Below, in pieces: positions 1 through 64,000 of a DNA stretch of 64,000 bases. The notes beneath the pieces were generated by a model. The model searched no databases. It saw nothing but the letters and a program-made list of their open reading frames with translations, and was not told the DNA's origin. The DNA is from a virus: positions 32,001 to 96,000 of IMG/VR virus record IMGVR_UViG_3300010373_000001; one strand, written 5' to 3'. The position numbers were made by a program, and so were the translations under genes. Position 1 is the first letter of the stretch. The number at the start of each line of letters is the position of its first letter.

Positions 1-556
1 ATGACTGTCCCGCTGTTCCGTCTGAAACACCTATGATCTGCTGTGTAGTTGTGACTCCCTGCCTTACATCTACGGTTGCTGTTCCTCCTCCTGACGGTAC
101 GTCAAGATCAGCAAGTGTTTCGTAGATGACTGGGGAATCAGAGTTAAGCTGAAAGCTTGTGGAAAGCTGAGTACCGGCCGGGACAATAACATCTTCAATA
201 GTAGTAGCATCGGTCTGGAAAGTTACTGTACCTGTAGCGGGAGATCCCTGTGTTGGTATGTAACCTAGAAGCTGAGCGATATTAAGGATGCTTCTTCTCT
301 GCGTGGCTGTTGCAAGATATGATTCCTGAGTCAGCCTGTCACCGTAGAAGGAAAGGATGTCACCCAGATAGGCAACAAGCTCAACAAGCATGACACCGAA
401 GTCACCCTCGGAAGTTGTGTCCCATTCTGGCATGATGATTGATGCGTAGGTAAGCATCGAGTTAACGAAGCCTTCCCAGTCCTTTGACGTGTAATCAATA
501 GAAGAGGGAACCTGAAGTACCGGAAAGAACGCTAGGTTCGGTTGTGTTGTTGCCAT
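1..556 (-). CDS. Baseplate wedge / baseplate J-like protein (5' part, runs off window)
   Basis: Manual translation from ATG at 556 gives MATTQPN...IDYTSKDWEGF...EGDFGVMLVELVAYLGDILSFYGDR...ATATQRRSILNIAQLLGY, the typical baseplate-J/gp6 N-terminus; follows the gp25-like gene. Confidence 0.85.
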   Translation of the reverse strand, partial: MATTQPNLAFFPVLQVPSSIDYTSKDWEGFVNSMLTYASIIMPEWDTTSEGDFGVMLVELVAYLGDILSFYGDRLTQESYLATATQRRSILNIAQLLGYIPTQGSPATGTVTFQTDATTIEDVIVPAGTQLSTSFQLNSDSPVIYETLADLDVPSGGGTATVDVRQGVTTTQQIIGVSDGTAGQS

Positions 557-951
557 TATTCATTAACCACCGTGCCACCGACAAGAACGGTAGCTGTAAG
601 GACAGGAGTGAAAGCCTGATCAGCGGACTGAGTAAACTCGACATCAACATTGACGATGCCAACTTCTGCTTGCGACACGTCAGGAATGACATCAATTACG
701 TTAATGTTTGGTTCCCATCTAGCTAGTTGTCCTGAAATATCGTTCTTGATTTCTACAGTGGCAGTCTCAACTCCCGGACTGAAAAGATATGCCGGAAGGT
801 CTACACCGTAGTCACCGAGCATAACTCTTTCCCTAGGTGGAGTCTCAACAATAGACTCGACTCTCTGGAGAGCTATGCGATCAGGGTCAGTCGTAGTAGC
901 AATTGTGCCCTGAGGTGTCAGAGCGAATGGATTAAGAAAATTTCTGCCCAT
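556..951 (-). CDS. Baseplate wedge gp25/GPW-like protein
   Basis: T..RERVM..DYG..L..YLF and I...LARWEP motifs, 131 aa, position in baseplate module. Confidence 0.85.
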   Translation of the reverse strand: MGRNFLNPFALTPQGTIATTTDPDRIALQRVESIVETPPRERVMLGDYGVDLPAYLFSPGVETATVEIKNDISGQLARWEPNINVIDVIPDVSQAEVGIVNVDVEFTQSADQAFTPVLTATVLVGGTVVNE

Positions 952-954
952 GTT

Positions 955-1872
955 TTATGCCGTTGCTGGGATAGTATGATGGAAACTTATTTGTGTGACG
1001 TGCGAATTAACGTTGAGCAGCGAAAGATTTCCGCTTGTATCTATTTTAATGCACGGCTGATTGTAGTTAATGTTCGTTGTCTGAGCGCTTACTGACGAGC
1101 CGGAAACATTAACGTTGCCGTTGTTCAGGGTAAGAGCACCAGAGTTCAGTGTGATATTGGATGCTCCCGCGTTGTTGGAGAACTGCTGACCACCAGGACC
1201 GAACTGGAATGGCAGGGAACCTGAAGTAATCGTGAAGTTACCTGTAGGAATCTGAGTACCTGAGTCAACACTACCATGAATGTTGTTCAGTGTCCCGGTT
1301 GTGTCAGTAAGAGAACCTGATGTACTCGACGTAAATCCTGTCGTGACTGTGTTGGATACAGCAGCAGCACCAGTTACAGCAGTTGCCGGGAAGTAATGAA
1401 CGTGAGCAGGAGTGTTAGTAATCGTGGCAATGACTGTGTTATCTGTAGTCGTACCGCTCTGGATATTACCGATCACTTCTATATCACCAGAGGAAGTCAG
1501 CCTGAACTGTGCTGGTACAGCACCAGATACATTGCTCCATCCACCAGAGAGTGTCATCGTGTTAAACGGTGTGGTTGTGACAATTGGCGGGAAAGATGTG
1601 CCTGCCACATAGTATACCGGCCTGTTTATGTCCCCGCCAATAAATGCACAGGTAATATACTCACCGATGGCAGGTACGCCTTTGGTATGAGGGGGAGACA
1701 TTCTCTCTGCCCAGTTTGAGATGGCTGTACCTAGAACCTGAGGCACGCGCATTTCTATACGTGCTTGCCCTAAGGGATCTCTGTTGTTATAGCAGAGCGC
1801 TCCGTACACACCGAAAAGCCGGTGCTGTGGGTCAGCGCCAACTCTGTCGAGAATTCTTCCTGTGTTAGTCAT
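955..1872 (-). CDS. Baseplate central spike (gp5/gpV/VgrG OB-fold)
   Basis: N.DP....RI..RVPQV....SNWA...P..GE.....F.GGD..RPVY motif followed by a beta-rich C-terminus. Confidence 0.8.
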   Translation of the reverse strand: MTNTGRILDRVGADPQHRLFGVYGALCYNNRDPLGQARIEMRVPQVLGTAISNWAERMSPPHTKGVPAIGEYITCAFIGGDINRPVYYVAGTSFPPIVTTTPFNTMTLSGGWSNVSGAVPAQFRLTSSGDIEVIGNIQSGTTTDNTVIATITNTPAHVHYFPATAVTGAAAVSNTVTTGFTSSTSGSLTDTTGTLNNIHGSVDSGTQIPTGNFTITSGSLPFQFGPGGQQFSNNAGASNITLNSGALTLNNGNVNVSGSSVSAQTTNINYNQPCIKIDTSGNLSLLNVNSHVTQISFHHTIPATA

Positions 1873-3050
1873 CTTGTCACGCCGTCATAAATTACAGCCT
1901 GGTTTGCGCTCACCCATAGATTCTGCTGTAGTTTACAGGTTGTAAACTCCGGTGTTATTTTAGCCGCATTCTTGATTTTAGGGATAGTGCCACCAGTATT
2001 GCGAAGGATTTCCACGCGGGAGATATATCTGTCAGCCACAGAGTATGTTGTGTAAGAAGATTTAAGGACATGTGTTACTGCTCCTACAATCCAGTATCCT
2101 TGTGTGTCTACCGGCATCTGCAAACCCTGTAGCAGAATCATCTTGCCCGGATAGACCAGGGTAGTACCGAAAAGTTCTGCTGTAGCACTGATCCACCACT
2201 GAGACAGTCCTTGCCAGGCATTGATTCTCCTGTGCCCCTCGTTAAGAGAGGTTACATAGTGCTCAGAGGTAATCTCATCAAGGATAGGTGACTGATCTGG
2301 CATGGCCTTAACGTGGAAGATATTTCCTGTGTGTTTATCAAGACCATACAGTGAGCGCTGAGAGATAGTTGCTCCGGGAAGGTTACCGCCCTCATGCAAG
2401 CGGAATTCTCTCATAGTATCTTGCTTGGTGTAAAGCTTGTCCATCCTGTACTGAGGCACAGCTACCTTAGATGCTGAGTCAAGTACAGCGGCAGGATCTA
2501 TGTAGTACAGAGTACCACCGGAAACCCAGAAGCGGTAGCCTACCTTGTTGGCAATTCTTTTCAGGAAGCTGAAGTCAGACTCATTACCCTGAACTTCATA
2601 AGGCAGAACCCAGTCGCTCTTAGTCAGCACGGCTCTCATGCCGTACTCATGAGCAATCTTCTTAGCCAGGTAAGTTGGGGTAACTTCTCCCCATCTTCTG
2701 CTCTTGTCAGTATTCATCGGCTTTGATGTGCCTGTGCATACGTAAGTTATCTGCAAGGCTTTCGAGCCGGAATCGGCGTTGTCATCTACCTTGTGGTGAT
2801 TGACGTAGCCGTACCACGTAGCTATATTAGCAGGTCTTCTGCCCCAGACAATCTCGACAGGAGCATTGTCCTTCCACAGCTTCATGATGTTCAGGTCAGT
2901 CTTGTTCCTGAAGTACTCAATCCTGATGAAGAAAAGATCATGCTCTCCCCACGCCTGGCGTAGTTCTACGTCAAGCGGCTTGTCCTTGATCGGCACACCG
3001 TTAACCTTAATCGAGTAGATTACCGGCCCGACTGGTACTGCTTTTGCCAT
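1869..3050 (-). CDS. Baseplate hub (gp27/gpD-like)
   Basis: Q.NESDFSFLKRIA..GYRFWV motif; position. Confidence 0.75.
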   Translation of the reverse strand: MAKAVPVGPVIYSIKVNGVPIKDKPLDVELRQAWGEHDLFFIRIEYFRNKTDLNIMKLWKDNAPVEIVWGRRPANIATWYGYVNHHKVDDNADSGSKALQITYVCTGTSKPMNTDKSRRWGEVTPTYLAKKIAHEYGMRAVLTKSDWVLPYEVQGNESDFSFLKRIANKVGYRFWVSGGTLYYIDPAAVLDSASKVAVPQYRMDKLYTKQDTMREFRLHEGGNLPGATISQRSLYGLDKHTGNIFHVKAMPDQSPILDEITSEHYVTSLNEGHRRINAWQGLSQWWISATAELFGTTLVYPGKMILLQGLQMPVDTQGYWIVGAVTHVLKSSYTTYSVADRYISRVEILRNTGGTIPKIKNAAKITPEFTTCKLQQNLWVSANQAVIYDGVTR

Positions 3051-3322
3051 TAGATGTTAGGGATTCTGATAATAGTTCCTGCGGTCAGAACTGTCCAGTC
3101 CATGATTTCCGGATTGGCGTCAGCAATTCTCCACCATACCTTAGAGTCTCCGTAAAAAGCATGAGAGATCAGATCTACTCTGTCCAGTCCCTTGACCATG
3201 TAGTTAATGTAATTGAACGTATAGCTGGAAGGATCTCCGGGCACAATGACAATCCTGTCTCCCGTTTTTGTACTTACGGTAACAAGATCAGAGTCAGAGT
3301 ACCTTGACTCGTCAGATATCAT
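3050..3322 (-). CDS. LysM-like baseplate protein (gp53/tail X-like)
   Basis: YMVKGLDRVDLISHAFYGDSKVWWRIADANP...GTIIRIP. Confidence 0.8.
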   Translation of the reverse strand: MISDESRYSDSDLVTVSTKTGDRIVIVPGDPSSYTFNYINYMVKGLDRVDLISHAFYGDSKVWWRIADANPEIMDWTVLTAGTIIRIPNI

Positions 3323-4098
3323 CTGCCAGACCTTCCTGAGTTTGTAGTAGGGGGTGTTACGCCTGGATGAAGAACAGGACCACCACCGGGCCTAGGATTA
3401 GTGACAGGACCACTGCCGAATCCTTTACCTGGATCTGCTGTCTGTTCTTTCGGCGGAAGCATGGTGAAGGAAATATCCATAACACATCTCATGGGAATCA
3501 TCTTCTGGGTGAAGTGCGTAACAGTCACGTCCCACTCAGAAACATAACCAAAGTAAGCAAGTACCGCACCATCACCGAAATAAACGTAAGCCGGGATAAG
3601 CTGCATGATTCCCTGATGTCCAGCAAAACTTGATGAACTGATAGTGTTGGTTACTTTACCACTGGTTGTGTATCCCATAGTCATGCCAGTGAACTGCTGC
3701 ATTGCAAAGATGTCAGCCATCACGCCAACTACTGAAGGATCGCTAGTGCTGCTCCCATTCTTAGCTGTTCCGTTAGCTGTGTACGATCCCCACAGTTCAT
3801 AGGTTCTATCGTAGAGCAGTGACCATGATACAGTCTGGCTCAGCGGAACCCTTAGGTCTGATGTATCTCCCGGCACGGGGAACTGCAATGTTGCCCCGAA
3901 GTTTTGGTTGATAGAGTAGCTTGCCTCTACTGTTGCCGGATTATACAGGAAGTTAACTCTAGCCTTGCCGCCGAGATTAGGATTAGATGATTCCCAGACC
4001 ATCGTGCCTCTCTTGAGCTTGCCAAACTCTCTTCCCTCAAGAGGGAACTGAAGAGTCTTGATCCTGTCATCAAAATCCGGCTGAATATAAACCGTCAT
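3319..4098 (-). CDS. Tail tube initiator-like protein
   Basis: FLYNP, L.YDRT and V..THFT..MIPMRC motifs; directly after tape measure. Confidence 0.6.
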   Translation of the reverse strand: MTVYIQPDFDDRIKTLQFPLEGREFGKLKRGTMVWESSNPNLGGKARVNFLYNPATVEASYSINQNFGATLQFPVPGDTSDLRVPLSQTVSWSLLYDRTYELWGSYTANGTAKNGSSTSDPSVVGVMADIFAMQQFTGMTMGYTTSGKVTNTISSSSFAGHQGIMQLIPAYVYFGDGAVLAYFGYVSEWDVTVTHFTQKMIPMRCVMDISFTMLPPKEQTADPGKGFGSGPVTNPRPGGGPVLHPGVTPPTTNSGRSGR

Positions 4099-7000
4099 AG
4101 CTTCCTGCCTGTACCGATTGACTTCAGCACATCTTCTGACGACAGATGCCTGACAATCTGGTCAGCTATCATGCGACCCGACTTGGATGCATCAAACTCG
4201 CCACCATGATCAACGTTAACAACGATAGCACTTGCCCCAAAGTTAAGGTGGATATTCATTCCTCTTGAACTGAACTTATCGTGAACGATATCTCTTTCGC
4301 CCGGTATTCTCCACGGGTTCTGTGCGGGCAGTGCGTGCTGCCCCTTAAGAAGATGCATAGTATCCGCATTGCTTCTTACCTGAGCGTCCTTGCCAAAGTT
4401 AACTAGCTCGGGTCCACGGTCACCTACAACTCCCCAGCTACCGGCTTTAGGATCTCCACCACCTGAGTACCAGTTGTGTGCTAGATGGAATGCTTTAGCA
4501 CCAGAAGGTGTCTTGTACCTTCCAGCTACATAGTTAAGCATCCATAGTTCCTGAGTCTTAGGGTCAGCATTGCCGCCCATTGAAACAGGTCGTCCAGCTT
4601 GCGGATACTTAGAAGCAGGGAGAGCCTGGGCAATTCCGAAAGCACCAGATGATCCTGGTCCCGGATTCATTCCGGTAGAACCACCTTCCCAAACCAGATT
4701 GTTATAACCTGATTCAGCCATAACAAGCCAGTCCAGTGCATCCCATTGAGGACCACTGCCCCAGCCATATGCACCAGCAAGCTTCTTCATCAGCGTTTTG
4801 TTCTGACCTATAGTGCCGCCGCCAATGATACCGCCTGTCGGACTGTGACCAGTCCGACCGCGATTTTTTCTGTTACCGCCAGCAGATAGGGGACTAGCTG
4901 AGCCCATTAGCTGAGCCGCAGCACCACCACCTCCACCAGCACCAGCTAGCGCGGCAAGTTCACCGATATTACTTGCGGCCCCAGCTTCACTGAAGTTGAT
5001 ACCCGAAGATGCTGCACCACCTATAGATGATCCTGAGTCACCAGTGTTACCAGTAATAGTATTACCTGGGCCACCGCCTATAGGCTGAGACATACCACCG
5101 CCGAGGCCACCTTTAACTCTGGCAGCGTGTGCCCATTCACCGGGATTGTATCCACGGATTGTTACATCAGCACCAGTATGAGGAGCTTCGATGATCTGCC
5201 TGTTGTTAATCATCATGGCTTCGTGGCCAGGATTGTTGGGTGTACCGAATGAGCCAGCGGCAAACAGAATGTCACCAGCCTGAACAGAATTTCTTGCTAC
5301 CGCTCTCTTGCTAAGGAACTGCCACTGCTCTTCAGATGTTCTGGGTAGCCTGACACCAGCCTGAGCATAAGCGTACTCAATAAGACCAGAGCAATCGAAA
5401 CCTGTCTGCGGAGAATCCCCGCCCCATACATAAGGTGTACCTACAAATTGCTCAGCAATCTTAACAGCATTCAGTGCGGAAGCAGATGCCCCGCCTGTAG
5501 CTGATCCCTTATTGCCTTGCTTCTGGCTGGACTGTGGCACTGAACCACCAGCACCACCAGAACGGTTAGGCTGCATGTTACCAAATCTTGCATTGAAAGC
5601 AGCTTGACCACCGCCCCCACCACTGAAGAGGCCACCTATATCATGTAGTAATGTGCCCCAGCTATTCCATGCGGAATTAGGTCCACCTGGACCTTGCTGA
5701 AGCATTGTGGTCCCGTTCTTATTGTGCATAGAGTTAAGACCAAGAAGAAGGGCACCGACCCCAGCAGTACCTACGGCACCACCTAAAGTCAATCCTCCAA
5801 GTCCAAGCTTAGCCAGCATACCGCCTTCTGCTGCGCCTGTTCCGCCAGCTACCAATGAACTAGCAGCACCACCTGTCAGCATTCTTCTCATGATAAGACC
5901 CTGAACCATGCCACCGCCAATTGTGTTGGCTAGATGACTGGCAGCACCTCCACCCAGAGAACCAGCAAATCCCCCGGCGAATCCACCTGGGCCTGACAAT
6001 CCCATTGTGTTCATCAGGCTTGTCAAAGCTGAGTTGAATGACTCAAGAGTTCCTGTAGCGGCAGTCAATCCGGCATTAAAACCGTTAGCTATATCAGCTT
6101 GCCTTGAAGTTCCGATAGCCTGGTTGTTCTTGATCTTCTGAATGTCTGTAGTAGACACACCAAGGTCAGACAGTCTTTGCTGGGCAGCTTTCATGCTACC
6201 GACTGTTCCTTGAGAAGCCTGATTGATAAGAGACTGAGCCTGATTAGTATTCAGTCCGCGCTGGAAAAGCTGGTTGTATGCCTGAAGGAAAGGTGTCATC
6301 TGTGTTGGGTTCAGACCAAGAGCCTGAATAGATGCGTTAGCCCTTCCTCCCATTCCCAGTCCTTTATCAAGGGCCGATGATGAAACAGATCTTCTGCCAC
6401 CATACAATCCCTGAATAAGAGACTGAGCAATCATAGCTGAGGATGCGGGAGGCCCGCCACCCAATCCCCTAGGTGTTACGGGGAAACCCATAGCCATCAT
6501 TCTCTGGCTAAGGGTTGGGCTGTAAAGCTGCTGAGCTAGTGCTGATGACTGCTGCATTGACAGCATAGGATTAGAAATCCCGAATGCTGCTGTAGCGCCA
6601 AAACCTGCACGTCCAAGCGAAGTAGACATGAAGCTAGGGCTTCCGCCTAGATACTGCAATTGCTGAGCACCAGCTATAGCATCAAGCGGACTGGCAGCAA
6701 GAGCGTTAAGGTTAGTGTTGTTAACACCGAATGCCTGACGGAAACTCATAGACTGTGCGGCCTGATAGCCGTTGCCTATGTTCATTCCCAGTCTGGACAT
6801 ACTAGCGTAAGCATTCATGCCAAGCTGAGTACGCATCATAGAGCTTCCCATGCGGGAAAATGCTCCGTAAACTACTGAACCTGTACCACCTGAAGGAAGA
6901 GGATTCATACCTCCACCGCCGCCAGTGGTAGCACTTAGCATACCGAATGTCATAGGCGGTCTTACATTACCTGCACCACCAGGACCACCGCCACCTATTC

Positions 7001-7271
7001 CTGGCGGGATATTCTGCAATGCGAAAGGATTATACGGTCTTGCAAAACCCTGAGTCATACCGCCTTGCTGCTGTGCGGTAGGCAAGCTGCCGCCACCAAT
7101 CCCGCCGCTAAGATTCAGTCTTCCTATTGCATCAGTCAGTTTAGTAACAGACTGGTTAAGGGTATCTACTGATTCTTGCAGGTGATTGGCACCAGCGCCA
7201 TTAAAGAGAGTGCCACTAGCACCACCGAGGTTTCCCTCTGGTACTGGCCATCCCCCTTCATCAGTTGCCAT
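4095..7271 (-). CDS. Tape measure protein with NlpC/P60 and lytic transglycosylase domains
   Basis: 1058 aa, Gly/Ala-rich; GTPYVWGG...GFDCSGL...H (NlpC/P60); ESG...SGAFGIAQALP...Y..GRY (SLT-like); VGDRGPELV. Confidence 0.85.
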   Translation of the reverse strand: MATDEGGWPVPEGNLGGASGTLFNGAGANHLQESVDTLNQSVTKLTDAIGRLNLSGGIGGGSLPTAQQQGGMTQGFARPYNPFALQNIPPGIGGGGPGGAGNVRPPMTFGMLSATTGGGGGMNPLPSGGTGSVVYGAFSRMGSSMMRTQLGMNAYASMSRLGMNIGNGYQAAQSMSFRQAFGVNNTNLNALAASPLDAIAGAQQLQYLGGSPSFMSTSLGRAGFGATAAFGISNPMLSMQQSSALAQQLYSPTLSQRMMAMGFPVTPRGLGGGPPASSAMIAQSLIQGLYGGRRSVSSSALDKGLGMGGRANASIQALGLNPTQMTPFLQAYNQLFQRGLNTNQAQSLINQASQGTVGSMKAAQQRLSDLGVSTTDIQKIKNNQAIGTSRQADIANGFNAGLTAATGTLESFNSALTSLMNTMGLSGPGGFAGGFAGSLGGGAASHLANTIGGGMVQGLIMRRMLTGGAASSLVAGGTGAAEGGMLAKLGLGGLTLGGAVGTAGVGALLLGLNSMHNKNGTTMLQQGPGGPNSAWNSWGTLLHDIGGLFSGGGGGQAAFNARFGNMQPNRSGGAGGSVPQSSQKQGNKGSATGGASASALNAVKIAEQFVGTPYVWGGDSPQTGFDCSGLIEYAYAQAGVRLPRTSEEQWQFLSKRAVARNSVQAGDILFAAGSFGTPNNPGHEAMMINNRQIIEAPHTGADVTIRGYNPGEWAHAARVKGGLGGGMSQPIGGGPGNTITGNTGDSGSSIGGAASSGINFSEAGAASNIGELAALAGAGGGGGAAAQLMGSASPLSAGGNRKNRGRTGHSPTGGIIGGGTIGQNKTLMKKLAGAYGWGSGPQWDALDWLVMAESGYNNLVWEGGSTGMNPGPGSSGAFGIAQALPASKYPQAGRPVSMGGNADPKTQELWMLNYVAGRYKTPSGAKAFHLAHNWYSGGGDPKAGSWGVVGDRGPELVNFGKDAQVRSNADTMHLLKGQHALPAQNPWRIPGERDIVHDKFSSRGMNIHLNFGASAIVVNVDHGGEFDASKSGRMIADQIVRHLSSEDVLKSIGTGRKL

Positions 7272-7470
7272 TCGACTGTCTTTCTGCTTTGACTTTAGCT
7301 TTCTTGTACCAGTATTTTCTCTCTCTGACAGAGAGGTTCTTTATACTTTCCAGACCGAGGAAAGGGAACTGATCGAAAATGTTCTCTATCTCTGTGTATG
7401 TCTGGTAGTAGTTCAGACCTTTTTCCCCATCAGATGTGGAGAAACAAATTACCCAGTCCCACGGCGACAT
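7261..7470 (-). CDS. Small tail/baseplate assembly chaperone (T4 gp51-like); start uncertain
   Basis: EIENI...LESIKNLSVRERKYW; lies between chaperone and tape measure. Confidence 0.5.
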   Translation of the reverse strand: MSPWDWVICFSTSDGEKGLNYYQTYTEIENIFDQFPFLGLESIKNLSVRERKYWYKKAKVKAERQSNGN

Positions 7471-8335
7471 TCACATCCTCGCCGCAGGCAGCACACTTAT
7501 GCTTAATCTGGTCGTACTTAGGGCCAGGCTGACCATCACTAAGAGCGTCAAGGATCTTGTGCCTGTCCACCATTCCCATTGTCCTGATCATTGAGGGGAA
7601 CGCTGCGATAGTATGAACTGTCCCGGATGAATCCGTGATAGCCTCTACACATTTCTCCAGCAAAACTGACTGACGTTCTGCCATCGTAAGTTCTGAATCT
7701 TCGTAGACAGTAATCTGGTCATTGCCGCTGGCTAGTCTTACGTGGGCAGTCCTTCCCTTGCGCAATTCGATATCAAACTCAATCTTGTTAGCCGGATCGT
7801 CCAGCTTGACAGACGGAATGTCATCGATCGTAAAGGTAAGCTTTGCTTTTACCCCGCAGCTAGGACAGTTCCAGGGATCAATCTCAATATCCTCACCGTA
7901 AGTAGACTTACGGATTCCAAGGATAAGCTGTTCCCTGTCACCGATAAGAAGTTCACCTAGCAGCTTCTCAGTGAGACTGACTGGATACTCACCGATTCTG
8001 AGAACGCCCAGCTTAAGAAGCCTGTCAACAAAATGAAACTGGTTAAGAGACTGTGCGGCCCTGGAAAGAGCTTCCTCGTCTGAGCCGTTTAGTTCCTTAA
8101 CTAGTACAGTCCTGGTTACCTTACCATCTTTCAGCAGACCTCCCGGCAGATTCACAAGGTCATCTGCCGGGAGGGTTATAACCGGGATCTCTGCTGTACT
8201 GGCTTCAGTTATTAGTGCGGCAATTTCTGCATTAGCCTTGTCTGGATCTTTCATAGGATCAATCCAGTCGGCTGGTGGATCGGATACGATAACCGGGTCA
8301 GACTTAACTGCTTTGGTTCTCGTTCTTGTCTCCAT
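7430..8335 (-). CDS. Tail/baseplate hub assembly chaperone (T4 gp26-like)
   Basis: EL.G.DEE, LLIGDR..L.L.IR..TYG, two CxxC motifs. Confidence 0.7.
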   Translation of the reverse strand: METRTRTKAVKSDPVIVSDPPADWIDPMKDPDKANAEIAALITEASTAEIPVITLPADDLVNLPGGLLKDGKVTRTVLVKELNGSDEEALSRAAQSLNQFHFVDRLLKLGVLRIGEYPVSLTEKLLGELLIGDREQLILGIRKSTYGEDIEIDPWNCPSCGVKAKLTFTIDDIPSVKLDDPANKIEFDIELRKGRTAHVRLASGNDQITVYEDSELTMAERQSVLLEKCVEAITDSSGTVHTIAAFPSMIRTMGMVDRHKILDALSDGQPGPKYDQIKHKCAACGEDVNVAVGLGNLFLHI

Positions 8336-8359
8336 TTATTTCTCCGTATGTTAGTTTAA

Positions 8360-8929
8360 TCAGATGCTATTTCCAGTTGGAGGAGGAGCATCAACATTAC
8401 CGATAGCCTTGGCAACCGTGTAGTCAAAACCTTCATGAGCCAGAACTAGCTGGCTGATGAATAGCTGGTTAGCACCAGCGTCAAGGTCTGACCAGGCTAC
8501 TGAAGTAGGCCATGCATTATAAATTCTGAACTGTGCTTTTACCGGCACAGAAGCGGCTGTAACGGGATGGTCTAGGATCTGCACGTCAATGGTACGACGG
8601 AAGTCCTGACCTGCCTGCTGAGTACCAGAACCCTGCATAACTGTGAATAGCTGAGCCATCCACGCAATACTCTGATCAGTACCCACAGCTACACCCTTTG
8701 ACAGAGTGATTGGCGAGAAGTCTGCCTGACCGGGCATTTTCTGAGTAGTCGTGTTGTAGCCACCCTCACGGTAGGCGATAACATCGACAGTAATGTTCAG
8801 ACCTGAGACTGACATGAAACCAATGTTGATAGCCTTGCCATTCGGCGGGCTGATAGACACAAGGAACTTGAAGTTACGCAGAGGGTCTGTGCTTAGGTGA
8901 GCAATAGATGATTGCTGCTGTACGGCCAC
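8360..8929 (-). CDS. Tail tube protein (T4 gp19-like)
   Basis: DPLRNFKFLV, GF..VSGL, YREGG, ITLSKG, NAWP, L.HEG. Confidence 0.9.
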   Translation of the reverse strand: MAVQQQSSIAHLSTDPLRNFKFLVSISPPNGKAINIGFMSVSGLNITVDVIAYREGGYNTTTQKMPGQADFSPITLSKGVAVGTDQSIAWMAQLFTVMQGSGTQQAGQDFRRTIDVQILDHPVTAASVPVKAQFRIYNAWPTSVAWSDLDAGANQLFISQLVLAHEGFDYTVAKAIGNVDAPPPTGNSI

Positions 8930-8938
8930 GTCAACCTC

Positions 8939-10492
8939 TCACGCTGTAGTAGTTGTGGTAGTAGTTCCGGTGTTCTGGAACTGGCTAATGGTGATCAGGA
9001 TGAATTCCGCAGGGCTTAGCAATGACACAGCAACTTGGCAATTAACGATACCGGCCTGCGCTGTAGCAGGAGTGTTGTTTGTGTCGTCGCAGATAACTGC
9101 GAAAGAATCAGCCGGAGTTGAACCACCGAATACACCAGCCTGTAGCTGCTGAGTCAGATAGTTCGTGATCACAAGAGTAATCTGCTTCCATAGTGCAGGG
9201 TTGTTTGGCTCGAATAGAGCAAACTGAAGCAGGAAGGTAAGGTCATGCTCAAGCTTGATAAGCTCGCGCCTTACCGCAACGTATCTGTCAGGGTAGCCCT
9301 GTTCCAGAGTACGGGCACCCATGATAGCCGGGAAATATCCTGGCACGAATCTTAGGGCATTAATGTTGTTCGCATTCAGAGTGTCAAGGTCATCGTTAGT
9401 GAACCTTGCTTCGAAGTCGATAACGTTAATAGCACCAAAAGATACACCAGCGGGTGACTGATGCGGACCCTTAGCTGCGTCTGTTCTTGACCAGATTCCC
9501 AGCACGGAACCACCAGGCGGAAGCCATACGGTAGCACCAGGCAGTGAGGAAGCCGGGTCAGATACAAGAATGAATGGTGCGTAGATCGTTGCGTAGGTAG
9601 AAGCGGTGATAGAAGATCCACCAGTTACCATGTTCAGGTATCTCTGAACAACGTCAGCACTTGTCTCAGGCGGGTTAGGTACAGGACCATCAATAACAAG
9701 CATGATGTCCCCGCGTCCCTCAGCCCATGCAATAAGATCATTCAGGATTGTTACGTCAGTAAGACCAGGAATGTTAAGGTTAAGCGCCTGACCCTGAAGA
9801 GTGTCGAAAGCAACGGGGATAAGAGTTGCGATACTTGGTGAGGTTACACCATCTGATCCACCAGCAAGAGGGGTAGCTGAGATCAGTGCCGGGTCATTAA
9901 CGCCCGGCTGGTATGAACCAGAAATAGTAGGAACAACCTTGACGAACTTGGAACCTGAAACGTTAGAGTTAACGATTGATACCACATTACGGTTGTCGGC
10001 CGGGTTAATGCTCAGGTCAATGAATCTCTCGACCAGATTAACCGGGGCTGTACCGTTGTAGTAGATGTCAACGTTGAAACGTCCCGCGTTTCCAGCGGTA
10101 GTAATAGCAACGTAAACGTTGTTAGCCCACGCTCCGGGTGAATAAGCATTAACCGTCAGCACATTATCTGGCGGGCTATTCACATCCTGAAGGTTCAGTG
10201 ATGCACTGGTGGCATCAGAGTTAGGGATTCTCAGCACGAAGCAGCCGGTTCCGCCGTTAAGGAAGAACTCATACACAGCATAGTGCAGCGGACTGCCATT
10301 AGCTGTAGCAAAGCCTCCGTAAAGCTTAACGAACTGGCTCCATGACTTTACAAAAGTAGGAACAGTTGGACCCTGATTGAATACTGCCGCAAATGCACCG
10401 ACAGCTTCTCCGGGAATAAAGCCGTTCCCAGTCAGGGGCTCAAGAATTTCCTTGATGAAAATTCCTGGGCGACCTGTAGTTGGTGTAGACAT
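8939..10492 (-). CDS. Contractile tail sheath protein
   Basis: RPGIFI.E, FF.NGG, SPGAWAN, SPAG, GARTL, FALFEPN, PAEFI. Confidence 0.95.
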   Translation of the reverse strand: MSTPTTGRPGIFIKEILEPLTGNGFIPGEAVGAFAAVFNQGPTVPTFVKSWSQFVKLYGGFATANGSPLHYAVYEFFLNGGTGCFVLRIPNSDATSASLNLQDVNSPPDNVLTVNAYSPGAWANNVYVAITTAGNAGRFNVDIYYNGTAPVNLVERFIDLSINPADNRNVVSIVNSNVSGSKFVKVVPTISGSYQPGVNDPALISATPLAGGSDGVTSPSIATLIPVAFDTLQGQALNLNIPGLTDVTILNDLIAWAEGRGDIMLVIDGPVPNPPETSADVVQRYLNMVTGGSSITASTYATIYAPFILVSDPASSLPGATVWLPPGGSVLGIWSRTDAAKGPHQSPAGVSFGAINVIDFEARFTNDDLDTLNANNINALRFVPGYFPAIMGARTLEQGYPDRYVAVRRELIKLEHDLTFLLQFALFEPNNPALWKQITLVITNYLTQQLQAGVFGGSTPADSFAVICDDTNNTPATAQAGIVNCQVAVSLLSPAEFILITISQFQNTGTTTTTTTA

Positions 10493-10495
10493 ATA

Positions 10496-11227
10496 TTATT
10501 CCTCAAAATTTAGCTGAGCGACACTCCACTCAATCGGGACACCAACACTGAGAAGAGTTTTGCTCTCGATAAGATGATTGGCGGTGATATCGGTAGTGCT
10601 TGAGTATTCACTCAGATCAACATTAATCTCCTTGACAGGAGGGTATGTATATATTGTGGGCAGAAGCTCAGAGAAAACCCTGACCTTATAGTCCACCCAG
10701 AATATTCTTTTTCCGTTGTTGTCAGTTCCGGACCTTAGATCGGGACCGCCAATTAGTTGCATCGTTCTCTTTGTCCCGTCTTGCGGGATGTCAAGGAATC
10801 CGTATTTAGGATGAAGTCGTTCGTATTGTGCTAGTGCGGAAACCAACGGAATAGTATGCTCGTGCATGAAACGCGAGTAAACTGTGACCTGATAGTCGAA
10901 GTTGTACGGTATCGGGAAGTACGAGTAGTACGGACCAGCTAACGGGTCGAATGTAGTAGTGTCAGGACCAGTGTCCTTCCACCATGGAGCAAAGCCTTCC
11001 GGCGCATAAGGGAGAGTAGTGAAGCCATCATGCATTCTCTCTGGCGCTGGATACCATCCCTGGTGAGTAATAATAACTATAGGGAAAGTAAGATCAGCTA
11101 CTTCTGATTCGGGCAGCCTGAAGCGGACAGGCACGGGCCTGCCGCTTACAGGAGAATTTGCGTCAAAAACTCTTAGCCCCTGAAGCTTGAGCTTCAGTGC
11201 GCCATCTTCATTAAGAAGCCAGGGCAT
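10496..11227 (-). CDS. Putative tail completion/terminator protein
   Basis: Start reassigned to MPWLLNED (GGAG upstream); lies between neck genes and sheath. Confidence 0.5.
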   Translation of the reverse strand: MPWLLNEDGALKLKLQGLRVFDANSPVSGRPVPVRFRLPESEVADLTFPIVIITHQGWYPAPERMHDGFTTLPYAPEGFAPWWKDTGPDTTTFDPLAGPYYSYFPIPYNFDYQVTVYSRFMHEHTIPLVSALAQYERLHPKYGFLDIPQDGTKRTMQLIGGPDLRSGTDNNGKRIFWVDYKVRVFSELLPTIYTYPPVKEINVDLSEYSSTTDITANHLIESKTLLSVGVPIEWSVAQLNFEE

Positions 11228-11330
11228 TATATCCTCCCCCTGACATAGCGCATACAAACTGGCTGCAAGAAGGCAGCGTTAAGAACATAGGTAACTCCAG
11301 TCTGTATGAGCAATTGTATTTCGCATGATC

Positions 11331-11339
11331 AGTATATCA
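11331..11339 (-). promoter_or_regulatory. TGATATACT extended -10 motif (candidate late promoter for tail genes)
   Basis: Exact motif also at 48897-48905 (-), 57792-57800 (-) and 61987-61995 (+), always intergenic and upstream of a co-oriented gene. Confidence 0.5.
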
Positions 11340-11342
11340 GAA

Positions 11343-12425
11343 TCAGGCGAACGAGTTACCTGCCTCTGCATGCTGATTCCAGAATGTAGTCAGCAAATTA
11401 TTTGCAAGAGGCGCGACAGTATATGCTCCAACTGTAGTCACAGGACCATGAGTAAATCCTGTAGCGTGAAGGTCGGAACCTGCCACTGCACCATAGCAGT
11501 TGTTAGTGAACGTAGTAGAGTCCACTCCCAGATGGTGCATTGATACAGCCTGGCAGACTGCATTATTATACAGGCTGTTAGCCAGGCCAGCTAGGGTCGT
11601 TGAAATGCTTGAACTATTCAGGCGGCAAGCCGGAACAGTAGGGTGGAAGAAGTTTGATCCGATGCCGGTGAAGTGGATATGCTCCATCTTAACTACCTTG
11701 CATCCGTTAAGCTCAATAGCGCAGTTGTTGAATACGCTGTTGATAATCATGTCCTTCAGGGTAAGCTTAGTTACCTGAATGAAGAACATGGCGGTGCATC
11801 CTGCGGTCAGGCTTCCTATACCTACGGTGTCCCATCTTCCACCGGATACCATGATGTTTTGCTGACCAGGAGTGTTGTTAGTACCGAAGCGGCAATTAGT
11901 CAGAAGAAACTGTGGTGTAGATAGTCCTACGATTCTTCTCATCCATGCGCCCTCGGCAAGATGAAGCCATGTGTTAGATCCGATGACAACATAATCAGCT
12001 AGCGAATAAACTCCAGCCGGAACCCATACCTCACCACCACCAGCAGCAGCAGCGTCATCCAGTGCCCTCTGTATGGCCGCAGAAGCGTCCTGGCCGTTGT
12101 TTCTTGGTGCGCCGTAGGTTGCCACTACATCATAAACGTTAGTGAACGTACCGCCGACTGAGCCAGGCTGAGCGATAAGCTGTGGTGGGATAGTACCATC
12201 ACTGTTTAGCTGTACTAGACCATTAGGAAGATTTACCCCAGCCAGAAGAGGGCTGACAAGACTGTTAGCAAATGCCCTGTCGCCATGAGGATCAGAAGGG
12301 AAGTTGGCTGAGTGCTGATCGATAGTATGCTGAGCATTAGCGGCGTCAGCTTCTACCTGATTGATAGCAGTGTTTAGCTCGTCGCCCCAGTCAAGCTGAC
12401 CGTCTACCGGAAGTGTGATTGGCAT
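11343..12425 (-). CDS. Pectate-lyase-like beta-helix (tailspike/depolymerase-like) protein
   Basis: DVVATYGA...DASAAIQRALD...GGGEVWVPAGVY pectate_lyase_3-type motif; start at MPITLP. Confidence 0.7.
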   Translation of the reverse strand: MPITLPVDGQLDWGDELNTAINQVEADAANAQHTIDQHSANFPSDPHGDRAFANSLVSPLLAGVNLPNGLVQLNSDGTIPPQLIAQPGSVGGTFTNVYDVVATYGAPRNNGQDASAAIQRALDDAAAAGGGEVWVPAGVYSLADYVVIGSNTWLHLAEGAWMRRIVGLSTPQFLLTNCRFGTNNTPGQQNIMVSGGRWDTVGIGSLTAGCTAMFFIQVTKLTLKDMIINSVFNNCAIELNGCKVVKMEHIHFTGIGSNFFHPTVPACRLNSSSISTTLAGLANSLYNNAVCQAVSMHHLGVDSTTFTNNCYGAVAGSDLHATGFTHGPVTTVGAYTVAPLANNLLTTFWNQHAEAGNSFA

Positions 12426-12426
12426 T

Positions 12427-12939
12427 TTAAGGTTGGCTCCATTGTGCGAATAGTTGATCATCTACCAGTTCGTCTGGCTTCATCTGTGTTGCTTCAAGTC
12501 CTACGATGATGTCTCTCTGCTGAATCTGCCCGCGAATTGCCAGGGCCAGAACACGGAAGATCTTCTGATCGTAGTAAAGTCTGTCGTTAATATAGTTACC
12601 AGTCTGAATATCAGCATAGGTCATACCCACACCTACAAACTGATCGAAAGCAATAGAAGCTGTCAGGGTGTCATTGTAGTAGAAACCCATGTCAGTGTTC
12701 TCATTCTCGCCCTCAAGGTGAGTCACATGAAGGCAGGGAACTCTAACCGCAGGCTTGTAAACACGGCCAATGCCAGTAGCTTCGTCATAGATAGGGTCTA
12801 CTATAGTAGCGTCCTGATCTAGCCTGAAGTAGTCTATCCAGTCTCCTGAGACATCTCTCCAGCCGCGCATTCCCTTGAAGATACGGTCAGTTTCCTGATC
12901 AGCAGACCAGCGGCCTTTCTTCCAGTCCAGCTTACCCAT
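12427..12939 (-). CDS. Putative head-closure/neck protein
   Basis: T.VDPIYDE motif, size and position. Confidence 0.5.
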   Translation of the reverse strand: MGKLDWKKGRWSADQETDRIFKGMRGWRDVSGDWIDYFRLDQDATIVDPIYDEATGIGRVYKPAVRVPCLHVTHLEGENENTDMGFYYNDTLTASIAFDQFVGVGMTYADIQTGNYINDRLYYDQKIFRVLALAIRGQIQQRDIIVGLEATQMKPDELVDDQLFAQWSQP

Positions 12940-13262
12940 CAGATACCGCGCTTCTTCAGGGCACTGACGAACTTCTTACCGTCAGCAGTAAGATTCTTAG
13001 AGTGCTGAACCGTAGGATCAAACTGCTGAGCCTGCTGAAACAGATGCATGGCAAGTCCCTGACCCTGGAATTGTTTTCCTACGTCAAGGCGTGTTACACC
13101 GCCAACTGGCTCACTCCTATAAGCAGGATCAGTGTTCCAGTAGATCTGTCCCACTAATCCGTGGTCAGGATGATGAGCTTCAATGCTTCCCATTCCGCCA
13201 CTGATATCTTTCTCAAGATTCAGATCACCGAATTGCAACGGCTGCAAAACTCTTCTTGCCAT
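12939..13262 (-). CDS. GNAT-fold acetyltransferase-like protein
   Basis: V...FQGQGLAMHL acetyl-CoA motif A; HS..LT.DG..F. Confidence 0.6.
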   Translation of the reverse strand: MARRVLQPLQFGDLNLEKDISGGMGSIEAHHPDHGLVGQIYWNTDPAYRSEPVGGVTRLDVGKQFQGQGLAMHLFQQAQQFDPTVQHSKNLTADGKKFVSALKKRGI

Positions 13263-13477
13263 TATGCACCCTGACCATTCTTGAAGTTCTCTGTTCTGCT
13301 GGCTTCAAATTTATTATTGCAGCCTGGGCAGATGGGACGAACCTTAGAGTCTACCTTATTGTCTGCGGCACTATATTTAGCCATCATCTTGCAATCTTTA
13401 CCGCAAAGAGTAGTTTTTCTGTCTGCGGTAAGATGTTCCTGCCTTCCGCCCGGTGATCTTGCATATAGATGTCCCAC
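13262..13477 (-). CDS. Small hypothetical protein (H/C zinc-binding motif)
   Basis: EHL...TLCG...CPGC; coupled to both neighbours. Confidence 0.5.
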   Translation of the reverse strand: MGHLYARSPGGRQEHLTADRKTTLCGKDCKMMAKYSAADNKVDSKVRPICPGCNNKFEASRTENFKNGQGA

Positions 13478-14289
13478 TACATACCCTGACCATTCCAGAT
13501 CGGTGAAGGAATACCGCTATCGTCAACCCAGTGCTTGTCAATTGGCGGGTTCTCACGCTCTGGCCAGATATGGTCATCGTACTCACGATCAACGAAAATC
13601 GGAACAAGTCTGCCAGTAGTGCGGGAAACTCTTCTAAGCTTTAGTGTTTCAGTACGGTACATACCAACGTTTAGCTGAGCACACATTCTTTCGTATCGCT
13701 CTTGCAGGTCATTGATATGTCCCATAAGCTGAGCATAACGAGCGGTACGGTTAATGTTCGTACCCTCTGCGGTCTGAATGTCGGCATCAGTAGCAGCGTC
13801 GTTAGCTAGTACCCATAGCGTGTTGATAGTAGCCAGGGTTACCAGCATCGGCTCTTCAATAGCAGGCAGATTGTCCAGAGTCATAGGAGTTCTGCGATAG
13901 CTAATGAATCCTTGCCTGGTATGCATTCTCTCAGTGATTGTCCTACCATGAGTATGCTGATGCAGAGAGTCGTTAATTTGGGTAGTCAGATCGTTATCAG
14001 TGAACATTCCCCACGCATAGCCCTGAGTCAGAACAGTCGCACCGTTGGCAACCTTGTCATTCAGCGTGATAAATCCAAGCTCTTCGTCCAGAACGTAGTC
14101 AGTTGTAGAACTAAGCAGGGTTGTCTGGGCGCCGTTGATGATAGTTACCTGAAGAGTATTAGGATCTATATTCTGCTTAGGCAGGTCGTATAGCTGAGTC
14201 ATGCCATCACCCAGGGATGAAGTCATGAAAGGCTGGAGCGGGTCACCAATCTCGTTCCTCACTCTGGCTATCATGTCTGACATTTGCAT
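13477..14289 (-). CDS. Putative head-tail adaptor/neck protein
   Basis: I.RVR.EIGD N-terminus and FTD.DL motif typical of adaptors. Confidence 0.55.
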   Translation of the reverse strand: MQMSDMIARVRNEIGDPLQPFMTSSLGDGMTQLYDLPKQNIDPNTLQVTIINGAQTTLLSSTTDYVLDEELGFITLNDKVANGATVLTQGYAWGMFTDNDLTTQINDSLHQHTHGRTITERMHTRQGFISYRRTPMTLDNLPAIEEPMLVTLATINTLWVLANDAATDADIQTAEGTNINRTARYAQLMGHINDLQERYERMCAQLNVGMYRTETLKLRRVSRTTGRLVPIFVDREYDDHIWPERENPPIDKHWVDDSGIPSPIWNGQGM

Positions 14290-14299
14290 TAGCTATTCC

Positions 14300-16600
14300 T
14301 TAGTAAGCAAAATCTTCGCGGACTATCGAAGTCTGGGTTATTCTCTGGGATACTACTTCCCCTACATTCCACTCTATTATATCCTGCTTAGTGCGGGAAA
14401 CAATGGTGTTGAATACGGTCTGCTGCTGCCTGTTAGTACGCTGAATATCATTCCAGTTGCCCGCCCTGAAAGCTGACACCCTTTTCCTGCTATTCCAGGT
14501 CGTAGACTTCTGCGTGGTTACCTCGAAGATAAAGTTCCACGTACTAGTCTTAGCCGGGGCGAAAGCTGGGGCGAAAGTAATCGGGTGCATAGTTGACTGA
14601 AGAACCCTGGCATTAAACTTGAATGTTCCTGGGATCTCAGTCAGGTGATATCTGTACCTGACCTTGAATGACGTATTCAGGAAGGCTTTCCTGGCCACAC
14701 GTACTCTGAAGCTTACAACCTTCTGGGTTACAACATGCTTCTCTGCTCTCCAGGCAGTAGCTTTCTGGGTGATCTTGTTGTTCAGAGTTTCCCAGTGAAT
14801 AGACTTCTGCTTTGTCAGCGCGAAGTTATCCATGTAACGAACAGCAGCCTTACGCGGAATCCTTAGCTTCAGGGTCCAAGCTGTTCCAGCGCTACGGGAT
14901 CTTCTCTGGTTAGTCTTCCAGGTAGTAGCCTTCTGCTTAACTACAGGAGTAGCCTTAGCGTTCCACCATACTGCGTTCTTCTTAACCCCGGAGTTAAGAG
15001 CGTTGTACTTGACCGCTCTGTGTACCTTCAGGCTCGTATCGATGTTCCACTTTATAGCCACCGTAGAGGGCAGCAAAGTATCAGCAGCAATAGGATGGGT
15101 TACCGGCTGCTCGATACCGTAGTATCTCGTTCTCGCGTCAGTTGGGATAAAGATACGAAGCAGGGTGTTAAATCTAGTGCGCCTGAATGTGGAAGCGCTC
15201 GTGTTGAGCATCCACAATGTACGCTTAGTGGTTACTCTCTGGCTGAGAACGTTCCAGGTAACATCAGAAGTTGCGGCTCTTCTTACATCATTCTGCCAGG
15301 CAACCTGATTGTCATCGTAGCGCCAGTCTACGGGATGAACTACTACATTCGGCAGGCCAAACTTATAGCCCATACTGATCTTGTGGCGTCTGTAATAGTT
15401 ATCCCACTGAGTTTGCCCCAGCGTAGTAATCTGCTGCTCGGTAATCTTCCAGGCAGCCGCAGCGCGTGAAGCTTCAGTGGTGAATGTCGTCCATCTTACT
15501 ACGCCGACAGTTGATGTTCTCTTAATGCCGTAATAGATAGGAGATACTACTGGGCGCAGAATTGTCGGGTAGAATACCGACAGCGGAGTGATAGGGGGAG
15601 CCTCAAAGGCAGTGACGTTAGCTGTTTCCATGAAGGAACCAGAGTCACTGTCGATGATACCAGTCAGCGCATTAGCGGAAGTCTCGGTGAAGGTTCCTGA
15701 ATCAGAGCTAACAATCAGAATACTAACCGATCCGGCTTCCGAACTTGCGGTGAAGAAATCGGTATCGGAAAGACTAGCATGAACTGAACCAGTCTCATTG
15801 AAAGTTCCGGAGTCAGAAACAACTACATCAAAACCAGGAGTGTTCTCAGTAAAGGTTCCTGTATCAGTTCCCCTGATTTGGATCTGCACGTTAGCAGACT
15901 CACTGAAGGAACCTGTGTCTGATCCAGTCTTAGTAGTTCCAGCGCCAAAAGTTAGCTGAACCTGTCCAGCATGACCAGCACCACCAGCAGAACCGAAACC
16001 ACCACCTCCACCACCACCAGGACCAGTTGAAGGAGTATTACCTACACCAGCACCAGAACCATTACCACCAGGACCACCGCCTGTTACAGCGGTTGCACCA
16101 GCACCAGGACCAGAGTTAGTAGCGTTAACTCCATTGTTTCCGGCTGATGCTGATCCGCCAGAACCACCACCACCAGATCCCCCATCAACTTTGGAGTTAT
16201 TAACGCCTCCACCAGCACCACCGTCAAAGTGAATACTATTGGTAGACCCAGTTCCTCCTGCTCCACCAGTAGCATTAGAGGTATTAGACGAGGTAGCACC
16301 AAAACCGTTATGGGCTACGACACCACCATGCGAAATATCAAAGGCAGAGTTAGTTCCAGCAGTACCGGCAGAACTTCCACCACCGCCGCCAGAGCCAACT
16401 ATAATTGCATAGTTAGTACCTGGAACAACTGTGTAAGCTGCTTCAGCGGCGTATTCTCCACCGCCTCCACCGCCTCCAGCGTTAGAAGATCCTCCTGTAC
16501 CTCCACCGCCACCGCCCCAGCATTCAACAAATACTGAAGTAACACCAGCGGGTGCAGTCCATGAAGTAGAGCCAGCGGTAGTAAATGTCGTTGTAGTCAT
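14300..16600 (-). CDS. Glycine-rich, repeat-containing virion protein
   Basis: N-terminal FT..GS..WTAP.GV..V.VECWGGGGGG domain, acidic SDSGTFTE repeats, basic ~15-aa repeats. Confidence 0.65.
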   Translation of the reverse strand: MTTTTFTTAGSTSWTAPAGVTSVFVECWGGGGGGTGGSSNAGGGGGGGEYAAEAAYTVVPGTNYAIIVGSGGGGGSSAGTAGTNSAFDISHGGVVAHNGFGATSSNTSNATGGAGGTGSTNSIHFDGGAGGGVNNSKVDGGSGGGGSGGSASAGNNGVNATNSGPGAGATAVTGGGPGGNGSGAGVGNTPSTGPGGGGGGGFGSAGGAGHAGQVQLTFGAGTTKTGSDTGSFSESANVQIQIRGTDTGTFTENTPGFDVVVSDSGTFNETGSVHASLSDTDFFTASSEAGSVSILIVSSDSGTFTETSANALTGIIDSDSGSFMETANVTAFEAPPITPLSVFYPTILRPVVSPIYYGIKRTSTVGVVRWTTFTTEASRAAAAWKITEQQITTLGQTQWDNYYRRHKISMGYKFGLPNVVVHPVDWRYDDNQVAWQNDVRRAATSDVTWNVLSQRVTTKRTLWMLNTSASTFRRTRFNTLLRIFIPTDARTRYYGIEQPVTHPIAADTLLPSTVAIKWNIDTSLKVHRAVKYNALNSGVKKNAVWWNAKATPVVKQKATTWKTNQRRSRSAGTAWTLKLRIPRKAAVRYMDNFALTKQKSIHWETLNNKITQKATAWRAEKHVVTQKVVSFRVRVARKAFLNTSFKVRYRYHLTEIPGTFKFNARVLQSTMHPITFAPAFAPAKTSTWNFIFEVTTQKSTTWNSRKRVSAFRAGNWNDIQRTNRQQQTVFNTIVSRTKQDIIEWNVGEVVSQRITQTSIVREDFAY

Positions 16601-16930
16601 TTACTCCTCAGTTCTGTCTGGCCACGCAGTTATCTCGCCGGTTTTAAGAAACTCTTCTTCACGTTCTTTACAGCAACCTGAAGGCTTATGAGTCTGAGCT
16701 ACCCTGTAGGCATGCTCGATGCCCCGGTCAGTGTTCACCTGGAACATATGAGTACAGCAACCGGGGCACCAGAAGTTTATATACTGGCCATCATTTACCA
16801 GAACACCTAGCCAGCCACCTTCATCTAGAACATGCTGGAAACCCGCTTCAGACTGCTCTTCTTTGTGTGACGGAAACGGGTCTTTATTTCTCCAGCGCTC
16901 AGCTAGAACCGCTGAGTGGACATGAGCCAT
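16601..16930 (-). CDS. Hypothetical protein
   Basis: Co-oriented ORF abutting neighbours; CPGC motif. Confidence 0.55.
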   Translation of the reverse strand: MAHVHSAVLAERWRNKDPFPSHKEEQSEAGFQHVLDEGGWLGVLVNDGQYINFWCPGCCTHMFQVNTDRGIEHAYRVAQTHKPSGCCKEREEEFLKTGEITAWPDRTEE

Positions 16931-16946
16931 TCGGAATCCTGTAGGA

Positions 16947-17534
16947 TCAGGTAAGCGTTACCGATGTCTGGAACACCCAGATAGCGCCAGATCCCTTAGT
17001 CCCAAATGAGGCAACCTTATGATTAAGCATAACTGGGCTTGTTCCAGTACCGGCAAAGGTATCAGAGTTAGCTGGTGAAGCTGCAATTACCCAGCCCCAT
17101 TCCTGCCATGCGAAGTTGCCATCAGAAGATCCGTATGTTGACTGTCCTGATATCAGTCCGTTGGACTGAGTTGGGAAAGATGCATCCATAACAATGTAAC
17201 GGCTGTTACCTGTTGAGTTAGCAGTTAGATGTGTGTCAGCCACAGTAGCGGCAGTCGTAGAGTTTCCTACCCCAGTCAGAGCATTAGCGTTAGCGAAAGA
17301 TGTTCCGCCGCCGCCAATGATAAGTGATGTGATCCTGTTAAGGCCGAGAGTAGTCAGAAGGTTTCCTGACTGCTCTACGATCCCATCCTCAGGGCTATCG
17401 AATAGCCCGATCATGAAATCACCAGTAGGATCTGGGTAGTATCTCTGGGCATACCTAGCCTGATCCAGACTGTATTTCAGCACACGGGCATGTGCGTTCC
17501 AGGTAATGCCGTCGTTGTGCAAAATATTTTCCAT
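16947..17534 (-). CDS. Virion structural protein (fibre/collar-like)
   Basis: NLLT..GL, ANFAWQEWG-like motif, K.SG..W. Confidence 0.55.
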   Translation of the reverse strand: MENILHNDGITWNAHARVLKYSLDQARYAQRYYPDPTGDFMIGLFDSPEDGIVEQSGNLLTTLGLNRITSLIIGGGGTSFANANALTGVGNSTTAATVADTHLTANSTGNSRYIVMDASFPTQSNGLISGQSTYGSSDGNFAWQEWGWVIAASPANSDTFAGTGTSPVMLNHKVASFGTKGSGAIWVFQTSVTLT

Positions 17535-17540
17535 TGTTCC

Positions 17541-19037
17541 TCAGGTTACGTATGCGTAGAAGTTGTATCCAACTGTGCCAGTAATGGCTGTCAGAGTAGT
17601 TGACAGTGAGGGAGGAGTAGTCTGGCCAGTGTTAGACACACCATAAAGAATAGGTGCCGCTGACACTAGAGCAACGTTAACGGGATCGGCCGTAACCATG
17701 AAGGTTGGCATTGTTCCTGAAGTCTCTGCGATCATAACACCAATGTAGTACAGACCCTCAGAAGGAACCACATAAGGTGTTCCAACTGCTAGAGACTGTA
17801 CCGCATTTGCTGTGTGGAATGTGGTAGCAGCGTCGGTCTGGTCTGCTGTAACCGCAACAACTGATCTAGCTGAGTTAGCCAGAACGTACCATCCGTGAGT
17901 ACCGCCAGTCTTAACTGTGCTAGATAGCCACATGTTGATGTTGGTTACAGTAATACCCTTAGGGAGATAGATACCTGTTAGGTAAAGTGATCCTGATGCC
18001 AGAGCGGCAGAAGTAGCTGTAGCTCTCTGCCTCTCAAATGTCTGAGCTAGTGTTCCCGTAGGAGCTAGTGCCAGTCCACCAGTGCTGGTGTTAGTCAGGG
18101 AAAGAGTATTACCTGTCTTGGTAAGACCTGTTCCTGCTGTGATTTCTCCTGCGCCTGAAAACTGGGTCCAGTTAACAGCAGTAGTTCCTACTGTGAAAGG
18201 ACCGGCTGAAGCTACAGTGAAACCCGAACCAGCATTGACTGTGCCGATTTCCACGAATACATATGCACCGGGGAATTCAGCAGCCTGATCCATGTCAAGT
18301 GCTCTGGTAAGAACGTAAGCCACACCAACAGCACCAGCAGTTGATACGAAGTAGATACCGTTATTAGCGGCGGTTGCCTCGTTCTGTACCAGGATTCTTT
18401 CGCTAGCGGCCATTGTATGACCGTCAACGATAAGTGCTCCCGTAGAAGATGCTGTAAGAGTAGCGCCTACTCCGGCTGTGCCGTTAGAATATGTGTTAGC
18501 TGGCAGAGTAGTTGTGGTAGCCACAACTACTGAAGGCTTTGTGCTTAGACCCTGTGCTGTTGAGTCAACGTAAGTCTTGTTCGCTGCATCAGTTGGATTA
18601 ACTGGCGTAGGAGTAGTAACCGTTCCTGTAAAGGTTGGGCTAGTCAGACTCTTATTGGTAAGAGTCTGGCTGTCCGTTGTTCCTACTACAGCGCCAGTGA
18701 TACCATGTACAGCAGTTGATGCCGCAATGTGGACCTGAGGTTCATTATAATCCTGAGCCGAAACACCGTGAACAACTACAGCGCCCTGCGAATGCGCTTG
18801 TGCTGAAGTTCCGTCGATGCCTCTGGTGCAAGGAAGTGTGTAAGGTCCAGTACCAGTCGGTGCTGAGGTTACTGAGATAGCTTCCTGAGTTGAAAGACCC
18901 CAGTCAATAAGCACAGTGAAAGGATAAGAAGTTGGAAGTCCCGTAATGCTGTTAACAGAGGGGTTACCTGAAGAGGCTACAGATGAAGCAAGAGCCGTAG
19001 GTGCAGCAGTAGAACTGTAGAACCTGTTCTGAGTCAT
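17541..19037 (-). CDS. Tail fibre / whisker-like protein
   Basis: RGIDGT.AQAH..GA.V, QTLTNKSL, DAANK.YVD, RILV.NE....NNGIY, WTQFSGAG motifs. Confidence 0.7.
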   Translation of the reverse strand: MTQNRFYSSTAAPTALASSVASSGNPSVNSITGLPTSYPFTVLIDWGLSTQEAISVTSAPTGTGPYTLPCTRGIDGTSAQAHSQGAVVVHGVSAQDYNEPQVHIAASTAVHGITGAVVGTTDSQTLTNKSLTSPTFTGTVTTPTPVNPTDAANKTYVDSTAQGLSTKPSVVVATTTTLPANTYSNGTAGVGATLTASSTGALIVDGHTMAASERILVQNEATAANNGIYFVSTAGAVGVAYVLTRALDMDQAAEFPGAYVFVEIGTVNAGSGFTVASAGPFTVGTTAVNWTQFSGAGEITAGTGLTKTGNTLSLTNTSTGGLALAPTGTLAQTFERQRATATSAALASGSLYLTGIYLPKGITVTNINMWLSSTVKTGGTHGWYVLANSARSVVAVTADQTDAATTFHTANAVQSLAVGTPYVVPSEGLYYIGVMIAETSGTMPTFMVTADPVNVALVSAAPILYGVSNTGQTTPPSLSTTLTAITGTVGYNFYAYVT

Positions 19038-19043
19038 TGGTTA

Positions 19044-19619
19044 TCAGCCCTGTGTATCGAAGTCAACTTCGAAAGTGAATCCATCGTTGTTAACTGGAGC
19101 GGAGTTCGTTGCTGTCCTTCTTACCCAGATTGCCGCACAGAAGTTAGGTGCGATAGTTCCTAGCTGGATACCATTCGTGTATGAAGGGGAAACAGGTGCC
19201 GATACTGAAGGCCCTACCCATCCTGATACACCAACGGGTGCGTTTGTTGCTGCGGTAATCTTCACGGCCTGTTGTGAGGAAGAGCCTTTAGTAGAAGCAC
19301 CAGTAGGGTCAGCCGCAATTGATACGGTTGCGCCGCCAGGAACGAATAGCGAGTTAGGAAGCCACACTACTGTATTTAGCATAGAGTTTCCGCTACCTGT
19401 GTTATTTAGAATGAACACACAAGCGTAGTCTACCTGATCAGCCGCGTTCTGGGCACCAGTAATGTCGGGGAAAAGATTGTTTAGAGGGGTCGATGACATC
19501 TGTGTGGTGGAAATATAATTTCCCCAGGAATCACCGGGAGCACCTGTTACTGAATTACCTGACGTAGCGCCCGGTGCAGACAGCATGAACAGGACATCTG
19601 TGCTAGCAATAGCTGTCAT
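19044..19619 (-). CDS. Virion structural protein
   Basis: NNLFPDI..A.N....DY.C.F..N and AIWVRRT motifs. Confidence 0.55.
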   Translation of the reverse strand: MTAIASTDVLFMLSAPGATSGNSVTGAPGDSWGNYISTTQMSSTPLNNLFPDITGAQNAADQVDYACVFILNNTGSGNSMLNTVVWLPNSLFVPGGATVSIAADPTGASTKGSSSQQAVKITAATNAPVGVSGWVGPSVSAPVSPSYTNGIQLGTIAPNFCAAIWVRRTATNSAPVNNDGFTFEVDFDTQG

Positions 19620-19632
19620 ATTGAATCCTATA

Positions 19633-20145
19633 TCATGATTGATTAGTTGTTATTGCATCAGCAGCTATAGCGATTTCCTGTGTGGCAAGTACCTGTTGCG
19701 GTGCATCAAGAGTCCAGGTATAGGCAAGATTGCCAACTGTTCCTGATGCGACTGTAACCAGAGCTAGCCACTGGGCAGCCAAAGTCATATTTGCAGAGAC
19801 AGGCCCGAAAATAAGCAAGCCGTTATTGGTGCTTACTGACGGCAATGTATCTGTCGCCGGGTTGAATGTTACTGCAATACGGGAGTAACCTGCTGTTGTT
19901 ACTTCCTGAAGATCGGATATAAAGACAGCACTGCTAGGATCTGCTGTGCAAAGAGCAAGATATCTTGATCCGGCCGCTACCCACGCGGTTCCATTGAACT
20001 CGTTTACAACGTAGCTGGCTGAAGAATTAATCCAGTACTGACCTGGAATTGGAGTTGATGGTGCAGTACCGGCAACAACAGGAGTCGTTAGACCAAGCAG
20101 CGAGTTAAGCTGTACCTGTGCCCCCCATGGTGCAATGCCCGTCAT
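19633..20145 (-). CDS. Virion structural protein (tail-fibre-like)
   Basis: YLAL.TADP...EV...GY.R.AV.F motif. Confidence 0.55.
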   Translation of the reverse strand: MTGIAPWGAQVQLNSLLGLTTPVVAGTAPSTPIPGQYWINSSASYVVNEFNGTAWVAAGSRYLALCTADPSSAVFISDLQEVTTAGYSRIAVTFNPATDTLPSVSTNNGLLIFGPVSANMTLAAQWLALVTVASGTVGNLAYTWTLDAPQQVLATQEIAIAADAITTNQS

Positions 20146-20583
20146 TTACTGTCCTATATAAGCTAGTCGGCCCTGAGCCTCTAGGTGCTTTGCCAGATCT
20201 ACTGGAACTTTATATGAGAAGCCAACCTTGAATGAAAAAGTATTCAGTGAGCCCATTACTGCGGGTCTTCCTGTATCCGGATCACCTGGATCGACTACTT
20301 GCCTGCCGAAAGTCATATCTGTGATGTCAGAATTAACTCTAATTGTCCTAATAGGACTATTGATTTCGACTGGCGCTTTCTCGATACTCTCGTCTAGAGG
20401 AACGTCCGCTCCTGTGTAGTCGATAACGGTATCGTAATCTTCTTCTCTTTGTGCATTGACCATAGCAAGATGTTGTGCTTGCTCTTTTAGTTCTTCTTTG
20501 TGTGCTTCAGCTAGTCTCTGAGTAGTAATCCCAGTAAAGTCTGCGGGGCTCTTGCCCGAAGTTCTGGTCTTTGGTGCTGTCAT
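20146..20583 (-). CDS. Hypothetical protein downstream of capsid gene
   Basis: Co-oriented ORF. Confidence 0.6.
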   Translation of the reverse strand: MTAPKTRTSGKSPADFTGITTQRLAEAHKEELKEQAQHLAMVNAQREEDYDTVIDYTGADVPLDESIEKAPVEINSPIRTIRVNSDITDMTFGRQVVDPGDPDTGRPAVMGSLNTFSFKVGFSYKVPVDLAKHLEAQGRLAYIGQ

Positions 20584-20619
20584 TTTTATCCCTAATTACT
20601 TGTTCGAAATTTGATTGTA

Positions 20620-20642
20620 TCCCCCTCCATATCGGAGGGGGA
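20620..20642 (-). terminator. GC hairpin after major capsid gene
   Basis: tccccctcc/ggaggggga 9-bp stem; weak U-tract. Confidence 0.45.
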
Positions 20643-20661
20643 CAACAGTCACGTAATAAAA

Positions 20662-21663
20662 TCAGTTAGTCTCTGCGATCAGAACTGCCTGATCGGTGAT
20701 AAGACCAAGACCCCAGATCGCGTACCATGCTAGAGCATGCTCACGACCGAAGTCCAGAATACCACCGTCTCGTAGCTCTACAGGCAGCGAGATAGCATGC
20801 CCGAAAGCGTTGTCACCAATGAAGATGGCATCGTACAGAAGAGGACCGGATGAACCCTGTACGTAGTTATTGAATACCTGAGTGGTTTCAATGAAAACTA
20901 CGTCATTCAGACGGCCAATTTCACCCAGAAGGAAGTTGCCAGGTGCGGCATACTTAGTCACTTCAATAAACTCAGGGTCATCCCTAAGCTGACGTGACTG
21001 GTGAGGGTGAATGAAGCAGACGTAAGTCTCGCCTAGCCTCGGCACGTTCTTGGTAGCAAGTGTCTCCTGTGCGTCCTTAACTACAGCAGTTGTGAAGCTG
21101 AAGTTACCTGCTGAAAGCGCAGAAGATGAAGTTGCCGCAGAACCGTGGTCATAAGGCGAAAGCGGAGTACGAACAGCAGTTGACAGAGCAAACTTGTTGT
21201 ATCCCCAGATCTTTGAGGATGCCTGCATCAGTGTGTCTCTTGCACTGCCGTCAAGATAAAGGGCCATGTTACGGCCAAGCAGACGTGAACCAGATGCCAT
21301 AACGTCATCAAATGATGCGTTCAGCAGCAGTTCTGATACTGCAATAGCGAAGCCCTGCTCAGCTACGGTGATGTCAAACTGAGAAGCTGTAAGAGGGTTA
21401 GTAGCCATACGCACACCTTCAACAAGCTGTGAAGCTGCACCTAGGTTGTTGTACCTCATGAAATGAATGGTCAATCCCGGCTGTACGTTTAGTTCAGTCT
21501 TCTTTACAGCAAACTGCTCAAAACGCAAAATCGGCATTGCCTGGAACAAAATTTCTTTCGACCAGATTGTCTGGACCGCTGGGGTAAGCTGTGAACCTCC
21601 ACCAGCATAAGCTGTTGGTGATGCGCTCAGAAAGCTAGTACCAGTGATAGCACTTCCTGCCAT
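20662..21663 (-). CDS. Major capsid protein (N4 gp56-like, HK97 fold)
   Basis: IWSKEILFQAMP.LRFEQFA, PG.TI.F.RY, GEIGR...VVFIET, DFGREH.LAWY. Confidence 0.92.
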   Translation of the reverse strand: MAGSAITGTSFLSASPTAYAGGGSQLTPAVQTIWSKEILFQAMPILRFEQFAVKKTELNVQPGLTIHFMRYNNLGAASQLVEGVRMATNPLTASQFDITVAEQGFAIAVSELLLNASFDDVMASGSRLLGRNMALYLDGSARDTLMQASSKIWGYNKFALSTAVRTPLSPYDHGSAATSSSALSAGNFSFTTAVVKDAQETLATKNVPRLGETYVCFIHPHQSRQLRDDPEFIEVTKYAAPGNFLLGEIGRLNDVVFIETTQVFNNYVQGSSGPLLYDAIFIGDNAFGHAISLPVELRDGGILDFGREHALAWYAIWGLGLITDQAVLIAETN

Positions 21664-21690
21664 AGCAGAGTACCTTTCGTGTAAGTTATT

Positions 21691-22557
21691 TTAATTTAAT
21701 AGACCCTTGTTTTGCCCTGCTTTATCCAAGCCCGACTGCTTTCTGTACGCCGCGAATTCCTCCATGCTCATCGCATTGATCTGTTCTGCGGTGTAAGTTC
21801 TCTGCCCTGTTAGATTGTCCAATGGCCCAGATGGACCGAAACCTGTTGGCGCGACCCCGGTTGGCCTGCCTTGTCCTGGGTTTACCGGAGTTTGTCCGGT
21901 CATGCTAGCTACTATATTAGCAGTTTTCTGAATTGCTTTGGTTAGGCTAGCATCAATTTCTTCTTTTGTATTGCCGCCAATGTAATCAACAAAATCCTCG
22001 GCTAGCTGCTGGTTAGCAATAGCCTGGGCAACTACCTGCTGAGTATAAGCCTGAAGTTCGAAGAGCTGCCTCTCCTTATTCATGAAAGCTCTCTCAGCTT
22101 CCATGTCCTTCTTAAACTGTTCTTTCTCAGCGTCCCACTCTGCGGCTCTTTTAGTAATCAGCTCTTCTGCTGATAGCTTAGCCTCAGCGGCTTTCCTGGC
22201 TACTTCGTCTGCTTCTTCTCGCTGCTGTTTTGCAGCAGCTTCTCTGGCATTCTCAGCTTCAGATAGTCTCTTTAGTTCCTGCTGGAATTCAGCAGCCTGA
22301 TCCTCAGCCTTCTTCAGCCTGTCATATACCTTGTCCTTTTCCTGCTTTCTTGCAGCTTCAAGCTGTTCTGCTGTGAAATACTGCTGTCCGGGAGGAGGGT
22401 TATTAACAGTGATATTCAAGGGTGAAGCATCAGCCGGTGGTACGGGGGGATTAACCGGAGGCTCGGTTGGCGTACTTCCGCCAGCCTGCAATCTGATTGG
22501 ACCTCTTTTACCGTAGCCGATGATCTGGCCGGGCATGTTTGTGTTCGGCATATACAT
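21691..22557 (-). CDS. Capsid scaffolding protein
   Basis: Coiled coil, R.QEKDK.Y motif, MSMEEFAAYR C-terminus; between portal and capsid. Confidence 0.8.
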   Translation of the reverse strand: MYMPNTNMPGQIIGYGKRGPIRLQAGGSTPTEPPVNPPVPPADASPLNITVNNPPPGQQYFTAEQLEAARKQEKDKVYDRLKKAEDQAAEFQQELKRLSEAENAREAAAKQQREEADEVARKAAEAKLSAEELITKRAAEWDAEKEQFKKDMEAERAFMNKERQLFELQAYTQQVVAQAIANQQLAEDFVDYIGGNTKEEIDASLTKAIQKTANIVASMTGQTPVNPGQGRPTGVAPTGFGPSGPLDNLTGQRTYTAEQINAMSMEEFAAYRKQSGLDKAGQNKGLLN

Positions 22558-22599
22558 TATCTCTTTCAGTTAACTTACAGTTTTCCGTTTAAACCACGA

Positions 22600-24318
22600 T
22601 TAAGAATTATCTGTGTTATTTATATTTCTTCTCTGCGGCAGTTTAGTGCCGTATGCCATTGTCACGATGTCTTCCATCGTGTTATCTCCAGCCAACCCTG
22701 TGATATCTCCCAGTGATGGAAGATCAGGCAATGGCTGGTTGTCAATGGCAGCATCAGGCTTTCCAGGTTCGCCTTCCTTTGGCTTATCATCCTGCTCGGC
22801 GTAACCTTCAGGTACTAGCCCTGTCAATTTCATAATTATAGCACTGATATGTGCTTTTAGAACCTGCATAGCAGCTTCCTGCTTTGCGTCTACTATTCTT
22901 TCCTCGAACAGCTCAGCCAGTTTCTCGTCTGGGAATTCTTCACCCAGTTCACGAAGAGCACCGACTTTAGACTCAAGCCCAAGAGCCTGCTTTACCTGGA
23001 TTTCTGACAGCTTAATTGTCTCGTCAACCGGCAGTGGTGGTGGCCACACAATGCTGACATTGTAAATGTCGTCATCACCTGGATTAAGGATTAAAGGCTG
23101 TTCCTCTGTTTCCTTGATACCATCGGTTTCCGGATCGTACATCAGAGTCTCTGGCTCAAACAGGAACAATGTCTTGAGAGCCATCCTGCTTATTTCCTTA
23201 AGACCAACTTCGTACTGAGTTCTCTTCTGGTCATAGGCAAGCATAGTAGGCATGTACTGGATAGCCAGTGCCACGCCTGATGTACTAGAGATAGACTGAG
23301 CTTCACCCAGAGCCGTTTGCGGGATGCCGATCATCTCGTGCATTCCCAGCTTTAGCATCTGAAGGAACTCAATAGCGGCAGGAAGTCCCTCAGCACCACC
23401 GCTTAGGTTAGTGATCTTGGCATCTTTAGACGCAAGAGCCCAGATCTTATTTGCTCCCTGCTCAAGATTAGAAGCTTTTCCTCCGGTGATAACTGTCACG
23501 GGTGCCGTGTGATAGTTAATGATGTCAGAAACGTCAGTTGCTTTTTCGTTAAAGTCCCTGTTCAGAGGTATAACGTCCATGACATCTGATAGACCCCATG
23601 GAGAAGCAGAGGCAATACGGTTAGCAACATGAACAACCGGAATGAATCCTAGCGGATTCTCCCTGCGGTCAATCAGTTCGTCGTTAACGTATTCCTCAAT
23701 GGTGTCATCAGTAAGAATTTCAACGTAGGTGAATACCTGACGTGTTCCCTCCGGTGCTGTGCCCCAGAAACGGTACTTGATCTTAAACCTGATCAGGCGA
23801 TCCCTGTCATGAGGATGCCATTCCGGGAAACAGAAGCTTGCGTTAATGGGCAGGATTCTTACCTTGCCCTTATGTACTGAACCTACTGCATCTGTGTAAG
23901 GAGGTTCCCATGCAACCTTAACGAAAGAGTCTCCCTGAACACTTCCCTGGTTGCCGATTTCCCATAGTAGCTGCTGCTTGTTATTGTCCTTCATCCAGAT
24001 ACGGTCAAGCAGAGCGGGGATAATGTGCTGGAATTTCTTAGGTGACTGGAATGTAACTCCGCGAGAGAAGGTAAAGTTTACCATCCAGTCTGATAATGCA
24101 CGCACATAGTTGAAAGTTATCTGCGGCTCTCCTGGCTCTCTTCTGTAAGCCCAGTGATGCCCAAGATAGAATGCCCAAGCTTGAGCATAGCGGTTAAGTC
24201 TGGGTCCATGAACCTCAAACTCTTCGTCAGCTAGCTCGACCAGACCTAGAGGAGAGATAGCAACAGTAAGGTCGCTACCAGCAGCCCTCATGGATGGGCT
24301 TACAAAATCAATGCTCAT
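22600..24318 (-). CDS. Portal protein
   Basis: FYLG.HW, N.LGFIPVVH..N, WG.SD, SGVAL, W...LP.D motifs; 572 aa. Confidence 0.88.
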   Translation of the reverse strand: MSIDFVSPSMRAAGSDLTVAISPLGLVELADEEFEVHGPRLNRYAQAWAFYLGHHWAYRREPGEPQITFNYVRALSDWMVNFTFSRGVTFQSPKKFQHIIPALLDRIWMKDNNKQQLLWEIGNQGSVQGDSFVKVAWEPPYTDAVGSVHKGKVRILPINASFCFPEWHPHDRDRLIRFKIKYRFWGTAPEGTRQVFTYVEILTDDTIEEYVNDELIDRRENPLGFIPVVHVANRIASASPWGLSDVMDVIPLNRDFNEKATDVSDIINYHTAPVTVITGGKASNLEQGANKIWALASKDAKITNLSGGAEGLPAAIEFLQMLKLGMHEMIGIPQTALGEAQSISSTSGVALAIQYMPTMLAYDQKRTQYEVGLKEISRMALKTLFLFEPETLMYDPETDGIKETEEQPLILNPGDDDIYNVSIVWPPPLPVDETIKLSEIQVKQALGLESKVGALRELGEEFPDEKLAELFEERIVDAKQEAAMQVLKAHISAIIMKLTGLVPEGYAEQDDKPKEGEPGKPDAAIDNQPLPDLPSLGDITGLAGDNTMEDIVTMAYGTKLPQRRNINNTDNS

Positions 24319-24374
24319 TTGCTACTTTCTCTGCCATTTAAGTGTCCCGTATTAGTTGTTCTTAAACCTGAGGA

Positions 24375-24405
24375 TGCCGGGAGTACTTTTTGAGTACTCC
24401 CGGCA
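24375..24405. terminator. 13-bp inverted repeat upstream of portal
   Basis: tgccgggagtact/agtactcccggca. Confidence 0.5.
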
Positions 24406-24411
24406 GAAGAT

Positions 24412-24636
24412 TTAGCCTCTTCTTACCCTCGGTTTTGGTGCGTGCAGTACATATGTTCCGGGTCTTCTAACATCAGTTCCCGGCTTCTTAAGAGGTGATT
24501 TTCTCTTAGCACCCAGCCTTGTTTCCGGCCTGTACCCTACCAGAGTTCTTCTGTGATGAAACTCTGGTACAACGGTATGACCTTTCGTGTGCCGGGTTGG
24601 CTTTTTGAACTGCCCCGGATTTAGCGGCGCAGACAT
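24412..24636 (-). CDS. Small basic hypothetical protein
   Basis: K/R-rich co-oriented ORF. Confidence 0.5.
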   Translation of the reverse strand: MSAPLNPGQFKKPTRHTKGHTVVPEFHHRRTLVGYRPETRLGAKRKSPLKKPGTDVRRPGTYVLHAPKPRVRRG

Positions 24637-24640
24637 AAGC

Positions 24641-25099
24641 TTAGTCCATTACTTCCGCAGGGTTACGACGCTCGTAACGCTTGCCTGAAGGGTTAGGAGC
24701 ACCACGGTTAACCTGCTCGTACTTCCTTTCGGCAGTAGCGTAGTCTGCACCATGAGAGAACTCACCAAGATATGTTGGTGCCTCTACCCATGCGGCAGAA
24801 CCTACGTGAGCACGTTCCCTCATTGTTTCCGCTGGCCACTTCTCATATACATTCATGTTATGATTCGGGCGGCCCGGTGCGGGAACGTATCCCTGCCTGA
24901 TACCGTTTTCAAACTCATTGGGAAGGTCGGTGTCAGTTGCCAGACCTTCCTCGAAACGCAATGGGCCAACCTGTCCTGACTGGTTTGGTCCCGACTTTAC
25001 CTCATAAATAGTCCCCGGACGCTCTGGGTAGTGATCTACCGGAGCAAGAGGTGACCTGTTTGGAGTGGCCTGAGTGTAGCCAAAATCCTTATTTGCCAT
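24641..25099 (-). CDS. Hypothetical virion-associated protein
   Basis: GPLRFEEG.ATDTD.P and RERAHVGSAAW motifs; RBS present. Confidence 0.6.
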   Translation of the reverse strand: MANKDFGYTQATPNRSPLAPVDHYPERPGTIYEVKSGPNQSGQVGPLRFEEGLATDTDLPNEFENGIRQGYVPAPGRPNHNMNVYEKWPAETMRERAHVGSAAWVEAPTYLGEFSHGADYATAERKYEQVNRGAPNPSGKRYERRNPAEVMD

Positions 25100-25116
25100 T
25101 TTATCTTCTTTCCTTA

Positions 25117-25527
25117 TCAGCCAGTGCCGGTTACGGTGTAACCCATTGTCTGTGCTGAGATAAGTTTAACTGTAGTTCCGGGGCTAGCGATACCGCCTGC
25201 TATAGATGATCCCATAGGGGTTACAGTCTGGGGGATCGTTGTTATCAGTGTTCCTGCCGGAACATTCATCAGACCTTGTGTCCAGTATGGTTCTGCATTA
25301 TCAAGTATAACCGTCTGATTGGGCGCAATTTGCTCGTCATCCTGGCCACCGACAGTTGGTGTAGTTCCATCCACTGTAGCGTAAATAGGAGCCGGGGTTG
25401 TGCCACTCTCATTAGTAATTTCAACAGCACCATAACGGATAGGAACAGAGCCCGATCCGAATGTAATAGTTGTGACAGTGTTCGCTACAAGAGTACCGTT
25501 TGCTGTCTCTACTGCTGTGAATGGCAT
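25117..25527 (-). CDS. Thr-rich structural protein
   Basis: Composition and operon position. Confidence 0.55.
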   Translation of the reverse strand: MPFTAVETANGTLVANTVTTITFGSGSVPIRYGAVEITNESGTTPAPIYATVDGTTPTVGGQDDEQIAPNQTVILDNAEPYWTQGLMNVPAGTLITTIPQTVTPMGSSIAGGIASPGTTVKLISAQTMGYTVTGTG

Positions 25528-25528
25528 A

Positions 25529-26158
25529 TCAGGCCCTTAGTCCTGCCCATACTTTTGAAGCGTACCCGATCTGACCTGAAAGAGTCAGGGAAGCAGGAAG
25601 AGTTGCCTGCACGCCATAGTCAGAGGTAATCGGCGCAGACGCCAGAGTTACACCAGCGTTACCGAATGCGATAGCACCACCAGAACCGCCTGTTGGGTAA
25701 GTTACACCAGCAAGCACGGGCTGTACTGACCAAGTAATTGTAGTGAACAAGTAGTAGTAGTTACCGCCAACAAGGTTAGCTGAAGCGGCAAACGCTACGG
25801 GGGTCAGAGCGGTGTTCACAATAGCTGCGTGAGCATCTACTGATGTGGCTAGCTGTGCCCCTGTGGCTGAGTAAAGCCCGGAAAGGAAAACAGTAGTTGT
25901 TCCTGTAGTTGTGAAGTAATAGTCAACGTGGCCTACAGTGCAGTTAGCCGGAACATAAATTCTGGTTAGCAGACCGTGAGTTGAGGCCGGAAAGTTAACT
26001 GTAGCAGTGGCGTCATCTAGTTCAAGGCTCCAGGCATTGTACCCATTCTGGAGAGACGGCACGAAAAGAGTTGAGCTTGCGTTGGCATAGCTCTCAAGAG
26101 AAGCTAGCTGCTGGTCTGTCCAACCAGTAGTGTTCTCGATTCCTAGGGACGTAGCCAT
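25529..26158 (-). CDS. Structural protein
   Basis: Beta-rich; resembles C-terminal domain of 17541-19037. Confidence 0.55.
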   Translation of the reverse strand: MATSLGIENTTGWTDQQLASLESYANASSTLFVPSLQNGYNAWSLELDDATATVNFPASTHGLLTRIYVPANCTVGHVDYYFTTTGTTTVFLSGLYSATGAQLATSVDAHAAIVNTALTPVAFAASANLVGGNYYYLFTTITWSVQPVLAGVTYPTGGSGGAIAFGNAGVTLASAPITSDYGVQATLPASLTLSGQIGYASKVWAGLRA

Positions 26159-26205
26159 AGTGTTAGTCCTAACATGGATGTAAATATTTACAGTCTTATT
26201 GTATC

Positions 26206-28209
26206 TTACCTAGAATGCCTCTTGTAAACAGGTATTCTCAATTTAGCCATCCAGTCTCTAGGACCGAGAATGGCAGCAATTACTATCTGACCTGCGTGAC
26301 CAGCAAAAGCTTTAACGGAAGTATTAGATGAAGGTCCAGGGATATTCAGGTTTACTGTTCCTGCACGGGCTGAAACTGATGAAGCTGAAGCAGTTCCAGG
26401 TACAGTAACCTTTACCGTTCCCGTCTTTGCCGATACTGCTACAGTAGCAGTGATTCCGTGAACAACAGCGTCAGCGCTTACTATACCCGGCGTTGCTGAA
26501 ATAGTTACATGAGCAGTTGTGCCCTGTACTGTTTCAGAAACAGTACCAGGAATAGCAGCCACAGTTGCGGTTGCTGTTACTCCTGTGATAGTTACATTTA
26601 CAGTCCCCGGATTTGCGTGGGCCGTAGCCTGAGCAACAGATCCGGAAATAGTTTCAACGATTGTTCCTGCAATAGCCGCGACGGTTGCCGTAGCTGTGAC
26701 ACCAGGAACATTAGCTGATAGCTGCAATCCTCCAGGGTTGGCTACTACAGTTACCGTACTGGTAATGCCGCCAACAACAGTTGCCTGACCAACTACACCA
26801 TCAGGAGCAAATGCATTGACATTACCAGAAGTTCCGTTAATATCAATCTCAATATTACCGGCAACAGCCTGTACAGGAGAGTTAACAACAGTTCCGGGAG
26901 CGGAAATCGTAACTGTTCCGGCTATGGCTGCTACGGATGCTGTAGCAGTAACACCGCTAACTGTTACCGCAGCAGTTACAGTTCCGGGATTAGCAACCAC
27001 ATTTACATTAGAGGCTACGCCAGGAGTGGTTACATTAACTGTACCGGCTATAGCTGTAGCTGTTACTGTTGCTGCTGTGCCAGGAATGTTTACTACAGCA
27101 GTACCATTATTCGCTGCTGCATTAACATTTGAAACTGTTCCCTGCGGATTTACTTTTACTGTACCGGCTTGAGCCGCAACTGTATCTGTAGCAGTTGTCC
27201 CGGTAATAGTCTCAACAACTGTGCCCGCGATAGGTGTAACAGTAACAGCAGAAGCTACCCCCGCTGGGGAAATTGTTACTGTTCCTGCAACTGCGGAAAC
27301 TGTAACTGTGCCAGTAGGACCAGTAACACCAGTTGATCCAGCACCGCCAGGATTAGCTGTGACAGTTACAGCAGCAGCCACTCCTGGTATAGATTCAGTT
27401 ACCGTTCCTGCTACTGCGGCAGCAGCTACAGTAGAAACTGTTCCCGGAATAGCTTCTGTTACTGTTCCGTTTACAGCAGCTACAGTTACGGTTGCCGTAA
27501 CACCAGTGACATTTACCGGAACTCCGGAGGTAACAGGCAGCAGTTCAACTGCTACCATTCCCCACCAGTCAGCACCAGCGCTGTTTGTCCAAGATAGGAG
27601 AGTGGTTTTGCCGGTGCCTAGCGACGCCTGATCTTCAAACATACCGTTGCCAGCAGCATCGGTATTATTGATATCTTCTTGCCAGCGGATTGTAGATGAC
27701 GGACCAGCGGTGAAAGTTCCCCCGCCGTTATTTCCGCCGTAGGAAGTAGCAGCAACTATAAGGCTACTTGCTGTCGTGTTAGCTACAGCGATAATTCCAG
27801 ATGAACTATTACCAAATGCGGTTACTGCTGTCCCGATACTTGATACACCACCGTAGGTGGTTGCACCAGCCCATATTGGGGGGCCACCAGTAACGGTAAC
27901 AGTATTAGATCCTGTAGGCAAGCTGCCAAGCTTGCCGTACATAGCCACGCCACCAGATGTCCCATTATTGCTTGGGATAAATCCGATAAGTGAAAGTGTT
28001 GCTGCACCATAAGTAACATTAGTTATGGTGTTAGTTCCGCCATTGGTTTTAGCAGCAACGATAATGCAGTTACCAGCATTACCATTAACCAGTGCTCCTG
28101 AAGCCCCCGCGTATCCAGCAGTGGCATCAAGCGTTACCGTTGTTTGAGGCTGTGGCGCGGTTGGCAGAATCTTTGGCGGTATGGGAAAGCCGCGACCTAG
28201 AATAGCCAT
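26206..28209 (-). CDS. Long Thr/Val/Ala repeat fibre-like protein
   Basis: About 20 imperfect G.TATV.V.A..GTV repeats of ~19-22 aa. Confidence 0.65.
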   Translation of the reverse strand: MAILGRGFPIPPKILPTAPQPQTTVTLDATAGYAGASGALVNGNAGNCIIVAAKTNGGTNTITNVTYGAATLSLIGFIPSNNGTSGGVAMYGKLGSLPTGSNTVTVTGGPPIWAGATTYGGVSSIGTAVTAFGNSSSGIIAVANTTASSLIVAATSYGGNNGGGTFTAGPSSTIRWQEDINNTDAAGNGMFEDQASLGTGKTTLLSWTNSAGADWWGMVAVELLPVTSGVPVNVTGVTATVTVAAVNGTVTEAIPGTVSTVAAAAVAGTVTESIPGVAAAVTVTANPGGAGSTGVTGPTGTVTVSAVAGTVTISPAGVASAVTVTPIAGTVVETITGTTATDTVAAQAGTVKVNPQGTVSNVNAAANNGTAVVNIPGTAATVTATAIAGTVNVTTPGVASNVNVVANPGTVTAAVTVSGVTATASVAAIAGTVTISAPGTVVNSPVQAVAGNIEIDINGTSGNVNAFAPDGVVGQATVVGGITSTVTVVANPGGLQLSANVPGVTATATVAAIAGTIVETISGSVAQATAHANPGTVNVTITGVTATATVAAIPGTVSETVQGTTAHVTISATPGIVSADAVVHGITATVAVSAKTGTVKVTVPGTASASSVSARAGTVNLNIPGPSSNTSVKAFAGHAGQIVIAAILGPRDWMAKLRIPVYKRHSR

Positions 28210-28226
28210 GGGTTAATTAATTCTTT

Positions 28227-28967
28227 TCACCACAGAGATGCATCATGTACTGGTACTCCGGGAGGCTGAATTACTGGTGGAGTTATTGTCCAGATAAGAA
28301 TAACCTGACCGGCAAAACCAGCACCACCAACACGGTTAGTAGTAGCAGTTCCGGATTCTCCGCCTCCACCGCCTCCACCTGGGCCTGAGACTGGAGCATT
28401 TCCTACACCACCAGCGGAACCTGTTCCTCCAACACCACCGATACCTCCACCAGTAGGAGGAGTTCCGGCAGCATTAACGCCACCAGCACCACCAACTGAT
28501 CCTGTACCGGCAGAAGATCCTCCACCGCCGCCAAGATGTGTTGAACCTGCTCCTGTTCCGCCTAGACCACCATCAAAGTGAACAGTGTTAGTTGACCCTG
28601 TTCCTCCAGCACCACCAGCACCGTTAGCTGTACCGCCAACGCCAAGAGAACCACCATGAGCGGTAACTGTGGTGAACCCGGTCATAGTAAAAGTTGAGCT
28701 ATTACCATTACCACCATTACCTGATGAACCAGCAGAACCAGCAGCCCCTACTACAGCAGTAAAAGCAGTACCAGGAATAATACTTCCTGTTTCCTGGGCA
28801 AACTCTCCACCACCGCCACCACCAGAACCGTGAACGGTAACAGCACCAGATCCGCCACCGCCACCGCCACTTCCCCAACATTGTGCTATTAGGGAAGTGG
28901 CGTTGGGCGGAACGGTGCCGTTGTTTGTTCCGGCAGAAGAGAAAGTCTGAGTGAAAGTGTAAGACAC
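28227..28967 (-). CDS. Glycine-rich domain virion protein
   Basis: Paralogous to the N-terminus of 14300-16600 (CWG.GGGG, GGGGGGE.A, GGAGGTGSTN..HFDGG). Confidence 0.65.
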   Translation of the reverse strand: MSYTFTQTFSSAGTNNGTVPPNATSLIAQCWGSGGGGGGSGAVTVHGSGGGGGGEFAQETGSIIPGTAFTAVVGAAGSAGSSGNGGNGNSSTFTMTGFTTVTAHGGSLGVGGTANGAGGAGGTGSTNTVHFDGGLGGTGAGSTHLGGGGGSSAGTGSVGGAGGVNAAGTPPTGGGIGGVGGTGSAGGVGNAPVSGPGGGGGGGESGTATTNRVGGAGFAGQVILIWTITPPVIQPPGVPVHDASLW

Positions 28968-28976
28968 TCTTTTACT

Positions 28977-29486
28977 CTATTCTCTCCAGGTAATGTAGCA
29001 GATAGCGTTTACCGCAGATGCCGCAGTAACCCTGATACGAAGAGCGTCACCAGCTTTAATCATTGGCTCTCTTCCTAGCGGCCATTGCTTGATATAAGTG
29101 TTGGTAGACAACACCTGATAGTCATAAAGCTGAGTAGAAGTAATAGTACCTTCTGCCGATGCAGTAAATCCTGAAGCACCTGTTCCGATAGTTAGCTGTG
29201 ATGCCTGTTGTCCGGGGTTAGTTACATTTGTTATGTCTACTGCGGCAGAAGTGTATGCCGTAACGGTAGCGAAAACTGTTCCCGTGTCGATTAGTTCAGT
29301 TCTAATAGCGGCAGGGGAACCGTCGAATGAGATTCCCCATTCAACGATATTGATATTACGGCCTGATGGGGGTGCCAACTGCATGAGTGTTTTAACTGTA
29401 GCTCCTGTGGTTACCGGAGTTATAGCTGCTGTCGCACCTGAAGTTGGTATATGACCATTGTAGGCCGAGTAGATATTTTCAGCCAT
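28977..29486 (-). CDS. Structural protein
   Basis: EWGISFDG and PLGREP motifs; co-oriented. Confidence 0.55.
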   Translation of the reverse strand: MAENIYSAYNGHIPTSGATAAITPVTTGATVKTLMQLAPPSGRNINIVEWGISFDGSPAAIRTELIDTGTVFATVTAYTSAAVDITNVTNPGQQASQLTIGTGASGFTASAEGTITSTQLYDYQVLSTNTYIKQWPLGREPMIKAGDALRIRVTAASAVNAICYITWRE

Positions 29487-29488
29487 AA

Positions 29489-29839
29489 TTACACCAGTTC
29501 ACAAATAAGATCTACTGAGCAAAGCTGGTCCGATCCAGTGGTGTTAGTAGTGAATATATCAAAAACCGGAGAGTTACCGCTGTGTCCCATGTGGAAGGTA
29601 GGAATATCAATAGTTACACCAGCGGGCACATTAAATAGAAAACCGATTATATGAACATCTTCTGGTAGTTGCGTGCGCCACGGAAAAGGGCTGAGCATGT
29701 TCAATTGAAAATTAGAGTCCGTAGACTCTGATGTCCATGAAACTGTTAGCTCAAATGGACTTGATCCATCAATGCGTGTATTGAGAAGTGTATATAGAAC
29801 GCTTGCTTGATACGAAGCATCGTCGTGAATAAAAGCCAT
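29489..29839 (-). CDS. Hypothetical protein
   Basis: Start reassigned to MAFIHDD, overlapping the upstream TGA. Confidence 0.5.
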   Translation of the reverse strand: MAFIHDDASYQASVLYTLLNTRIDGSSPFELTVSWTSESTDSNFQLNMLSPFPWRTQLPEDVHIIGFLFNVPAGVTIDIPTFHMGHSGNSPVFDIFTTNTTGSDQLCSVDLICELV

Positions 29840-30309
29840 CAGCTTGAAGTCCAAGTGATCAGGCCAGATCCACTGATAGTAAGAGTGAATGTGGCAGCGG
29901 TTGTTGCCTGTGTTCCGCCGAAATCCCAGTAGCACATCAGAAGCCTGGTTGTGTCGTTGGTGTCAACAGCAGCGTCATAGAAGAATGCGTACTTGTCTGA
30001 GAAGGTTGCGGAAGTCCATGAAGGATTAGCACAGGTAAGAGTGTTAACCAGACCAGACTGAGAGAAGCTTACTGAGGTTAGTGTCTGGCGGGAATATCCA
30101 GCGCCAGCCTCTTCAGTAAGAGCGCCACCGCCACCTGAACCAGAGTTGGCAAGGAACTGGGAAACAGTTGTGTATGCCTCAGTTGCGGCAACCCAGTTAA
30201 AGGTTCCTGTTGCCAGTCCTACCTTAAGAGTGTCTACGTTGTTCAGGGAGAATGTCTTAGTTCCCATTCCCTGAGTGAAGCCGGGGAAAACGTGTGCTGT
30301 AACGGCCAT
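29839..30309 (-). CDS. Virion structural protein
   Basis: DTLKV.L, GY.R..L, L.CY.DFG motifs of a common phage structural family. Confidence 0.6.
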   Translation of the reverse strand: MAVTAHVFPGFTQGMGTKTFSLNNVDTLKVGLATGTFNWVAATEAYTTVSQFLANSGSGGGGALTEEAGAGYSRQTLTSVSFSQSGLVNTLTCANPSWTSATFSDKYAFFYDAAVDTNDTTRLLMCYWDFGGTQATTAATFTLTISGSGLITWTSS

Positions 30310-30319
30310 AATATGTCCT

Positions 30320-31162
30320 TTAGAAAATAACTAGTGTTCCGACTGATATGACCGGAACCTGAGATGATGTAATAACTCTGACCCAGATCTGGTAAGCACC
30401 AACGGCCAGAACTAGCCCGCCATTTGCGGGGCCAACAAGAATCTGGGCAACGTATGGAGGATTATCTGAAGCCCACGCACCATTATGCCAGTCTCCTGAT
30501 TGTGGCTCAGCACCGCTTGGGATGAAAGCAAACTGCACAGGGAAATCTGTAGGATTGATTCCCAGGCTGCCGATCATTGCGGTAATGTCAGATGACACAA
30601 ACTCAGTGGAAACCGCAGCGATTCTCAGCACGTCATCCTGTTCCATGTTATTGATAGAGCCGGGAATAATCAGGGATTCCAGATGCACTGGAACCGAGGA
30701 AGCTTTGGGAACCGTGATATCGTACTCAAGCCCATCGAGAAAATGTTCTTTAACGTGGTAGGTAAATGAGGTTGGCGTGGTACTGGCGTTATCTGTTGCT
30801 AGTAATGCTACAAATAGCTTACCGTAATACAGATGAATTTTCCCGTTGCCAAATTCATTCAGTCCCACGGGGCTAAGATTCTGCCCGGCGAATCTCTGAG
30901 GGAATGTAGCTGTGGTTGTCCCGTCCGTTACCGTGATAGATGAACTGGGAAAGAAGGTAAAGAATCCTGATAGCGGATTCCCATCGAAATCAAACCTGTT
31001 AGTGAAGACCTGAACGTAAGTAAGACCAGTAGGAAACCCTGGCTCAGAGAACGGATTAGGCGGTGTTAAATTGTAAGACTGGTTTTGAGCAGTCCATGCA
31101 GGAGTCCACCAGGCATCAATAAGAGGCTGGCCCTGATAGTCAATTCCTGTCTGAGCGGTCAT
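30320..31162 (-). CDS. Hypothetical virion protein
   Basis: Co-oriented ORF directly after terminase. Confidence 0.55.
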   Translation of the reverse strand: MTAQTGIDYQGQPLIDAWWTPAWTAQNQSYNLTPPNPFSEPGFPTGLTYVQVFTNRFDFDGNPLSGFFTFFPSSSITVTDGTTTATFPQRFAGQNLSPVGLNEFGNGKIHLYYGKLFVALLATDNASTTPTSFTYHVKEHFLDGLEYDITVPKASSVPVHLESLIIPGSINNMEQDDVLRIAAVSTEFVSSDITAMIGSLGINPTDFPVQFAFIPSGAEPQSGDWHNGAWASDNPPYVAQILVGPANGGLVLAVGAYQIWVRVITSSQVPVISVGTLVIF

Positions 31163-31203
31163 TACTCACCGTAATTTCATTAATTGCTGACAGACCCATT
31201 TTA

Positions 31204-32763
31204 TCATCTGCGCCTTCTCTGATAGAGGATGTTCTGGTATACTTCCGCTTCCTCTGCTTCCTCGTAATCCATCTTGGTAAGAATGCAGGCCATTGACAAT
31301 GAATCCGGGTAGTCATCGTGTGCGTTAGCAGCTTTAGGAGCCTTGGCTATAAAGTACGGACCCTTGTACTCTGATTCAAGATCTTCCATTTCCTGATAGA
31401 ATCTCTGGAACTTACGAAGTCTCTTAACTTTAGAACCTGCTGGCCAGGAAATCTGCTTGCGGTCCATCAGGTTTCTTAGGTGAGCCCATCTTACTGTCTG
31501 CTCTGACTGCGCTGAGCCAAGCTCAACAAATTCTATATGCGGATTAAGAACCTGAAGCCTCTGGCAGACTGTATCTCCCAGGCCGCCGATATCTATACCG
31601 ACTTTCCATACACGGTAGTTAGCCAGGAACTCAGTGATCCTGAAGTACTGCTCTTCCCAGTCCATACCTTCAAGGTCAAGCCAATTCAGTACGCGGTGAT
31701 GATATAGCCCGAAAGGATCAGGATTATCCCAGTCAACAAAGACAACAGTAACAATTGTACGATCCTGTTTTCTTGCACAGTCGATACCGACGACAACTGG
31801 GGTTTTGTGATAGGCGTGTACCACTGACTGCATCGAAATGTCCCCAAGTTCATCCAGCTTCTCGCTGGTGGTGAACATACCCTTGTCGAGAATCCACATA
31901 ACCCTGTAGGAAAGCTTGAACTCGTCCGAATCTTCTCCAAGCCTGTCACGCTCTTTAGTTGCCCTCTTAAGATAATCAGGGTTATACTTGCCGACTGTTT
32001 TCCAGTCTACTTCGTAATGATTCTGGGTGGATCTTCTGCCCGCAACAGAATATCTTTTATTGCTTTTAATTGTCTCGTAAAAGACACCCTTATGCATGGC
32101 AGGAGTGCCTGTGAAAATCATAGTGGAGTTAACAGCAGTACCCATAGGAGATACTGACTTGTTAATTACTACCTCGTCTGCTCCCTGGCATTCGTCAACC
32201 AGAATGATGTGGTAGGTACGTCCTTCAATGGTTGCCCTAGGGTGACAGGTAGTCTTACGTACCAGTGAGCCGCATTTCCCTAGCGCGATCATTCTTCCCC
32301 GGCCTGTGATGAAATCATCTATCTCAGGGTCGGACAGAACCAGGGAAGCTGTGTGTGATGTAAGCCTGTCAACAATTCTGCCGAACAGGTTATCAGCCTG
32401 TTCGTCTACCGGAGCGAATGCTCCAACCCATACACCCTCTTTATATTTGTTAAGAGTTTCCGGATAAATCTTTGCCAGTCTTGGCAGCATGATCATGCAT
32501 GTGGCTATAACATTAGCCACGGCCTCCGTCTTACCTGACTGACGTGAGAACAGGGCAGTGATAGTTGCCCCGTCGTTTGTTATAAGCGACTCAAAAATTC
32601 TTCTGGCAAATGGAATCTGATACGGCCTCAGAGGGTGCCCTGACAGGTCGTCACAAATGACCATCAGTTTATCAATAAGCTCGTCTACGAACTTCTGGCT
32701 GCTCTCGTCAAGTTCGTAGTCAATCTGTGCCGCGTCTACGTAATCTTCCTGCATTTGCTCCAT
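31204..32763 (-). CDS. terL: Terminase large subunit
   Basis: Walker A SRQSGKT, Walker B IILVDE, TGTP, nuclease VGID...HDDYPDS. Confidence 0.93.
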   Translation of the reverse strand: MEQMQEDYVDAAQIDYELDESSQKFVDELIDKLMVICDDLSGHPLRPYQIPFARRIFESLITNDGATITALFSRQSGKTEAVANVIATCMIMLPRLAKIYPETLNKYKEGVWVGAFAPVDEQADNLFGRIVDRLTSHTASLVLSDPEIDDFITGRGRMIALGKCGSLVRKTTCHPRATIEGRTYHIILVDECQGADEVVINKSVSPMGTAVNSTMIFTGTPAMHKGVFYETIKSNKRYSVAGRRSTQNHYEVDWKTVGKYNPDYLKRATKERDRLGEDSDEFKLSYRVMWILDKGMFTTSEKLDELGDISMQSVVHAYHKTPVVVGIDCARKQDRTIVTVVFVDWDNPDPFGLYHHRVLNWLDLEGMDWEEQYFRITEFLANYRVWKVGIDIGGLGDTVCQRLQVLNPHIEFVELGSAQSEQTVRWAHLRNLMDRKQISWPAGSKVKRLRKFQRFYQEMEDLESEYKGPYFIAKAPKAANAHDDYPDSLSMACILTKMDYEEAEEAEVYQNILYQRRRR

Positions 32764-32842
32764 AAAAAATACCCCTATCGGTGCTACACGATTAAGTGTT
32801 CACCAATAAGGGTATCATTCTTTAAGCTATTTTATTGTGTCC

Positions 32843-33025
32843 TCAAGGGATAAGGAATGATAGTGTCATCGCTGTCAGACCGCCACCTAGAAGCCACGGC
32901 AGGTCACCGCTGATAATTGTTGCTTCTTTTAGGGTGAGCAGCAAGAACAAAAATGCTGCGACGATCATGAGTGCTCTTGAAAACCATGGGGACGATACAT
33001 GTACGGTTCTTGAAGGTGCTGTCAT
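32843..33025 (-). CDS. Small two-TM membrane protein
   Basis: Two hydrophobic segments. Confidence 0.5.
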   Translation of the reverse strand: MTAPSRTVHVSSPWFSRALMIVAAFLFLLLTLKEATIISGDLPWLLGGGLTAMTLSFLIP

Positions 33026-33216
33026 TTATGACTCCACTTCTTTGCGTTCTTAGCGAACTGTGCTCTCTTCTTCTGAACAGTAGAGGCTTTAGGATCGGCC
33101 AGTACTGCTGAAGCTTCAGCTTGTACAGATTTCCCGGCCTTCTTTGCTGTCGCTGTGAACTTGCCCCTGTTCTTGGGCTTGATACGAATTGTCTTTTTCT
33201 TGGTCGCTGTTGCCAT
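33022..33216 (-). CDS. Small basic protein
   Basis: I.IKP.NRGKFTA...KKRAQFAKNA.KW. Confidence 0.55.
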   Translation of the reverse strand: MATATKKKTIRIKPKNRGKFTATAKKAGKSVQAEASAVLADPKASTVQKKRAQFAKNAKKWSHK

Positions 33217-33586
33217 CTTGACCTCTTACTGATGACTGGACGTAATCTCTTTCATTCTTCCATACAACTATACCCCATATTATGATCCCGGCGACGACAC
33301 CCAGCATCGAACAGTCATACCAGGCAACAACTTCGCTGGTCAATCTGTTCAGATGAAAGAACAAAGATAGGGCAGATGGAATCAGCAGAAGAACGATCCC
33401 GATAGTTTCGTAGACTATACGCTGACCAATGTGGTCCCTCCACCACGGCGCGTAGTATGTGTACTGAGCTACGAATGTGATGGCAGAAACCAGGCTCAGT
33501 ATGATTACGGCCTTGAAAGTAAATACAAGATACTGAGCCTGTGTGTGGTGAAACAATGAAGCTATGAATGAAGCAATGAAGTGCAT
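33116..33586 (-). CDS. Multi-TM membrane protein (holin-like)
   Basis: Three TM helices, APWWR..IG motif. Confidence 0.55.
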   Translation of the reverse strand: MHFIASFIASLFHHTQAQYLVFTFKAVIILSLVSAITFVAQYTYYAPWWRDHIGQRIVYETIGIVLLLIPSALSLFFHLNRLTSEVVAWYDCSMLGVVAGIIIWGIVVWKNERDYVQSSVRGQDGNSDQEKDNSYQAQEQGQVHSDSKEGREICTS

Positions 33587-33807
33587 TAGTTATCCGTGTG
33601 ACCTATCTTCAGGGACTCCCTGACTATGCTGGCAAAGTTATTGTCATCCCGTAGAGATCTGCCTGGTTGCACAATAGTTCTGTGCCTGGCGTGGGCCACG
33701 GCCTTTGCTGTATTTAGTCCATGTTCTGCGTCACGGACTTTCTGTTCTGCATCTTTATGTGTCATAAACCCGAAAATCCTGATAAAGTGTTGTCTCAGGC
33801 AATTCAT
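33586..33807 (-). CDS. Hypothetical protein
   Basis: Coupled ORF, NNFA motif. Confidence 0.5.
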   Translation of the reverse strand: MNCLRQHFIRIFGFMTHKDAEQKVRDAEHGLNTAKAVAHARHRTIVQPGRSLRDDNNFASIVRESLKIGHTDN

Positions 33808-34088
33808 GCATCTTCTCCCCGAGAAGAGGAAGTTTTAGGCTCTTCCCTATCCTGCCGCTCCATAGCGATGCTCTTTAGTGCTCCGATTAGCTGATTAGAG
33901 TTGGCTGCTGTGTCTGCCAGATCTTTGTTAGACTGCCTGAGCACCTTGTTCTCCTCTTCACGAAGATCAAGTGCCTTCTCCAGTTTTTTCGCATACCAGC
34001 CCGGTACAAAGATCTTAAAACAGATAAGTGCCAGGAACACTCCTGCCGCACCAAAGTTTATAAGCCAGTGGGCTGCTTCGGCGTCCAT
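33804..34088 (-). CDS. Membrane-anchored coiled-coil protein (lysis-cassette type)
   Basis: N-terminal TM, VPGW, coiled coil. Confidence 0.55.
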   Translation of the reverse strand: MDAEAAHWLINFGAAGVFLALICFKIFVPGWYAKKLEKALDLREEENKVLRQSNKDLADTAANSNQLIGALKSIAMERQDREEPKTSSSRGEDA

Positions 34089-34152
34089 CTATCACTTTTC
34101 CTCTAGGTACAGGGTTTTTCAGGGTTTATCTATATTATTCTACCCGAAACGA

Positions 34153-34437
34153 TTACCTTATACCGTCACGAAAAAGTAGCTCTTCTGTGACTGCCTGCAT
34201 CTGTGAAATAGCGCTCTTTAACTCCTCTAGTATAGCGCCTCTTGTGTCCGGGTCTTTCTCTTTTCTGTAGTCTGAGAACGCCTTAGCCATAGCAGATCCA
34301 GCTACATCCGTCCATTCGAGTATGTCATGAGTACTCATAGTAGCAGCCCTTTTACCGGCTGTCCTGTATGCAGGGGTGTACCATGTTTCCTCAATCAGTT
34401 TCAGGTCGTTTAATTTCCTCTGCTTGCTTAGTCTCAA
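34153..34437 (-). CDS. Hypothetical protein (start uncertain)
   Basis: Co-oriented helical ORF. Confidence 0.45.
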   Translation of the reverse strand: MRLSKQRKLNDLKLIEETWYTPAYRTAGKRAATMSTHDILEWTDVAGSAMAKAFSDYRKEKDPDTRGAILEELKSAISQMQAVTEELLFRDGIR

Positions 34438-34678
34438 CTTCTGTTATCTCTCTTCCCTCAATAGCTTCCATCAGCTTGTATACTTCATGGTCTTCCGGTG
34501 CTTCTGGCCCCCACTTACCGACCACTATAGCCTTGCCCGGCCAGCAGTGAATAATCAGGGAGCGTTTGCAGTCACGGAAAGGCTCTTCTATTTCCCTCGT
34601 AGGGGCTATGTCAAATACAAAAAATCCCCTCACCGATATTATTCCGATGAAGAGATCCTTGCCGTGCATTTTTGCCAT
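34391..34678 (-). CDS. Hypothetical protein
   Basis: T.EIEEPFR motif; abuts upstream gene. Confidence 0.5.
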   Translation of the reverse strand: MAKMHGKDLFIGIISVRGFFVFDIAPTREIEEPFRDCKRSLIIHCWPGKAIVVGKWGPEAPEDHEVYKLMEAIEGREITEVETKQAEEIKRPETD

Positions 34679-35032
34679 TCAGTTTATTCTTTCGTATGGT
34701 AGTGCGTTCAGCCTTGCGTTAATAAATCTGCCGGGCGATGCTGCCCTGCGGAATGCTCTGGCTGTTGCTTCGTCTACATTGTAGTAATCGTACACCGAAC
34801 CATCAGTAAAGAACTTGATTCTCAATGTCTGAGTAGTCCTGTTGTATCCGGCCATAGTTGTTCTACGGTGATCCCAGCCATTTTGAGGCCAGGTAGTTTT
34901 AGTTGGATCGTAGGTCCAGGGAATGAAGTCGCCTTCTCCTTCTTCCTTAGCAAATTCTCTTGCCTTGGCTGCTTCCCTGTCCCTACGAAGAATTGATCCA
35001 ACGTCTATCTTAACGCGGGGTCGTCTTGCCAT
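34679..35032 (-). CDS. KTSC-domain protein
   Basis: GYN..TQTL.I.F..GSVY.Y..V......F..A.SPGRFIN. Confidence 0.8.
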   Translation of the reverse strand: MARRPRVKIDVGSILRRDREAAKAREFAKEEGEGDFIPWTYDPTKTTWPQNGWDHRRTTMAGYNRTTQTLRIKFFTDGSVYDYYNVDEATARAFRRAASPGRFINARLNALPYERIN

Positions 35033-35250
35033 GTTAACCTACATTACTGCTGTCAGTGGTTGTCCAGGTCACCTTTACTGCCTCACAAGTGCAACTAATG
35101 ATTGCGGGTGCGTAGTATGTCTTGCATCCTGGGCACTGCCATCCTACCTGTACCGGATTTGGCGCAGTCCCAATCGTCCAGTTCTGATGACTCCAGTGAT
35201 AACAAGGATAGCCATGACAGTAATGAAATTCTCCTGACGGAGCTATTGTG

Positions 35251-35532
35251 TTAGCTACCACTTTGAACAGTCCATCCTGTTACTATATTCCTGCCCATTT
35301 CATCTGAAGGCTCGAAGTGCGGGCAATTATCTGCCATCTGAGTATGCTCACCGCGTTCGTCAAACTTGCAGACTTCATGGTACGCATTGATCGGCATCTG
35401 ATAAGGCAGCGGCCTGGCACCAAGAGTTGTGTCATCCCAGAAGAAATCTTCAGCGGGTCTTGGTTCTTCATCTTCAACAGGAGAAGTTTTTACCGGAAGC
35501 TGGGCCTTCTCAGATGGATCGTTAACGTACAT
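35251..35532 (-). CDS. Hypothetical protein
   Basis: Co-oriented ORF with RBS. Confidence 0.45.
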   Translation of the reverse strand: MYVNDPSEKAQLPVKTSPVEDEEPRPAEDFFWDDTTLGARPLPYQMPINAYHEVCKFDERGEHTQMADNCPHFEPSDEMGRNIVTGWTVQSGS

Positions 35533-35533
35533 A

Positions 35534-35659
35534 TCAGTCCTGTATTGCGCAAAGTATGTGGCAGCCGTTTTCGTGAATATAGCAATGACTGTCGTCTATG
35601 CAAGCACACCACTTTGACTCACATCGGCAGTAATCTTTCTTACAGCCCAATCTTATCAC
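35534..35659 (-). CDS. Cys-rich microprotein (41 aa)
   Basis: GTG start overlapping the exonuclease TGA; eight Cys and three His. Confidence 0.45.
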   Translation of the reverse strand: MIRLGCKKDYCRCESKWCACIDDSHCYIHENGCHILCAIQD

Positions 35660-36549
35660 AATGGTTCTTCCCTCACTTCTGATCCGCCCTTTTTCTTGCT
35701 GCCCTTGCACCAGCGTCCGCAAGACTGGCATTGATAACGTCTGTAGCTAGCCGCGTTAGTTCTTGCGTAGCCTCGCTTCTGAAGTTTGGGACTTCCGCAC
35801 GAAGGGCACGTCTTATTCTCAGCAAAGACCGAAAGGTTCGGATGACCAGGAATCCACGGTAGCACTTTGATGTAAAGCGCTTCCAGAATCTTCGTATCAT
35901 TCTCATTGTATAGCCTCATCTGCTCCCACGCGTCAGGATCGTTATTAAGACAGGCGATCCATCCCTCGTATCCTATGCTCTTCTTCTTGCCAGGAATCCC
36001 GAGTGCTTTGGTAACGTAATCCAGCTTGTTAGACGGGAACTTAAACTGCCTCCTGATAGCCAGGCACAAGTCTACCTGCTTATATGGTGAAGGTGGCGTA
36101 AGTCCTGCCAGAAGAATCTCTTTATTAAGATGCGGGATATCGTGAGCCTTACCGTAGTAGTGAACAACGATATCTGCTTCGTCCAGTAGTTCATGGGCCT
36201 TACGGACCATCTCTTCCTTGCCGTCATGGAAAGAAGAGAAGAACATAATTTCATCCTGGCCAAACCATTTGGCCGAGAAGCACATTAGTTCCTGAGGTAC
36301 TACCACGCCCTGATGGCTTACGTAATTGTCTTTCAGACTCCATACGTAGGCGAGGTTAGGCGAGGTTTCGATATCCAGAAACAGGATCTTAGCTGAGGTG
36401 CCCTCAGGCGGCGCCGTACTGGCCTCTGAGACGTTTTCGGCCCTCTCCCTACCTGATACCCTAGGGAAGTAAGAAGTCACCTTAGAACCGCTTACATCGA
36501 GCCCTGGCATGTACGGTAAGGCTTGGAACTCTAATTTGTATTCCTGCAT
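35656..36549 (-). CDS. RNase H-like (DnaQ/RNase_H_2) 3'-5' exonuclease with C-terminal zinc ribbon
   Basis: LFLDIET, HY.G..HDIP, SNKLDY, YN..D; CPSCG...CQSCG. Confidence 0.85.
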   Translation of the reverse strand: MQEYKLEFQALPYMPGLDVSGSKVTSYFPRVSGRERAENVSEASTAPPEGTSAKILFLDIETSPNLAYVWSLKDNYVSHQGVVVPQELMCFSAKWFGQDEIMFFSSFHDGKEEMVRKAHELLDEADIVVHYYGKAHDIPHLNKEILLAGLTPPSPYKQVDLCLAIRRQFKFPSNKLDYVTKALGIPGKKKSIGYEGWIACLNNDPDAWEQMRLYNENDTKILEALYIKVLPWIPGHPNLSVFAENKTCPSCGSPKLQKRGYARTNAASYRRYQCQSCGRWCKGSKKKGGSEVREEPL

Positions 36550-36564
36550 TGTACTCCATATAAT

Positions 36565-36600
36565 AGAAGCCCGTCAAGAATCTCCTGACGGGCTTTCTTT
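36565..36600 (-). terminator. Intrinsic terminator ending tRNA transcript
   Basis: aagcccgtca/tgacgggctt stem with flanking A/T tracts, just 3' of tRNA-Val. Confidence 0.6.
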
Positions 36601-36615
36601 TTCTCCTGTATTCGG

Positions 36616-36687
36616 TAGGCAGTGAGGGATCTGAACCCCCGACCCTTTCGGTGTAAACGAAGCGCTCTCCCGCTGAGCTAACCGCCC
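36616..36687 (-). tRNA. tRNA-Val(TAC)
   Basis: Cloverleaf, anticodon loop TTTACAC. Confidence 0.9.
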
Positions 36688-36772
36688 TTATGTAAGTTTT
36701 TTGCTAGATACTTCTACGCCCAGCACATATCCTAAGATAACCGCCCTAGAGGAAAAACTTACAAACCTTGAG

Positions 36773-36845
36773 TACCCCCACTAGGATTCGAACCTAGGAC
36801 TAACTGGTTAAGAGCCAGCTACTCTATCCGCTGAGTTACAGGGGC
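36773..36845 (-). tRNA. tRNA-Lys(CTT)
   Basis: Cloverleaf, loop CTCTTAA. Confidence 0.93.
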
Positions 36846-36950
36846 TTAGTTTAACAAGAACAATCTTTGTCAGGACAATGATCTTCTGGTGAATGAGGGT
36901 GAAACCCTGTTGAACAGGGAACGCACAAATGGTATTCTCTATCTTTCATG

Positions 36951-37023
36951 TACTCCCGACCGGGTTCGAACCGGCAGTCTCTACCTTGAGAGGGTAGCGA
37001 GATAGCCCTTACTCTACAGGAGC
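36951..37023 (-). tRNA. tRNA-Glu(CTC)
   Basis: Cloverleaf, loop CTCTCAA. Confidence 0.9.
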
Positions 37024-37073
37024 GTGTGAGGCTAATATTTACTGACGAGTTAGCCTCAATCGTCGGGTCTATT

Positions 37074-38303
37074 TTAGCAGGTCTTGCTGCTTCTGATATT
37101 TCCGGCTGTAGCAGACTGACCCTTACTATTGCTAGTTGAGTTAGTCCACGTCTGACCGCATCCTGCATAACTAAACGTCCAGGTAGCGGGCTTTAGTCCA
37201 GCAGTACCGAATCTTGTACCGGCACCAAAGAAACTCTTGTACCACGTAACAGCATCGAATCCACCTGACTTACCACCAGGCACGATTTCCTCATGCGGAA
37301 CACCACTGCTGTAGAACTGAACAGTCAGAACTCCGGTTACCTTCCCAGCTACCACACCGGCAATTCTCTTACCGGCAGCTAGGAACTGGTTAGGACGGAA
37401 AGCGCTCAGGATAGACTTGAAGGTTCCTGTGTCCTTGATATCCATCTGATAGATGTAGCAATCCACTGCCTGCGGAGCACAATCAGCTACCGGAACATCA
37501 GCACCACCAGTAATCGTAGCGGTCTGCTTGAATCCAGAGCTAGCCCACACACCATTTCCGCCGCCGACATTGAACTTAGTAACGTTAGTCACTGCGGTTG
37601 ACGGAGTGAATCCGCCTACGTTCTTAAGGTTAGGAGTAACCTTAGCTGCCAGCGTAGCAGGAACCGGGAGACAAGCAGGCCCACCGTTAATGTTACCGGC
37701 GAAATAAGCCTGACCATCATCAGTGTTCCATGCGTCTGTCCAGATCTGATGACAGTTCACGTCGCGGTAAACGAATGACCACGAGTTGCCGAAAGCAACT
37801 CCATTGTCAGTGAACGTTGTACCGACCGGGAAAAGATGCTGATAGAAGTTCGGAGTTCCTACACCACCACTTCCATGCAGATTCAGAACAGCAGGAGCAA
37901 GACTGGCGTTCGCCAGATGATTTGCAGTGAAGTCATAATCAGCAGTTCCGGTCATAGCAACCTTGAACGGAGCGCCAATGATATGCAGACCAGACTGCGG
38001 GTTACCCTGATTCGGCCTGAAAGCATTCTTAATCGTAGTTGATGTTCCCTGAGTAGAAAGCTTCCCGGTGTAGTGATAACAGCTAGGACCACACGAAGTT
38101 GGTGGGCGAAGGAAAACCTGTAGCTTGAAGTTATCGATAGCCCAGTTTCCATTGCCACCGCTATCAGGATCGTTCAGAACATATGTAGTTGATTCAGTTC
38201 CCAGAGGGAGGACAGATGCATTAGCGACTGCCTGACCCCCAGATAGAAGTGCAATTGCAGCAGTCGCCAAACCTGCCACCAGAGAACTCTTGCGAAGTCG
38301 CAT
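37074..38303 (-). CDS. Secreted protein with two internal repeat domains
   Basis: Signal peptide; duplicated GGGNG.WA...AFRPNQ...W.F.Y...C.Q.WT...GQ...AGNI. Confidence 0.7.
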   Translation of the reverse strand: MRLRKSSLVAGLATAAIALLSGGQAVANASVLPLGTESTTYVLNDPDSGGNGNWAIDNFKLQVFLRPPTSCGPSCYHYTGKLSTQGTSTTIKNAFRPNQGNPQSGLHIIGAPFKVAMTGTADYDFTANHLANASLAPAVLNLHGSGGVGTPNFYQHLFPVGTTFTDNGVAFGNSWSFVYRDVNCHQIWTDAWNTDDGQAYFAGNINGGPACLPVPATLAAKVTPNLKNVGGFTPSTAVTNVTKFNVGGGNGVWASSGFKQTATITGGADVPVADCAPQAVDCYIYQMDIKDTGTFKSILSAFRPNQFLAAGKRIAGVVAGKVTGVLTVQFYSSGVPHEEIVPGGKSGGFDAVTWYKSFFGAGTRFGTAGLKPATWTFSYAGCGQTWTNSTSNSKGQSATAGNIRSSKTC

Positions 38304-38336
38304 ATACCTCTCCTAATCTCTAGTCTTATACTTACG

Positions 38337-38408
38337 AGCCTGAATGGAGATTCGAACTCCACTCGATCCCTTACGAAAGGATAATTTTGCCGACTAAACT
38401 ATTCAGGC
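38337..38408 (-). tRNA. tRNA-Thr(CGT)
   Basis: Cloverleaf, loop TTCGTAA. Confidence 0.85.
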
Positions 38409-38449
38409 GTAATGCCGAAGGACAGAGGATGCATCATATCCTTCAGCCG

Positions 38450-38523
38450 AGCCTATTTGCGGGATCGAACCGCAGACCTCCATCTTACCAAGATGGCACT
38501 CTAACCGACTGAGCTAAACAGGC
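38450..38523 (-). tRNA. tRNA-Thr(GGT)
   Basis: Cloverleaf, loop TTGGTAA. Confidence 0.93.
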
Positions 38524-38526
38524 GAA

Positions 38527-38546
38527 ATATATATATATATATATAT
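38527..38546. repeat. (AT)10 microsatellite between tRNAs
   Basis: Direct reading. Confidence 0.9.
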
Positions 38547-38550
38547 TACG

Positions 38551-38634
38551 CGGAAGGTGAGAGATTCGAACTCCCAGGGCGATTAAACCCTACGGTTTTC
38601 AAGACCGCGACACGCCACCGATGTTAGACCTTCC
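38551..38634 (-). tRNA. tRNA-Ser(TGA)
   Basis: Loop CTTGAAA, long variable arm. Confidence 0.85.
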
Positions 38635-38647
38635 TTATCTTATTGCG

Positions 38648-38736
38648 CGGAAGTTACAGGATTCGAACCTGTGAGAGACGCAATGCTCAAGTGGATTAGC
38701 AGTCCACCGCAATAGACCGGACTATGCGAAACTTCC
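38648..38736 (-). tRNA. tRNA-Ser(GCT)
   Basis: Loop CTGCTAA, long variable arm. Confidence 0.9.
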
Positions 38737-38853
38737 TTGGTGCGGAATTTCAAACCACCTTGAGCCCGTTTAGGTATCCGCTTGGCTCTGTTGATCAGGC
38801 TCTAATATAATTATCATTAATTTGCGGCTTTTTCCTGGCAGCCGTTGGCCGAG

Positions 38854-38927
38854 AGACGATGACCAGATTCGAACTGGCACGATTAGGGTGGAAGCCTAAG
38901 ATGCTAACCATTAAACATCACATCGCC
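38854..38927 (-). tRNA. tRNA-Gly(TCC)
   Basis: Loop CTTCCAC, U73. Confidence 0.9.
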
Positions 38928-38962
38928 GTAAAACTAGCCCGTGGGCCGGGCTGGTACTCACC

Positions 38963-38991
38963 ATCATACCAGCCCAGCCCCTTGATGTCAA
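38963..38991 (-). promoter_or_regulatory. Sigma70-type promoter
   Basis: TTGACA-N17-TATGAT with upstream AAAAGTTTT box. Confidence 0.75.
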
Positions 38992-39034
38992 CCCTTTCGG
39001 ATTAAAACTTTTTACTGACTGCCCTGTTGAGTTA

Positions 39035-39511
39035 TTAGCTCTTCAGATAGCTACGGACATCCTGAGCAGCCTGCTTAAGCGCTGCCTTAGCGTCCTTCAG
39101 TTTGTTACCAGCAGCTTGCAGGCCAGCGGTGTTCTGCTTAGCCGCATCCTTTACAGCCACCTTAGCGTCACCCAGAGCGCGGGAAACATCTGTGTCAAGA
39201 CCAGTAACGCATCCTGGCGGCAGATCACTCTGCGCAGCGGTGATAGCATCCTCCACGGTCTTAGCGTTAGCCTTAACCGACTTGCTCTGATGCGACTCAA
39301 TCTGACGAGCCATGGTAGCGATATCAGTACCAGCGGTATGCAGCTTCTTCAAGCCACCAGCCTTGTCCCACTTGTGATACTGAATACCACACTCAATCTT
39401 GCTAGCCACATGAGTCGGATGCGGAAGATGCGTACTGCCGCAAGCAGCGACAATAACAGCAGCACCACCAGCAGCGATCACAGTGGAGATTCGCTTGAGA
39501 ACTAGGTTCAT
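39035..39511 (-). CDS. Lipoprotein
   Basis: Signal peptide with VAAC lipobox, helical body. Confidence 0.65.
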   Translation of the reverse strand: MNLVLKRISTVIAAGGAAVIVAACGSTHLPHPTHVASKIECGIQYHKWDKAGGLKKLHTAGTDIATMARQIESHQSKSVKANAKTVEDAITAAQSDLPPGCVTGLDTDVSRALGDAKVAVKDAAKQNTAGLQAAGNKLKDAKAALKQAAQDVRSYLKS

Positions 39512-39544
39512 TTTTTCCTCCCGGATTTCTGTTTTCTACTTCGT

Positions 39545-40378
39545 TCAGGAAGTAGAGTGGATAACGAAGATCAGGATGCAGAGCCCATTAACCAGCAGGC
39601 CAATCCCAGCGACCAGCATAACCCACTTGAAAACAGTGTGACGAGTCTGGTGCTGAGCGAGATTGTAATCCCCATCCTTGATCTCATAGATGATACGGTC
39701 ACGGTAGTTAGGGATCAGGTGATGATACCAGTGACCCTTAAAAACCTTGTTCGGGTTATCCGCGTAACCATGACGGATTGCGTAATCCTCTGCGAACCAG
39801 CTTTGAATAGCGAAGAACTCAGGCTTCATAATCCACGACGCCATGAAGATAGAACCGGCAAGCACAACCAGCTTCTTCTTACCGTCACCAGCAAGAGTAA
39901 TACTGATCTTCTGCCACCAACTAGCATGAGTACTCTGAAATTCCTGAAGAGCATTGATGTGCGGAGGATGGAATCCGGTAACTGCCACGATATCGGCGTG
40001 AAGCTTTGTGTACGAGTAGAACGCCAGAGCCATAAGAGCCATACCAGGGATAGCGAACAAAAGAGCCACTACCGGCCTGATAAAGAGCCTAGGGATAGTC
40101 ATTGTGTTCTTGTACTTAAGCTTCCCCTTCTTAACGAAGCAGTAAATCAGGGGACCAGCCACCCACGCTGCTGCCAGAGTTTCAGGAGCCGCACGGAAAA
40201 ACAGATGACGGAAATCATCGTTTGGAACCGCCGCATGGAATGCATTGGTAACAGCCGGGATAGTTTCCAGAGTGTCGTAGTAGAAAGCGAATCCGATCAT
40301 CAGGCCGATGAAAGCCAAGATCAGAATTACAGGCATCGAGCAAAGCTTGTAATACACTTTCCTGCCGAGTGCGTACAT
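39545..40378 (-). CDS. Multi-pass membrane protein
   Basis: About five hydrophobic segments; RBS GGAGG. Confidence 0.6.
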   Translation of the reverse strand: MYALGRKVYYKLCSMPVILILAFIGLMIGFAFYYDTLETIPAVTNAFHAAVPNDDFRHLFFRAAPETLAAAWVAGPLIYCFVKKGKLKYKNTMTIPRLFIRPVVALLFAIPGMALMALAFYSYTKLHADIVAVTGFHPPHINALQEFQSTHASWWQKISITLAGDGKKKLVVLAGSIFMASWIMKPEFFAIQSWFAEDYAIRHGYADNPNKVFKGHWYHHLIPNYRDRIIYEIKDGDYNLAQHQTRHTVFKWVMLVAGIGLLVNGLCILIFVIHSTS

Positions 40379-40468
40379 GATTCCCTCCAGTTTCCTGAAC
40401 TTGTATTTTGTTTTCCTGCCCAGTGCTGCCAGCCGGAAATTATGGCTGGCAGCACCGTAAACCTCTGA

Positions 40469-40840
40469 TCAGAACTTACGGTAAACCAGGCGAAGCCCAG
40501 TTCTGCCCCGCACTTCTTCCTTTGTCAAAGTGATAGTGCCAGTACCGCTCTGAAGCCTGAACTTACCGCCGATGAAGTGAAAAGTTCTGGTAGCGGTCTT
40601 AAACACATCATCCTCCTGCGGAGGCCAGAAATCCTCCTCAGCTTTCTTCACCAGACTCACCTCAACACCATAGCCAACTGATCCGTCAAAGATAGCGTGG
40701 CTGTAACCTGCACCCCTGTCCCTGACTAGCAGGTAAGAGCTTGGCTTCAGGGTTCTATCCGCCGTGAGGTTATCCTCTTCCGTGACAATCGCTTCGAAAG
40801 TGATCTTAACGATGTCACCCTTCTTGTACTCAGTGCCCAT
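40469..40840 (-). CDS. Hypothetical protein, WPP family paralog
   Basis: FWPPQEDDVF...LRLVYR. Confidence 0.6.
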   Translation of the reverse strand: MGTEYKKGDIVKITFEAIVTEEDNLTADRTLKPSSYLLVRDRGAGYSHAIFDGSVGYGVEVSLVKKAEEDFWPPQEDDVFKTATRTFHFIGGKFRLQSGTGTITLTKEEVRGRTGLRLVYRKF

Positions 40841-40857
40841 AAATCTGTTCTCCTGTT

Positions 40858-41208
40858 CTACTTGATTCCGCCGTTACGGAATACCAGTTCCAGATCGCCG
40901 TAAGCTCTCACAGCGTCAATGTATGAAACTGCAAACACTCCGCTAACGCCGGTACGACGGTGAAACTGTCCCTTGGCAAGAACGTGATAGACAACATCAC
41001 CCTTCTTGGAAACCCACACATCACCAGACTCCGGAGGCCAGTACTTAGGGCCACCTGAAACAGTAGTAACACTGCTGCTATCGGTGAGACTAACCTTATG
41101 AGTCCTTCCGGCAGAAGTCTTGACAACCGCCTTACCGTCAAGGTCGATGCTGTCAACAATCCCTTCAAACTTGACGCTAACGACTGAACCGAGCCTAGGT
41201 GTAGTCAT
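40858..41208 (-). CDS. Hypothetical protein, WPP family paralog
   Basis: YWPPESGDVW...LELVFR. Confidence 0.6.
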   Translation of the reverse strand: MTTPRLGSVVSVKFEGIVDSIDLDGKAVVKTSAGRTHKVSLTDSSSVTTVSGGPKYWPPESGDVWVSKKGDVVYHVLAKGQFHRRTGVSGVFAVSYIDAVRAYGDLELVFRNGGIK

Positions 41209-41249
41209 TTGTGCCCTCCTTTTTCCCGCGATCCCTTGCGACGGGGACT

Positions 41250-41278
41250 ACCCTACCACAAGGGGCCACTCATGTCAA
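41250..41278 (-). promoter_or_regulatory. Sigma70-type promoter
   Basis: TTGACA-N17-TAGGGT. Confidence 0.6.
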
Positions 41279-41285
41279 TAGTTCC

Positions 41286-41330
41286 GGAAAAGAAAAAAGA
41301 GACGGTTATGCCGTCTCTTTTTTCTTTTCC
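41286..41330 (-). terminator. Intrinsic terminator after Ro60 gene
   Basis: Perfect 20-bp inverted repeat with U-tracts on both strands. Confidence 0.8.
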
Positions 41331-41345
41331 CCCGGCCTTACGTGC

Positions 41346-42974
41346 TCACTTCTCCCACGGCCATGCGGCACTATGAGAACGCTCGATAAGATCCATCATC
41401 TTGAACGCGCTATCAGTCAGACCAGCCAACTGATGCCTCCTGCCATTTCCGCTAGGAATGTCTCCCTGAGCGTACCCTGACAGATCGAAAGCGTATAGGT
41501 AAGTGCTTTCGGGAACAGAGTCACTTACGTTACCTCCGTAACCGTACCCACCATAGCTACGGCTTCCCATTGACTGCATGTCAGTGAATACCACTGCCCT
41601 CTTGGTAGATGGGCTAGTAGTAGTTCTGATTGATTCAGCAGTGTTGGTGCCGTGGCCAACCGCACCGATCATACGGTTAACCTTCTCAATCTGCCTTAGC
41701 AGTGAGCCGCCACGCTCTACCTTTACTTCCCTTACGTTGTCAGCGAAGATGAACAGTCTGCTGTCCGGGTTTCTCATTGCCGTAGCAATACCGAACAACG
41801 CCCCTGCTTCTGCTCTTCTGATGCTGCTCTTGTTAGACATACCCGTATCCATTGACGCCGAAGTGTCAACGTATACGTCAGTTCTGCCGTTAAGCAGCGG
41901 AATGTTTCCTACTGACAGTGTTAGGGCTTCCTCAAGAGAGTGAGCCCATGCTGTGCTGGAAGCATTCTTGTAAGCTGACCAGTAGCGGAATGGGAACTGC
42001 CTGCCCCTAGCAACAATCTCAGGGTTGCACAGATCAGCCTGTACCTTAGCAATAGTTGCCTTAGATACACCAGCCTCCTGCATGTTCCTCAGGTTTCTCA
42101 GCATAGCCATGTGGCCAACTGATCCGCCCATGATAAGAGCATCCCACAGCTTACCCTTGTCCAGCTTAGAACCGGCAAGAGATAGCGCATCTTCCCACGT
42201 CATACCCGCAAACTTCAGGGATGAAGGATCAAGCAGAACGCTAGGATCACTCGCAGCCTGAGCGCGAAGATCAGCGTTGAACCTGATCATAGGAAGGTTA
42301 GACAAATCGAAGTCTGCCTCGTTTCCGTAACGACGGGTCATAGCGTAACGGTACAGATCACTCTGACTATCCACGCCAAAGGTTCTTGGGTGAGTCATCT
42401 GAATAACGTCACCGAAACGCCACCCCTTAGAAGAGGTGTCGTACTTAAGAAGAGAGTACTCGTTGAACAGCCTGTTAGCTGCGTCAGCAAGACCTCTCTT
42501 AACAGCAGAAGGAATAGTCCTGCCGAACTTCTCAGTCCAGTAGGCAGCCAATTCCCCCGGCTCGTCTGCACGCTGGGGAACAGCACTGATAAACAGCCTG
42601 TTCATACCCTTCTCGCCGCGCTCAATAGAACCATCTTCAACACCAGCCGCTAGTCTTGCGTGTACAGCATGAGCCGCACCCATAAGAGAAGCAGTTCTGA
42701 TGTTACCTTCCTGACGTAGCCACCTTAGGAAACTCAGCAGCCATGCAGGATCAGTGATAGCAATCTGCTCAACTAGAGCAGTAAATCTCTTGTCGCGGGA
42801 CTTACCACTCTCGTAGAAAGTATCTTCTCCCGCGAACATGTTAACGCCAAGGCGGAACAGTTCACCATAGGCGTCATTGACATAACCAGTCCCGCCCTCA
42901 TAAGTAACCGCAGGGCCAACCGTCGTAATTGGTGACGTAGCCGTAACGATCTTCTTGGTGTTCAGTCTTGACAT
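41346..42974 (-). CDS. rsr: Ro60/Rsr ortholog (TROVE domain plus vWA domain), 542 aa
   Basis: DTFYE, R..GNIR, QRADE, DVI.M.HP, TWE, MAMLRNLRN, QFPFRY..AY, MIDAS DTSASM...GT...FTD.Q; start at MSRLN with GGAGG RBS. Confidence 0.92.
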   Translation of the reverse strand: MSRLNTKKIVTATSPITTVGPAVTYEGGTGYVNDAYGELFRLGVNMFAGEDTFYESGKSRDKRFTALVEQIAITDPAWLLSFLRWLRQEGNIRTASLMGAAHAVHARLAAGVEDGSIERGEKGMNRLFISAVPQRADEPGELAAYWTEKFGRTIPSAVKRGLADAANRLFNEYSLLKYDTSSKGWRFGDVIQMTHPRTFGVDSQSDLYRYAMTRRYGNEADFDLSNLPMIRFNADLRAQAASDPSVLLDPSSLKFAGMTWEDALSLAGSKLDKGKLWDALIMGGSVGHMAMLRNLRNMQEAGVSKATIAKVQADLCNPEIVARGRQFPFRYWSAYKNASSTAWAHSLEEALTLSVGNIPLLNGRTDVYVDTSASMDTGMSNKSSIRRAEAGALFGIATAMRNPDSRLFIFADNVREVKVERGGSLLRQIEKVNRMIGAVGHGTNTAESIRTTTSPSTKRAVVFTDMQSMGSRSYGGYGYGGNVSDSVPESTYLYAFDLSGYAQGDIPSGNGRRHQLAGLTDSAFKMMDLIERSHSAAWPWEK

Positions 42975-43065
42975 TGTTACCTCCATAGATAACTGAAGCC
43001 ACTGTCTGAGCAGCTTCATTGACAATCTGGTCACATAAAACTGCCACATTCAGTGGCTTGAAAGG

Positions 43066-43146
43066 ACCAGAGAAATAATCGAATACAGTATCTTGTGTTA
43101 TTTGATAGTTGTAAATAGTGAAGTAACTGTATTCTTCGCATCTGGT
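43066..43146 (-). ncRNA. Y-RNA-like scaffold copy 1 (short A/U-rich insert)
   Basis: accAGA-TGCGAA-GAATACAG-TTACTTC...CTGTATTC-GATTATTTC-TCTggt. Confidence 0.75.
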
Positions 43147-43165
43147 ATAAATATTTAAATGTAGA

Positions 43166-43294
43166 GCCTGAGAAAAAATTTAGCGGCCGGAAATGAGATG
43201 TTATCTCATGCGGGCTCCACGCCCAGCATCGCCGTGATTGGTGGCGATGAATAGAATCGAACTATTGAAGTATCCGTTTGCATTCACTTCAGGC
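43166..43294 (-). ncRNA. Y-RNA-like copy 2 with tRNA permuted at the variable loop
   Basis: Scaffold enclosing T arm, catcgcc-A-CCA-atcac-ggcgatg acceptor, D arm, anticodon arm atgag-ATAACAT-ctcat. Confidence 0.75.
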
Positions 43295-43303
43295 AAACTT
43301 TGA

Positions 43304-43445
43304 TGGCTTAGAGAAAAAGTCGGAGTCAGAAATTTTTAGCGCTCTGCCAACTGAGCTATACCCCGGTGTTGTCGGGGCAACAGGATTCGAACCTGTGACC
43401 TCTCGTTCCCAATACGAAGTAACTGTTTCCTGCACTTCTAAGCCA
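43304..43445 (-). ncRNA. Y-RNA-like copy 3 with tRNA-Pro(TGG) permuted at the D/anticodon junction
   Basis: ttcgt-ATTGGGA-acgag, aggtc, T arm, tgccccg-a-caacac-cggggta, D arm gctc-agttggca-gagc. Confidence 0.8.
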
Positions 43446-43452
43446 AGATTTA

Positions 43453-43592
43453 TGTTCTGAGAAATAGTCTAGTACGGTGTCTTATGGGCAGGCACTCTAC
43501 CAATTGAGTTACAAGAGTCTATGACTCCAGACAGGATTCGAACCCGCAGCTTCCTGCTATACGGAAGTATCCGTGCTATTCACATCAGAACA
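43453..43592 (-). ncRNA. Y-RNA-like copy 4, YrlA-type topology (opened in the anticodon loop)
   Basis: gcagg, T arm, loop-closed acceptor, D arm actc-aattggta-gagt, cctgc inside the scaffold. Confidence 0.8.
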
Positions 43593-43599
43593 AAACTAG

Positions 43600-43708
43600 T
43601 ATCAGAGGAAAAGTCGAAAACGGAAAAGGCACCAGCCCATATACCAGGGAATCGAACCCTTGGTACTCGATTGTTGGAGAGAAGTAACCGTTCTCTTCAC
43701 ATCTGATA
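43600..43708 (-). ncRNA. Y-RNA-like copy 5 with T-loop hairpin insert
   Basis: Scaffold GAGAACGG/CCGTTTTC; insert taccaaggg-TTCGATT-ccctggta. Confidence 0.72.
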
Positions 43709-43711
43709 TAG

Positions 43712-43783
43712 AGACACCTACTGGATTCGAACCAGCGTAACAGGTTTTGCAGACCCGTACCTAAACCACTCGGTCAAGGTGCC
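43712..43783 (-). tRNA. tRNA-Cys(GCA)
   Basis: Loop CTGCAAA, U73. Confidence 0.92.
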
Positions 43784-43791
43784 GTAAAGAG

Positions 43792-43943
43792 TGTGCTAGA
43801 GGAAAGCTAAAGAGAGTGGAATATCTATTTCATTTCACTACCGGCTGTTGCCAGCCGACTTGGACTCGAACCAAGAATTATTAATTTACAGTTAATTGTG
43901 TTTACCTTTTAAGAAGTAACCCTCAACAAACACTTCTAGCACA
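43792..43943 (-). ncRNA. Y-RNA-like copy 6 with GTA-anticodon tRNA permuted in the D loop
   Basis: ggtaaa-cac, attaa-CTGTAAA-ttaat, T arm, tcggctg-GCAA-cagccgg, ta-gtg. Confidence 0.75.
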
Positions 43944-43956
43944 TTCAGTTATATGC

Positions 43957-44070
43957 CCAGAGGAACAAACTTGATCAGGGAAATTTCGACCTCCGGGCTA
44001 TGAACCCGGCGCTCTATCTGAGCTAATGCGCAAATGCTGCGTATGAAGTACCTGTTCAATTCACTTCTGG
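43957..44070 (-). ncRNA. Y-RNA-like copy 7 with CAT-anticodon tRNA permuted in the T loop
   Basis: acttc, atacgca-gcatt-tgcgcat, gctc-agata-gagc, ccggg-TTCATAG-cccgg, aggtc, gaaat. Confidence 0.75.
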
Positions 44071-44076
44071 AACTAG

Positions 44077-44149
44077 TAGTCAGTCTGAGATTCGAACTCA
44101 GGAACCCTAGCTTATGAGACTAGTGCCCTATGCCTCTGGCTTACCGACT
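44077..44149 (-). tRNA. tRNA-Met/Ile2(CAT), elongator-type
   Basis: Loop CTCATAA. Confidence 0.85.
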
Positions 44150-44153
44150 TTAT

Positions 44154-44376
44154 ATGGCTAGTTTCCCTCCATAGCCGGGGAGTGATAGAAGGGGCTGTCT
44201 GCCCTTAATCCGGAGAACAGAGTTGACATTGTATCCGGAAACTACGTAATGGCGCTACCCATATCTAATCTCAGAGTGGCCCCTGACTGTTATCCTTTAT
44301 CCCTCACCAGTTGGCCTTGGAAACAAAGGGCACTAGATTTACGTATACTTTATGGCCCAGCCTGTTCTGTAGCCAT
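44154..44376 (-). ncRNA. Candidate ~220-nt structured RNA inside the Y array
   Basis: Terminal atggcta/tagccat stem plus several long-range complementarities; no credible ORF. Confidence 0.45.
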
Positions 44377-44467
44377 TATTCAGTCACTATCTACAACTCT
44401 CCGTCGAGAGTTGTTAGTGATGGTAACAGTTCTGACACTGTTACCACCTTGGACGGACCAACAATTG

Positions 44468-44539
44468 TCCAGAGGAAATGCCGGTATTAGTTTACGTGTC
44501 CGTCCTGGCGTTGAAGTAACTAAAACCTTCACATCTGGA
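44468..44539 (-). ncRNA. Y-RNA-like scaffold copy 8 (minimal insert)
   Basis: tccAGA-TGTGAA-GGTTTTAG-TTACTTC...CTAATACC-GGCATTTCC-TCTgga. Confidence 0.72.
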
Positions 44540-44545
44540 ACTTAG

Positions 44546-44619
44546 TTGCGGAGACAGGATTTGAACCTGTGACCTCTGGGTTATGAGCCCAACGAGCTAC
44601 CGAACTGCTCCACTCCGCG
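44546..44619 (-). tRNA. tRNA-fMet(CAT), initiator
   Basis: C1:A72 mismatch, GGG/CCC anticodon stem. Confidence 0.93.
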
Positions 44620-44629
44620 TTGAATTAGA

Positions 44630-44698
44630 ATCAGAGAAATAATCGTTAAGGGTATTTTTTTCTGCTTAAAAGAAGTATCCCGTAACTGCGCTTCTGAT
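44630..44698 (-). ncRNA. Y-RNA-like scaffold copy 9 (minimal insert)
   Basis: atcAGA-AGCGCA-GTTACGGG-ATACTTC...CCCTTAAC-GATTATTTC-TCTgat. Confidence 0.72.
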
Positions 44699-44703
44699 CA
44701 CAG

Positions 44704-44777
44704 TACTCCTAGAGGGATTCGAACCCTACGCTGCCACCTTGAAAGGGAGGTGTCCTTGGCCGCTAGACGATAGGAGC
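44704..44777 (-). tRNA. tRNA-Glu(TTC)
   Basis: Loop CTTTCAA. Confidence 0.9.
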
Positions 44778-44835
44778 TTATTAGCCGGGCCGAGATTTTC
44801 ATGGGCAAACCAACGTGTCTCGGCCCGACTCTTAC

Positions 44836-44864
44836 AGAGTACCACAGGGGAGCGTCCCTGTCAA
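44836..44864 (-). promoter_or_regulatory. Sigma70-type promoter driving the tRNA/Y-RNA/Ro60 unit
   Basis: TTGACA-N17-TACTCT. Confidence 0.7.
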
Positions 44865-44896
44865 GACCCCGCGTTAAACTATTTTAAAGCTATTTT

Positions 44897-45457
44897 TCAC
44901 TGTCCACCCGGAGTGAACCTCTGGAACCAGCCTGATAGCTGGTCACCAGCAAAGGCAAACTGACTGCCGTTGTTCAAACCGGATAGATCGATCAGGCTAT
45001 TACCGTTTGCCTGAGTTGCCGCTCTGTTAATGAATACGTCTGCACCATTCCTGGTTGTCAGCGGGAATACTACTCCGTGACCACCATTGCAGTGATCCAT
45101 AACGGCAGAGGTATTGCTACTGTTTCCACCTACACACCAGCCGGTGTGCTCCTGCCACTGCAAATTACCATTCTCGTAGGTAACACCCTTGAAAGTAAAG
45201 GTAGTACCGATATCATGCCACTGAATATCAGTGGCAGGACCGAATACTCCCTGAGAACCTTCTACTACCGGGTTACCTACTGATTCCAGGTTATTTGAAT
45301 CGCGGATCAGGAAATTACCTGAAGTCTCATTCAGAACGAATACAACGTCTGGGTGAGGCTTATGTGTTGCTGGTGCAGTTGAACTTGCTGCTGCTACACC
45401 ACCTGCTGAGAGCAAGATAGTAGCAGATGTTGCAATTAATGCTAGTAGTCTGCGCAT
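44897..45457 (-). CDS. Secreted protein, possibly ricin-B-lectin-like
   Basis: Signal peptide; GWCV...MDHC; FQRF end. Confidence 0.55.
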   Translation of the reverse strand: MRRLLALIATSATILLSAGGVAAASSTAPATHKPHPDVVFVLNETSGNFLIRDSNNLESVGNPVVEGSQGVFGPATDIQWHDIGTTFTFKGVTYENGNLQWQEHTGWCVGGNSSNTSAVMDHCNGGHGVVFPLTTRNGADVFINRAATQANGNSLIDLSGLNNGSQFAFAGDQLSGWFQRFTPGGQ

Positions 45458-45484
45458 TATTCTCCTGTTATTCTTTTTCTTTAA

Positions 45485-45961
45485 TCAGCCTGTAGAAGTT
45501 GACGCCAGAATCAGAAGGCCGTTCTTGGAAACAGGAATCACCATTACCGGCTGCGGATAAGCCACAGTTGGTGAGGCAGTTGTGTAACCTGGAACATCAA
45601 TCTTGATTGGCGTAACTCCTGAGTTACCTGTTCCCGGTGCGGGAATCAGGGTAACAATGTAGCCACCATACTGTGTGTGGCCCAGACTGTCTACATAGGT
45701 AAGCTGCTGGATAGTCTTAAGGGTAGGAAGAACAATAGTTCCGCCTGACGAACCGCCACCAGTTCCGTTGTCAGATCCGAAAATCTTTACGGGAACTACG
45801 CCCTCTTTATCGATGACACCTACAACATACTGTGTACCACCCTGAGTGAACAGTCCATTGGTAAACGTGAACGTTGCAGCATCAGTCGGAGTACCAGCAG
45901 TTACCTGAAATGTGCTGTTAACTTCAGGATAACCGGCAAGAGACGCTACTGAAAGAGCCAT
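45485..45961 (-). CDS. Hypothetical protein (paralog of 48534-48854)
   Basis: GG.QYVVG.ID, GGY.V...P, V...G..I.AS shared motifs. Confidence 0.55.
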   Translation of the reverse strand: MALSVASLAGYPEVNSTFQVTAGTPTDAATFTFTNGLFTQGGTQYVVGVIDKEGVVPVKIFGSDNGTGGGSSGGTIVLPTLKTIQQLTYVDSLGHTQYGGYIVTLIPAPGTGNSGVTPIKIDVPGYTTASPTVAYPQPVMVIPVSKNGLLILASTSTG

Positions 45962-46026
45962 TTTAAGCTCCTAGAACTAGGAATTATTTACACTCCCAGT
46001 ATACATGGAGATATAGGCTCTTTCAA

Positions 46027-47028
46027 TTAAGCGGTAAGGATCAGCGCTCTGGTCCCTGCAATCAGTTTCCTGTTAGGTGCGGTGCTTTCCACAAAGATTG
46101 TGTAAGGATAGTTCTCAGGGATTACCTTTACAGATTCGTCGTCTGGCAAACCCAGGACTCGCCTGATTTCCCTGTACCCGATATACACACGGCCATCGAA
46201 CAGAATAGCAATTCTCTTCTGAGACTGAATTATCTCAGGCTTGCTTAGCTGGTAGAACACCATGCCTACATGGAATGGCAGACCGTTATCTCTTACGAAA
46301 TCATCTGCTCTTGAGTCTGATAGCACGCCTCTTAGCGCGAAATCCTGCGGCATAAGAGGTGTCATTGTGCTGAGGATGTCATCAGGAGTAAGGGTGTTCA
46401 GCTTGAACAGCGACCTTGAACCGCGAATACCAACCTTACGGTTCTGCATAAAGGTTTCAGTTGTGCGGCGGATAGTTTCGCCCGCCTCAGCAATACCCTT
46501 AACTGAAGTAGCATCCCAGACTTCTACGTTGTCTGCCGGGAAACCAAATCTCTTAGCCTCAAACTTGCCATCCTGGTTCGGCACAAACGCCGCAATAGTC
46601 CAGTGATCAGGCAAACCATCAATAGTGTTCTTCAGATCATATGATCTTGCGGCACTGTTATTCTCCTGACCATCGGTCAGTACGTAGATAAGAAATGCGT
46701 GCTCGCCGTACTTCTCAGGAGTCATCTTCAGGTCATTGATGGCAAGAAGCGTGGCATCAATAAGAGCAGTCTGGCTCATAACCCGGTAAAGGGATTTGAT
46801 ACTTGGCATTCTCAGCACATCTTTGTCATAGATCAGGCAGTAGATTTCTCTCCTGTTGCTGAACATATAGACTGTGACGCGAGTTTCCTGATCAAGATCC
46901 TTAGATCTTTGCGCAAGGTATGCAATCTGATTGTCAGCTACCTTGACTAATTCGGCCTCACGGCCTTTCATACTGAAACTGGCATCCAGTACCAGCACGA
47001 TATGATTGATAATGTTTGCTGGTTGCAA
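46027..47028 (-). CDS. vWA-domain protein
   Basis: LVLDASFSM, TALIDA, VLTDGQEN.S MIDAS motifs; TTG start with GGAGG. Confidence 0.85.
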   Translation of the reverse strand: MQPANIINHIVLVLDASFSMKGREAELVKVADNQIAYLAQRSKDLDQETRVTVYMFSNRREIYCLIYDKDVLRMPSIKSLYRVMSQTALIDATLLAINDLKMTPEKYGEHAFLIYVLTDGQENNSAARSYDLKNTIDGLPDHWTIAAFVPNQDGKFEAKRFGFPADNVEVWDATSVKGIAEAGETIRRTTETFMQNRKVGIRGSRSLFKLNTLTPDDILSTMTPLMPQDFALRGVLSDSRADDFVRDNGLPFHVGMVFYQLSKPEIIQSQKRIAILFDGRVYIGYREIRRVLGLPDDESVKVIPENYPYTIFVESTAPNRKLIAGTRALILTA

Positions 47029-47056
47029 AATACCCTCCAGTAATTGTTTAACAAAG

Positions 47057-47127
47057 AGTGACTAGCGGGATTTGAACCCACGAGAACGACATGGCAAGCC
47101 GTTATGTTACCGCTACATCATAGTCAC
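47057..47127 (-). tRNA. tRNA-Gly(GCC)
   Basis: Loop TTGCCAT. Confidence 0.9.
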
Positions 47128-47270
47128 GTAATCGGAAGAGACTTCCTATTGCTCCACCTGTATAGTCTGCTTCAGTGAAGTCAATCCGAAAGCCCCTGAC
47201 GTATGTTTCCGGGCAGACCGTGGAAACCCCATATCAGTTTACTTCCTGAAGAGTTAGCTAAACTCTTTTG

Positions 47271-47343
47271 TAGCTCTGGTCGGATTCGAACCGACACTGA
47301 GGGAATTTTAAGTTCCGTTCCTCTGCCATTGGGATACAGAGCC
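47271..47343 (-). tRNA. tRNA-Leu(TAA), short variable arm
   Basis: Loop CTTAAAA. Confidence 0.88.
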
Positions 47344-47410
47344 TAAGCGGGAAAGAGGGCGACTACCAATGGTGTTAGCCATTTCCCTAGGAGTTAATTA
47401 GGCTCCCTTG

Positions 47411-47483
47411 TAGCCACTGTCAGACTTGAACTGACACTGTTTGGGTTTTGAATCCAATGCCTCTGCCGTTGGGCTAAGTGGCC
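47411..47483 (-). tRNA. tRNA-Leu(CAA), short variable arm
   Basis: Loop TTCAAAA. Confidence 0.88.
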
Positions 47484-47727
47484 TTAGCTGAAATAAGAGA
47501 TACCGATGAACATGAAGATCAGGAAGCAAACTAACCACAGAGCCCTACTCCAGTAGAGCGCTTCCTCTTCTATGCTATCTTTCTTATCAGCCATGTGCTA
47601 ATTATACTCTAGTGCGATGCTATGTAAGCCCAGCCCGCCAGGATTGTGACTACGATAGCAAAACCTAACCAGATAACTGCTACTACCGGATCATAGTCTT
47701 TCTTGCTATCCGCCATACCTACTCCTG

Positions 47728-47859
47728 CTAGAAGTTATACCCCAGAAAGATAGAGACGGCCAGCACAGCTAGAACTACTGCGGAAATAATTACAACCGCA
47801 AGAACTCTTCTCTGGTTAGGCTCTGGCTCTTCTGGTGGCAATGGTGATCTGTGTGTCAT
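47728..47859 (-). CDS. Small membrane protein
   Basis: Start at MTHRSP with GGAGG; single TM. Confidence 0.45.
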   Translation of the reverse strand: MTHRSPLPPEEPEPNQRRVLAVVIISAVVLAVLAVSIFLGYNF

Positions 47860-47888
47860 AGTACCCTCCCATATTATAAATCCTGAAG

Positions 47889-47960
47889 TGTCTCCTACAG
47901 GACTCGAACCTATGCGCAACGGGCTTCAACCGTCTGCTCTTCCCACTGAGCTAAAGAGAC
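47889..47960 (-). tRNA. tRNA-Phe(GAA)
   Basis: Loop TTGAAGC. Confidence 0.88.
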
Positions 47961-48050
47961 TTGAGAAATAGAGTGAAGGACCGGCTTTTTAATCATTAAA
48001 GAGGTTGTCGTTTAATGGCGAGTAACCAACTGCCATCCTTTCACTCAGCG

Positions 48051-48124
48051 TAGCTCCCGAGGGATTCGAACCCATCACTGGCATGATCCTAAGTCATGTG
48101 CCTCTACCGTTGGGCTAGAGAGCC
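48051..48124 (-). tRNA. tRNA-Leu(TAG), short variable arm
   Basis: Loop CTTAGGA. Confidence 0.88.
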
Positions 48125-48139
48125 GTATTTTATTTAAAG

Positions 48140-48223
48140 TTGCGGTTACTGGATTCGAACCAGTGAAGTCCGGGGACCACTGTTTTACAGACAGTTCGCT
48201 TTGAGCCGCTTGCATAAACCGCA
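48140..48223 (-). tRNA. tRNA-Tyr(GTA)
   Basis: Loop CTGTAAA, variable arm present. Confidence 0.9.
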
Positions 48224-48480
48224 TTGATGGCAGGTTTAGTCCTGATTATTATCAGGAACCTTTGCTGGGACTGGACTTATCCTAGGTTTGCCAGTTTACC
48301 AGACTAGAGCGGTGACTACACAGCCGACCGTCCTGCCTTGCCCGTCCTTTTAGTTTATCCGGAATATTAAAGAACCTTGATAGTCCGTAGCTATTTATTA
48401 TTGTGCTAAGTCCTGAGTCGTGATTTAATTAGCACAAGCCTCAAGCGTTCGCTATCCGGGGATTCCGTCTTGCTGTGACC

Positions 48481-48509
48481 AGCATACCACAGGGGACCGC
48501 CCCTGTCAA
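48481..48509 (-). promoter_or_regulatory. Sigma70-type promoter
   Basis: TTGACA-N17-TATGCT with upstream AAAAGTTTTT. Confidence 0.75.
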
Positions 48510-48533
48510 TACCTAGCCGTTAAAAACTTTTAA

Positions 48534-48854
48534 TCAGCCGTTGTTAGAGCTAGCAATTAGGAACCAGCCATCCTGGTCAACTCTCACTGTCTGCGGAGAG
48601 TTAAGAGATGTGGTATCCAGTGCTGAAGGATTAATCTTCACCAGCCAGCCGCCAACCTTTGAGCTACCGCCACTGTCTACAATTGTGTCCTGTGCGGTGG
48701 ATACGGTTACCGGAAGAGAGTTAGCAATTCCGTTTAGGGGGGCGCCAGACGAGTTAATAAACAGCTTTGCACGCTGCTCCCCGTCAAGATAACCAGCTAC
48801 GAACTGTCCACCCGAAGATGTCAGTGAGCCTACTGCTACAAGTGATAGAGACAT
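48534..48854 (-). CDS. Hypothetical protein (paralog of 45485-45961)
   Basis: Shared motifs; preceded by TGATATACT. Confidence 0.55.
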   Translation of the reverse strand: MSLSLVAVGSLTSSGGQFVAGYLDGEQRAKLFINSSGAPLNGIANSLPVTVSTAQDTIVDSGGSSKVGGWLVKINPSALDTTSLNSPQTVRVDQDGWFLIASSNNG

Positions 48855-48916
48855 AAGATGTCCAATCTAGGTATGATCATACAATATTACACACCTAGTA
48901 TATCATTTGAGCAGCC

Positions 48917-49030
48917 TTATGGTTTAGGGTGATATCCCTTGCACTTACAGAGTAAACAAGGGATATGGGTATCTTCCTGATCGTGATCGTCCCATGAATG
49001 TCCACACCAGCAAATCTCTACATACGCCAT
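48917..49030 (-). CDS. Cys/His microprotein 1 (37 aa)
   Basis: MAYVEICWCGHSWDDHDQEDTHIPCLLCKCKGYHPKP. Confidence 0.75.
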   Translation of the reverse strand: MAYVEICWCGHSWDDHDQEDTHIPCLLCKCKGYHPKP

Positions 49031-49159
49031 TTACGCCTCCGCAAAATCCTGGCAACCACATGCCCATGCACAAACATCACTCTTGAGAAGTGCATTGTAG
49101 TAATGATCCTCCCGAATATGTCCGCATGTACACATTGTCTTGTCGTAGTCTTTAGCCAT
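49031..49159 (-). CDS. Cys/His microprotein 2 (42 aa)
   Basis: MAKDYDKTMCTCGHIREDHYYNALLKSDVCAWACGCQDFAEA. Confidence 0.75.
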   Translation of the reverse strand: MAKDYDKTMCTCGHIREDHYYNALLKSDVCAWACGCQDFAEA

Positions 49160-49286
49160 TCCCGTACTTGCCTATAAAATTAGTACAACCACAGCAAGTA
49201 CATGGGTACTTCAAAGTTGTGTGGCTATATTCATGATCTTCCCAGTAGTGCCCGCATAGGCACTGTGATCCATCGTGTAGCGGCAT
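49152..49286 (-). CDS. Cys/His microprotein 3 (44 aa)
   Basis: MPLHDGSQCLCGHYWEDHEYSHTTLKYPCTCCGCTNFIGKYGNG. Confidence 0.75.
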   Translation of the reverse strand: MPLHDGSQCLCGHYWEDHEYSHTTLKYPCTCCGCTNFIGKYGNG

Positions 49287-49411
49287 TAGTCAGCCCCCTT
49301 ATAATTATTGCAAGGACAATAGATACATTCCATCTTACCTGATTCGGAATTGTACACATGATCCTCAAAATCATGATCACAGCGGCAAATCAGCGGCGGG
49401 ACTGCGCTCAT
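49286..49411 (-). CDS. Cys/His microprotein 4 (41 aa)
   Basis: MSAVPPLICRCDHDFEDHVYNSESGKMECIYCPCNNYKGAD. Confidence 0.75.
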   Translation of the reverse strand: MSAVPPLICRCDHDFEDHVYNSESGKMECIYCPCNNYKGAD

Positions 49412-49533
49412 CGTGACCTCACAAAATTAGGGCATTCACAACGGCTGCATTCATAAGCCTGGGATGGGTTAAGCTGGTGTTCTCCAAATGTGTGACAGCA
49501 CCTTTGGCACTGTTCACTGATGTCAATAGTCAT
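49408..49533 (-). CDS. Cys/His microprotein 5 (41 aa)
   Basis: MTIDISEQCQRCCHTFGEHQLNPSQAYECSRCECPNFVRSR. Confidence 0.75.
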   Translation of the reverse strand: MTIDISEQCQRCCHTFGEHQLNPSQAYECSRCECPNFVRSR

Positions 49534-49658
49534 CGGTTGTTACTCGGCCTGTAGTTAGGGCAGTTACAGATTTCGCAAGGATATACTCCCGGTGTTTCAG
49601 AGGTAAGATGATCCTCTTCCTCGTGACTGCAAACACATGCTGCAAATAGTTTAGGCAT
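49530..49658 (-). CDS. Cys/His microprotein 6 (42 aa)
   Basis: MPKLFAACVCSHEEEDHLTSETPGVYPCEICNCPNYRPSNNR. Confidence 0.75.
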   Translation of the reverse strand: MPKLFAACVCSHEEEDHLTSETPGVYPCEICNCPNYRPSNNR

Positions 49659-49802
49659 TTAAACCTCCCACGGTGCCGCAAGATCATCAGGAGGAAAGCG
49701 GAAATTAAAGCAGCCGCACTCCTGACACGGGGAACGCCGTGTCCACTTAGAATATTTGTGCTGTTCTTTAGTGTGATTACAAACACACTTTACTTCATCC
49801 AT
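49659..49802 (-). CDS. Cys/His microprotein 7 (47 aa)
   Basis: MDEVKCVCNHTKEQHKYSKWTRRSPCQECGCFNFRFPPDDLAAPWEV. Confidence 0.75.
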   Translation of the reverse strand: MDEVKCVCNHTKEQHKYSKWTRRSPCQECGCFNFRFPPDDLAAPWEV

Positions 49803-50061
49803 TTACCCTCCCGAATACTGTCTGTAAATACACGCGGGACTGCTGTATAGCGAGCCATACGGCGCTTAAAGGTTTCCCACCAATCCATTAGCAGATGATC
49901 AATCCGCCCAGAAAGTAGCCTCCCCCGTATGTTATGTCAGATTTGACACTCTACAGCAGTCCAAAATTAAAGATCACTCGTTATCCCGTTATTGGCATTT
50001 AGGCTTCCCTTTAAATCAGGCTGAGCTACTTGCCGAAGGCGCTCTTACTAGAGTGATCTAG

Positions 50062-50136
50062 TCTGGATAGAGGGATTTGAACCCCCATTGTTCTTGGTCC
50101 CAAACCAAGTGCCATACCAAGTTAGGCGATACCCAG
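50062..50136 (-). tRNA. tRNA-Pro(TGG)
   Basis: Loop TTTGGGA, C1-G72. Confidence 0.9.
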
Positions 50137-50372
50137 GTAATCCCAGTCTCATTAAGGTTCGCTGGGCTGAACCTTTCAGTTCTGTTAACGGAAGCCGCAC
50201 TGAAAAACGCCACATACTTTTATCCGAGGTGATATGCAACCTGTTATAACATGGCGGACGCTTCCCTAAGTAATTACTCAGAGGGAACATCCCAGTTTGC
50301 ATCATTTTGACAGCCTGTCTAGAATACTGTCACGATTTCGCGCCGGTCACTGGCCTAACAGCCTACGTCCAG

Positions 50373-50444
50373 TGGACCTATAGGGATTCGAACCCTAATG
50401 TACTTCGGTGCAAGCGAAGCGCTTCCCAGTCATGCCACAGGCCC
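50373..50444 (-). tRNA. tRNA-Ala(TGC)
   Basis: Loop CTTGCAC, G3:U70. Confidence 0.88.
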
Positions 50445-50456
50445 TTGGATTTTCTA

Positions 50457-51143
50457 TTATAACATATCAATACACTGTCTGCCCAGAAACTCTGTGTAGC
50501 AGGGTGGTACTGATTCTGCCATTTCTTCTCTGGTCATCCATTCAGTGCCCATTATTTCTCGGGCTACTGCTACATAACCAACTCCGTGACGATTGTTACC
50601 GGATTTCTTTGGTGAATGCCCGGCCACTGTCACAGCATACGTTTTATGGTCGTGCGGTGCATCAGATTCTCTTAAATCAAGACTAGATTCGAAGTGACGA
50701 TGCCTTCTCAGCACCACTTTTCCCCAGCCAGGCCACTCCGCATACCTATTAAACTGCGATCCACACAGATTTACCGGGTTTTCAAGCGGTGCTTGGGGCA
50801 CATTCTCGATAATATACGGGATTCCGATGAATTTCAGCCTTGATCTTACTTCTTCGATCAGATCAGGATATTTTTCCTGCAATCCTGGCCTGCAAGCTGC
50901 CATTTTTGAGTATCTTTGGCATGGTGGAGAAGCATGAATAAGGTCAAAAATGATCTTCCAGCCCTTATTTTTGAGCCAAATAAGGTGATCTAGCTCTTTT
51001 ATCGCGTCTTTTTGCACAAAATTGAACGGATAGTTGCGCTGAGGAGCTATGTCTACCCCAACTACATCAAATCCTGCGTCAACATAGCCTTTAGAGGCAC
51101 CACCAGCGCCGCAAAACAGGTCAAGAACTACTTTTTTCTTCAT
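50457..51143 (-). CDS. DNA cytosine-C5 methyltransferase (compact)
   Basis: LDLFCGAGG, SPPCQ, IENV, R.R.F; start at MKKKVV. Confidence 0.85.
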   Translation of the reverse strand: MKKKVVLDLFCGAGGASKGYVDAGFDVVGVDIAPQRNYPFNFVQKDAIKELDHLIWLKNKGWKIIFDLIHASPPCQRYSKMAACRPGLQEKYPDLIEEVRSRLKFIGIPYIIENVPQAPLENPVNLCGSQFNRYAEWPGWGKVVLRRHRHFESSLDLRESDAPHDHKTYAVTVAGHSPKKSGNNRHGVGYVAVAREIMGTEWMTREEMAESVPPCYTEFLGRQCIDML

Positions 51144-51158
51144 GTAGCCAGTATACAG

Positions 51159-51231
51159 TAGGCCACGTAGGACTTGAACCCACAACCAACTGTTAATAAG
51201 ACAGGTGCTCTGACCATTGAGCTAGCGGCCC
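51159..51231 (-). tRNA. tRNA-Ile(TAT)
   Basis: Cloverleaf, loop CTTATTA (U37). Confidence 0.8.
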
Positions 51232-51296
51232 TTGAAAAATGAAAGGTGTTCTGTGAATCTTCCAGTGCAATACTGGACGAATACATACGCACCTAG

Positions 51297-51370
51297 TACC
51301 CCTACTAGGATTTGAACCCAGAACCAATTGATTAAAAGTCAACTGCTCTAAACCGTTGAGCTACAGGGGC
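51297..51370 (-). tRNA. tRNA-Lys(TTT)
   Basis: Loop CTTTTAA. Confidence 0.93.
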
Positions 51371-51371
51371 T

Positions 51372-51797
51372 TATGTAGGCCAATTTCACTCTTTGCGCTA
51401 AGAGCGAGGCTTGGCCAGACCTCCTATGTCTACAGGTATAGCCTTGGGACATAGTTCAAGGCAGTCATTAGATACGGCCAACGACCCAGAACCGGGCACC
51501 TTTTACGATAAGGTTACCAGTAAACGCCCATCTCGTCCTCAGGGTGGAGTCACGTAAACCTTAGTGACAAAGGATCAGACTTAATTAAGGGTGGAAATCT
51601 GACAGAGCACCCCCGCCGTCACGTATCGGTCGGAACGTCCAGCTTTTTATGGAAAAACTTGGAATAAAAACCCTATCTGTCTCGTAGATAGCTACGTCCG
51701 CACCATAACCGGGTTACGAAAATCCGGCATCAACTTTCACAGTGTTGTATGAGACTGTCAGCATTTTTCTGGTTGGGATGCTAATAACCCAGATCTA
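51372..51797 (-). ncRNA. Candidate large (~420 nt) pseudoknotted ncRNA between tRNA-Asp and tRNA-Lys
   Basis: No ORF of 60 aa or more; dense hairpins and loop-loop complementarity. Confidence 0.55.
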
Positions 51798-51802
51798 TTA
51801 CG

Positions 51803-51875
51803 CGGTCCTTAAGGGATTCGAACCCTCGACCCTCCGCTCGACAGGCGGGCGCTCTAACCACTGAGCTAAAAGACC
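51803..51875 (-). tRNA. tRNA-Asp(GTC)
   Basis: Loop CTGTCGA, G73. Confidence 0.92.
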
Positions 51876-51883
51876 TTGTTTAT

Positions 51884-51985
51884 TTACTTGTTAGGATGCG
51901 GACAATCACAACCAGAACAGAGATTACACTGATCCACTTGACACGGGCCGCAAAGCCTCTTGCAAATTTTCCTTAACATATTCAT
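51884..51985 (-). CDS. Metallothionein-like Cys-rich microprotein
   Basis: MNMLRKICKRLCGPCQVDQCNLCSGCDCPHPNK. Confidence 0.55.
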   Translation of the reverse strand: MNMLRKICKRLCGPCQVDQCNLCSGCDCPHPNK

Positions 51986-52086
51986 TTTAGTACTCCATTC
52001 GGATGATCGCAGAGGCAACCCTCTCCGCTGCACAGAATGCAGACACCACTATTACACGCATCACAGTAATCAGAATTTTTCTTCAT
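51982..52086 (-). CDS. Metallothionein-like Cys-rich microprotein
   Basis: MKKNSDYCDACNSGVCILCSGEGCLCDHPNGVLK; ATGA overlap with its paralog. Confidence 0.55.
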   Translation of the reverse strand: MKKNSDYCDACNSGVCILCSGEGCLCDHPNGVLK

Positions 52087-52087
52087 G

Positions 52088-52161
52088 CACCTCTGGAGAG
52101 ATTCGAACTCCCGACCGTCTGCTTAGAAGGCAGTTGCTACTATCCGCTGAGCTACAGAGGC
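52088..52161 (-). tRNA. tRNA-Arg(TCT)
   Basis: Loop CTTCTAA. Confidence 0.9.
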
Positions 52162-52165
52162 TTAA

Positions 52166-52234
52166 AGTGAGCGCATTACCGCAATGCTATTTCCATCTTT
52201 ATGATGGTACGGAGTCGAACCGGCTTCTCTCACT
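52166..52234 (-). ncRNA. Stand-alone circularly permuted tRNA-like element
   Basis: agtgag...T loop TTCGACT...ccatc-ataaa-gatgg...gcat-tgcggta-atgc-g-ctcact. Confidence 0.55.
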
Positions 52235-52375
52235 GTATTGTATTTTTCGCCTGTACCAAAATTGCCTAGGATTTGGGCCTTGGACGCGGCGGGAAGATAT
52301 GGTTCTGCCAGAATCAGCCGCCGAAGATTCAGCCGTCTTTACGTGACAAGAGTGATCAACTCTCTTGTTGAACCG

Positions 52376-52448
52376 CGACCCCACCTGGATTCGAACCAGG
52401 AACCTACAGTTTAGGAAACTGTTATTCTATCCGTTGAACTATAGGGCC
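52376..52448 (-). tRNA. tRNA-Arg(CCT)
   Basis: Loop TTCCTAA. Confidence 0.92.
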
Positions 52449-52643
52449 TTAAACGCCGTATTCACGACGCCACTGTCTGTTTTCACGATATCTCTGGCCG
52501 GATTTCCTGTGCTTGATGTAGTGCTTCCAGAGTCCATCATGACCCTGACAGCAATACCACCACCATCCACCCTGACGATTTCTCCTAGTTGCATTACCAA
52601 GCATAGCTGCCATATCGTCTCCCAGATTTCTTGGGTTCAAACG

Positions 52644-52718
52644 TAGCCATTACAAGATTTGAACTTGTGACCTTTTACTTATCAGGTAACTGCTCTAACC
52701 AGACCGAGCTAAATGGCT
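52644..52718 (-). tRNA. tRNA-Ile(GAT)
   Basis: Loop CTGATAA. Confidence 0.9.
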
Positions 52719-52719
52719 T

Positions 52720-52796
52720 TGGAGCCGGGAGGTGGATTTGATACCACCACTATCTCCTCATTCTATAGAGGAACCTCTATCTTGGGCTACCCCGGC
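52720..52796 (-). tRNA. Atypical tRNA-like RNA (8-nt anticodon and T loops, encoded CCA)
   Basis: gccgggg/tcccggc-T-CCA; tcctc-TATAGAAT-gagga; ggtgg-TATCAAAT-ccacc. Confidence 0.6.
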
Positions 52797-52914
52797 GCGT
52801 TGGGTTGGTGGGAAAGTGGCCTGCACCTAGCTAGGGATTTTGAGTGAACGGTGTGGGCACAGATTAACTGTGCTTAATCCGACTTACCACTCGTACCTGC
52901 ATTTCCCACCACCG

Positions 52915-52987
52915 CACCGAATAAGAGATTCGAACTCCTAACACACGGTTCCGTAGACCGCTGCTCTATCCGTTGAGCTAATCCGGC
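52915..52987 (-). tRNA. tRNA-Arg(ACG)
   Basis: Loop CTACGGA. Confidence 0.92.
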
Positions 52988-53102
52988 ACAAAGTCGCAAG
53001 TTTTTAACCTTATCTTGCTTAAGGTTGCAATGTTTTAACTATATCTTGAATTCCGTTTTATATTTTTGGCGAATCGTTAGGAGCAACATTGCTTGTGCTC
53101 AG

Positions 53103-53178
53103 GGTGAATAGTGGGATTCGAACCCACGGTAACGCGGACCACAACCGCGCGCTTTGACCGGGCTAAGCTATATCCACC
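53103..53178 (-). tRNA. tRNA-His(GTG)
   Basis: Loop TTGTGGT, G-1:C73. Confidence 0.92.
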
Positions 53179-53310
53179 GTGTTAAGAGAATTTCGTGCTT
53201 TCGTTACTGCTGTCCTATAGCTTTGGATTGGCCAGATCCTATGCGTACCAGCGCGAAACTACTAACCTTGATCCCAACACCCGTCAGGTATCTCTCTGTT
53301 GTCACGTTTC

Positions 53311-53402
53311 TACGGGCGACTTTCCATTAGTCGAAGTTATCCAGAAGTTTTTTCAGCATGCATTTTACTTCCGGCACCGGAATCGAACCGGCATCTCCCG
53401 CT
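53311..53402 (-). ncRNA. Second stand-alone permuted tRNA-like element (or tRNA 3'-half remnant)
   Basis: gcggg-agat-gccgg-TTCGATT-ccggt, ccggaagt/acttctgg, gact-aatggaa-agtc-g-cccgt. Confidence 0.45.
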
Positions 53403-53404
53403 AG

Positions 53405-53476
53405 CAGGCAGTGTAGGATTCGAACCCACATCTCGCAGTTTTGGAGGCTGCTATTTTGCCGTTAAACTAACTGCCT
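53405..53476 (-). tRNA. tRNA-Trp(CCA)
   Basis: Loop CTCCAAA. Confidence 0.9.
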
Positions 53477-53655
53477 TAGAATAGATCAGCCTACCTGCCT
53501 TAGAATATACAACCGACCCCTGCTGTGCTCAGAAGAGCTAAAAGGCATCCACCCCTTGCAGCTACTCACCGCCAGTAGCCGCCCGCAGAATCCTCGGCTG
53601 ATCTATGATTATTTTGTTTTCAAGCTTTCGTGTCTCTGTGTCTTGCTATGGCTAT

Positions 53656-53684
53656 AGCTTAGCACGTCCGGGCCTGTCTGTCAA
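53656..53684 (-). promoter_or_regulatory. Sigma70-type promoter
   Basis: TTGACA-N17-TAAGCT. Confidence 0.7.
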
Positions 53685-53796
53685 GCCCTCTGGCCGGGAA
53701 ATTTCCCGGTGTCAGGCCGGTCAGACGTTACCGCAGGTCAGAGAGCCGGACAGGGGCTAAAATCACAGCAATACAGGACAAGATATTGTGTAATTC

Positions 53797-54264
53797 TTAC
53801 TCCCTAACGTGTTTAGAAGAACCTCTTACGCGGAAAAACTCAGTTGGATGCCAGAATTGATTGGGATAATGCCACCAGACAGGCGCTCCGGTGTGTAATG
53901 CACCATAGGTTCTGCCTCTTCCCGCAACTAATTCGACGTGACCGCTACCGTAGAAGGCCAGATCTCCCTTTCTGATGTTATGACGGGAAATTCTCTTCAG
54001 CAGTGGCGAATCTATCATATCAAAAGTGGTTCTGGGAAGGTGAATTCCCTCTTTTAGATATGCTTTGTAAACTAATCCGGAGCAGTCGAAGCCTACTGGC
54101 CCTATTCCGCCCCAGATATAAGGCTTTCCTTTTTGTTTCTCTGCCCAGATGTAGGCTGCATGGTGCTTAGTTATGATCTTAAGCGTACTAGCAGCCGCCA
54201 CCACAGCAGGAGACAGCAGGAAAATTACTAATGCACAAGTTAAAGCTGTCCATAATCGGCGCAT
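53797..54264 (-). CDS. Secreted NlpC/P60 peptidoglycan peptidase
   Basis: Signal peptide from MRRLWT; GKPYIWGG...GFDCSGL...GDL.F...GHV. Confidence 0.88.
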   Translation of the reverse strand: MRRLWTALTCALVIFLLSPAVVAAASTLKIITKHHAAYIWAEKQKGKPYIWGGIGPVGFDCSGLVYKAYLKEGIHLPRTTFDMIDSPLLKRISRHNIRKGDLAFYGSGHVELVAGRGRTYGALHTGAPVWWHYPNQFWHPTEFFRVRGSSKHVRE

Positions 54265-54331
54265 CAATTTCCTTTTTAGATAACGAAAGGCCCCTACAAG
54301 CATAAAAACATGCTTTCAGGGCCTCCTAGCG

Positions 54332-54402
54332 CTGGAGAAGCTGGATTCGAACCAACGTTACAAGGGCCAAAACCTTGTGTCCTGCCGTTAAACGATTCTC
54401 CA
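54332..54402 (-). tRNA. tRNA-Gln(TTG)
   Basis: Loop TTTTGGC, U1-A72. Confidence 0.92.
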
Positions 54403-54568
54403 TAGAGTATTCAGTTATTCTGTGCCTGATCCCTTGCATCTAGGGCACGTTTTCCTCGCATTGTCCGGATCTTTACCATCACCTACACAATACAGGCAAG
54501 CCATTGCAAGTTCATCCGGGAGACACATATCCATATCCGCTGATTTTGCGCCTCTTAGTAATCTCACG

Positions 54569-54639
54569 CTGCTGGACAAGGATTCGAACCTCAATTAACG
54601 GGGCCAGAACCCGTCGTATTGCCGTTATACGATCCAGCA
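54569..54639 (-). tRNA. tRNA-Gln(CTG)
   Basis: Loop TTCTGGC, U1-A72. Confidence 0.92.
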
Positions 54640-54666
54640 TTATCCCCCGTTTCCGGGGGTGTTTAA

Positions 54667-54924
54667 CTATGGTAGCACAGGTTCGCCTAGTTTTTCCAGT
54701 AGTTCTATCTGTGCTTCTTCACTAAGTCTGCGGAATGAAGCCCTGTTCCTTGGATCAGTAAGCTCATTCCTTGCTTCTGCCTCAAAATGCTTCATCTGGC
54801 GAAGTCTCCTGGCAATACCTTTTACATGACCTGATCCTTTGTAACCAGGATAAGAGCAATTAGGAGCCATGCCCTGAATACTGCCGTCAGTCCATCTAGA
54901 TTTATCCGGATTGCCCTCACTCAT
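54667..54924 (-). CDS. Hypothetical protein
   Basis: Coupled ORF; EAEARN motif. Confidence 0.5.
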   Translation of the reverse strand: MSEGNPDKSRWTDGSIQGMAPNCSYPGYKGSGHVKGIARRLRQMKHFEAEARNELTDPRNRASFRRLSEEAQIELLEKLGEPVLP

Positions 54925-55241
54925 ACGACAACAACTTCATCGTATTCGTTGTTCTTTGGCATTTGGCCTGACACATAAGAAGGCAGATCATCAAAGTGCA
55001 TTGCTGAGCTTATAGCATCAAGAAATGCCTCGTTCACGTTGTAATTAAAACCAGCAGCGGCCAGAGCACTGCCAATATTGCTGATGTATCCTCTTGGGGA
55101 GTTAGAGGGAGATCCGCCAATCTTCCCTGTCACTGCTGCTAATGCCTCAGCTTCACGCTGAGTCAGGGTCAGAACTACTCCCGCCTCCCTTGTTTTGTGG
55201 GACTTTCGTAGTTCCAGAGTCGCTCTTGTTGCCTTTGCCAT
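54921..55241 (-). CDS. Hypothetical protein
   Basis: Start at MAKATR; V.LTL...EAE.L..V...IGG.P..SPR motif. Confidence 0.55.
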   Translation of the reverse strand: MAKATRATLELRKSHKTREAGVVLTLTQREAEALAAVTGKIGGSPSNSPRGYISNIGSALAAAGFNYNVNEAFLDAISSAMHFDDLPSYVSGQMPKNNEYDEVVVV

Positions 55242-55446
55242 TTTCTTCCTCCATATACTCAATTTCAGCAATTGAATGTCCTAGATCCTGAAACACCTGT
55301 ACTGTTTCCAGTACCTTCTCGCCGGGAACAATTATGTGAACGTCAGCATCTCCCCATCCTGCCAGAAGCCACATACTGTTTTCCGGGTCAGAAGGATCAT
55401 CCCATTCGGGAGGATAGTCTAGTGTGATGTGAATTTTGCACAACAT
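55153..55446 (-). CDS. Hypothetical protein
   Basis: RBS GGAGG; acidic. Confidence 0.45.
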   Translation of the reverse strand: MLCKIHITLDYPPEWDDPSDPENSMWLLAGWGDADVHIIVPGEKVLETVQVFQDLGHSIAEIEYMEEENGKGNKSDSGTTKVPQNKGGGSSSDPDSA

Positions 55447-55459
55447 GATCCCTCCTGAG

Positions 55460-55807
55460 TTACGCGATTAGTTTCCAGTCCCCATTTTCGAATGTATGAA
55501 CAAGAAGATTCTCTGACCTCATGGATTCCTCTACCATCTGCTCAGGAGTTTTACCTCCCCAGGCAGCCTGTAACCTGATCCATGTTTGCATCTGAGATGT
55601 TTCTGCCATCCGTCTCCATGCCGTTTTTGAGTTCTGATCCTGTGATCTTTGCTCCCGGCATTCTCCACGGGCACCAGAAGGATGATGAATCCAGCGGACA
55701 CCAGTTTCCCTCTTATTCTGGTTTTGCCCGCCTTTTCCTCCTGACCGGAAAGTTTGCCTTTCGCAATCCTCCGGCTTGATAGAGAAGAGTAATTCTTTCT
55801 TAGCCAT
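55460..55807 (-). CDS. RF-1-domain (GGQ) peptidyl-tRNA hydrolase / release-factor-like protein
   Basis: FRSGGKGGQNQNKRETGVR..H.PSG......RSQ.QN...A. Confidence 0.88.
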   Translation of the reverse strand: MAKKELLFSIKPEDCERQTFRSGGKGGQNQNKRETGVRWIHHPSGARGECREQRSQDQNSKTAWRRMAETSQMQTWIRLQAAWGGKTPEQMVEESMRSENLLVHTFENGDWKLIA

Positions 55808-55808
55808 G

Positions 55809-55882
55809 AGCCGGATGTAGGAATCGAACCTACGACACCCGCGTTACAAAGGCGGTGCTCTATGCCACTGAGCTAAACCGGC
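55809..55882 (-). tRNA. tRNA-Thr(TGT)
   Basis: Loop TTTGTAA. Confidence 0.9.
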
Positions 55883-55885
55883 GTA

Positions 55886-56074
55886 TCAGGAAGTTACCTT
55901 CCTGGTGGAAGTACTGTAGAAGCCGCTTCCTTTAAATACTACTGCGGGTACAGAGAATTTCTTTACCATAACCGTGCCGCAGGAACATTCCTGTTCCTGA
56001 TCAGCTTCCGAAATAGGAAGAGTGATAACTCTTGTATCTCCGCAGAATGGGCACCTGTAATCGTATGCGGGCAT
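55886..56074 (-). CDS. FmdB-family zinc ribbon protein
   Basis: MP.YDYRC..CG...C.CG..M.K..S...V.FKGSGFY.T. Confidence 0.85.
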   Translation of the reverse strand: MPAYDYRCPFCGDTRVITLPISEADQEQECSCGTVMVKKFSVPAVVFKGSGFYSTSTRKVTS

Positions 56075-56383
56075 TACGTCCTGCGAGTAGCTAGATATGC
56101 GGTGCCGATAATAACAAGCACAACTACGATAAGAATGTGCAGTACGGACCCGAAAAGCAAGTTAAACATAGCTGCCTCCCGCTAGTGGATAAAGTAATGA
56201 CCGATTGGATATGCTCCATAGACACCAATACCGATGCCGATTATCATGATAACGATGCCCGGCACCGATTTTTCTGCCTTTTTCGGCACACTAGCTGCCA
56301 GCAGGATTCCCCCTACAAAGCAAAGCCAGCGTACTAAGTTCATAGCTTGAAACATAGTACCTCCCAGATTATATTTCTTAAAG

Positions 56384-56454
56384 CTCCCCCACCAGGACTC
56401 GAACCTAGATCAATTGGTTAACAGCCAGCCGTTCTGCCATTGAACTATAGGGGA
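56384..56454 (-). tRNA. tRNA-Asn(GTT)
   Basis: Loop CTGTTAA, U1-A72, G73. Confidence 0.92.
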
Positions 56455-56457
56455 TTG

Positions 56458-56511
56458 TGGAGCCGGGAAAGTTTACCTAGGAACTTAATAGGGGCGCTAC
56501 CCCAACCCGGC
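56458..56511 (-). ncRNA. Candidate mini tRNA-like RNA ending in U-CCA
   Basis: gccggg/cccggc-T-CCA enclosing two hairpins; starts at the predicted transcription start. Confidence 0.4.
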
Positions 56512-56518
56512 GACTCCT

Positions 56519-56547
56519 AGCATAGCATAGGGCAGGGGCCTTGTCAA
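56519..56547 (-). promoter_or_regulatory. Sigma70-type promoter
   Basis: TTGACA-N17-TATGCT with upstream AAAAGTTTT. Confidence 0.75.
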
Positions 56548-56580
56548 CCCCTGCCCTATTAAAACTTTTATTCAGCTATC

Positions 56581-56943
56581 TTATGCTGCCGGAGCGGGTG
56601 CGGGTGCTAGTGCGTCTACTGATGCCTGTGCTGCCTGAAGATCAGCCATTGGCTGACTTAGACCTGCAACTGCTGCATTCAGTGCGGTAGTGTCTACACC
56701 ATTTGCCTGTAGCGCAGCAAGTTCTGCTGCAATATTTGCTACTGCTGTCTGTAGGTCTGCTGCTACTGCCGCTACACCTGACTCTTCGCTCTGAAGCGCC
56801 GCGATTGCTGCGTTTACGTCATCCTGTGCTGACATAATATCATCCAGCTTTCTGTGAGCAATCTTAAGAGACTCCCGTATCTCCCACAGCTCTCTGATTA
56901 TGTAATCTACTGGGGATTCTTCGTGGCAATTGTCTCTATCCAT
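56581..56943 (-). CDS. Ala-rich coiled-coil protein
   Basis: Heptad pattern. Confidence 0.55.
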   Translation of the reverse strand: MDRDNCHEESPVDYIIRELWEIRESLKIAHRKLDDIMSAQDDVNAAIAALQSEESGVAAVAADLQTAVANIAAELAALQANGVDTTALNAAVAGLSQPMADLQAAQASVDALAPAPAPAA

Positions 56944-56991
56944 GGCTCTATACTATCATTTTTCTTGGCGGTTTGTGTAATATTTTGGCTG

Positions 56992-57759
56992 TTACTGGCC
57001 TGTCATATCGTTAAAATCCTGAATAAGTGCGTCCAGGCTGAATCCGTCAACGTCAGTTCCGCTGGCAGTGATCCACTCTTTATCGATGACAACCCAAGCC
57101 TCTTCAACGTAATGCTGAGAGAACTGAATGTTCATTGGGTGCAGTTCGCCCCAGGTTACAATGTCAAGAATATCTGGTGTGCCTGTCTGATTCATCTTCT
57201 GAAGTACGATGCAGTGACCGCCCTCAATAGGTGATCCTGCTTCATATCTCCACGGCAGTCCGTTATTGAACTGATCCATAGCTGATGATGGGAAATTGAT
57301 ACCAAGATACACTGTGCCAAAGAGATACAGTGCCTTGCGAAGATTTGCTGTGTGGTAGAAATCCTCAAGCTCGGCGTAGGCATCGATCTTATGACCGGCT
57401 ACCCCATTCTTCTGCCAGTAGTCAAGCACGTCCTGCATAACAGCACCATTGTCTGTTGAAGGATCGCCCGGTACATAGCCTCCTGTAGCCTCATACAGCT
57501 TCAGGATAGTATTATCGGTAAGATCTACCTCTGTGCCGCCATATGCTGATAGAGCCTGCTCAGCATGCCCTACTCCTGCGGCAGTGCAATCGCCTAGCTG
57601 ATCGTTAAGATACATAGGCCATGAGCTTACTTTTGAAGCTCTGTCTACTACAGGCGGTACTACGATCTTAGATAGATCGAAGTGATCCTCAAGTGATACT
57701 CTTGGGTGTGTGCTTTTAGGATGCGGAGCAAGACGCCCCAGCTTTCCTGCTTGTCTCAT
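56992..57759 (-). CDS. Papain-like cysteine peptidase-family protein
   Basis: NDQLGDCT (catalytic Cys), GGHC (His), VTWG. Confidence 0.7.
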   Translation of the reverse strand: MRQAGKLGRLAPHPKSTHPRVSLEDHFDLSKIVVPPVVDRASKVSSWPMYLNDQLGDCTAAGVGHAEQALSAYGGTEVDLTDNTILKLYEATGGYVPGDPSTDNGAVMQDVLDYWQKNGVAGHKIDAYAELEDFYHTANLRKALYLFGTVYLGINFPSSAMDQFNNGLPWRYEAGSPIEGGHCIVLQKMNQTGTPDILDIVTWGELHPMNIQFSQHYVEEAWVVIDKEWITASGTDVDGFSLDALIQDFNDMTGQ

Positions 57760-57800
57760 GTTTTCTCCTGATTAGCTTGGTTACGCTAATCAGTATATCA

Positions 57801-58235
57801 TCACGAAATCAGACCTCGCACGTATTTCTCGGCCTCAAAATCTGCTGCTGCCGCAACATGGATTCCGCCATGACCTCTGTGATGAAACTCGCAAAGCCAC
57901 TCAAAGTTATCTCCTGATTCTACCCATGCCCCGACACTGTTAGGATCAGAGATACCAGGATAATCGACCTCAAGCCATTTCAGGTCAACACCGTTCTGAA
58001 GAGAGAACTCTACGTGTGCGTGGTGCAATTCCAGTGGCTTGTCTAGTGAGCACTCAGAGAAGTCGTTTCTGTGTGCGCCGATTTTGCACTGTGCTGTCTT
58101 GTGAGTCTTTTTCCTGTATGCCTCAAAATCAACGTAATGAGGATCGCTGGTCCTGGCGGGATGCTCAGGGTAGTGCATGATGTACTTGTGCGATGAAAGC
58201 TGAATATGCGCTGATACAGCGGTGTCGTCAGACAT
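57801..58235 (-). CDS. His/Cys-rich HNH-like protein
   Basis: Start at MSDDTA; LELHH..VE...N...LC..HH....GIH. Confidence 0.5.
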   Translation of the reverse strand: MSDDTAVSAHIQLSSHKYIMHYPEHPARTSDPHYVDFEAYRKKTHKTAQCKIGAHRNDFSECSLDKPLELHHAHVEFSLQNGVDLKWLEVDYPGISDPNSVGAWVESGDNFEWLCEFHHRGHGGIHVAAAADFEAEKYVRGLIS

Positions 58236-58291
58236 AAAAAACCTCTGGTATAGATGTGATATTTTCCTCACATCATGATACCAGAGGTTCC

Positions 58292-58744
58292 TTAATACCA
58301 GCATTTACCCGTACTTGAGTTAACGGGATGATTTGGTGTATTAACACAGTAAATGGCCCATATTCCGCAGGGTGTGCCCCATCTTCCATGAATATAAGCT
58401 GCCCCCCATCTTATCTGGGCTTTCCAGTCTCCTAGATTGTAAGGATGACCGTGGCCCAAGGATTGCGGGATTCCGTAAGCCCCAGAAGAGTTCTGAGCGT
58501 AAGGACTCCATCCCGACTCAGCATTCCACAGAGCTACAAGACATCTTTGCTGTGCGGGATTATTATGGAATACGTGCTGAGCGTAACACTGCTCTACGGC
58601 AATGCGGGAATGGCTATGACAGTTTGCGGCGCTTATACTGCCTAATACGGGATCAGTGCCTTTATGAGAGAAGTACAGGAATACTGCTACCAGAATCAGC
58701 AGCGCCATACCGCCTGAACTCTTCTTTGGCTTCTTTTTCGCCAT
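58292..58744 (-). CDS. Membrane-anchored lytic transglycosylase-like protein
   Basis: CL..LW..ESGW...A.N.SGAYGIPQ...QI.WG..YI..R.G.PC. Confidence 0.8.
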   Translation of the reverse strand: MAKKKPKKSSGGMALLILVAVFLYFSHKGTDPVLGSISAANCHSHSRIAVEQCYAQHVFHNNPAQQRCLVALWNAESGWSPYAQNSSGAYGIPQSLGHGHPYNLGDWKAQIRWGAAYIHGRWGTPCGIWAIYCVNTPNHPVNSSTGKCWY

Positions 58745-58763
58745 GGCACCCTCCCATCGTCAG

Positions 58764-58934
58764 TTAATCCACTAACATCGCCTTGAATATCAATTCAGTA
58801 TTATTCGTTATCTCTTCCAGATAGCCGAGGATAACGGCTTTAAGATCGTCATCGAACTCGTCACCGTTATCCTCGACTTCCTGGTACAGTTCATCAGCAA
58901 GATTGCTGATTTCCCTGAGGCTTGCTGTGTCCAC
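58764..58934 (-). CDS. Small acidic protein (56 aa)
   Basis: Manual translation from GTG: MDTASLREISNLADELYQEVEDNGDEFDDDLK... Confidence 0.45.
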   Translation of the reverse strand: MDTASLREISNLADELYQEVEDNGDEFDDDLKAVILGYLEEITNNTELIFKAMLVD

Positions 58935-59368
58935 TAAAAATCTCCGTCATCTACCTGCAATGTCCTTATGCCGATCTTCCTCCACATTGCGACAACCTGA
59001 GAGCGGTCGTCTATGCAGACGAGGATATCATAGTGTTCAGCGATGTGCTCACGGAAAATCTCGTACTTGATTATGAAATCTTTACGGTGATCTCCCGTTT
59101 TACGCATGAGTAGCAGATAAGAACCGGGCTCAAACCCGAATCTTGCCAGCCACTCAATTGTGGCTTCACGACAGGAATCTTCCCTGCCAGACACGAAGAT
59201 GATGCTGTTACCAGCATCCTTAAGTGCTGCAACTACTTCGATTATTTCCGGGATGGGAAGGTCATCAGAGACTTTAGAGTACTCATAGTGACCTCGCATC
59301 TGCTCGCCCACCTCGTTATAGTGGGAAGCCATCGTACCGTCAAGATCAACGATGATAGCTCTCGGCAT
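58934..59368 (-). CDS. HAD 3'-phosphatase (T4 PNKP/PseT phosphatase-domain-like)
   Basis: VDLDGT, VSGR, LLMR..GD.R.D...K, DDR.QV..MWR..G...LQV..GDF. Confidence 0.85.
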   Translation of the reverse strand: MPRAIIVDLDGTMASHYNEVGEQMRGHYEYSKVSDDLPIPEIIEVVAALKDAGNSIIFVSGREDSCREATIEWLARFGFEPGSYLLLMRKTGDHRKDFIIKYEIFREHIAEHYDILVCIDDRSQVVAMWRKIGIRTLQVDDGDF

Positions 59369-59410
59369 GTTAACGGGCGGGATATATCTCTTTAACTCTA
59401 CTTCCTCGAT

Positions 59411-60265
59411 CTAAACCACCCACTCCATCGTCTTTGTGTTCAGAACAAACCAGTTGCCCGGTGTGCCATCCATATCCAGGCCGTCTACTCTTACTTTGGC
59501 CCAGTTCGTGCTGAGAACCCTTGTGTACTGTCTGTGCATGTGTCCATGCATAAGGTACTCTGGCTGAACTTCGTTAACTATGCCCTGAAGCAAGTTTCTG
59601 TGTGCGTCAGCTTCTTGTGTTTCCTTATGCGGGAACATGCCTACAGGAAGATCAAGAAATACCATAGACGGGCAGTCATGCGTGATCATAACATCACACT
59701 TTCCGCCAGCCTTGATAAACTCTGCCTGCTCTGGTGTGATAGTCTCCTGAGTCCACCAGGACTTGTTCAGTACCCGCCATTGCTTATCAACTGATACTGC
59801 ACCACCACAGGCAAGCCACTTCCTGTTATGCCACTCCCACCTTTTGCCTCGCGGCAGATGGAATAGGTTCTCCCTTATCTGTACAGAGCCGTCCCAGATG
59901 TTACTTCCTAGATCCGGTACTGTGTATCTGCGTGCTCTGTTCTCAAGATGCCTGAAATTCTCATGATTACCATCAATGAAGAACAGTACTGCATCGTGCT
60001 TCATTAGTGCCGCACTGATTTTCCTGCGGTACTTCTCGCCGCCTTTTCCTGGCCAGATACCAAAATCCCCAAGATGAAGGATCAGGGGATATGGTTCGTC
60101 CTTGAGAACTTCAGAAGCTTTCCTGATAGTCTCGTACGCCCAGAGGTTGTTTCCGTGCCAGTCTCCAGCGACTACGATTTTTTCCGGGATCGGCTTGTCC
60201 CGAAGAACTTGCGGCAGCAAGAAGCTCGTCGCCTCTGCTGTCATTGCCGTCATCATTTTCAACAC
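59411..60265 (-). CDS. Calcineurin-like metallophosphoesterase (start uncertain)
   Basis: GDWHG, LGDFG, DGNHE, GGA.SVD, THDCP, HGHMH. Confidence 0.88.
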   Translation of the reverse strand: MLKMMTAMTAEATSFLLPQVLRDKPIPEKIVVAGDWHGNNLWAYETIRKASEVLKDEPYPLILHLGDFGIWPGKGGEKYRRKISAALMKHDAVLFFIDGNHENFRHLENRARRYTVPDLGSNIWDGSVQIRENLFHLPRGKRWEWHNRKWLACGGAVSVDKQWRVLNKSWWTQETITPEQAEFIKAGGKCDVMITHDCPSMVFLDLPVGMFPHKETQEADAHRNLLQGIVNEVQPEYLMHGHMHRQYTRVLSTNWAKVRVDGLDMDGTPGNWFVLNTKTMEWVV

Positions 60266-60474
60266 CCACTACTTTCAGTGGCGGAACAGGAAGCATTGGC
60301 ACCATTGCTGGTGCTTCATCTTCTATTTTTATCCACCGTACTCTTCGCAGACTGTCCTCATGGTACTCTTCACTGTGCCTGAAATCCAGGTCACAGAGAA
60401 GGACAGCACTGCCCGGACTAAAGTGATCGTACAAGATTTCCTTGCATCTGGACATTGCTGCCCTCCTCTTCTGA

Positions 60475-60771
60475 TTAAAGCCTGCCCTCAGCCTTCAGCA
60501 TTGCAAGACCAGCAGCCGCAGTCGTGTTAATTGAACCTCGGCGCAGTGCTTCTGAGCCATCCAGGCCATCCTGAACAGAACTAGCAAGAGCATCGAAGTT
60601 CTCAGCAACGTACATGAGAATTTCGTGAATCTCCTGCATACTTGCCCACGGCATTTTAGCCTGGGCAATACGGATACCCTCTTCCGAATGCCTCTTCATC
60701 TCAGGGTCAGCATTGAAAAGCTCAACCGCAAGATCCAGGGCCATTTCCTTAAGATCACTGAAATCGTTCAT
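60475..60771 (-). CDS. Hypothetical protein
   Basis: Coupled ORF. Confidence 0.5.
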   Translation of the reverse strand: MNDFSDLKEMALDLAVELFNADPEMKRHSEEGIRIAQAKMPWASMQEIHEILMYVAENFDALASSVQDGLDGSEALRRGSINTTAAAGLAMLKAEGRL

Positions 60772-61022
60772 TATTTCTTCTTACCTCGTTTCTTGACCGG
60801 GAACCCTCCAGGCCCCAGTTCGCCTCGTCTGATTTTATCCTTGACTTCTGAACTAGTTGGTCTGTGTCTGTCTCTTGCAAGGTTACGTTCGTCTCGCATG
60901 CGTTCCAGCCTGTGCAGAAACCATATGAAGCCGAAGAACACGATAGCGCCCAGAATCAGCAGCCAGAAAGCATCACCGGCCAGCGTATTGAATACTGATG
61001 AAGCGCTAGCCGTGCTTTGCAT
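60771..61022 (-). CDS. Small membrane protein
   Basis: Single TM, basic tail. Confidence 0.5.
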   Translation of the reverse strand: MQSTASASSVFNTLAGDAFWLLILGAIVFFGFIWFLHRLERMRDERNLARDRHRPTSSEVKDKIRRGELGPGGFPVKKRGKKK

Positions 61023-61414
61023 GGTGAATCGTAGTTTTCACGCCGTTGTGAACGTGGTGGATCAGATCACCGATAGCAGCGAATACGTGGTTGTACCCAA
61101 CGAAAGCTGCCAGAACGATGATGAAGATAAGAATGATCCCGATCCACTTTCCTATCGTACCCAGTCCTGAGAACATCAGTTACCCTCCTCGCCGGAGCCA
61201 GAAACCTTCCTTGCCTTACGTCGCTTACTTGCCACAGCTTCGATGCTGAAGCCCACGATACAGGCCACGATGAACATCGTCACCAGTGATGGATGAATCA
61301 GAAATCCCACTGTTACCTCCTCTTGCCGAATCACAGTTACTTAGGTCTACGGTAGTTGCGTAATTTCCGTAATTATCAACTTCCATCGTTGCAACTTCCT
61401 CCAGTGTACCGAAC

Positions 61415-61443
61415 ACACTACACGACGGGCGGGCCGTTGTCAA
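61415..61443 (-). promoter_or_regulatory. Leftward promoter of divergent pair
   Basis: TTGACA-N17-TAGTGT. Confidence 0.7.
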
Positions 61444-61479
61444 GGGGTACGGCCAGGAAAGTTTTCCGGCCCCTAGGGG

Positions 61480-61508
61480 TTGACAGCCCGAGCGGGCTGT
61501 GCTACCAT
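61480..61508 (+). promoter_or_regulatory. Rightward promoter of divergent pair
   Basis: TTGACA-N17-TACCAT. Confidence 0.7.
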
Positions 61509-61564
61509 GAGGGTATGCCCGGTCACCGCTTCACGGTGCGGGCCACGTACAGGAGGTTAGAGAG

Positions 61565-61963
61565 TTGCACGAAGAGATTAAAGCACGGTGGGTTGCAGCG
61601 TTACGTGAGCCTGATCGTGTACAGGGAACAGGTCAGCTTAGAGATGAAGAGGGCAGACAGTGCTGTCTGGACGTACTGTGTGACCTAGCGGTTGCAGACG
61701 GTATTATCTCAGCCCCTAGTCTACTGCCTCCCTCAGTTACAGGGCTGGATCAGCCCGTATATGGTTATGCAGACAAGTACACGGTAAATTACTATCAGTG
61801 CGAGGTTCTTCCTAAAGAAGTTATGGAATGGGCCAAACTGAAGGATCAGAACCCGGCAGTTGACTACAGTGATAGTTTTTCCGATCTATCGGAACTCAAT
61901 GACGAATATCATCTGAGTTTTACTGAAATTGCTGACACCATCGAAGCTGACAGAGATATTTGA
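61565..61963 (+). CDS. Hypothetical phage protein
   Basis: IK..WV.ALR....QG.G.L......CCL.VLC...LND....SF.EIAD.IE; RBS AGGAGG. Confidence 0.7.
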   Translation: MHEEIKARWVAALREPDRVQGTGQLRDEEGRQCCLDVLCDLAVADGIISAPSLLPPSVTGLDQPVYGYADKYTVNYYQCEVLPKEVMEWAKLKDQNPAVDYSDSFSDLSELNDEYHLSFTEIADTIEADRDI

Positions 61964-62037
61964 TCTTCACTTCGCTCAGTTACCTTTGATATACTGACGG
62001 AAAGCACATATCAGGGGGAGGGTCGATAAAATTGAGT

Positions 62038-62202
62038 ATGTTTGAGTTTAGTACCCGTGATCTGGAACACGGAGTCTGCAAATTCTGCGAGAAGGATATT
62101 AGCAGGATGTCTCCCGTAAGAAAGTGGGAGACAGATTCCGGTCAGAACTGTGACAGTTCCCCTGATCGTGCTCATCATCCGAAGAGCAAAGGGGATAATT
62201 GA
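62038..62202 (+). CDS. Small Cys/His protein (54 aa)
   Basis: Manual translation: CKFC...W......C..SP...H.P. Confidence 0.45.
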   Translation: MFEFSTRDLEHGVCKFCEKDISRMSPVRKWETDSGQNCDSSPDRAHHPKSKGDN

Positions 62203-62467
62203 TGCCTAACGGTTTAACTCCCGAAGAAGTCTGCAAGCTGGAAGGTCATAACGCAAGACCTGGATCTAGTACTTGCAGCAGGTGCGGGAATAGAGTATAG
62301 TCCGTAAGTCTTTCTAGTCTCGGGAGGCAAGCATGGCTATCGTAATACATTTTACGTCTGGTCAGGCCGAAATCACTGAAGATGAAACAGAGAACGAAGA
62401 TAGGGAAGAGCAGGACTGCATCTGACGGGAAAGGCCGGTACGGTGAAAAGTTTTTAAGCCGTAGGTC

Positions 62468-62496
62468 TTGACAACCGGCCCCGTCCGGTGTATGGT
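62468..62496 (+). promoter_or_regulatory. Sigma70-type promoter
   Basis: TTGACA-N17-TATGGT with upstream AAAAGTTTTT. Confidence 0.75.
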
Positions 62497-62552
62497 GTAC
62501 GTCATCGCCCCAACCGGGGCAAGCTAGCTAGCGAAAAAGGAGGACACTTATT

Positions 62553-62801
62553 ATGTCCAAGATTGTTAAGGCCACTCAGGAGCACATCGATAAGGGTGTT
62601 CCGGGTAGTCCCTGCGGTTGCGCTCTTGCGCTCGCAATTAAGGATGCCTATGGCACTTCCGATGTTTCGGTGAACGGTTCTATCATCTCTGTTGATGGCA
62701 GGACCGCTGCTACTCAGCCGCCGCAGAAGTCGTTCATCAATGTCTTCGACACCAAGCCGAAGAGTGAGTCTAAGCCGACTGCGTTTGTGCTGGACCTCTG
62801 A
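62553..62801 (+). CDS. Hypothetical phage protein
   Basis: TQEHI.KG......C.LALA...FI..FD; RBS AGGAGG. Confidence 0.65.
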   Translation: MSKIVKATQEHIDKGVPGSPCGCALALAIKDAYGTSDVSVNGSIISVDGRTAATQPPQKSFINVFDTKPKSESKPTAFVLDL

Positions 62802-63151
62802 TGGCTGGAACTAAGCCGAAGAAGGGTGACAAGATCAAGGTTACCCGAAATGGCCTGGAAGTCGTTGACGTTACTGATAACCGGGTATGGGTGAAGGATT
62901 CGGAAGGTACTACACGTTCCTACTACTTCAGCGACATCGACTTTACGGTCACTGAGGTAGCTAAGCCCAAGCCTGATTACTGGCCGCCAAAGGCGAACGA
63001 TATCTGGAAGTCTGAGTCTTATAACGTGACTTATCACGTTCTCGGCTCAAAGGGTTACCGTACTACCTACTCAGGTAGTGTTTCCTCCGGCATTTCGGCA
63101 GAGGAAATGCTTAAGTACCCGGATCTTCGCCTGATCTGGCGCGATCTGTAA
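62801..63151 (+). CDS. Hypothetical protein, WPP family paralog
   Basis: YWPPKANDIW...YHVL...LRLIWR. Confidence 0.6.
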   Translation: MAGTKPKKGDKIKVTRNGLEVVDVTDNRVWVKDSEGTTRSYYFSDIDFTVTEVAKPKPDYWPPKANDIWKSESYNVTYHVLGSKGYRTTYSGSVSSGISAEEMLKYPDLRLIWRDL

Positions 63152-63180
63152 ATCCGGATAAGTTAAGACATAACGAGAAA

Positions 63181-63218
63181 TGAAGGGAGGCCACTGTACT
63201 TGGAGTGGCCTCCCTTCA
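63181..63218. terminator. 15-bp hairpin after WPP gene
   Basis: tgaagggaggccact/agtggcctcccttca. Confidence 0.5.
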
Positions 63219-63240
63219 CGCGATTGAGGACACATAAACT

Positions 63241-63552
63241 ATGGAGCAAATTTTCAGGGTAACAACGTCAGTTGCTCGCAACAAAGGTACTGTCAGGTAT
63301 GGCACCGCATTCAGGGCACATCGAATCTGGATGGCTAACAGGAATCAGCCTGACAACACTGTAACAGTTGAAGTTATGACTGGCGAGTTCCGTGATGTTA
63401 CAGCAGAATGGGAGGCAGGTAACTATGCAAGCACTCAGGAACCTGTGGAAGCGGTTACGGAAGTTGTCGTTCAGGAGGAATCTTCTGGCAGTGGCAATAC
63501 TAGCGATACTGTCAGTACTTCTGCCGTCAGCGGCCTGGGCTGGCCAGAATAG
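63241..63552 (+). CDS. Hypothetical protein
   Basis: RBS GAGG; 3' end overlaps the next ORF. Confidence 0.5.
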   Translation: MEQIFRVTTSVARNKGTVRYGTAFRAHRIWMANRNQPDNTVTVEVMTGEFRDVTAEWEAGNYASTQEPVEAVTEVVVQEESSGSGNTSDTVSTSAVSGLGWPE

Positions 63553-64000
63553 TATAGGCGTAGGAGTACAGGCAGCACCAGTAGCAATTAGTACTCCCGT
63601 AACTCCTGGCAGTACACATAAGCTAAGTGTTCAGGTTTACAACACAGGAAGTGATAGTGAGAGCATCAGCCTTACTATCAGTAATCTGTCAAATCTGAAA
63701 ACTTACACATTGCGGCCGTCCTGGGTTTCGTTTGACCAGAACACTGTGAACCTTGATTCGGGCCAGACCGCTACGGTAGGAATCACACTGTCTGTGCCGT
63801 CAGGACTCCCTGATGGATACTATACAAGTGATGTCTGGGCTAGGTCGGTTGATCCTTCTAATGCGCAAGTTTCACTAGGCGCGGGATCTTCTACCTTGAT
63901 AGAATTCAAGGTAGGTGCGGGCACTGTCAACTTCAGTCAGTTCCTTCATCACAACCATCAGCATCTAACTAAGAAGCAACTGCGTAAAATCAGGCGGGAA
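63425..64000 (+). CDS. Secreted Ig-like-domain protein (runs off window)
   Basis: Manual translation MQALRNLWKR...LLAVAILAILSVLLPSAAWA; PG....V.VYNTG, L..GQ...V...L.VP.....G.Y. Confidence 0.55.
   Translation, partial: MQALRNLWKRLRKLSFRRNLLAVAILAILSVLLPSAAWAGQNSIGVGVQAAPVAISTPVTPGSTHKLSVQVYNTGSDSESISLTISNLSNLKTYTLRPSWVSFDQNTVNLDSGQTATVGITLSVPSGLPDGYYTSDVWARSVDPSNAQVSLGAGSSTLIEFKVGAGTVNFSQFLHHNHQHLTKKQLRKIRRE

What the first reader, a model, noticed from the sequence alone, without database searches (positions are those of the whole stretch)
41286..44864. Phage Ro60 operon with a nine-copy array of Y-RNA-like scaffolds
Seen: a TTGACA-N17-TACTCT promoter reads through four tRNAs and nine copies of one RNA scaffold into a Ro60 (TROVE+vWA) gene, followed by a 20-bp terminator. 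The minus-strand consensus is outer stem-(A/U)GA-WGYGAA-8 bp stem-UACUUC-[insert]-8 bp stem-GAYUWUUYC-UC(U/A)-outer stem. Both stems change sequence between copies yet stay paired (GAATACAG/CTGTATTC, TAGCACGG/CCGTACTA, GAGAACGG/CCGTTTTC, GGTTTTAG/CTAATACC, GTTACGGG/CCCTTAAC), while the 6x9 internal loop and UACUUC stay nearly fixed. This pattern indicates selection on structure plus a protein-binding site. Established: bacterial Ro60/Rsr genes lie next to Y RNAs, which bind Ro60 through a terminal stem and carry an effector module. Inference: this is a modular RNP system in which one Ro60 is loaded with nine RNAs of constant handle and variable cargo. I do not know of such an expanded array being described.
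Basis: partly seen in the sequence, partly recalled or inferred. Interest (0 to 1): 0.95.

Follow-up and report, generated by a model that had tools for sequence, protein, structure and literature searches.

The report
Nine Y-RNA genes beside phage Ro60
A 115-kb phage related to Streptomyces phage BRock carries, in one operon with four tRNAs and a Ro60 ring-protein gene, nine small RNA genes that share the Ro60-type Y-RNA "handle" but display different, mostly tRNA-like, inserts; this is more than twice the most I counted per locus (four) in 80 actinobacterial Ro60 loci.

Summary
On the minus strand between 44699 and 43064 lie nine units. Each has an outer stem, a sequence-conserved internal loop (WGYGAA opposite GAYUWUUYC), an inner stem of about 8 bp, UACUUC, and a variable insert. 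They are interleaved with four tRNAs, preceded by a recurrent promoter motif, and followed by a Ro60 gene and a 20-bp terminator hairpin.

Both stems covary, in the nine copies and in 134 distinct relatives. A covariance model built from the nine copies finds exactly nine in the 115.6-kb genome. It also finds 211 matches in 80 other viral Ro60 loci and 157 in 80 actinobacterial Ro60 loci, all on the Ro60 strand and almost all just upstream.

These are Y RNAs of the bacterial YrlA/YrlB kind, so the kind is known. Two copies match Rfam YrlA below threshold; none reaches it. What appears new:
- The array size: nine here and in one relative, against at most four in the bacterial loci sampled.
- Individual cargo types and the tRNA/Y-RNA gene order are conserved across phages whose Ro60 is under 50% identical.
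- Cargo topologies other than YrlA occur.

Ro60 binding and RNA accumulation were not tested. Cultured relatives BRock and Alone3 carry 4 and 5 unannotated copies. This scan has noted similar arrays on other phage DNA before.

The parts
44836..44864 (-). Promoter-like site TTGACA-N17-TACTCT with TGTGG before the -10
   Evidence: Sequence. The motif TTGACA-N13-GTGGTA occurs 6x in the window against 0.35 expected. The generic sigma-70 scan did not call it.
44703..44777 (-). tRNA-Glu(UUC); its 3' end is 3 nt from c1
   Evidence: ARAGORN; Rfam tRNA 47.7 bits
44628..44699 (-). Y RNA c1: handle plus a 19-nt unstructured insert (YrlB-like)
   Evidence: (62 bits)
44545..44619 (-). tRNA-Met(CAU), initiator-like (C1/A72 mismatch, three G-C pairs in the anticodon stem); 4 nt from c2
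   Evidence: initiator features read from the sequence
44466..44540 (-). Y RNA c2: handle plus a 22-nt insert
   Evidence: (57.7 bits)
44179..44411 (-). manA-like structured RNA within the operon (below the Rfam threshold)
   Evidence: RF01745, 42.2 bits (cut-off 55.2), E 5e-9, whole model aligned
44076..44149 (-). tRNA-Met(CAU), second copy; 3 nt from c3
43954..44072 (-). Y RNA c3: cargo is a hairpin, a D arm and an anticodon-like arm (5-bp stem with three G-C pairs, loop UUCAUAG), in normal tRNA order and without a T arm
   Evidence: Orthologues: L014 5489 (z 11) and L007 5769 (z 5.5).
43793..43942 (-). Y RNA c4: cargo is a T arm plus a GNRA-capped acceptor-like hairpin; weak inner stem
   Evidence: (57.8 bits). 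Orthologues: L007 5942 (z 11.8) and L014 5855 (z 5.8).
43711..43783 (-). tRNA-Cys(GCA); 2 nt from c5
43599..43708 (-). Y RNA c5: cargo is a T arm plus a short hairpin
   Evidence: (95 bits). Orthologue: L007 6638 (z 11).
43453..43591 (-). Y RNA c6: YrlA-type permuted tRNA mimic (T arm, closed acceptor-like hairpin, D arm)
   Evidence: Rfam YrlA 31.2 bits, model positions 1-114; R1 77.9 bits
43305..43444 (-). Y RNA c7: YrlA-type permuted tRNA mimic with a canonical D arm; its variable/T region resembles the phage initiator tRNA
   Evidence: Rfam YrlA 32 bits; local alignment to tRNA-Met(1)
43164..43295 (-). Y RNA c8: four hairpins (T arm; 7-bp acceptor-like stem whose 3' strand is followed by ACCA; D-like hairpin; 7-bp hairpin). 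The handle sits at the variable-arm position.
   Evidence: (47.9 bits). The orthologue L007 6759 (z 6) has a fully compensated acceptor-like stem and a CUCAUAA loop.
43064..43147 (-). Y RNA c9: handle plus a 31-nt unstructured insert
   Evidence: (69.7 bits)
41346..42974 (-). Ro60 (TROVE ring plus vWA domain with a DxSxS MIDAS motif), 542 aa
41286..41330 (-). Terminator hairpin: 20-bp stem, 5-nt loop, with A and U runs inside the stem
   Evidence: The next copy of the promoter motif starts at 41278.

Best explanation
This is a phage operon that makes one Ro60 protein and nine different Y RNAs of the bacterial YrlA/YrlB kind.

Proposed mechanism:
- A phage promoter drives one long transcript: tRNA-Glu, c1, tRNA-fMet, c2, manA-like RNA, tRNA-Met, c3, c4, tRNA-Cys, c5-c9, Ro60, terminator.
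- tRNA processing (RNase P at tRNA 5' ends, 3' trimming 2-4 nt before four of the Y RNAs) and cleavage in the 7-16-nt A/U-rich spacers release the small RNAs (inferred).
- Each RNA folds so that its ends form the constant handle: outer stem, a sequence-conserved internal loop carrying the GYGAA/CGAA-type motif, and an inner stem. By homology this handle is the Ro60 docking site (inferred from the family, not shown here).
- The variable module projects from the handle. It is a full YrlA-type tRNA mimic in c6 and c7, a partial or differently attached tRNA mimic in c3, c4, c5 and c8, and a short single-stranded insert in c1, c2 and c9.
- As with Rsr-Y RNA-PNPase in Deinococcus and phiLo Ro60-Yrl-PNPase, the modules most likely tether or gate Ro60 towards different host RNA enzymes or tRNA-binding proteins. 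One protein would thus yield a set of nine specialised RNPs during infection (inferred).
For: Shown here:
- Nine units share the handle, with covarying stems.
- 134 distinct relatives keep 93% of cells paired, against at most 52% when slid, and 14/15 pairs change on both sides. This alignment is fitted to the model, so it leans towards the structure.
- The loop and UACUUC are conserved in sequence, with no covariation across the loop. That pattern fits a protein-contact site.
- Model R1 finds exactly 9 copies in the whole 115.6-kb genome.
- R1 finds 211 hits in 80 viral Ro60 loci, all on the Ro60 strand. 116 of the 128 best hits end within 2.5 kb upstream of Ro60.
- R1 finds 157 hits in 80 actinobacterial Ro60 loci, all on the Ro60 strand.
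- c6 and c7 align to Rfam YrlA.
- The Ro60 fold is confirmed.
- Cargo types c3, c4, c5 and c8 have specific orthologues, and the order Glu-Y-Met-Y-(Met)-Y-Y-Cys-Y is kept in L007, L014 and L002, whose Ro60 is only 46-49% identical. The members are therefore old and individually maintained.

From papers:
- YrlA and YrlB lie upstream of rsr, are cut from one precursor and bind Rsr (PMC4201824).
- Phage phiLo Ro60 binds two Yrl RNAs and host PNPase (PMC12135203).
Against: - No expression, processing or binding data could be obtained.
- No copy reaches the Rfam YrlA cut-off (best 32 bits against 69).
- The 5' motif is mostly GUGAA here rather than the published GNCGAA.
- c4 and c8 have weak inner stems.
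- Three copies have no recognisable effector structure.
- The partners of the modules are unknown, and the phage encodes no RtcB or CCA-adding enzyme.
Confidence: 0.8

Rival explanations
1. The handles are processing or chaperoning cassettes for their cargo rather than Ro60 adaptors. The cargo (a tRNA or tRNA fragment) would be the product: it is held by the handle, perhaps with Ro60 as a folding chaperone, and then excised by RNase P/Z.
For: In relatives a complete tRNA sits inside a handle. L014 6175-6248 is a tRNA-Tyr at 63 bits, and L007 6198-6270 is a tRNA with a UUA anticodon. 7 of 137 handle RNAs contain a whole ARAGORN tRNA. c8 encodes ACCA after its acceptor-like 3' strand. M. smegmatis YrlA is cut by RNase P and receives CCA (PMC4201824).
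Against: In this window no cargo is a complete tRNA. Three cargos are short and unstructured, and the YrlA-type cargos are circularly permuted with closed acceptor stems, so excision would not yield a tRNA. The handle, not the cargo, is the most conserved part.
Confidence: 0.12
2. The repeats are cis-acting Ro60-binding sites in the leader of the Ro60 mRNA that autoregulate its translation or stability, not separate RNAs.
For: All copies lie upstream of Ro60 on the same transcript. Two small hairpins lie between c9 and the start codon.
Against: tRNAs interleaved 2-4 nt from the units imply cleavage of the transcript. In L073 and L074 the arrays lie downstream of Ro60. The cargo is individually conserved. 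YrlA and YrlB are known to be released RNAs (PMC4201824).
Confidence: 0.04
3. The units are decaying tRNA pseudogenes or chance repeats in a tRNA-rich region.
For: T-arm and D-arm fragments are present, and weak tRNA hits overlap some units.
Against: The handle shows covariation, is strictly linked to Ro60 in 160 other loci, and is absent from the rest of the tRNA region, which holds 29 more tRNAs.
Confidence: 0.01

Closest known systems
Bacterial Rsr (Ro60) with YrlA/YrlB Y RNAs (Salmonella, Mycobacterium smegmatis; Chen et al. 2014, PMC4201824; Rfam RF02553)
   Same: The RNA genes lie directly upstream of Ro60 on the same strand and are cut from one precursor. The ends pair into a stem with a CGAA-type motif on the 5' strand. 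A YUAY-like element (here UACUUC) precedes a permuted tRNA-like domain in c6 and c7. Shorter YrlB-like partners occur alongside. The same handle model hits 75 of 80 actinobacterial Ro60 loci.
   Different: There are nine RNAs instead of the two described per locus (at most four in my sample of bacterial loci). tRNA genes are interleaved. Some cargo topologies are not YrlA: a D arm plus anticodon-like arm, or four arms with the handle at the variable-arm position. No copy reaches the Rfam cut-off.
Thermus phage phiLo Ro60 with Yrl1/Yrl2 (PMC12135203; PDB 9KOP, 9L5Y)
   Same: A phage-encoded Ro60 with Y-RNA-like genes upstream. It is the best sequence and fold match in the PDB. The RNAs have a stem-bulge-stem form with a CGAA motif.
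   Different: phiLo has two RNAs, no tRNA-like cargo is reported, and the protein is only about 22% identical.
Deinococcus radiodurans Rsr-Yrn1-PNPase (RYPER)
   Same: The working model is the same: the Y RNA handle binds Ro60 and the other module tethers a partner enzyme.
   Different: The partner of these nine modules is unknown. The T/D arm orientation in Yrn1 differs (PMC4201824).
Streptomyces phages BRock, Alone3, GiJojo, LuckySocke, pSt2308 (cultured relatives)
   Same: The major capsid protein is 72% identical. All have a 'Ro-like RNA binding protein' inside a tRNA cluster. The same handle RNAs lie directly upstream: 4 in BRock and 5 in Alone3.
   Different: They have fewer copies. In those records the RNAs are unannotated, and in Alone3 one is annotated as tRNA-Ser(gct).
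Metazoan Y RNA families (four human Y RNAs; many nematode stem-bulge RNAs) - recalled from memory
   Same: Several Y RNA paralogues share the Ro60-binding stem and differ in the loop module.
   Different: They are eukaryotic, separately transcribed by RNA polymerase III, and have no tRNA-like cargo.

Membership tests
Ro60 / TROVE protein | TROVE domain detectable by sequence | tested here: met
   Pfam PF05731, E 3.4e-17, 63 bits against a cut-off of 23; phmmer to phiLo Ro60, E 3e-22
Ro60 / TROVE protein | Ring of HEAT-like helices closed by a vWA domain | tested here: met
   AlphaFold model pLDDT 87.5, pTM 0.86. Foldseek gives full-length matches to 1YVP, 2I91 and 9NEP (TM 0.72-0.78), 9KOP and 2NVO.
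Ro60 / TROVE protein | MIDAS motif DxSxS in the vWA domain | tested here: met
   D370, S372 and S374 are invariant in 30 homologues; read as D-T-S-A-S in the sequence
Bacterial Y RNA (YrlA/YrlB type) | Encoded within a few kb of Ro60 on the same strand | tested here: met
   All nine lie 90-1725 nt upstream on the same strand. The same holds for 211 viral and 157 bacterial matches, all on the Ro60 strand.
Bacterial Y RNA (YrlA/YrlB type) | 5' and 3' ends pair into a stem, supported by covariation | tested here: met
Bacterial Y RNA (YrlA/YrlB type) | GNCGAAN0-1G motif near the 5' end (PMC4201824) | tested here: inconclusive
   The family consensus here is UGCG(C/A)A. The window copies read WGYGAA, mostly with U in place of C. 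The GAA core and the position are kept, but the match is not exact.
YrlA (Rfam RF02553) | Score at or above the curated cut-off of 69 bits | tested here: not met
   Best scores are 32.0 (c7) and 31.2 (c6); the other seven give no match. Related viral and bacterial loci also give no match at gathering score.
YrlA (Rfam RF02553) | Permuted tRNA-like domain: T arm, closed acceptor-like hairpin, D arm | tested here: met
   Met for c6 and c7 (alignments). Partly met for c4, c5 and c8. Absent in c1, c2, c3 and c9. 65 of 137 family members have a T arm followed by a D arm.
Bacterial Y RNA (YrlA/YrlB type) | Bound by Ro60 and accumulates as a discrete small RNA | not testable with these tools

The most novel reading that the evidence does not exclude
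The array is a phage-encoded library of Ro60-anchored tRNA mimics. Each conserved member presents a different face of a tRNA: the T/acceptor/D corner, the D arm plus an initiator-like CAU anticodon arm, or a whole four-arm body. The members would capture or misdirect different host tRNA-recognising factors, for example anticodon nucleases of defence systems, tRNA-modifying enzymes, or PNPase. Ro60 would act as a multi-adaptor counter-defence or RNA-remodelling hub, working alongside the phage's 33 tRNAs.
Probability: 0.22. Interest if true: 0.8.

Novelty: new variant of a known kind. Interest (0 to 1): 0.6.

Why it matters
How bacterial and phage Ro60 chooses its partners is still poorly understood, and only one effector (PNPase) is established. 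A phage lineage that keeps up to nine distinct Y RNAs gives a natural panel for asking what the effector module does. The handle is constant, and each cargo is conserved across relatives whose Ro60 has diverged below 50% identity.

The same RNAs sit unannotated in cultured Streptomyces phages (BRock, Alone3), so the question is directly testable. The result also flags an annotation problem: tRNA finders call parts of these RNAs as tRNAs.

Tried and rejected
- A single-protein scan of viral contigs found nothing. The alignment-based scan worked.
- A megablast of the locus against cultured phages gave only a 43-nt tRNA-like match.
- Rfam at gathering score gave only tRNAs in the window and in 26 related loci.
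- I tested whether the 6x9 internal loop hides covarying pairs. Mutual information is low (at most 0.20 bits), so it is conserved as sequence, not as a helix.
- I looked for RtcB and a CCA-adding enzyme in the phage genome and found neither.
- I looked for the manA-like RNA in relative L014 and did not find it at E 0.01 or below.
- The idea that cargos derive from particular phage tRNAs rests only on short matches: c7 and c3 against the initiator-like tRNA-Met. I leave it as a lead.
- The idea that the CAU loop of c3 is conserved did not hold. The orthologues have UUCAUAC, a 6-nt loop CGCGGG, and CUCAAAA.
- My first promoter-motif search used the wrong spacer; it was corrected.


Full report
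**What is in the sequence.** The window is bases 32001-96000 of a 115,610-bp viral record with direct terminal repeats. It encodes a tail sheath, portal, major head protein and large terminase, plus 33 tRNAs, all on the minus strand. Its major capsid protein is 72% identical to that of Streptomyces phage BRock and its relatives. These are 112-116-kb myoviruses that also carry a "Ro-like RNA binding protein" inside a tRNA cluster. The likely host is therefore an actinomycete; this is an inference.

**The operon.** Read on the minus strand from 44864, the region holds, in order:
- a TTGACA-N17-TACTCT site;
- tRNA-Glu, then unit c1;
- an initiator-like tRNA-Met, then c2;
- a 233-nt stretch that aligns end to end with the manA RNA model below threshold;
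- a second tRNA-Met, then c3 and c4;
- tRNA-Cys, then c5 to c9;
- a 542-aa ORF preceded by GGAGG;
- a 20-bp hairpin (-32 kcal/mol, z -5.5).

The generic promoter scan did not call the promoter, because its -10 hexamer matches only 3 of 6 positions. However, the extended motif TTGACA-N13-GTGGTA occurs six times in the window against 0.35 expected. Five of these are on the minus strand in the tRNA region, and one lies directly after the terminator. It is therefore probably this phage's own promoter type.

**The nine units are real and structured.** TACTTC occurs 59 times in the window, but only nine occurrences have the GA-WGYGAA-N8 context, and all nine lie within 1.65 kb.
- 84% paired cells, against 30-49% when the 3' strand is slid;
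- 12 of 16 pairs with changes on both sides;
- no shuffle of 500 reaching the covariation score.

UC(U/A)" is just the inner end of the outer stem. Several inner stems have one central mismatch, and c4 and c8 have weak inner stems.

**The protein is Ro60.**
- Pfam TROVE, E 3e-17.
- phmmer to the Thermus phage phiLo Ro60 structures, E 3e-22.
- The DxSxS MIDAS motif is invariant in 30 homologues.
- An AlphaFold model (pLDDT 87.5) matches Xenopus and human Ro60, Deinococcus Rsr and phiLo Ro60 over its full length; no other fold comes close.

**Linkage to Ro60 elsewhere.** A covariance model built from the nine copies (R1) gives these results:

| Searched | Matches | Strand and position |
|---|---|---|
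| Whole 115.6-kb phage genome | exactly 9 | all in the operon |
| 80 viral contigs with Ro60 homologues of 41-49% identity, 1.1 Mb, both strands | 211 | all on the Ro60 strand; 116 of the 128 best end within 2.5 kb upstream |
| 80 actinobacterial Ro60 loci | 157 | all on the Ro60 strand |

A crude regular expression for the 5' half gives 191 hits on the Ro60 strand and 2 on the other.

On the 134 distinct best matches, 93% of cells pair, against at most 52% when slid, and 14 of 15 pairs change on both sides. That alignment is fitted to the model, so it leans towards the structure. By contrast, the internal loop and the following UACUUC are conserved as sequence. U, C, U, U and C are each present in 137 of 137 sequences, and no column pair across the loop covaries. 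Stems kept by compensation next to a loop kept by sequence is the pattern expected for a protein-binding site.

**What they are.** Chen et al. 2014 (PMC4201824) describe the following for bacterial YrlA/YrlB:
- the genes lie upstream of rsr on the same strand and are processed from one precursor;
- the paired ends carry a GNCGAAN0-1G motif thought to contact Rsr;
- a conserved YUAY precedes a circularly permuted tRNA-like domain (T arm, closed acceptor-like stem, D arm).

The units here fit that description. The family loop consensus is UGCG(C/A)A; in this window it is mostly GUGAA. The Rfam alignment places the inner stem and AUACUU of c6 on the first stem and "AUGCU" of the YrlA model. Copies c6 and c7 contain the T / acceptor-like / D order.

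Formal membership of Rfam RF02553 is not met, however. c6 and c7 score 31-32 bits against a cut-off of 69, and the other seven do not match. No related viral or actinobacterial locus that I scanned reaches the cut-off either. I therefore file these as Y RNAs of the YrlA/YrlB kind that the current Rfam model does not capture.

**What goes beyond the literature I could read.**

*Copy number.* Published loci have two Y RNAs: YrlA/YrlB, Yrn1/Yrn2, and phiLo Yrl1/Yrl2 (PMC4201824, PMC12135203). A Listeria phage paper suspects up to three (PMC12282133). In my sample, bacterial loci have 1-4 copies. Viral loci mostly have 1-3, with a tail up to nine: this phage, L007 with nine and L014 with eight at E<1.

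*The members are not recent duplicates.* Cargos c3, c4, c5 and c8 each have a specific orthologue in L007 and/or L014 (z 5.5-11.8 against shuffles), often with fully compensated stems. The gene order tRNA-Glu, Y, tRNA-Met, Y, (tRNA-Met), Y, Y, tRNA-Cys, Y is shared with L007, L014 and L002, although their Ro60 proteins are only 46-49% identical.

*Cargo topology varies*:
- short unstructured inserts (c1, c2, c9);
- a T arm plus a hairpin (c4, c5);
- the YrlA type (c6, c7);
- a D arm plus an anticodon-like arm in normal tRNA order, with three G-C pairs and a CAU loop (c3);
- a four-hairpin form in which the handle emerges at the variable-arm position and the acceptor-like 3' strand is followed by ACCA (c8).

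In relatives, a complete tRNA can sit inside a handle.

**How it most likely works.**
- Shown: the shared, covarying handle; its strict linkage to Ro60; the operon layout; the conserved cargo classes.
- Inferred from the family: Ro60 binds the handle, the transcript is cut into separate RNAs, and the cargo modules tether or gate Ro60 towards other factors, as Yrn1 does with PNPase and as phiLo Yrl RNAs do with host PNPase.

Four of the nine units start 2-4 nt after a tRNA 3' end, and the same junction recurs in L007 and L014. tRNA 3' processing therefore probably sets those 5' ends. The others are separated by 7-16-nt A/U-rich spacers.

The handle consensus is shared with chromosomal actinobacterial Ro60 loci. 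Cross-talk between phage Y RNAs and a host Ro60 is therefore conceivable. The phage encodes no RtcB and no CCA-adding enzyme.

**Rivals.** The main alternative is that the handle serves the cargo, as a chaperoning or processing cassette for tRNA-like products. The handle-embedded complete tRNAs in relatives and the ACCA in c8 support it. Against it, in this window no cargo is a complete tRNA and three cargos are unstructured. Autoregulatory leader sites and tRNA debris are unlikely, for the reasons given under the rival explanations.

**Limits.**
- No expression or binding evidence could be obtained.
- The large alignments are model-fitted.
- Copy counts depend on E-value thresholds.

Earlier notes of this scan report similar handle-plus-cargo arrays (4-11 members) beside Ro60-like genes in other phages. 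They are AI notes and I did not test them, so they do not count as support. They do suggest the phenomenon is widespread.

**Verdict.** It is a known kind (phage Ro60 with Y RNAs) in an expanded, internally diversified and evolutionarily conserved array form, for which I found no published description.

Noticed in passing
window 44179-44411 (-): A 233-nt stretch between c2 and the second tRNA-Met aligns over the whole manA RNA model (RF01745) at 42.2 bits, below the cut-off of 55.2, E 5e-9. The GUGACUGAAUAA core is conserved. I recall manA RNAs as being known from marine gammaproteobacteria and cyanophages; one in a BRock-like phage operon would be unusual. It was not found in relative L014.
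   Followed up: partly
L082 (Streptomyces phage Alone3, OR725492.1) locus 3725-3869; record about 10916-11060: The feature annotated tRNA-Ser(gct) (locus 3729-3802) lies inside a handle RNA (R1 40.6 bits) and is not called as tRNA by Rfam at gathering score. It is probably a Y RNA cargo mis-annotated as a tRNA. BRock (L083 3397-3883) and Alone3 (L082 3243-3869) carry 4 and 5 unannotated handle RNAs upstream of their Ro-like gene.
   Followed up: partly
L014 6147-6286 and L007 6175-6300: In two related 116-kb phage contigs, the handle RNA after tRNA-Cys encloses a complete tRNA. In L014 it is tRNA-Tyr(GUA), 63 bits. In L007 ARAGORN calls it 'tRNA-Stop', with a UUA anticodon loop (an ochre-suppressor-like form). 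This window has no counterpart of that member.
   Followed up: partly
window 38967-38991, 41254-41278, 44840-44864, 48485-48509, 53660-53684 (all -), 61480-61504 (+): The promoter-like motif TTGACA-N13-GTGGTA recurs, often with a G+C-rich palindromic spacer: 6 matches against 0.35 expected. It probably marks the phage's transcription units across the tRNA region.
   Followed up: partly
window 46027-47028 (-): A 333-aa ORF about 1.2 kb upstream of the operon promoter matches phrog_26613 (unknown function, E 1e-97) and weakly the vWA domain (Pfam VWA_2, E 9.5e-4, below cut-off). It is a possible second vWA protein near the Ro60 operon.
   Followed up: no
L084, L085 (Micromonosporaceae MAG; Catelliglobosispora koreensis): These 'bacterial' Ro60 loci have 15-25 tRNA genes packed in the 3 kb upstream of Ro60, like the phage operon. 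They may be prophages or phage contigs of this lineage inside bacterial assemblies.
   Followed up: no
window 42975-43063 (-): Two small hairpins lie between c9 and the Ro60 start codon (43057-43043, followed by AGUUUUAUGU; and 43018-42994). They could act as a partial terminator that sets the RNA-to-protein ratio, but the count of terminator-like sites in the region is at chance level.
   Followed up: no

What the first reader, a model, noticed from the sequence alone, without database searches (positions are those of the whole stretch)
43166..44070. Each cargo tRNA is circularly permuted at a different position
Seen: five scaffolds enclose a tRNA cloverleaf whose acceptor stem is closed by a short linker, and the opening that joins the scaffold differs each time. 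Copy 2 opens in the variable loop (order T, acceptor, D, anticodon). Copy 3 opens between the D and anticodon arms. Copy 4 opens in the anticodon loop, copy 6 in the D loop and copy 7 in the T loop. Established: described YrlA RNAs use the copy-4 topology, with the Ro stem in place of the anticodon arm. Copies 2, 3, 6 and 7 keep a complete anticodon hairpin (AAC, TGG, GTA, CAT). Inference: this is a panel of tRNA mimics exposing different faces, for example decoys for anticodon nucleases or tRNA-modifying toxins, or tethers recruiting different tRNA-binding enzymes to Ro60. It also implies repeated independent capture of circularised tRNA sequence into the scaffold.
Basis: partly seen in the sequence, partly recalled or inferred. 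Interest (0 to 1): 0.95.

Follow-up and report, generated by a model that had tools for sequence, protein, structure and literature searches.

The report
Phage Y RNAs carrying differently permuted tRNAs
A soil phage encodes, just upstream of its Ro60 gene, nine small RNAs that share one Ro60-type docking stem. Five of them carry a tRNA-shaped body joined to that stem at five different places, a layout conserved in related phages and wider than the single layout published for bacterial YrlA RNAs.

Summary
On the minus strand, 43067-44697, nine units share a scaffold: a covarying lower stem, GAWGYG, a covarying upper stem and a conserved UACUUC. They lie just upstream of a TROVE/Ro60 gene inside a 33-tRNA array.

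Copies 2, 3, 4, 6 and 7 give no tRNA call as they stand. Re-joined at the scaffold and opened at the acceptor linker, they score 104.7-120.5 in ARAGORN (genuine tRNAs here: 105-123.5). None of 300 random segments gave a call under the same search.

The junctions differ: variable loop (c2), 26/27 (c3), anticodon loop (c4, the published YrlA layout), D loop (c6) and T arm (c7).

These layouts are old, conserved classes, not a local accident:
- The c3 class has 62 members with strong covariation.
- The c2, c6 and c7 classes each have 3-4 orthologues with compensatory changes, in phages whose Ro60 is about 45% identical.
- Two further layouts occur in relatives.

Bodies are conserved but the anticodon triplets vary freely, even between strains. 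Function (Ro60 adaptor or tRNA decoy) is inferred, not shown. I found no published description of several junction types. This scan has noted phage Ro60 and Y-RNA arrays on other DNA before.

The parts
41346..42977 (-). Ro60 (TROVE) gene directly downstream of the RNA array. The ORF as listed runs to 43049.
   Evidence: Pfam TROVE E=3.4e-17. 2502 homologues at E<=1e-10, aligned full length with bacterial TROVE proteins at 46-47% identity.
43067..43146 (-). Copy 1: scaffold only, no tRNA-like cargo.
   Evidence: The MFE fold gives the lower stem and a 9-bp upper stem, z=-3.8. No ARAGORN call. Orthologue at L002:5887.
43167..43293 (-). Copy 2, type C: the scaffold opens the variable loop. T arm 43266-43250; acceptor 3' strand 43249-43243; linker A-CCA-AUCAC 43242-43234; acceptor 5' strand 43233-43227; D arm 43224-43212; anticodon arm (AAC) 43209-43193.
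   Evidence: ARAGORN Val(AAC) 111.7 after re-linearising. The MFE fold reproduces all four arms inside the scaffold. Orthologues L008:5780 and L147:533 have compensatory acceptor and T-stem changes.
43307..43442 (-). Copy 3, type B: junction between positions 26 and 27. Anticodon arm (UGG) 43418-43402; variable loop AGGUC 43401-43397; T arm 43396-43380; acceptor hairpin 43379-43359; D arm 43356-43341.
   Evidence: ARAGORN Pro(UGG) 120.5. Rfam YrlA 32 bits, partial match. 62-sequence alignment with 94.8% of cells paired and covariation 0.559 against 0.171 in shuffles.
43456..43589 (-). Copy 4, type A: the published YrlA layout. T arm 43547-43531; acceptor hairpin 43530-43512; D arm 43509-43494. 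The anticodon stem is made of 43557-43553 and 43492-43488 and leads into the scaffold.
   Evidence: Rfam YrlA model positions 1-114 matched, 31.2 bits, below the gathering score of 69. The unit is absent from contigs of two other soil metagenomes, which join 43443 to 43591.
43602..43706 (-). Copy 5: scaffold with a T-arm-like hairpin and small hairpins, not a full cloverleaf.
   Evidence: No ARAGORN call. Fold. Similar unit at about L008:5625.
43796..43939 (-). Copy 6, type D: the scaffold opens the D loop. D loop plus D 3' strand 43912-43898; anticodon arm (GUA) 43896-43880; T arm 43875-43859; acceptor hairpin with GCAA loop 43858-43841; D 5' strand 43838-43835.
   Evidence: ARAGORN Tyr(GUA) 119.8. 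In four orthologues (window, L008:4964, L016:4877, L162:2526) all stem positions pair except the A.A at the outermost D-stem position (13:22) in the window and L008. There are compensatory changes, including in the D stem that spans the opening. In one strain 43806-43909 is replaced by 100 other letters.
43957..44070 (-). Copy 7, type E: the scaffold replaces the T arm. Acceptor hairpin 44044-44026; D arm 44023-44011; anticodon arm (CAU) 44009-43993; variable loop 43992-43988; GAA 43987-43985 pairs with the UUC of UACUUC (44050-44045).
   Evidence: ARAGORN Met(CAU) 104.7. Orthologues L002:5414 and L008:4790. In strain variants the loop reads CUCAAAA instead of UUCAUAG.
44469..44538 (-). Copy 8: scaffold only.
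44631..44697 (-). Copy 9: scaffold only.
   Evidence: Orthologue in L002 at about 5044.
43711..43783 (-). tRNA-Cys(GCA), a normal tRNA interleaved in the array. tRNA-Met 44076-44149, tRNA-Met 44545-44619 and tRNA-Glu 44703-44777 are interleaved in the same way.
   Evidence: ARAGORN and Rfam. Copies 5, 7, 8 and 9 start 4-8 nt after a tRNA 3' end.

Best explanation
These are Y RNAs of the YrlA kind, the partner RNAs of the phage's own Ro60 protein. Each has two modules.

The first is a common docking scaffold. The two RNA ends pair in a lower stem. Next come a conserved GA(A/U)G(U/C)G strand opposite a U-rich strand, an 8-9 bp upper stem, and the conserved UACUUC (the 'YUAY' of published YrlA).

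The second is a cargo at the tip. In five units the cargo is a tRNA-shaped body whose acceptor stem is closed by a linker. The scaffold joins that body at a different point in each: variable loop, 26/27, anticodon loop, D loop or T arm. The L-shaped body should therefore project from the Ro60 ring in different orientations and expose different parts, including an intact anticodon-type loop in four units.

Shown here: the anatomy, its tRNA-likeness, and its conservation with covariation as distinct orthologous classes in a phage lineage.

Inferred:
- The scaffold binds Ro60.
- The array is co-transcribed with the tRNAs and cut out by the tRNA-processing enzymes.
- The tRNA-like modules recruit or distract tRNA-binding proteins: adaptor or decoy roles in RNA surveillance or counter-defence.
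For: Scaffold:
- There are nine copies whose lower and upper stems differ in sequence but stay complementary.
- The same scaffold occurs 2-8 times upstream of Ro60 in 121 related loci, including the cultured Streptomyces phages Alone3 and BRock.
- Rfam YrlA matches c3 and c4 below threshold, with UACUUC aligned to the model's AUGCUU.
- Chen 2014 describes a 5' Ro-binding motif and a conserved YUAY.

tRNA-likeness:
- ARAGORN calls tRNAs only after re-linearising, against 0 of 300 controls.
- The T loops read UUCGAnU and the D loops carry A14 and G18G19. The Levitt pair is G15:C48 in c3 and A15:U48 in c4.
- In the type B alignment the 15:48 pair is G:C 33 times, A:U 25 times and other 3 times.

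Conservation of the layouts:
- Type B: 62 sequences, 26 of 35 pairs with changes on both sides, 0 of 500 shuffles as high, and slid controls no higher than 0.126.
- Types C, D and E each have 3-4 orthologues with compensatory changes.
- L008, whose Ro60 is 46% identical, carries the same unit types in nearly the same order among the same tRNAs, with some rearrangement and one extra type.

The hairpin in type B has anticodon-arm hallmarks: U33 in 64 of 65, R37 in 61 of 65, A38 in 62 of 65, followed by a 5-nt NGGUY variable loop, with 31 different triplets at 34-36.

Precedents:
- YrlA is a tRNA mimic thought to tether Ro60 to an effector.
- The phiLo phage Ro60 binds phage Y-like RNAs and host PNPase.
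- A Ro60-like protein of phage Bas63 counters the ppl defence.
Against: - There is no direct evidence of transcription, Ro60 binding or any effector. No RNA run holding this DNA was available.
- The Rfam YrlA scores (31-32 bits) are far below the gathering score of 69.
- The window's 5' motif, GA(A/U)GUG, only loosely matches the published GNCGAAN0-1G.
- MFE z-scores of single units are modest (-0.2 to -3.8).
- The freely varying anticodon triplets could mean that the loop is simply unconstrained. In L008 the type E loop is a GCGG tetraloop.
Confidence: 0.72

Rival explanations
1. Two-piece, possibly chargeable tRNAs. In units with a 7-bp acceptor stem, RNase P cuts 5' of position 1 in the linker and the 3' piece is trimmed to, or given, CCA. 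The result is a nicked tRNA held together by the acceptor and scaffold helices. It carries a free CCA end and a Ro60-docking 'extra arm'. For type C this resembles a class II tRNA with a long variable arm.
For: - The c2 linker reads discriminator A, CCA, then 5 nt, although none of the 33 ordinary tRNAs encodes CCA.
- N-CCA also starts the linker in L008 type C, L016 and L162 type D and L052:5475, and in 10 of 132 linkers against about 2 expected by chance.
- M. smegmatis YrlA is cut by RNase P and receives CCA in vivo (Chen 2014).
Against: - Many linkers are stable tetraloops: GCAA in c6, and UUCG or CUCG in type B. That argues for acceptors that stay closed.
- c3, c4, c6 and c7 have no CCA.
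- Position 8 of c2 is C rather than U.
- No RNA ends could be observed.
Confidence: 0.2
2. Decoys for anticodon-directed host defence nucleases or tRNA-modifying toxins. The anticodon-type loops imitate the targets, and Ro60 (with a host exonuclease) handles the cleaved decoy or sequesters the nuclease.
For: - Bodies are conserved while triplets at 34-36 vary. There are 31 triplets in 65 type B units, GUA/AUC/GAA/GAA in type D and AAC/CAU/CAU in type C.
- Between strains, 3 of the 4 substitutions in copy 7 fall in the 7-nt loop, changing CAU to CAA.
- U33 and R37 are kept.
- The phage carries a full tRNA set, a PNKP-type 3' phosphatase and a metallophosphoesterase.
- The Ro60-like gp130 of Bas63 counters a defence system.
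Against: - A variable triplet is also what no constraint would give.
- The L008 type E orthologue has a tetraloop instead of an anticodon loop.
- No nuclease partner is known.
- No RNA ligase is found in the phage.
Confidence: 0.2
3. Permuted precursor tRNAs, as in Cyanidioschyzon. The scaffold would be excised, the ends ligated and the acceptor linker opened, giving ordinary decoding tRNAs.
For: The topology is formally that of permuted tRNA genes with varied junctions (discussion in Wang 2018). The re-linearised scores fall within the range of real tRNAs.
Against: - The 33 linear tRNAs already cover all 20 amino acids, and UGG, GUA and CAU duplicate them.
- Anticodons are not conserved among orthologues or strains.
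- c4 has no anticodon loop, and c7 lacks a T loop and G18G19.
- The scaffold is shared with cargo-less units next to Ro60.
- The genome holds no RtcB, Rnl1, Rnl2-type ligase or CCA-adding enzyme.
Confidence: 0.04
4. Non-functional debris: broken or rearranged tRNA genes left by recombination within the tRNA array.
For: The units lie inside a tRNA array. Units come and go between strains: copy 4 is deleted and the copy 6 cargo replaced.
Against: - Each layout is conserved with compensatory base changes in phages whose Ro60 is about 45% identical.
- The tertiary 15:48 pair covaries.
- The scaffold motifs are nearly invariant.
Confidence: 0.03

Closest known systems
YrlA (Y RNA-like A; Rfam RF02553), the tRNA-mimicking Y RNA bound by bacterial and mycobacteriophage Ro60/Rsr (Chen et al. 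2014, PMC4201824; structure in Wang et al. 2018, 10.1101/312249)
   Same: - It is encoded next to Ro60.
- A terminal stem carries a conserved purine-rich 5' motif and a conserved YUAY.
- The cargo has a T arm, a closed acceptor hairpin and a D arm with tRNA tertiary signatures, including a covarying 15:48 pair.
- Copy 4 has exactly this layout.
- The published 'V' stem-loop 5' of the T arm corresponds in position to the hairpin of copy 3.
   Different: - Published YrlA has one layout, with the Ro stem in place of the anticodon stem and 'no anticodon loop'. Here the join lies at the variable loop, the D loop or the T arm, or between 26 and 27. Relatives also join at 7/8, at 65/66 and at the open acceptor end.
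- Four units have full anticodon-type loops.
- There are nine units in one array.
- The Rfam scores are less than half the gathering score.
Circularly permuted tRNA genes of Cyanidioschyzon merolae and other algae and archaea (Soma et al. 2007, as cited in 10.1101/312249)
   Same: The 3' half precedes the 5' half. The acceptor ends are joined by a short linker. The junction positions vary between genes.
   Different: Those are precursors of ordinary decoding tRNAs, processed at a bulge-helix-bulge motif through a circular intermediate. Here the ends form a Ro60-type Y RNA stem shared with cargo-less units, the anticodons are redundant and not conserved, and no ligase is encoded.
Yrl1/Yrl2 of Thermus phage phiLo with phage Ro60 (PMC12135203)
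   Same: Phage-encoded Y-like RNAs lie upstream of a phage Ro60 gene. Binding to phage Ro60 and to host PNPase has been shown there.
   Different: phiLo has two RNAs, described as stem-bulge-stem, and the paper's text mentions no tRNA-like module.
Deinococcus radiodurans Yrn1
   Same: It is a Y RNA with tRNA-like features whose T and D elements are oriented differently from YrlA, so more than one layout has a precedent (Chen 2014).
   Different: Yrn1 has only a partial D arm and a 6-nt 'anticodon' loop. It is one RNA, not a panel.

Membership tests
YrlA / bacterial Y RNA (RF02553) | Encoded beside a Ro60 (TROVE) gene. | tested here: met
   The array ends 90 nt upstream of the TROVE ORF start at 42977. 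The arrangement is the same in 121 related loci.
YrlA / bacterial Y RNA (RF02553) | A terminal stem formed by the 5' and 3' ends, with the conserved 5' Ro-binding motif (GNCGAAN0-1G) and the conserved YUAY. | tested here: inconclusive
   The stems covary. YUAY is present as UUAC or AUAC in all nine units. The 5' motif is GA(A/U)G(U/C)G in the window, and CGAAGUG or CGGUGCG in relatives. That is similar to, not identical with, the published motif.
YrlA / bacterial Y RNA (RF02553) | Cargo in the order T arm, closed acceptor hairpin, D arm, with the scaffold continuing from the anticodon stem and no anticodon loop. | tested here: not met
   Only copy 4 meets this. Copy 3 meets it only if its hairpin is read as a V arm. 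Copies 2, 6 and 7 have other arm orders.
YrlA / bacterial Y RNA (RF02553) | Score at or above the Rfam gathering threshold (69 bits). | tested here: not met
   c3 scores 32.0 bits and c4 31.2 bits. The other units give no match.
YrlA / bacterial Y RNA (RF02553) | Physical binding to Ro60, and modification by tRNA enzymes (TruB, DusA). | not testable with these tools
   This needs RIP or EMSA and modification mapping.
tRNA (RF00005), as a fold | Cloverleaf with 7-bp acceptor, D, anticodon and T arms and the conserved tertiary nucleotides. | tested here: met
   The test is met after in-silico re-linearisation only. ARAGORN scores are 104.7-120.5, against 105.4-123.5 for the genuine tRNAs. c7 lacks a T loop and G18G19, and c4 lacks an anticodon loop.
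Permuted pre-tRNA genes (Cyanidioschyzon type) | Processed to a decoding tRNA: a needed anticodon, a splicing-type junction, and a ligase. | tested here: not met
   The anticodons are redundant with the 33 tRNAs and vary among orthologues. The phage has no RtcB, Rnl1 or Rnl2. A host ligase is not excluded.

The most novel reading that the evidence does not exclude
A lineage of soil phages maintains a standing 'wardrobe' of Ro60-docked tRNA mimics, built in at least eight circular-permutation layouts, whose anticodon loops diversify quickly. Some members, those with an encoded N-CCA in the acceptor linker, are opened by RNase P into two-piece molecules with a CCA end. The panel would work as bait or adaptors for anticodon- or elbow-recognising host factors such as defence nucleases, synthetases and modification enzymes. 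It would couple them to Ro60-directed RNA decay and so protect the phage's own 33 tRNAs.
Probability: 0.22. Interest if true: 0.9.

Novelty: new variant of a known kind. Interest (0 to 1): 0.74.

Why it matters
Y RNAs are thought to work as tethers whose variable module chooses the partner of Ro60, yet the partner of the tRNA-like module of YrlA is still unknown. This locus offers a natural series in which the same docking stem holds a tRNA body by five different 'handles', with two more in relatives, and with anticodon loops that vary freely. Whichever face must stay exposed for function can be read from which layouts bind which proteins.

The finding also shows that tRNA-finding software and annotation miss or mislabel these genes. 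One unit of Streptomyces phage Alone3 is deposited as tRNA-Ser. Unpermuted members are called as suppressor or Tyr tRNAs.

Cultured relatives exist for experiments (Streptomyces phages BRock and Alone3). A link to counter-defence has a precedent in the Ro60-like gp130 of phage Bas63.

Tried and rejected
- The search for related loci with the single protein found nothing in viral contigs. The alignment query worked, but no locus above 51% Ro60 identity was returned.
- blastn of the array against the phage collection hit only ordinary tRNAs.
- The look-up of sequencing runs listed no RNA holder, so expression and RNA ends could not be examined.
- The promoter and terminator scan found no more sites than in shuffles.
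- A GAAGU/ACUUC hairpin within the scaffold was considered and rejected. The two motifs are not complementary in GC-rich relatives (GGUGCG against UACUUC), and the enclosed segment pairs with the 3' strand instead.
- Folding the region 5' of the T arm on its own with RNAfold gave noisy loop sizes. I replaced it with a register-based count.
- My automatic unit finder and element-chain classifier made errors. It missed copy 2, overran some 3' ends and produced chance 'Acc-D' chains. The census figures from it are therefore approximate. The orthologue tables were parsed by hand.
- Literature searches found no paper describing several junction types. Two reviews by Sim and Wolin were not held.
- Searches of the phage genome for RtcB, Rnl1, Rnl2-type ligase and CCA-adding enzyme were negative. 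The Rnl1 control rang in no control genome, so that negative is weak.
Full report
SETTING

The window is part of a complete 115,610-bp virus record with direct terminal repeats. Everything relevant lies on the minus strand. There are 33 ordinary tRNA genes covering all 20 amino acids and, embedded among them, a 543-residue TROVE/Ro60 protein at 41346-42977. That protein has thousands of full-length homologues.

The closest named phages with this gene are Streptomyces phages of about 112-116 kb, such as BRock and Alone3, at 37-40% identity. They have the same 'Ro60 inside the tRNA array' arrangement. Near-identical DNA occurs in soil and rhizosphere metagenomes from many studies.

THE REPEATED SCAFFOLD

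Between the Ro60 start and tRNA-Glu lie nine units:
- c1 43146-43067
- c2 43293-43167
- c3 43442-43307
- c4 43589-43456
- c5 43706-43602
- c6 43939-43796
- c7 44070-43957
- c8 44538-44469
- c9 44697-44631

Each unit begins NNNGA(A/U)G(U/C)G and ends UUYCUCNNN. The NNNGA and UCNNN parts differ between copies but always stay complementary. An 8-9 bp upper stem likewise differs in sequence but pairs. Directly after its 5' strand comes a nearly invariant (A/U)UACUUC, followed by the cargo. Single-sequence folding recovers both stems in all nine units.

Rfam's YrlA model matches c4 over its full length (31 bits) and c3 in part (32 bits), both below the gathering score of 69. In those matches UACUUC aligns to the model's conserved AUGCUU. 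Chen et al. 2014 describe the same ingredients for YrlA: a purine-rich 5' motif thought to contact Ro60 and a conserved YUAY.

Copies 5, 7, 8 and 9 begin 4-8 nt after the 3' end of a tRNA. No promoter or terminator signal exceeds the shuffled expectation. I therefore infer that the array is co-transcribed with the tRNAs and released by tRNA-processing enzymes. This is not shown.

THE OBSERVATION

ARAGORN calls nothing in the native units, or in whole units placed in tandem. I then removed the scaffold and joined the two cargo ends, scanning about 1000 trim combinations per unit. Under that search it calls:
- c2 as Val(AAC), 111.7
- c3 as Pro(UGG), 120.5
- c4 at about 112, with an arbitrary anticodon created by the trimming
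- c6 as Tyr(GUA), 119.8
- c7 as Met(CAU), 104.7

It calls nothing in c1, c5, c8 or c9. The same procedure on 300 random non-tRNA segments of the window gave no call at all. The genuine tRNAs score 105.4-123.5.

- c2 runs T arm, acceptor hairpin, D arm, anticodon arm. The scaffold stands where the variable loop would be.
- c3 runs anticodon arm, 5-nt variable loop AGGUC, T arm, acceptor hairpin, D arm. The join is between positions 26 and 27.
- c4 runs T, acceptor, D, with a 5-bp anticodon stem formed by the two flanks. This is the published YrlA layout.
- c6 runs D loop and D 3' strand, anticodon arm, T arm, acceptor hairpin, D 5' strand.
- c7 runs acceptor hairpin, D arm, anticodon arm, variable loop. 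Then only GAA pairs with the UUC of the scaffold's UACUUC, so the scaffold takes the place of the T arm.

Two details fit this reading. The c7 D loop (AGAUA) lacks G18G19, as expected if there is no T loop to dock on. The 15:48 tertiary pair is G:C in c3 and A:U in c4.

ARE THE LAYOUTS REAL RNA STRUCTURES?

I collected 160 loci encoding Ro60 relatives of 40-51% identity from IMG/VR and JGI metagenomes. Scaffold units cluster directly upstream of Ro60 in 121 of them, usually 2-5 per locus. The cultured phages BRock and Alone3 have four to five units, none annotated as such.

Type B (c3 layout). An alignment of 62 units gives 94.8% of cells paired, against 73.2% after shuffling. 26 of 35 pairs have changes on both sides. 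The covariation score is 0.559 against 0.171 in shuffles (0 of 500 as high) and no more than 0.126 when partners are slid. The 15:48 pair is G:C in 33 units, A:U in 25 and other in 3.

Chen et al. called the hairpin 5' of the T arm 'V'. In these phages it sits in the exact anticodon-arm register. With a 5-nt spacer to the T stem, 36 units have 5 of 5 pairs, against 12 or fewer in any other register. Without my imposing them, the loop shows U33 in 64 of 65, a purine at 37 in 61 of 65 and A38 in 62 of 65. The spacer reads N-G-G-U-Y. I therefore read it as an anticodon arm followed by a class I variable loop.

Types C, D and E. The AT-rich relatives L002, L008, L016, L147 and L162 are syntenic with the window. 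L008 is a 116.5-kb contig whose Ro60 is 46% identical. It carries ten units of the same types in nearly the same order among the same tRNAs (Glu, Met, Met, Cys). The copy-5-like unit sits in a different position, there is an extra unpermuted unit, and no clear copy-1-like unit is present.
- Type D (c6) has four members. All stem positions pair in all four, except the A.A at the outermost D-stem position (13:22) in the window and L008. There are many compensatory changes. These include the D stem whose two strands lie on either side of the scaffold opening: G-C becomes U-A, and A.A becomes U-A.
- Type C (c2) has three members, with fully compensated acceptor stems and a compensated T-stem change.
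- Type E (c7) has three members with an identical D arm, a covarying anticodon stem, GG-less D loops, and GAA in the position to pair with UACUUC.

Relatives add further layouts:
- a join at 7/8 (L049, L069, L073)
- a join at 65/66 (L052)
- an unpermuted form whose 5' acceptor strand is the scaffold's own ACUUCA (L008, L147, L162). ARAGORN calls the L008 member directly as a tRNA(UUA); its anticodon is suppressor-like. A similar unpermuted unit in L016, which has its own acceptor stem, is called tRNA-Tyr(GUA).

WHAT VARIES

Bodies are conserved, but the triplet at 34-36 is not:
- Type B has 31 different triplets in 65 units.
- Type D has GUA, AUC, GAA and GAA.
- Type C has AAC, CAU and CAU.
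- Type E has CAU, CAA and, in L008, a GCGG tetraloop.

Contigs from other soil metagenomes were laid on the window. They show three things. Copy 4 is cleanly absent in two studies, where 43443 joins 43591. The copy 6 cargo (43806-43909) is replaced by 100 unrelated or highly diverged letters in one strain. In copy 7, three of the four substitutions fall in the 7-nt loop, turning UUCAUAG into the CUCAAAA also seen in L002. The array is therefore modular and its loops change fast.

ORIGIN

The re-linearised cargoes are 0.60-0.73 identical to their best tRNA match. That is the level at which the window's unrelated tRNAs resemble each other (median 0.69), and the cargoes are 0.47-0.62 identical to one another. 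c3's best matches are tRNA-Pro(UGG) genes of related loci, and it has C1-G72 and A73, so a Pro ancestry is plausible.

There is no sign of recent capture from this phage's own tRNAs. The layouts predate the divergence of phages whose Ro60 is only about 45% identical. The published model, origin from tandem tRNA transcripts, could generate any junction: any tRNA-length window on a tandem tRNA repeat is a circular permutation with the spacer as linker. It would also explain the linkers that begin with discriminator plus CCA: c2 here, L008 type C, L016 and L162 type D, L052, and 10 of 132 linkers overall. None of the 33 ordinary tRNAs encodes CCA.

HOW IT PROBABLY WORKS

The best-supported reading is that these are Ro60 partner RNAs of the YrlA kind. 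The shared scaffold docks on the phage Ro60. The different joins hold a tRNA-shaped module in different orientations, leaving different faces free: elbow, acceptor end or anticodon loop.

Three precedents bear on this. YrlA is a close structural tRNA mimic with an unknown effector. Thermus phage phiLo Ro60 binds two phage Y-like RNAs and host PNPase. A Ro60-like protein of phage Bas63 counters the ppl defence system.

Two sharper versions remain open. One is a two-piece, CCA-ended form after RNase P cleavage, as shown for M. smegmatis YrlA. The other is a decoy role against anticodon-directed nucleases. The second is suggested by the variable loops and by a PNKP-type 3' phosphatase and a metallophosphoesterase further along the array.

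Maturation into ordinary tRNAs is unlikely. The anticodons are redundant and unstable, two cargoes are incomplete, cargo-less units share the scaffold, and the genome holds no RtcB, Rnl1, Rnl2-type ligase or CCA-adding enzyme. Junk is excluded by the covariation.

NOVELTY

[quoted passage not shown] In the held literature I found no description of a panel of distinct junction positions, of full anticodon-type arms, or of arrays this large. Two reviews could not be read. Earlier notes of this scan report phage Ro60 and Y-RNA arrays, and one unpermuted tRNA chimera, on other DNA. The general phenomenon has therefore been seen before in the scan. The multi-junction panel with orthologue support is what this window adds. 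I class it as a new variant of a known kind.

Noticed in passing
window 44179-44411 (-): A match to the manA RNA motif (RF01745) lies between copy 8 and tRNA-Met, inside the Y-RNA/tRNA array. It covers model positions 1-192 at 42.2 bits (E=5e-9), below the gathering score of 55.2.
   Followed up: no
L082:2229-2302 (Streptomyces phage Alone3, OR725492.1 10920-10993): The deposited feature 'tRNA-Ser(gct)' is in fact the 5' half of a type B Y-RNA unit: scaffold 5' strand, anticodon-type hairpin, T arm and acceptor 3' strand. The true partner of that acceptor strand lies downstream, followed by a D arm and the scaffold 3' strand.
   Followed up: partly
L008:5197-5279, L147:240-322, L162:2813-2897; also L016:5175-5248: These are unpermuted tRNA-like cargoes inside Y scaffolds. 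In the first three the scaffold's own ACUUCA serves as the acceptor 5' strand. Their anticodon loops carry UUA, AAC and CUA; the first and last are suppressor-like. The L016 unit has its own acceptor stem. ARAGORN calls the L008 and L016 units as tRNA(UUA) and tRNA-Tyr(GUA).
   Followed up: partly
L002:5523-5620: A T arm, a possible acceptor hairpin and a D arm with a flank-formed anticodon stem lie between two Y units, apparently without the usual scaffold motifs.
   Followed up: no
window 43444-43590 and 43806-43909: Strain polymorphism in other soil metagenomes. Contigs of two studies lack copy 4 exactly. One contig keeps the copy 6 scaffold but has 100 different letters in place of the cargo.
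   Followed up: partly
window 58934-59368 (-) and 59411-60265 (-): A stand-alone PNKP-type HAD 3' phosphatase (Pfam HAD_PNKP, E=3e-46) lies next to a calcineurin-like metallophosphoesterase at the far end of the tRNA region. These are parts of an RNA end-healing kit, with no kinase or ligase found.
   Followed up: partly
window 43602-43706 (-), L008 about 5625-5755, L005:5426, L007:5430: Copy 5 belongs to a further conserved cargo class. A hairpin right after UACUUC has a CCAA(C)AAU-type loop, followed by a T-arm-like hairpin and a small GC hairpin. It is not a cloverleaf.
   Followed up: no
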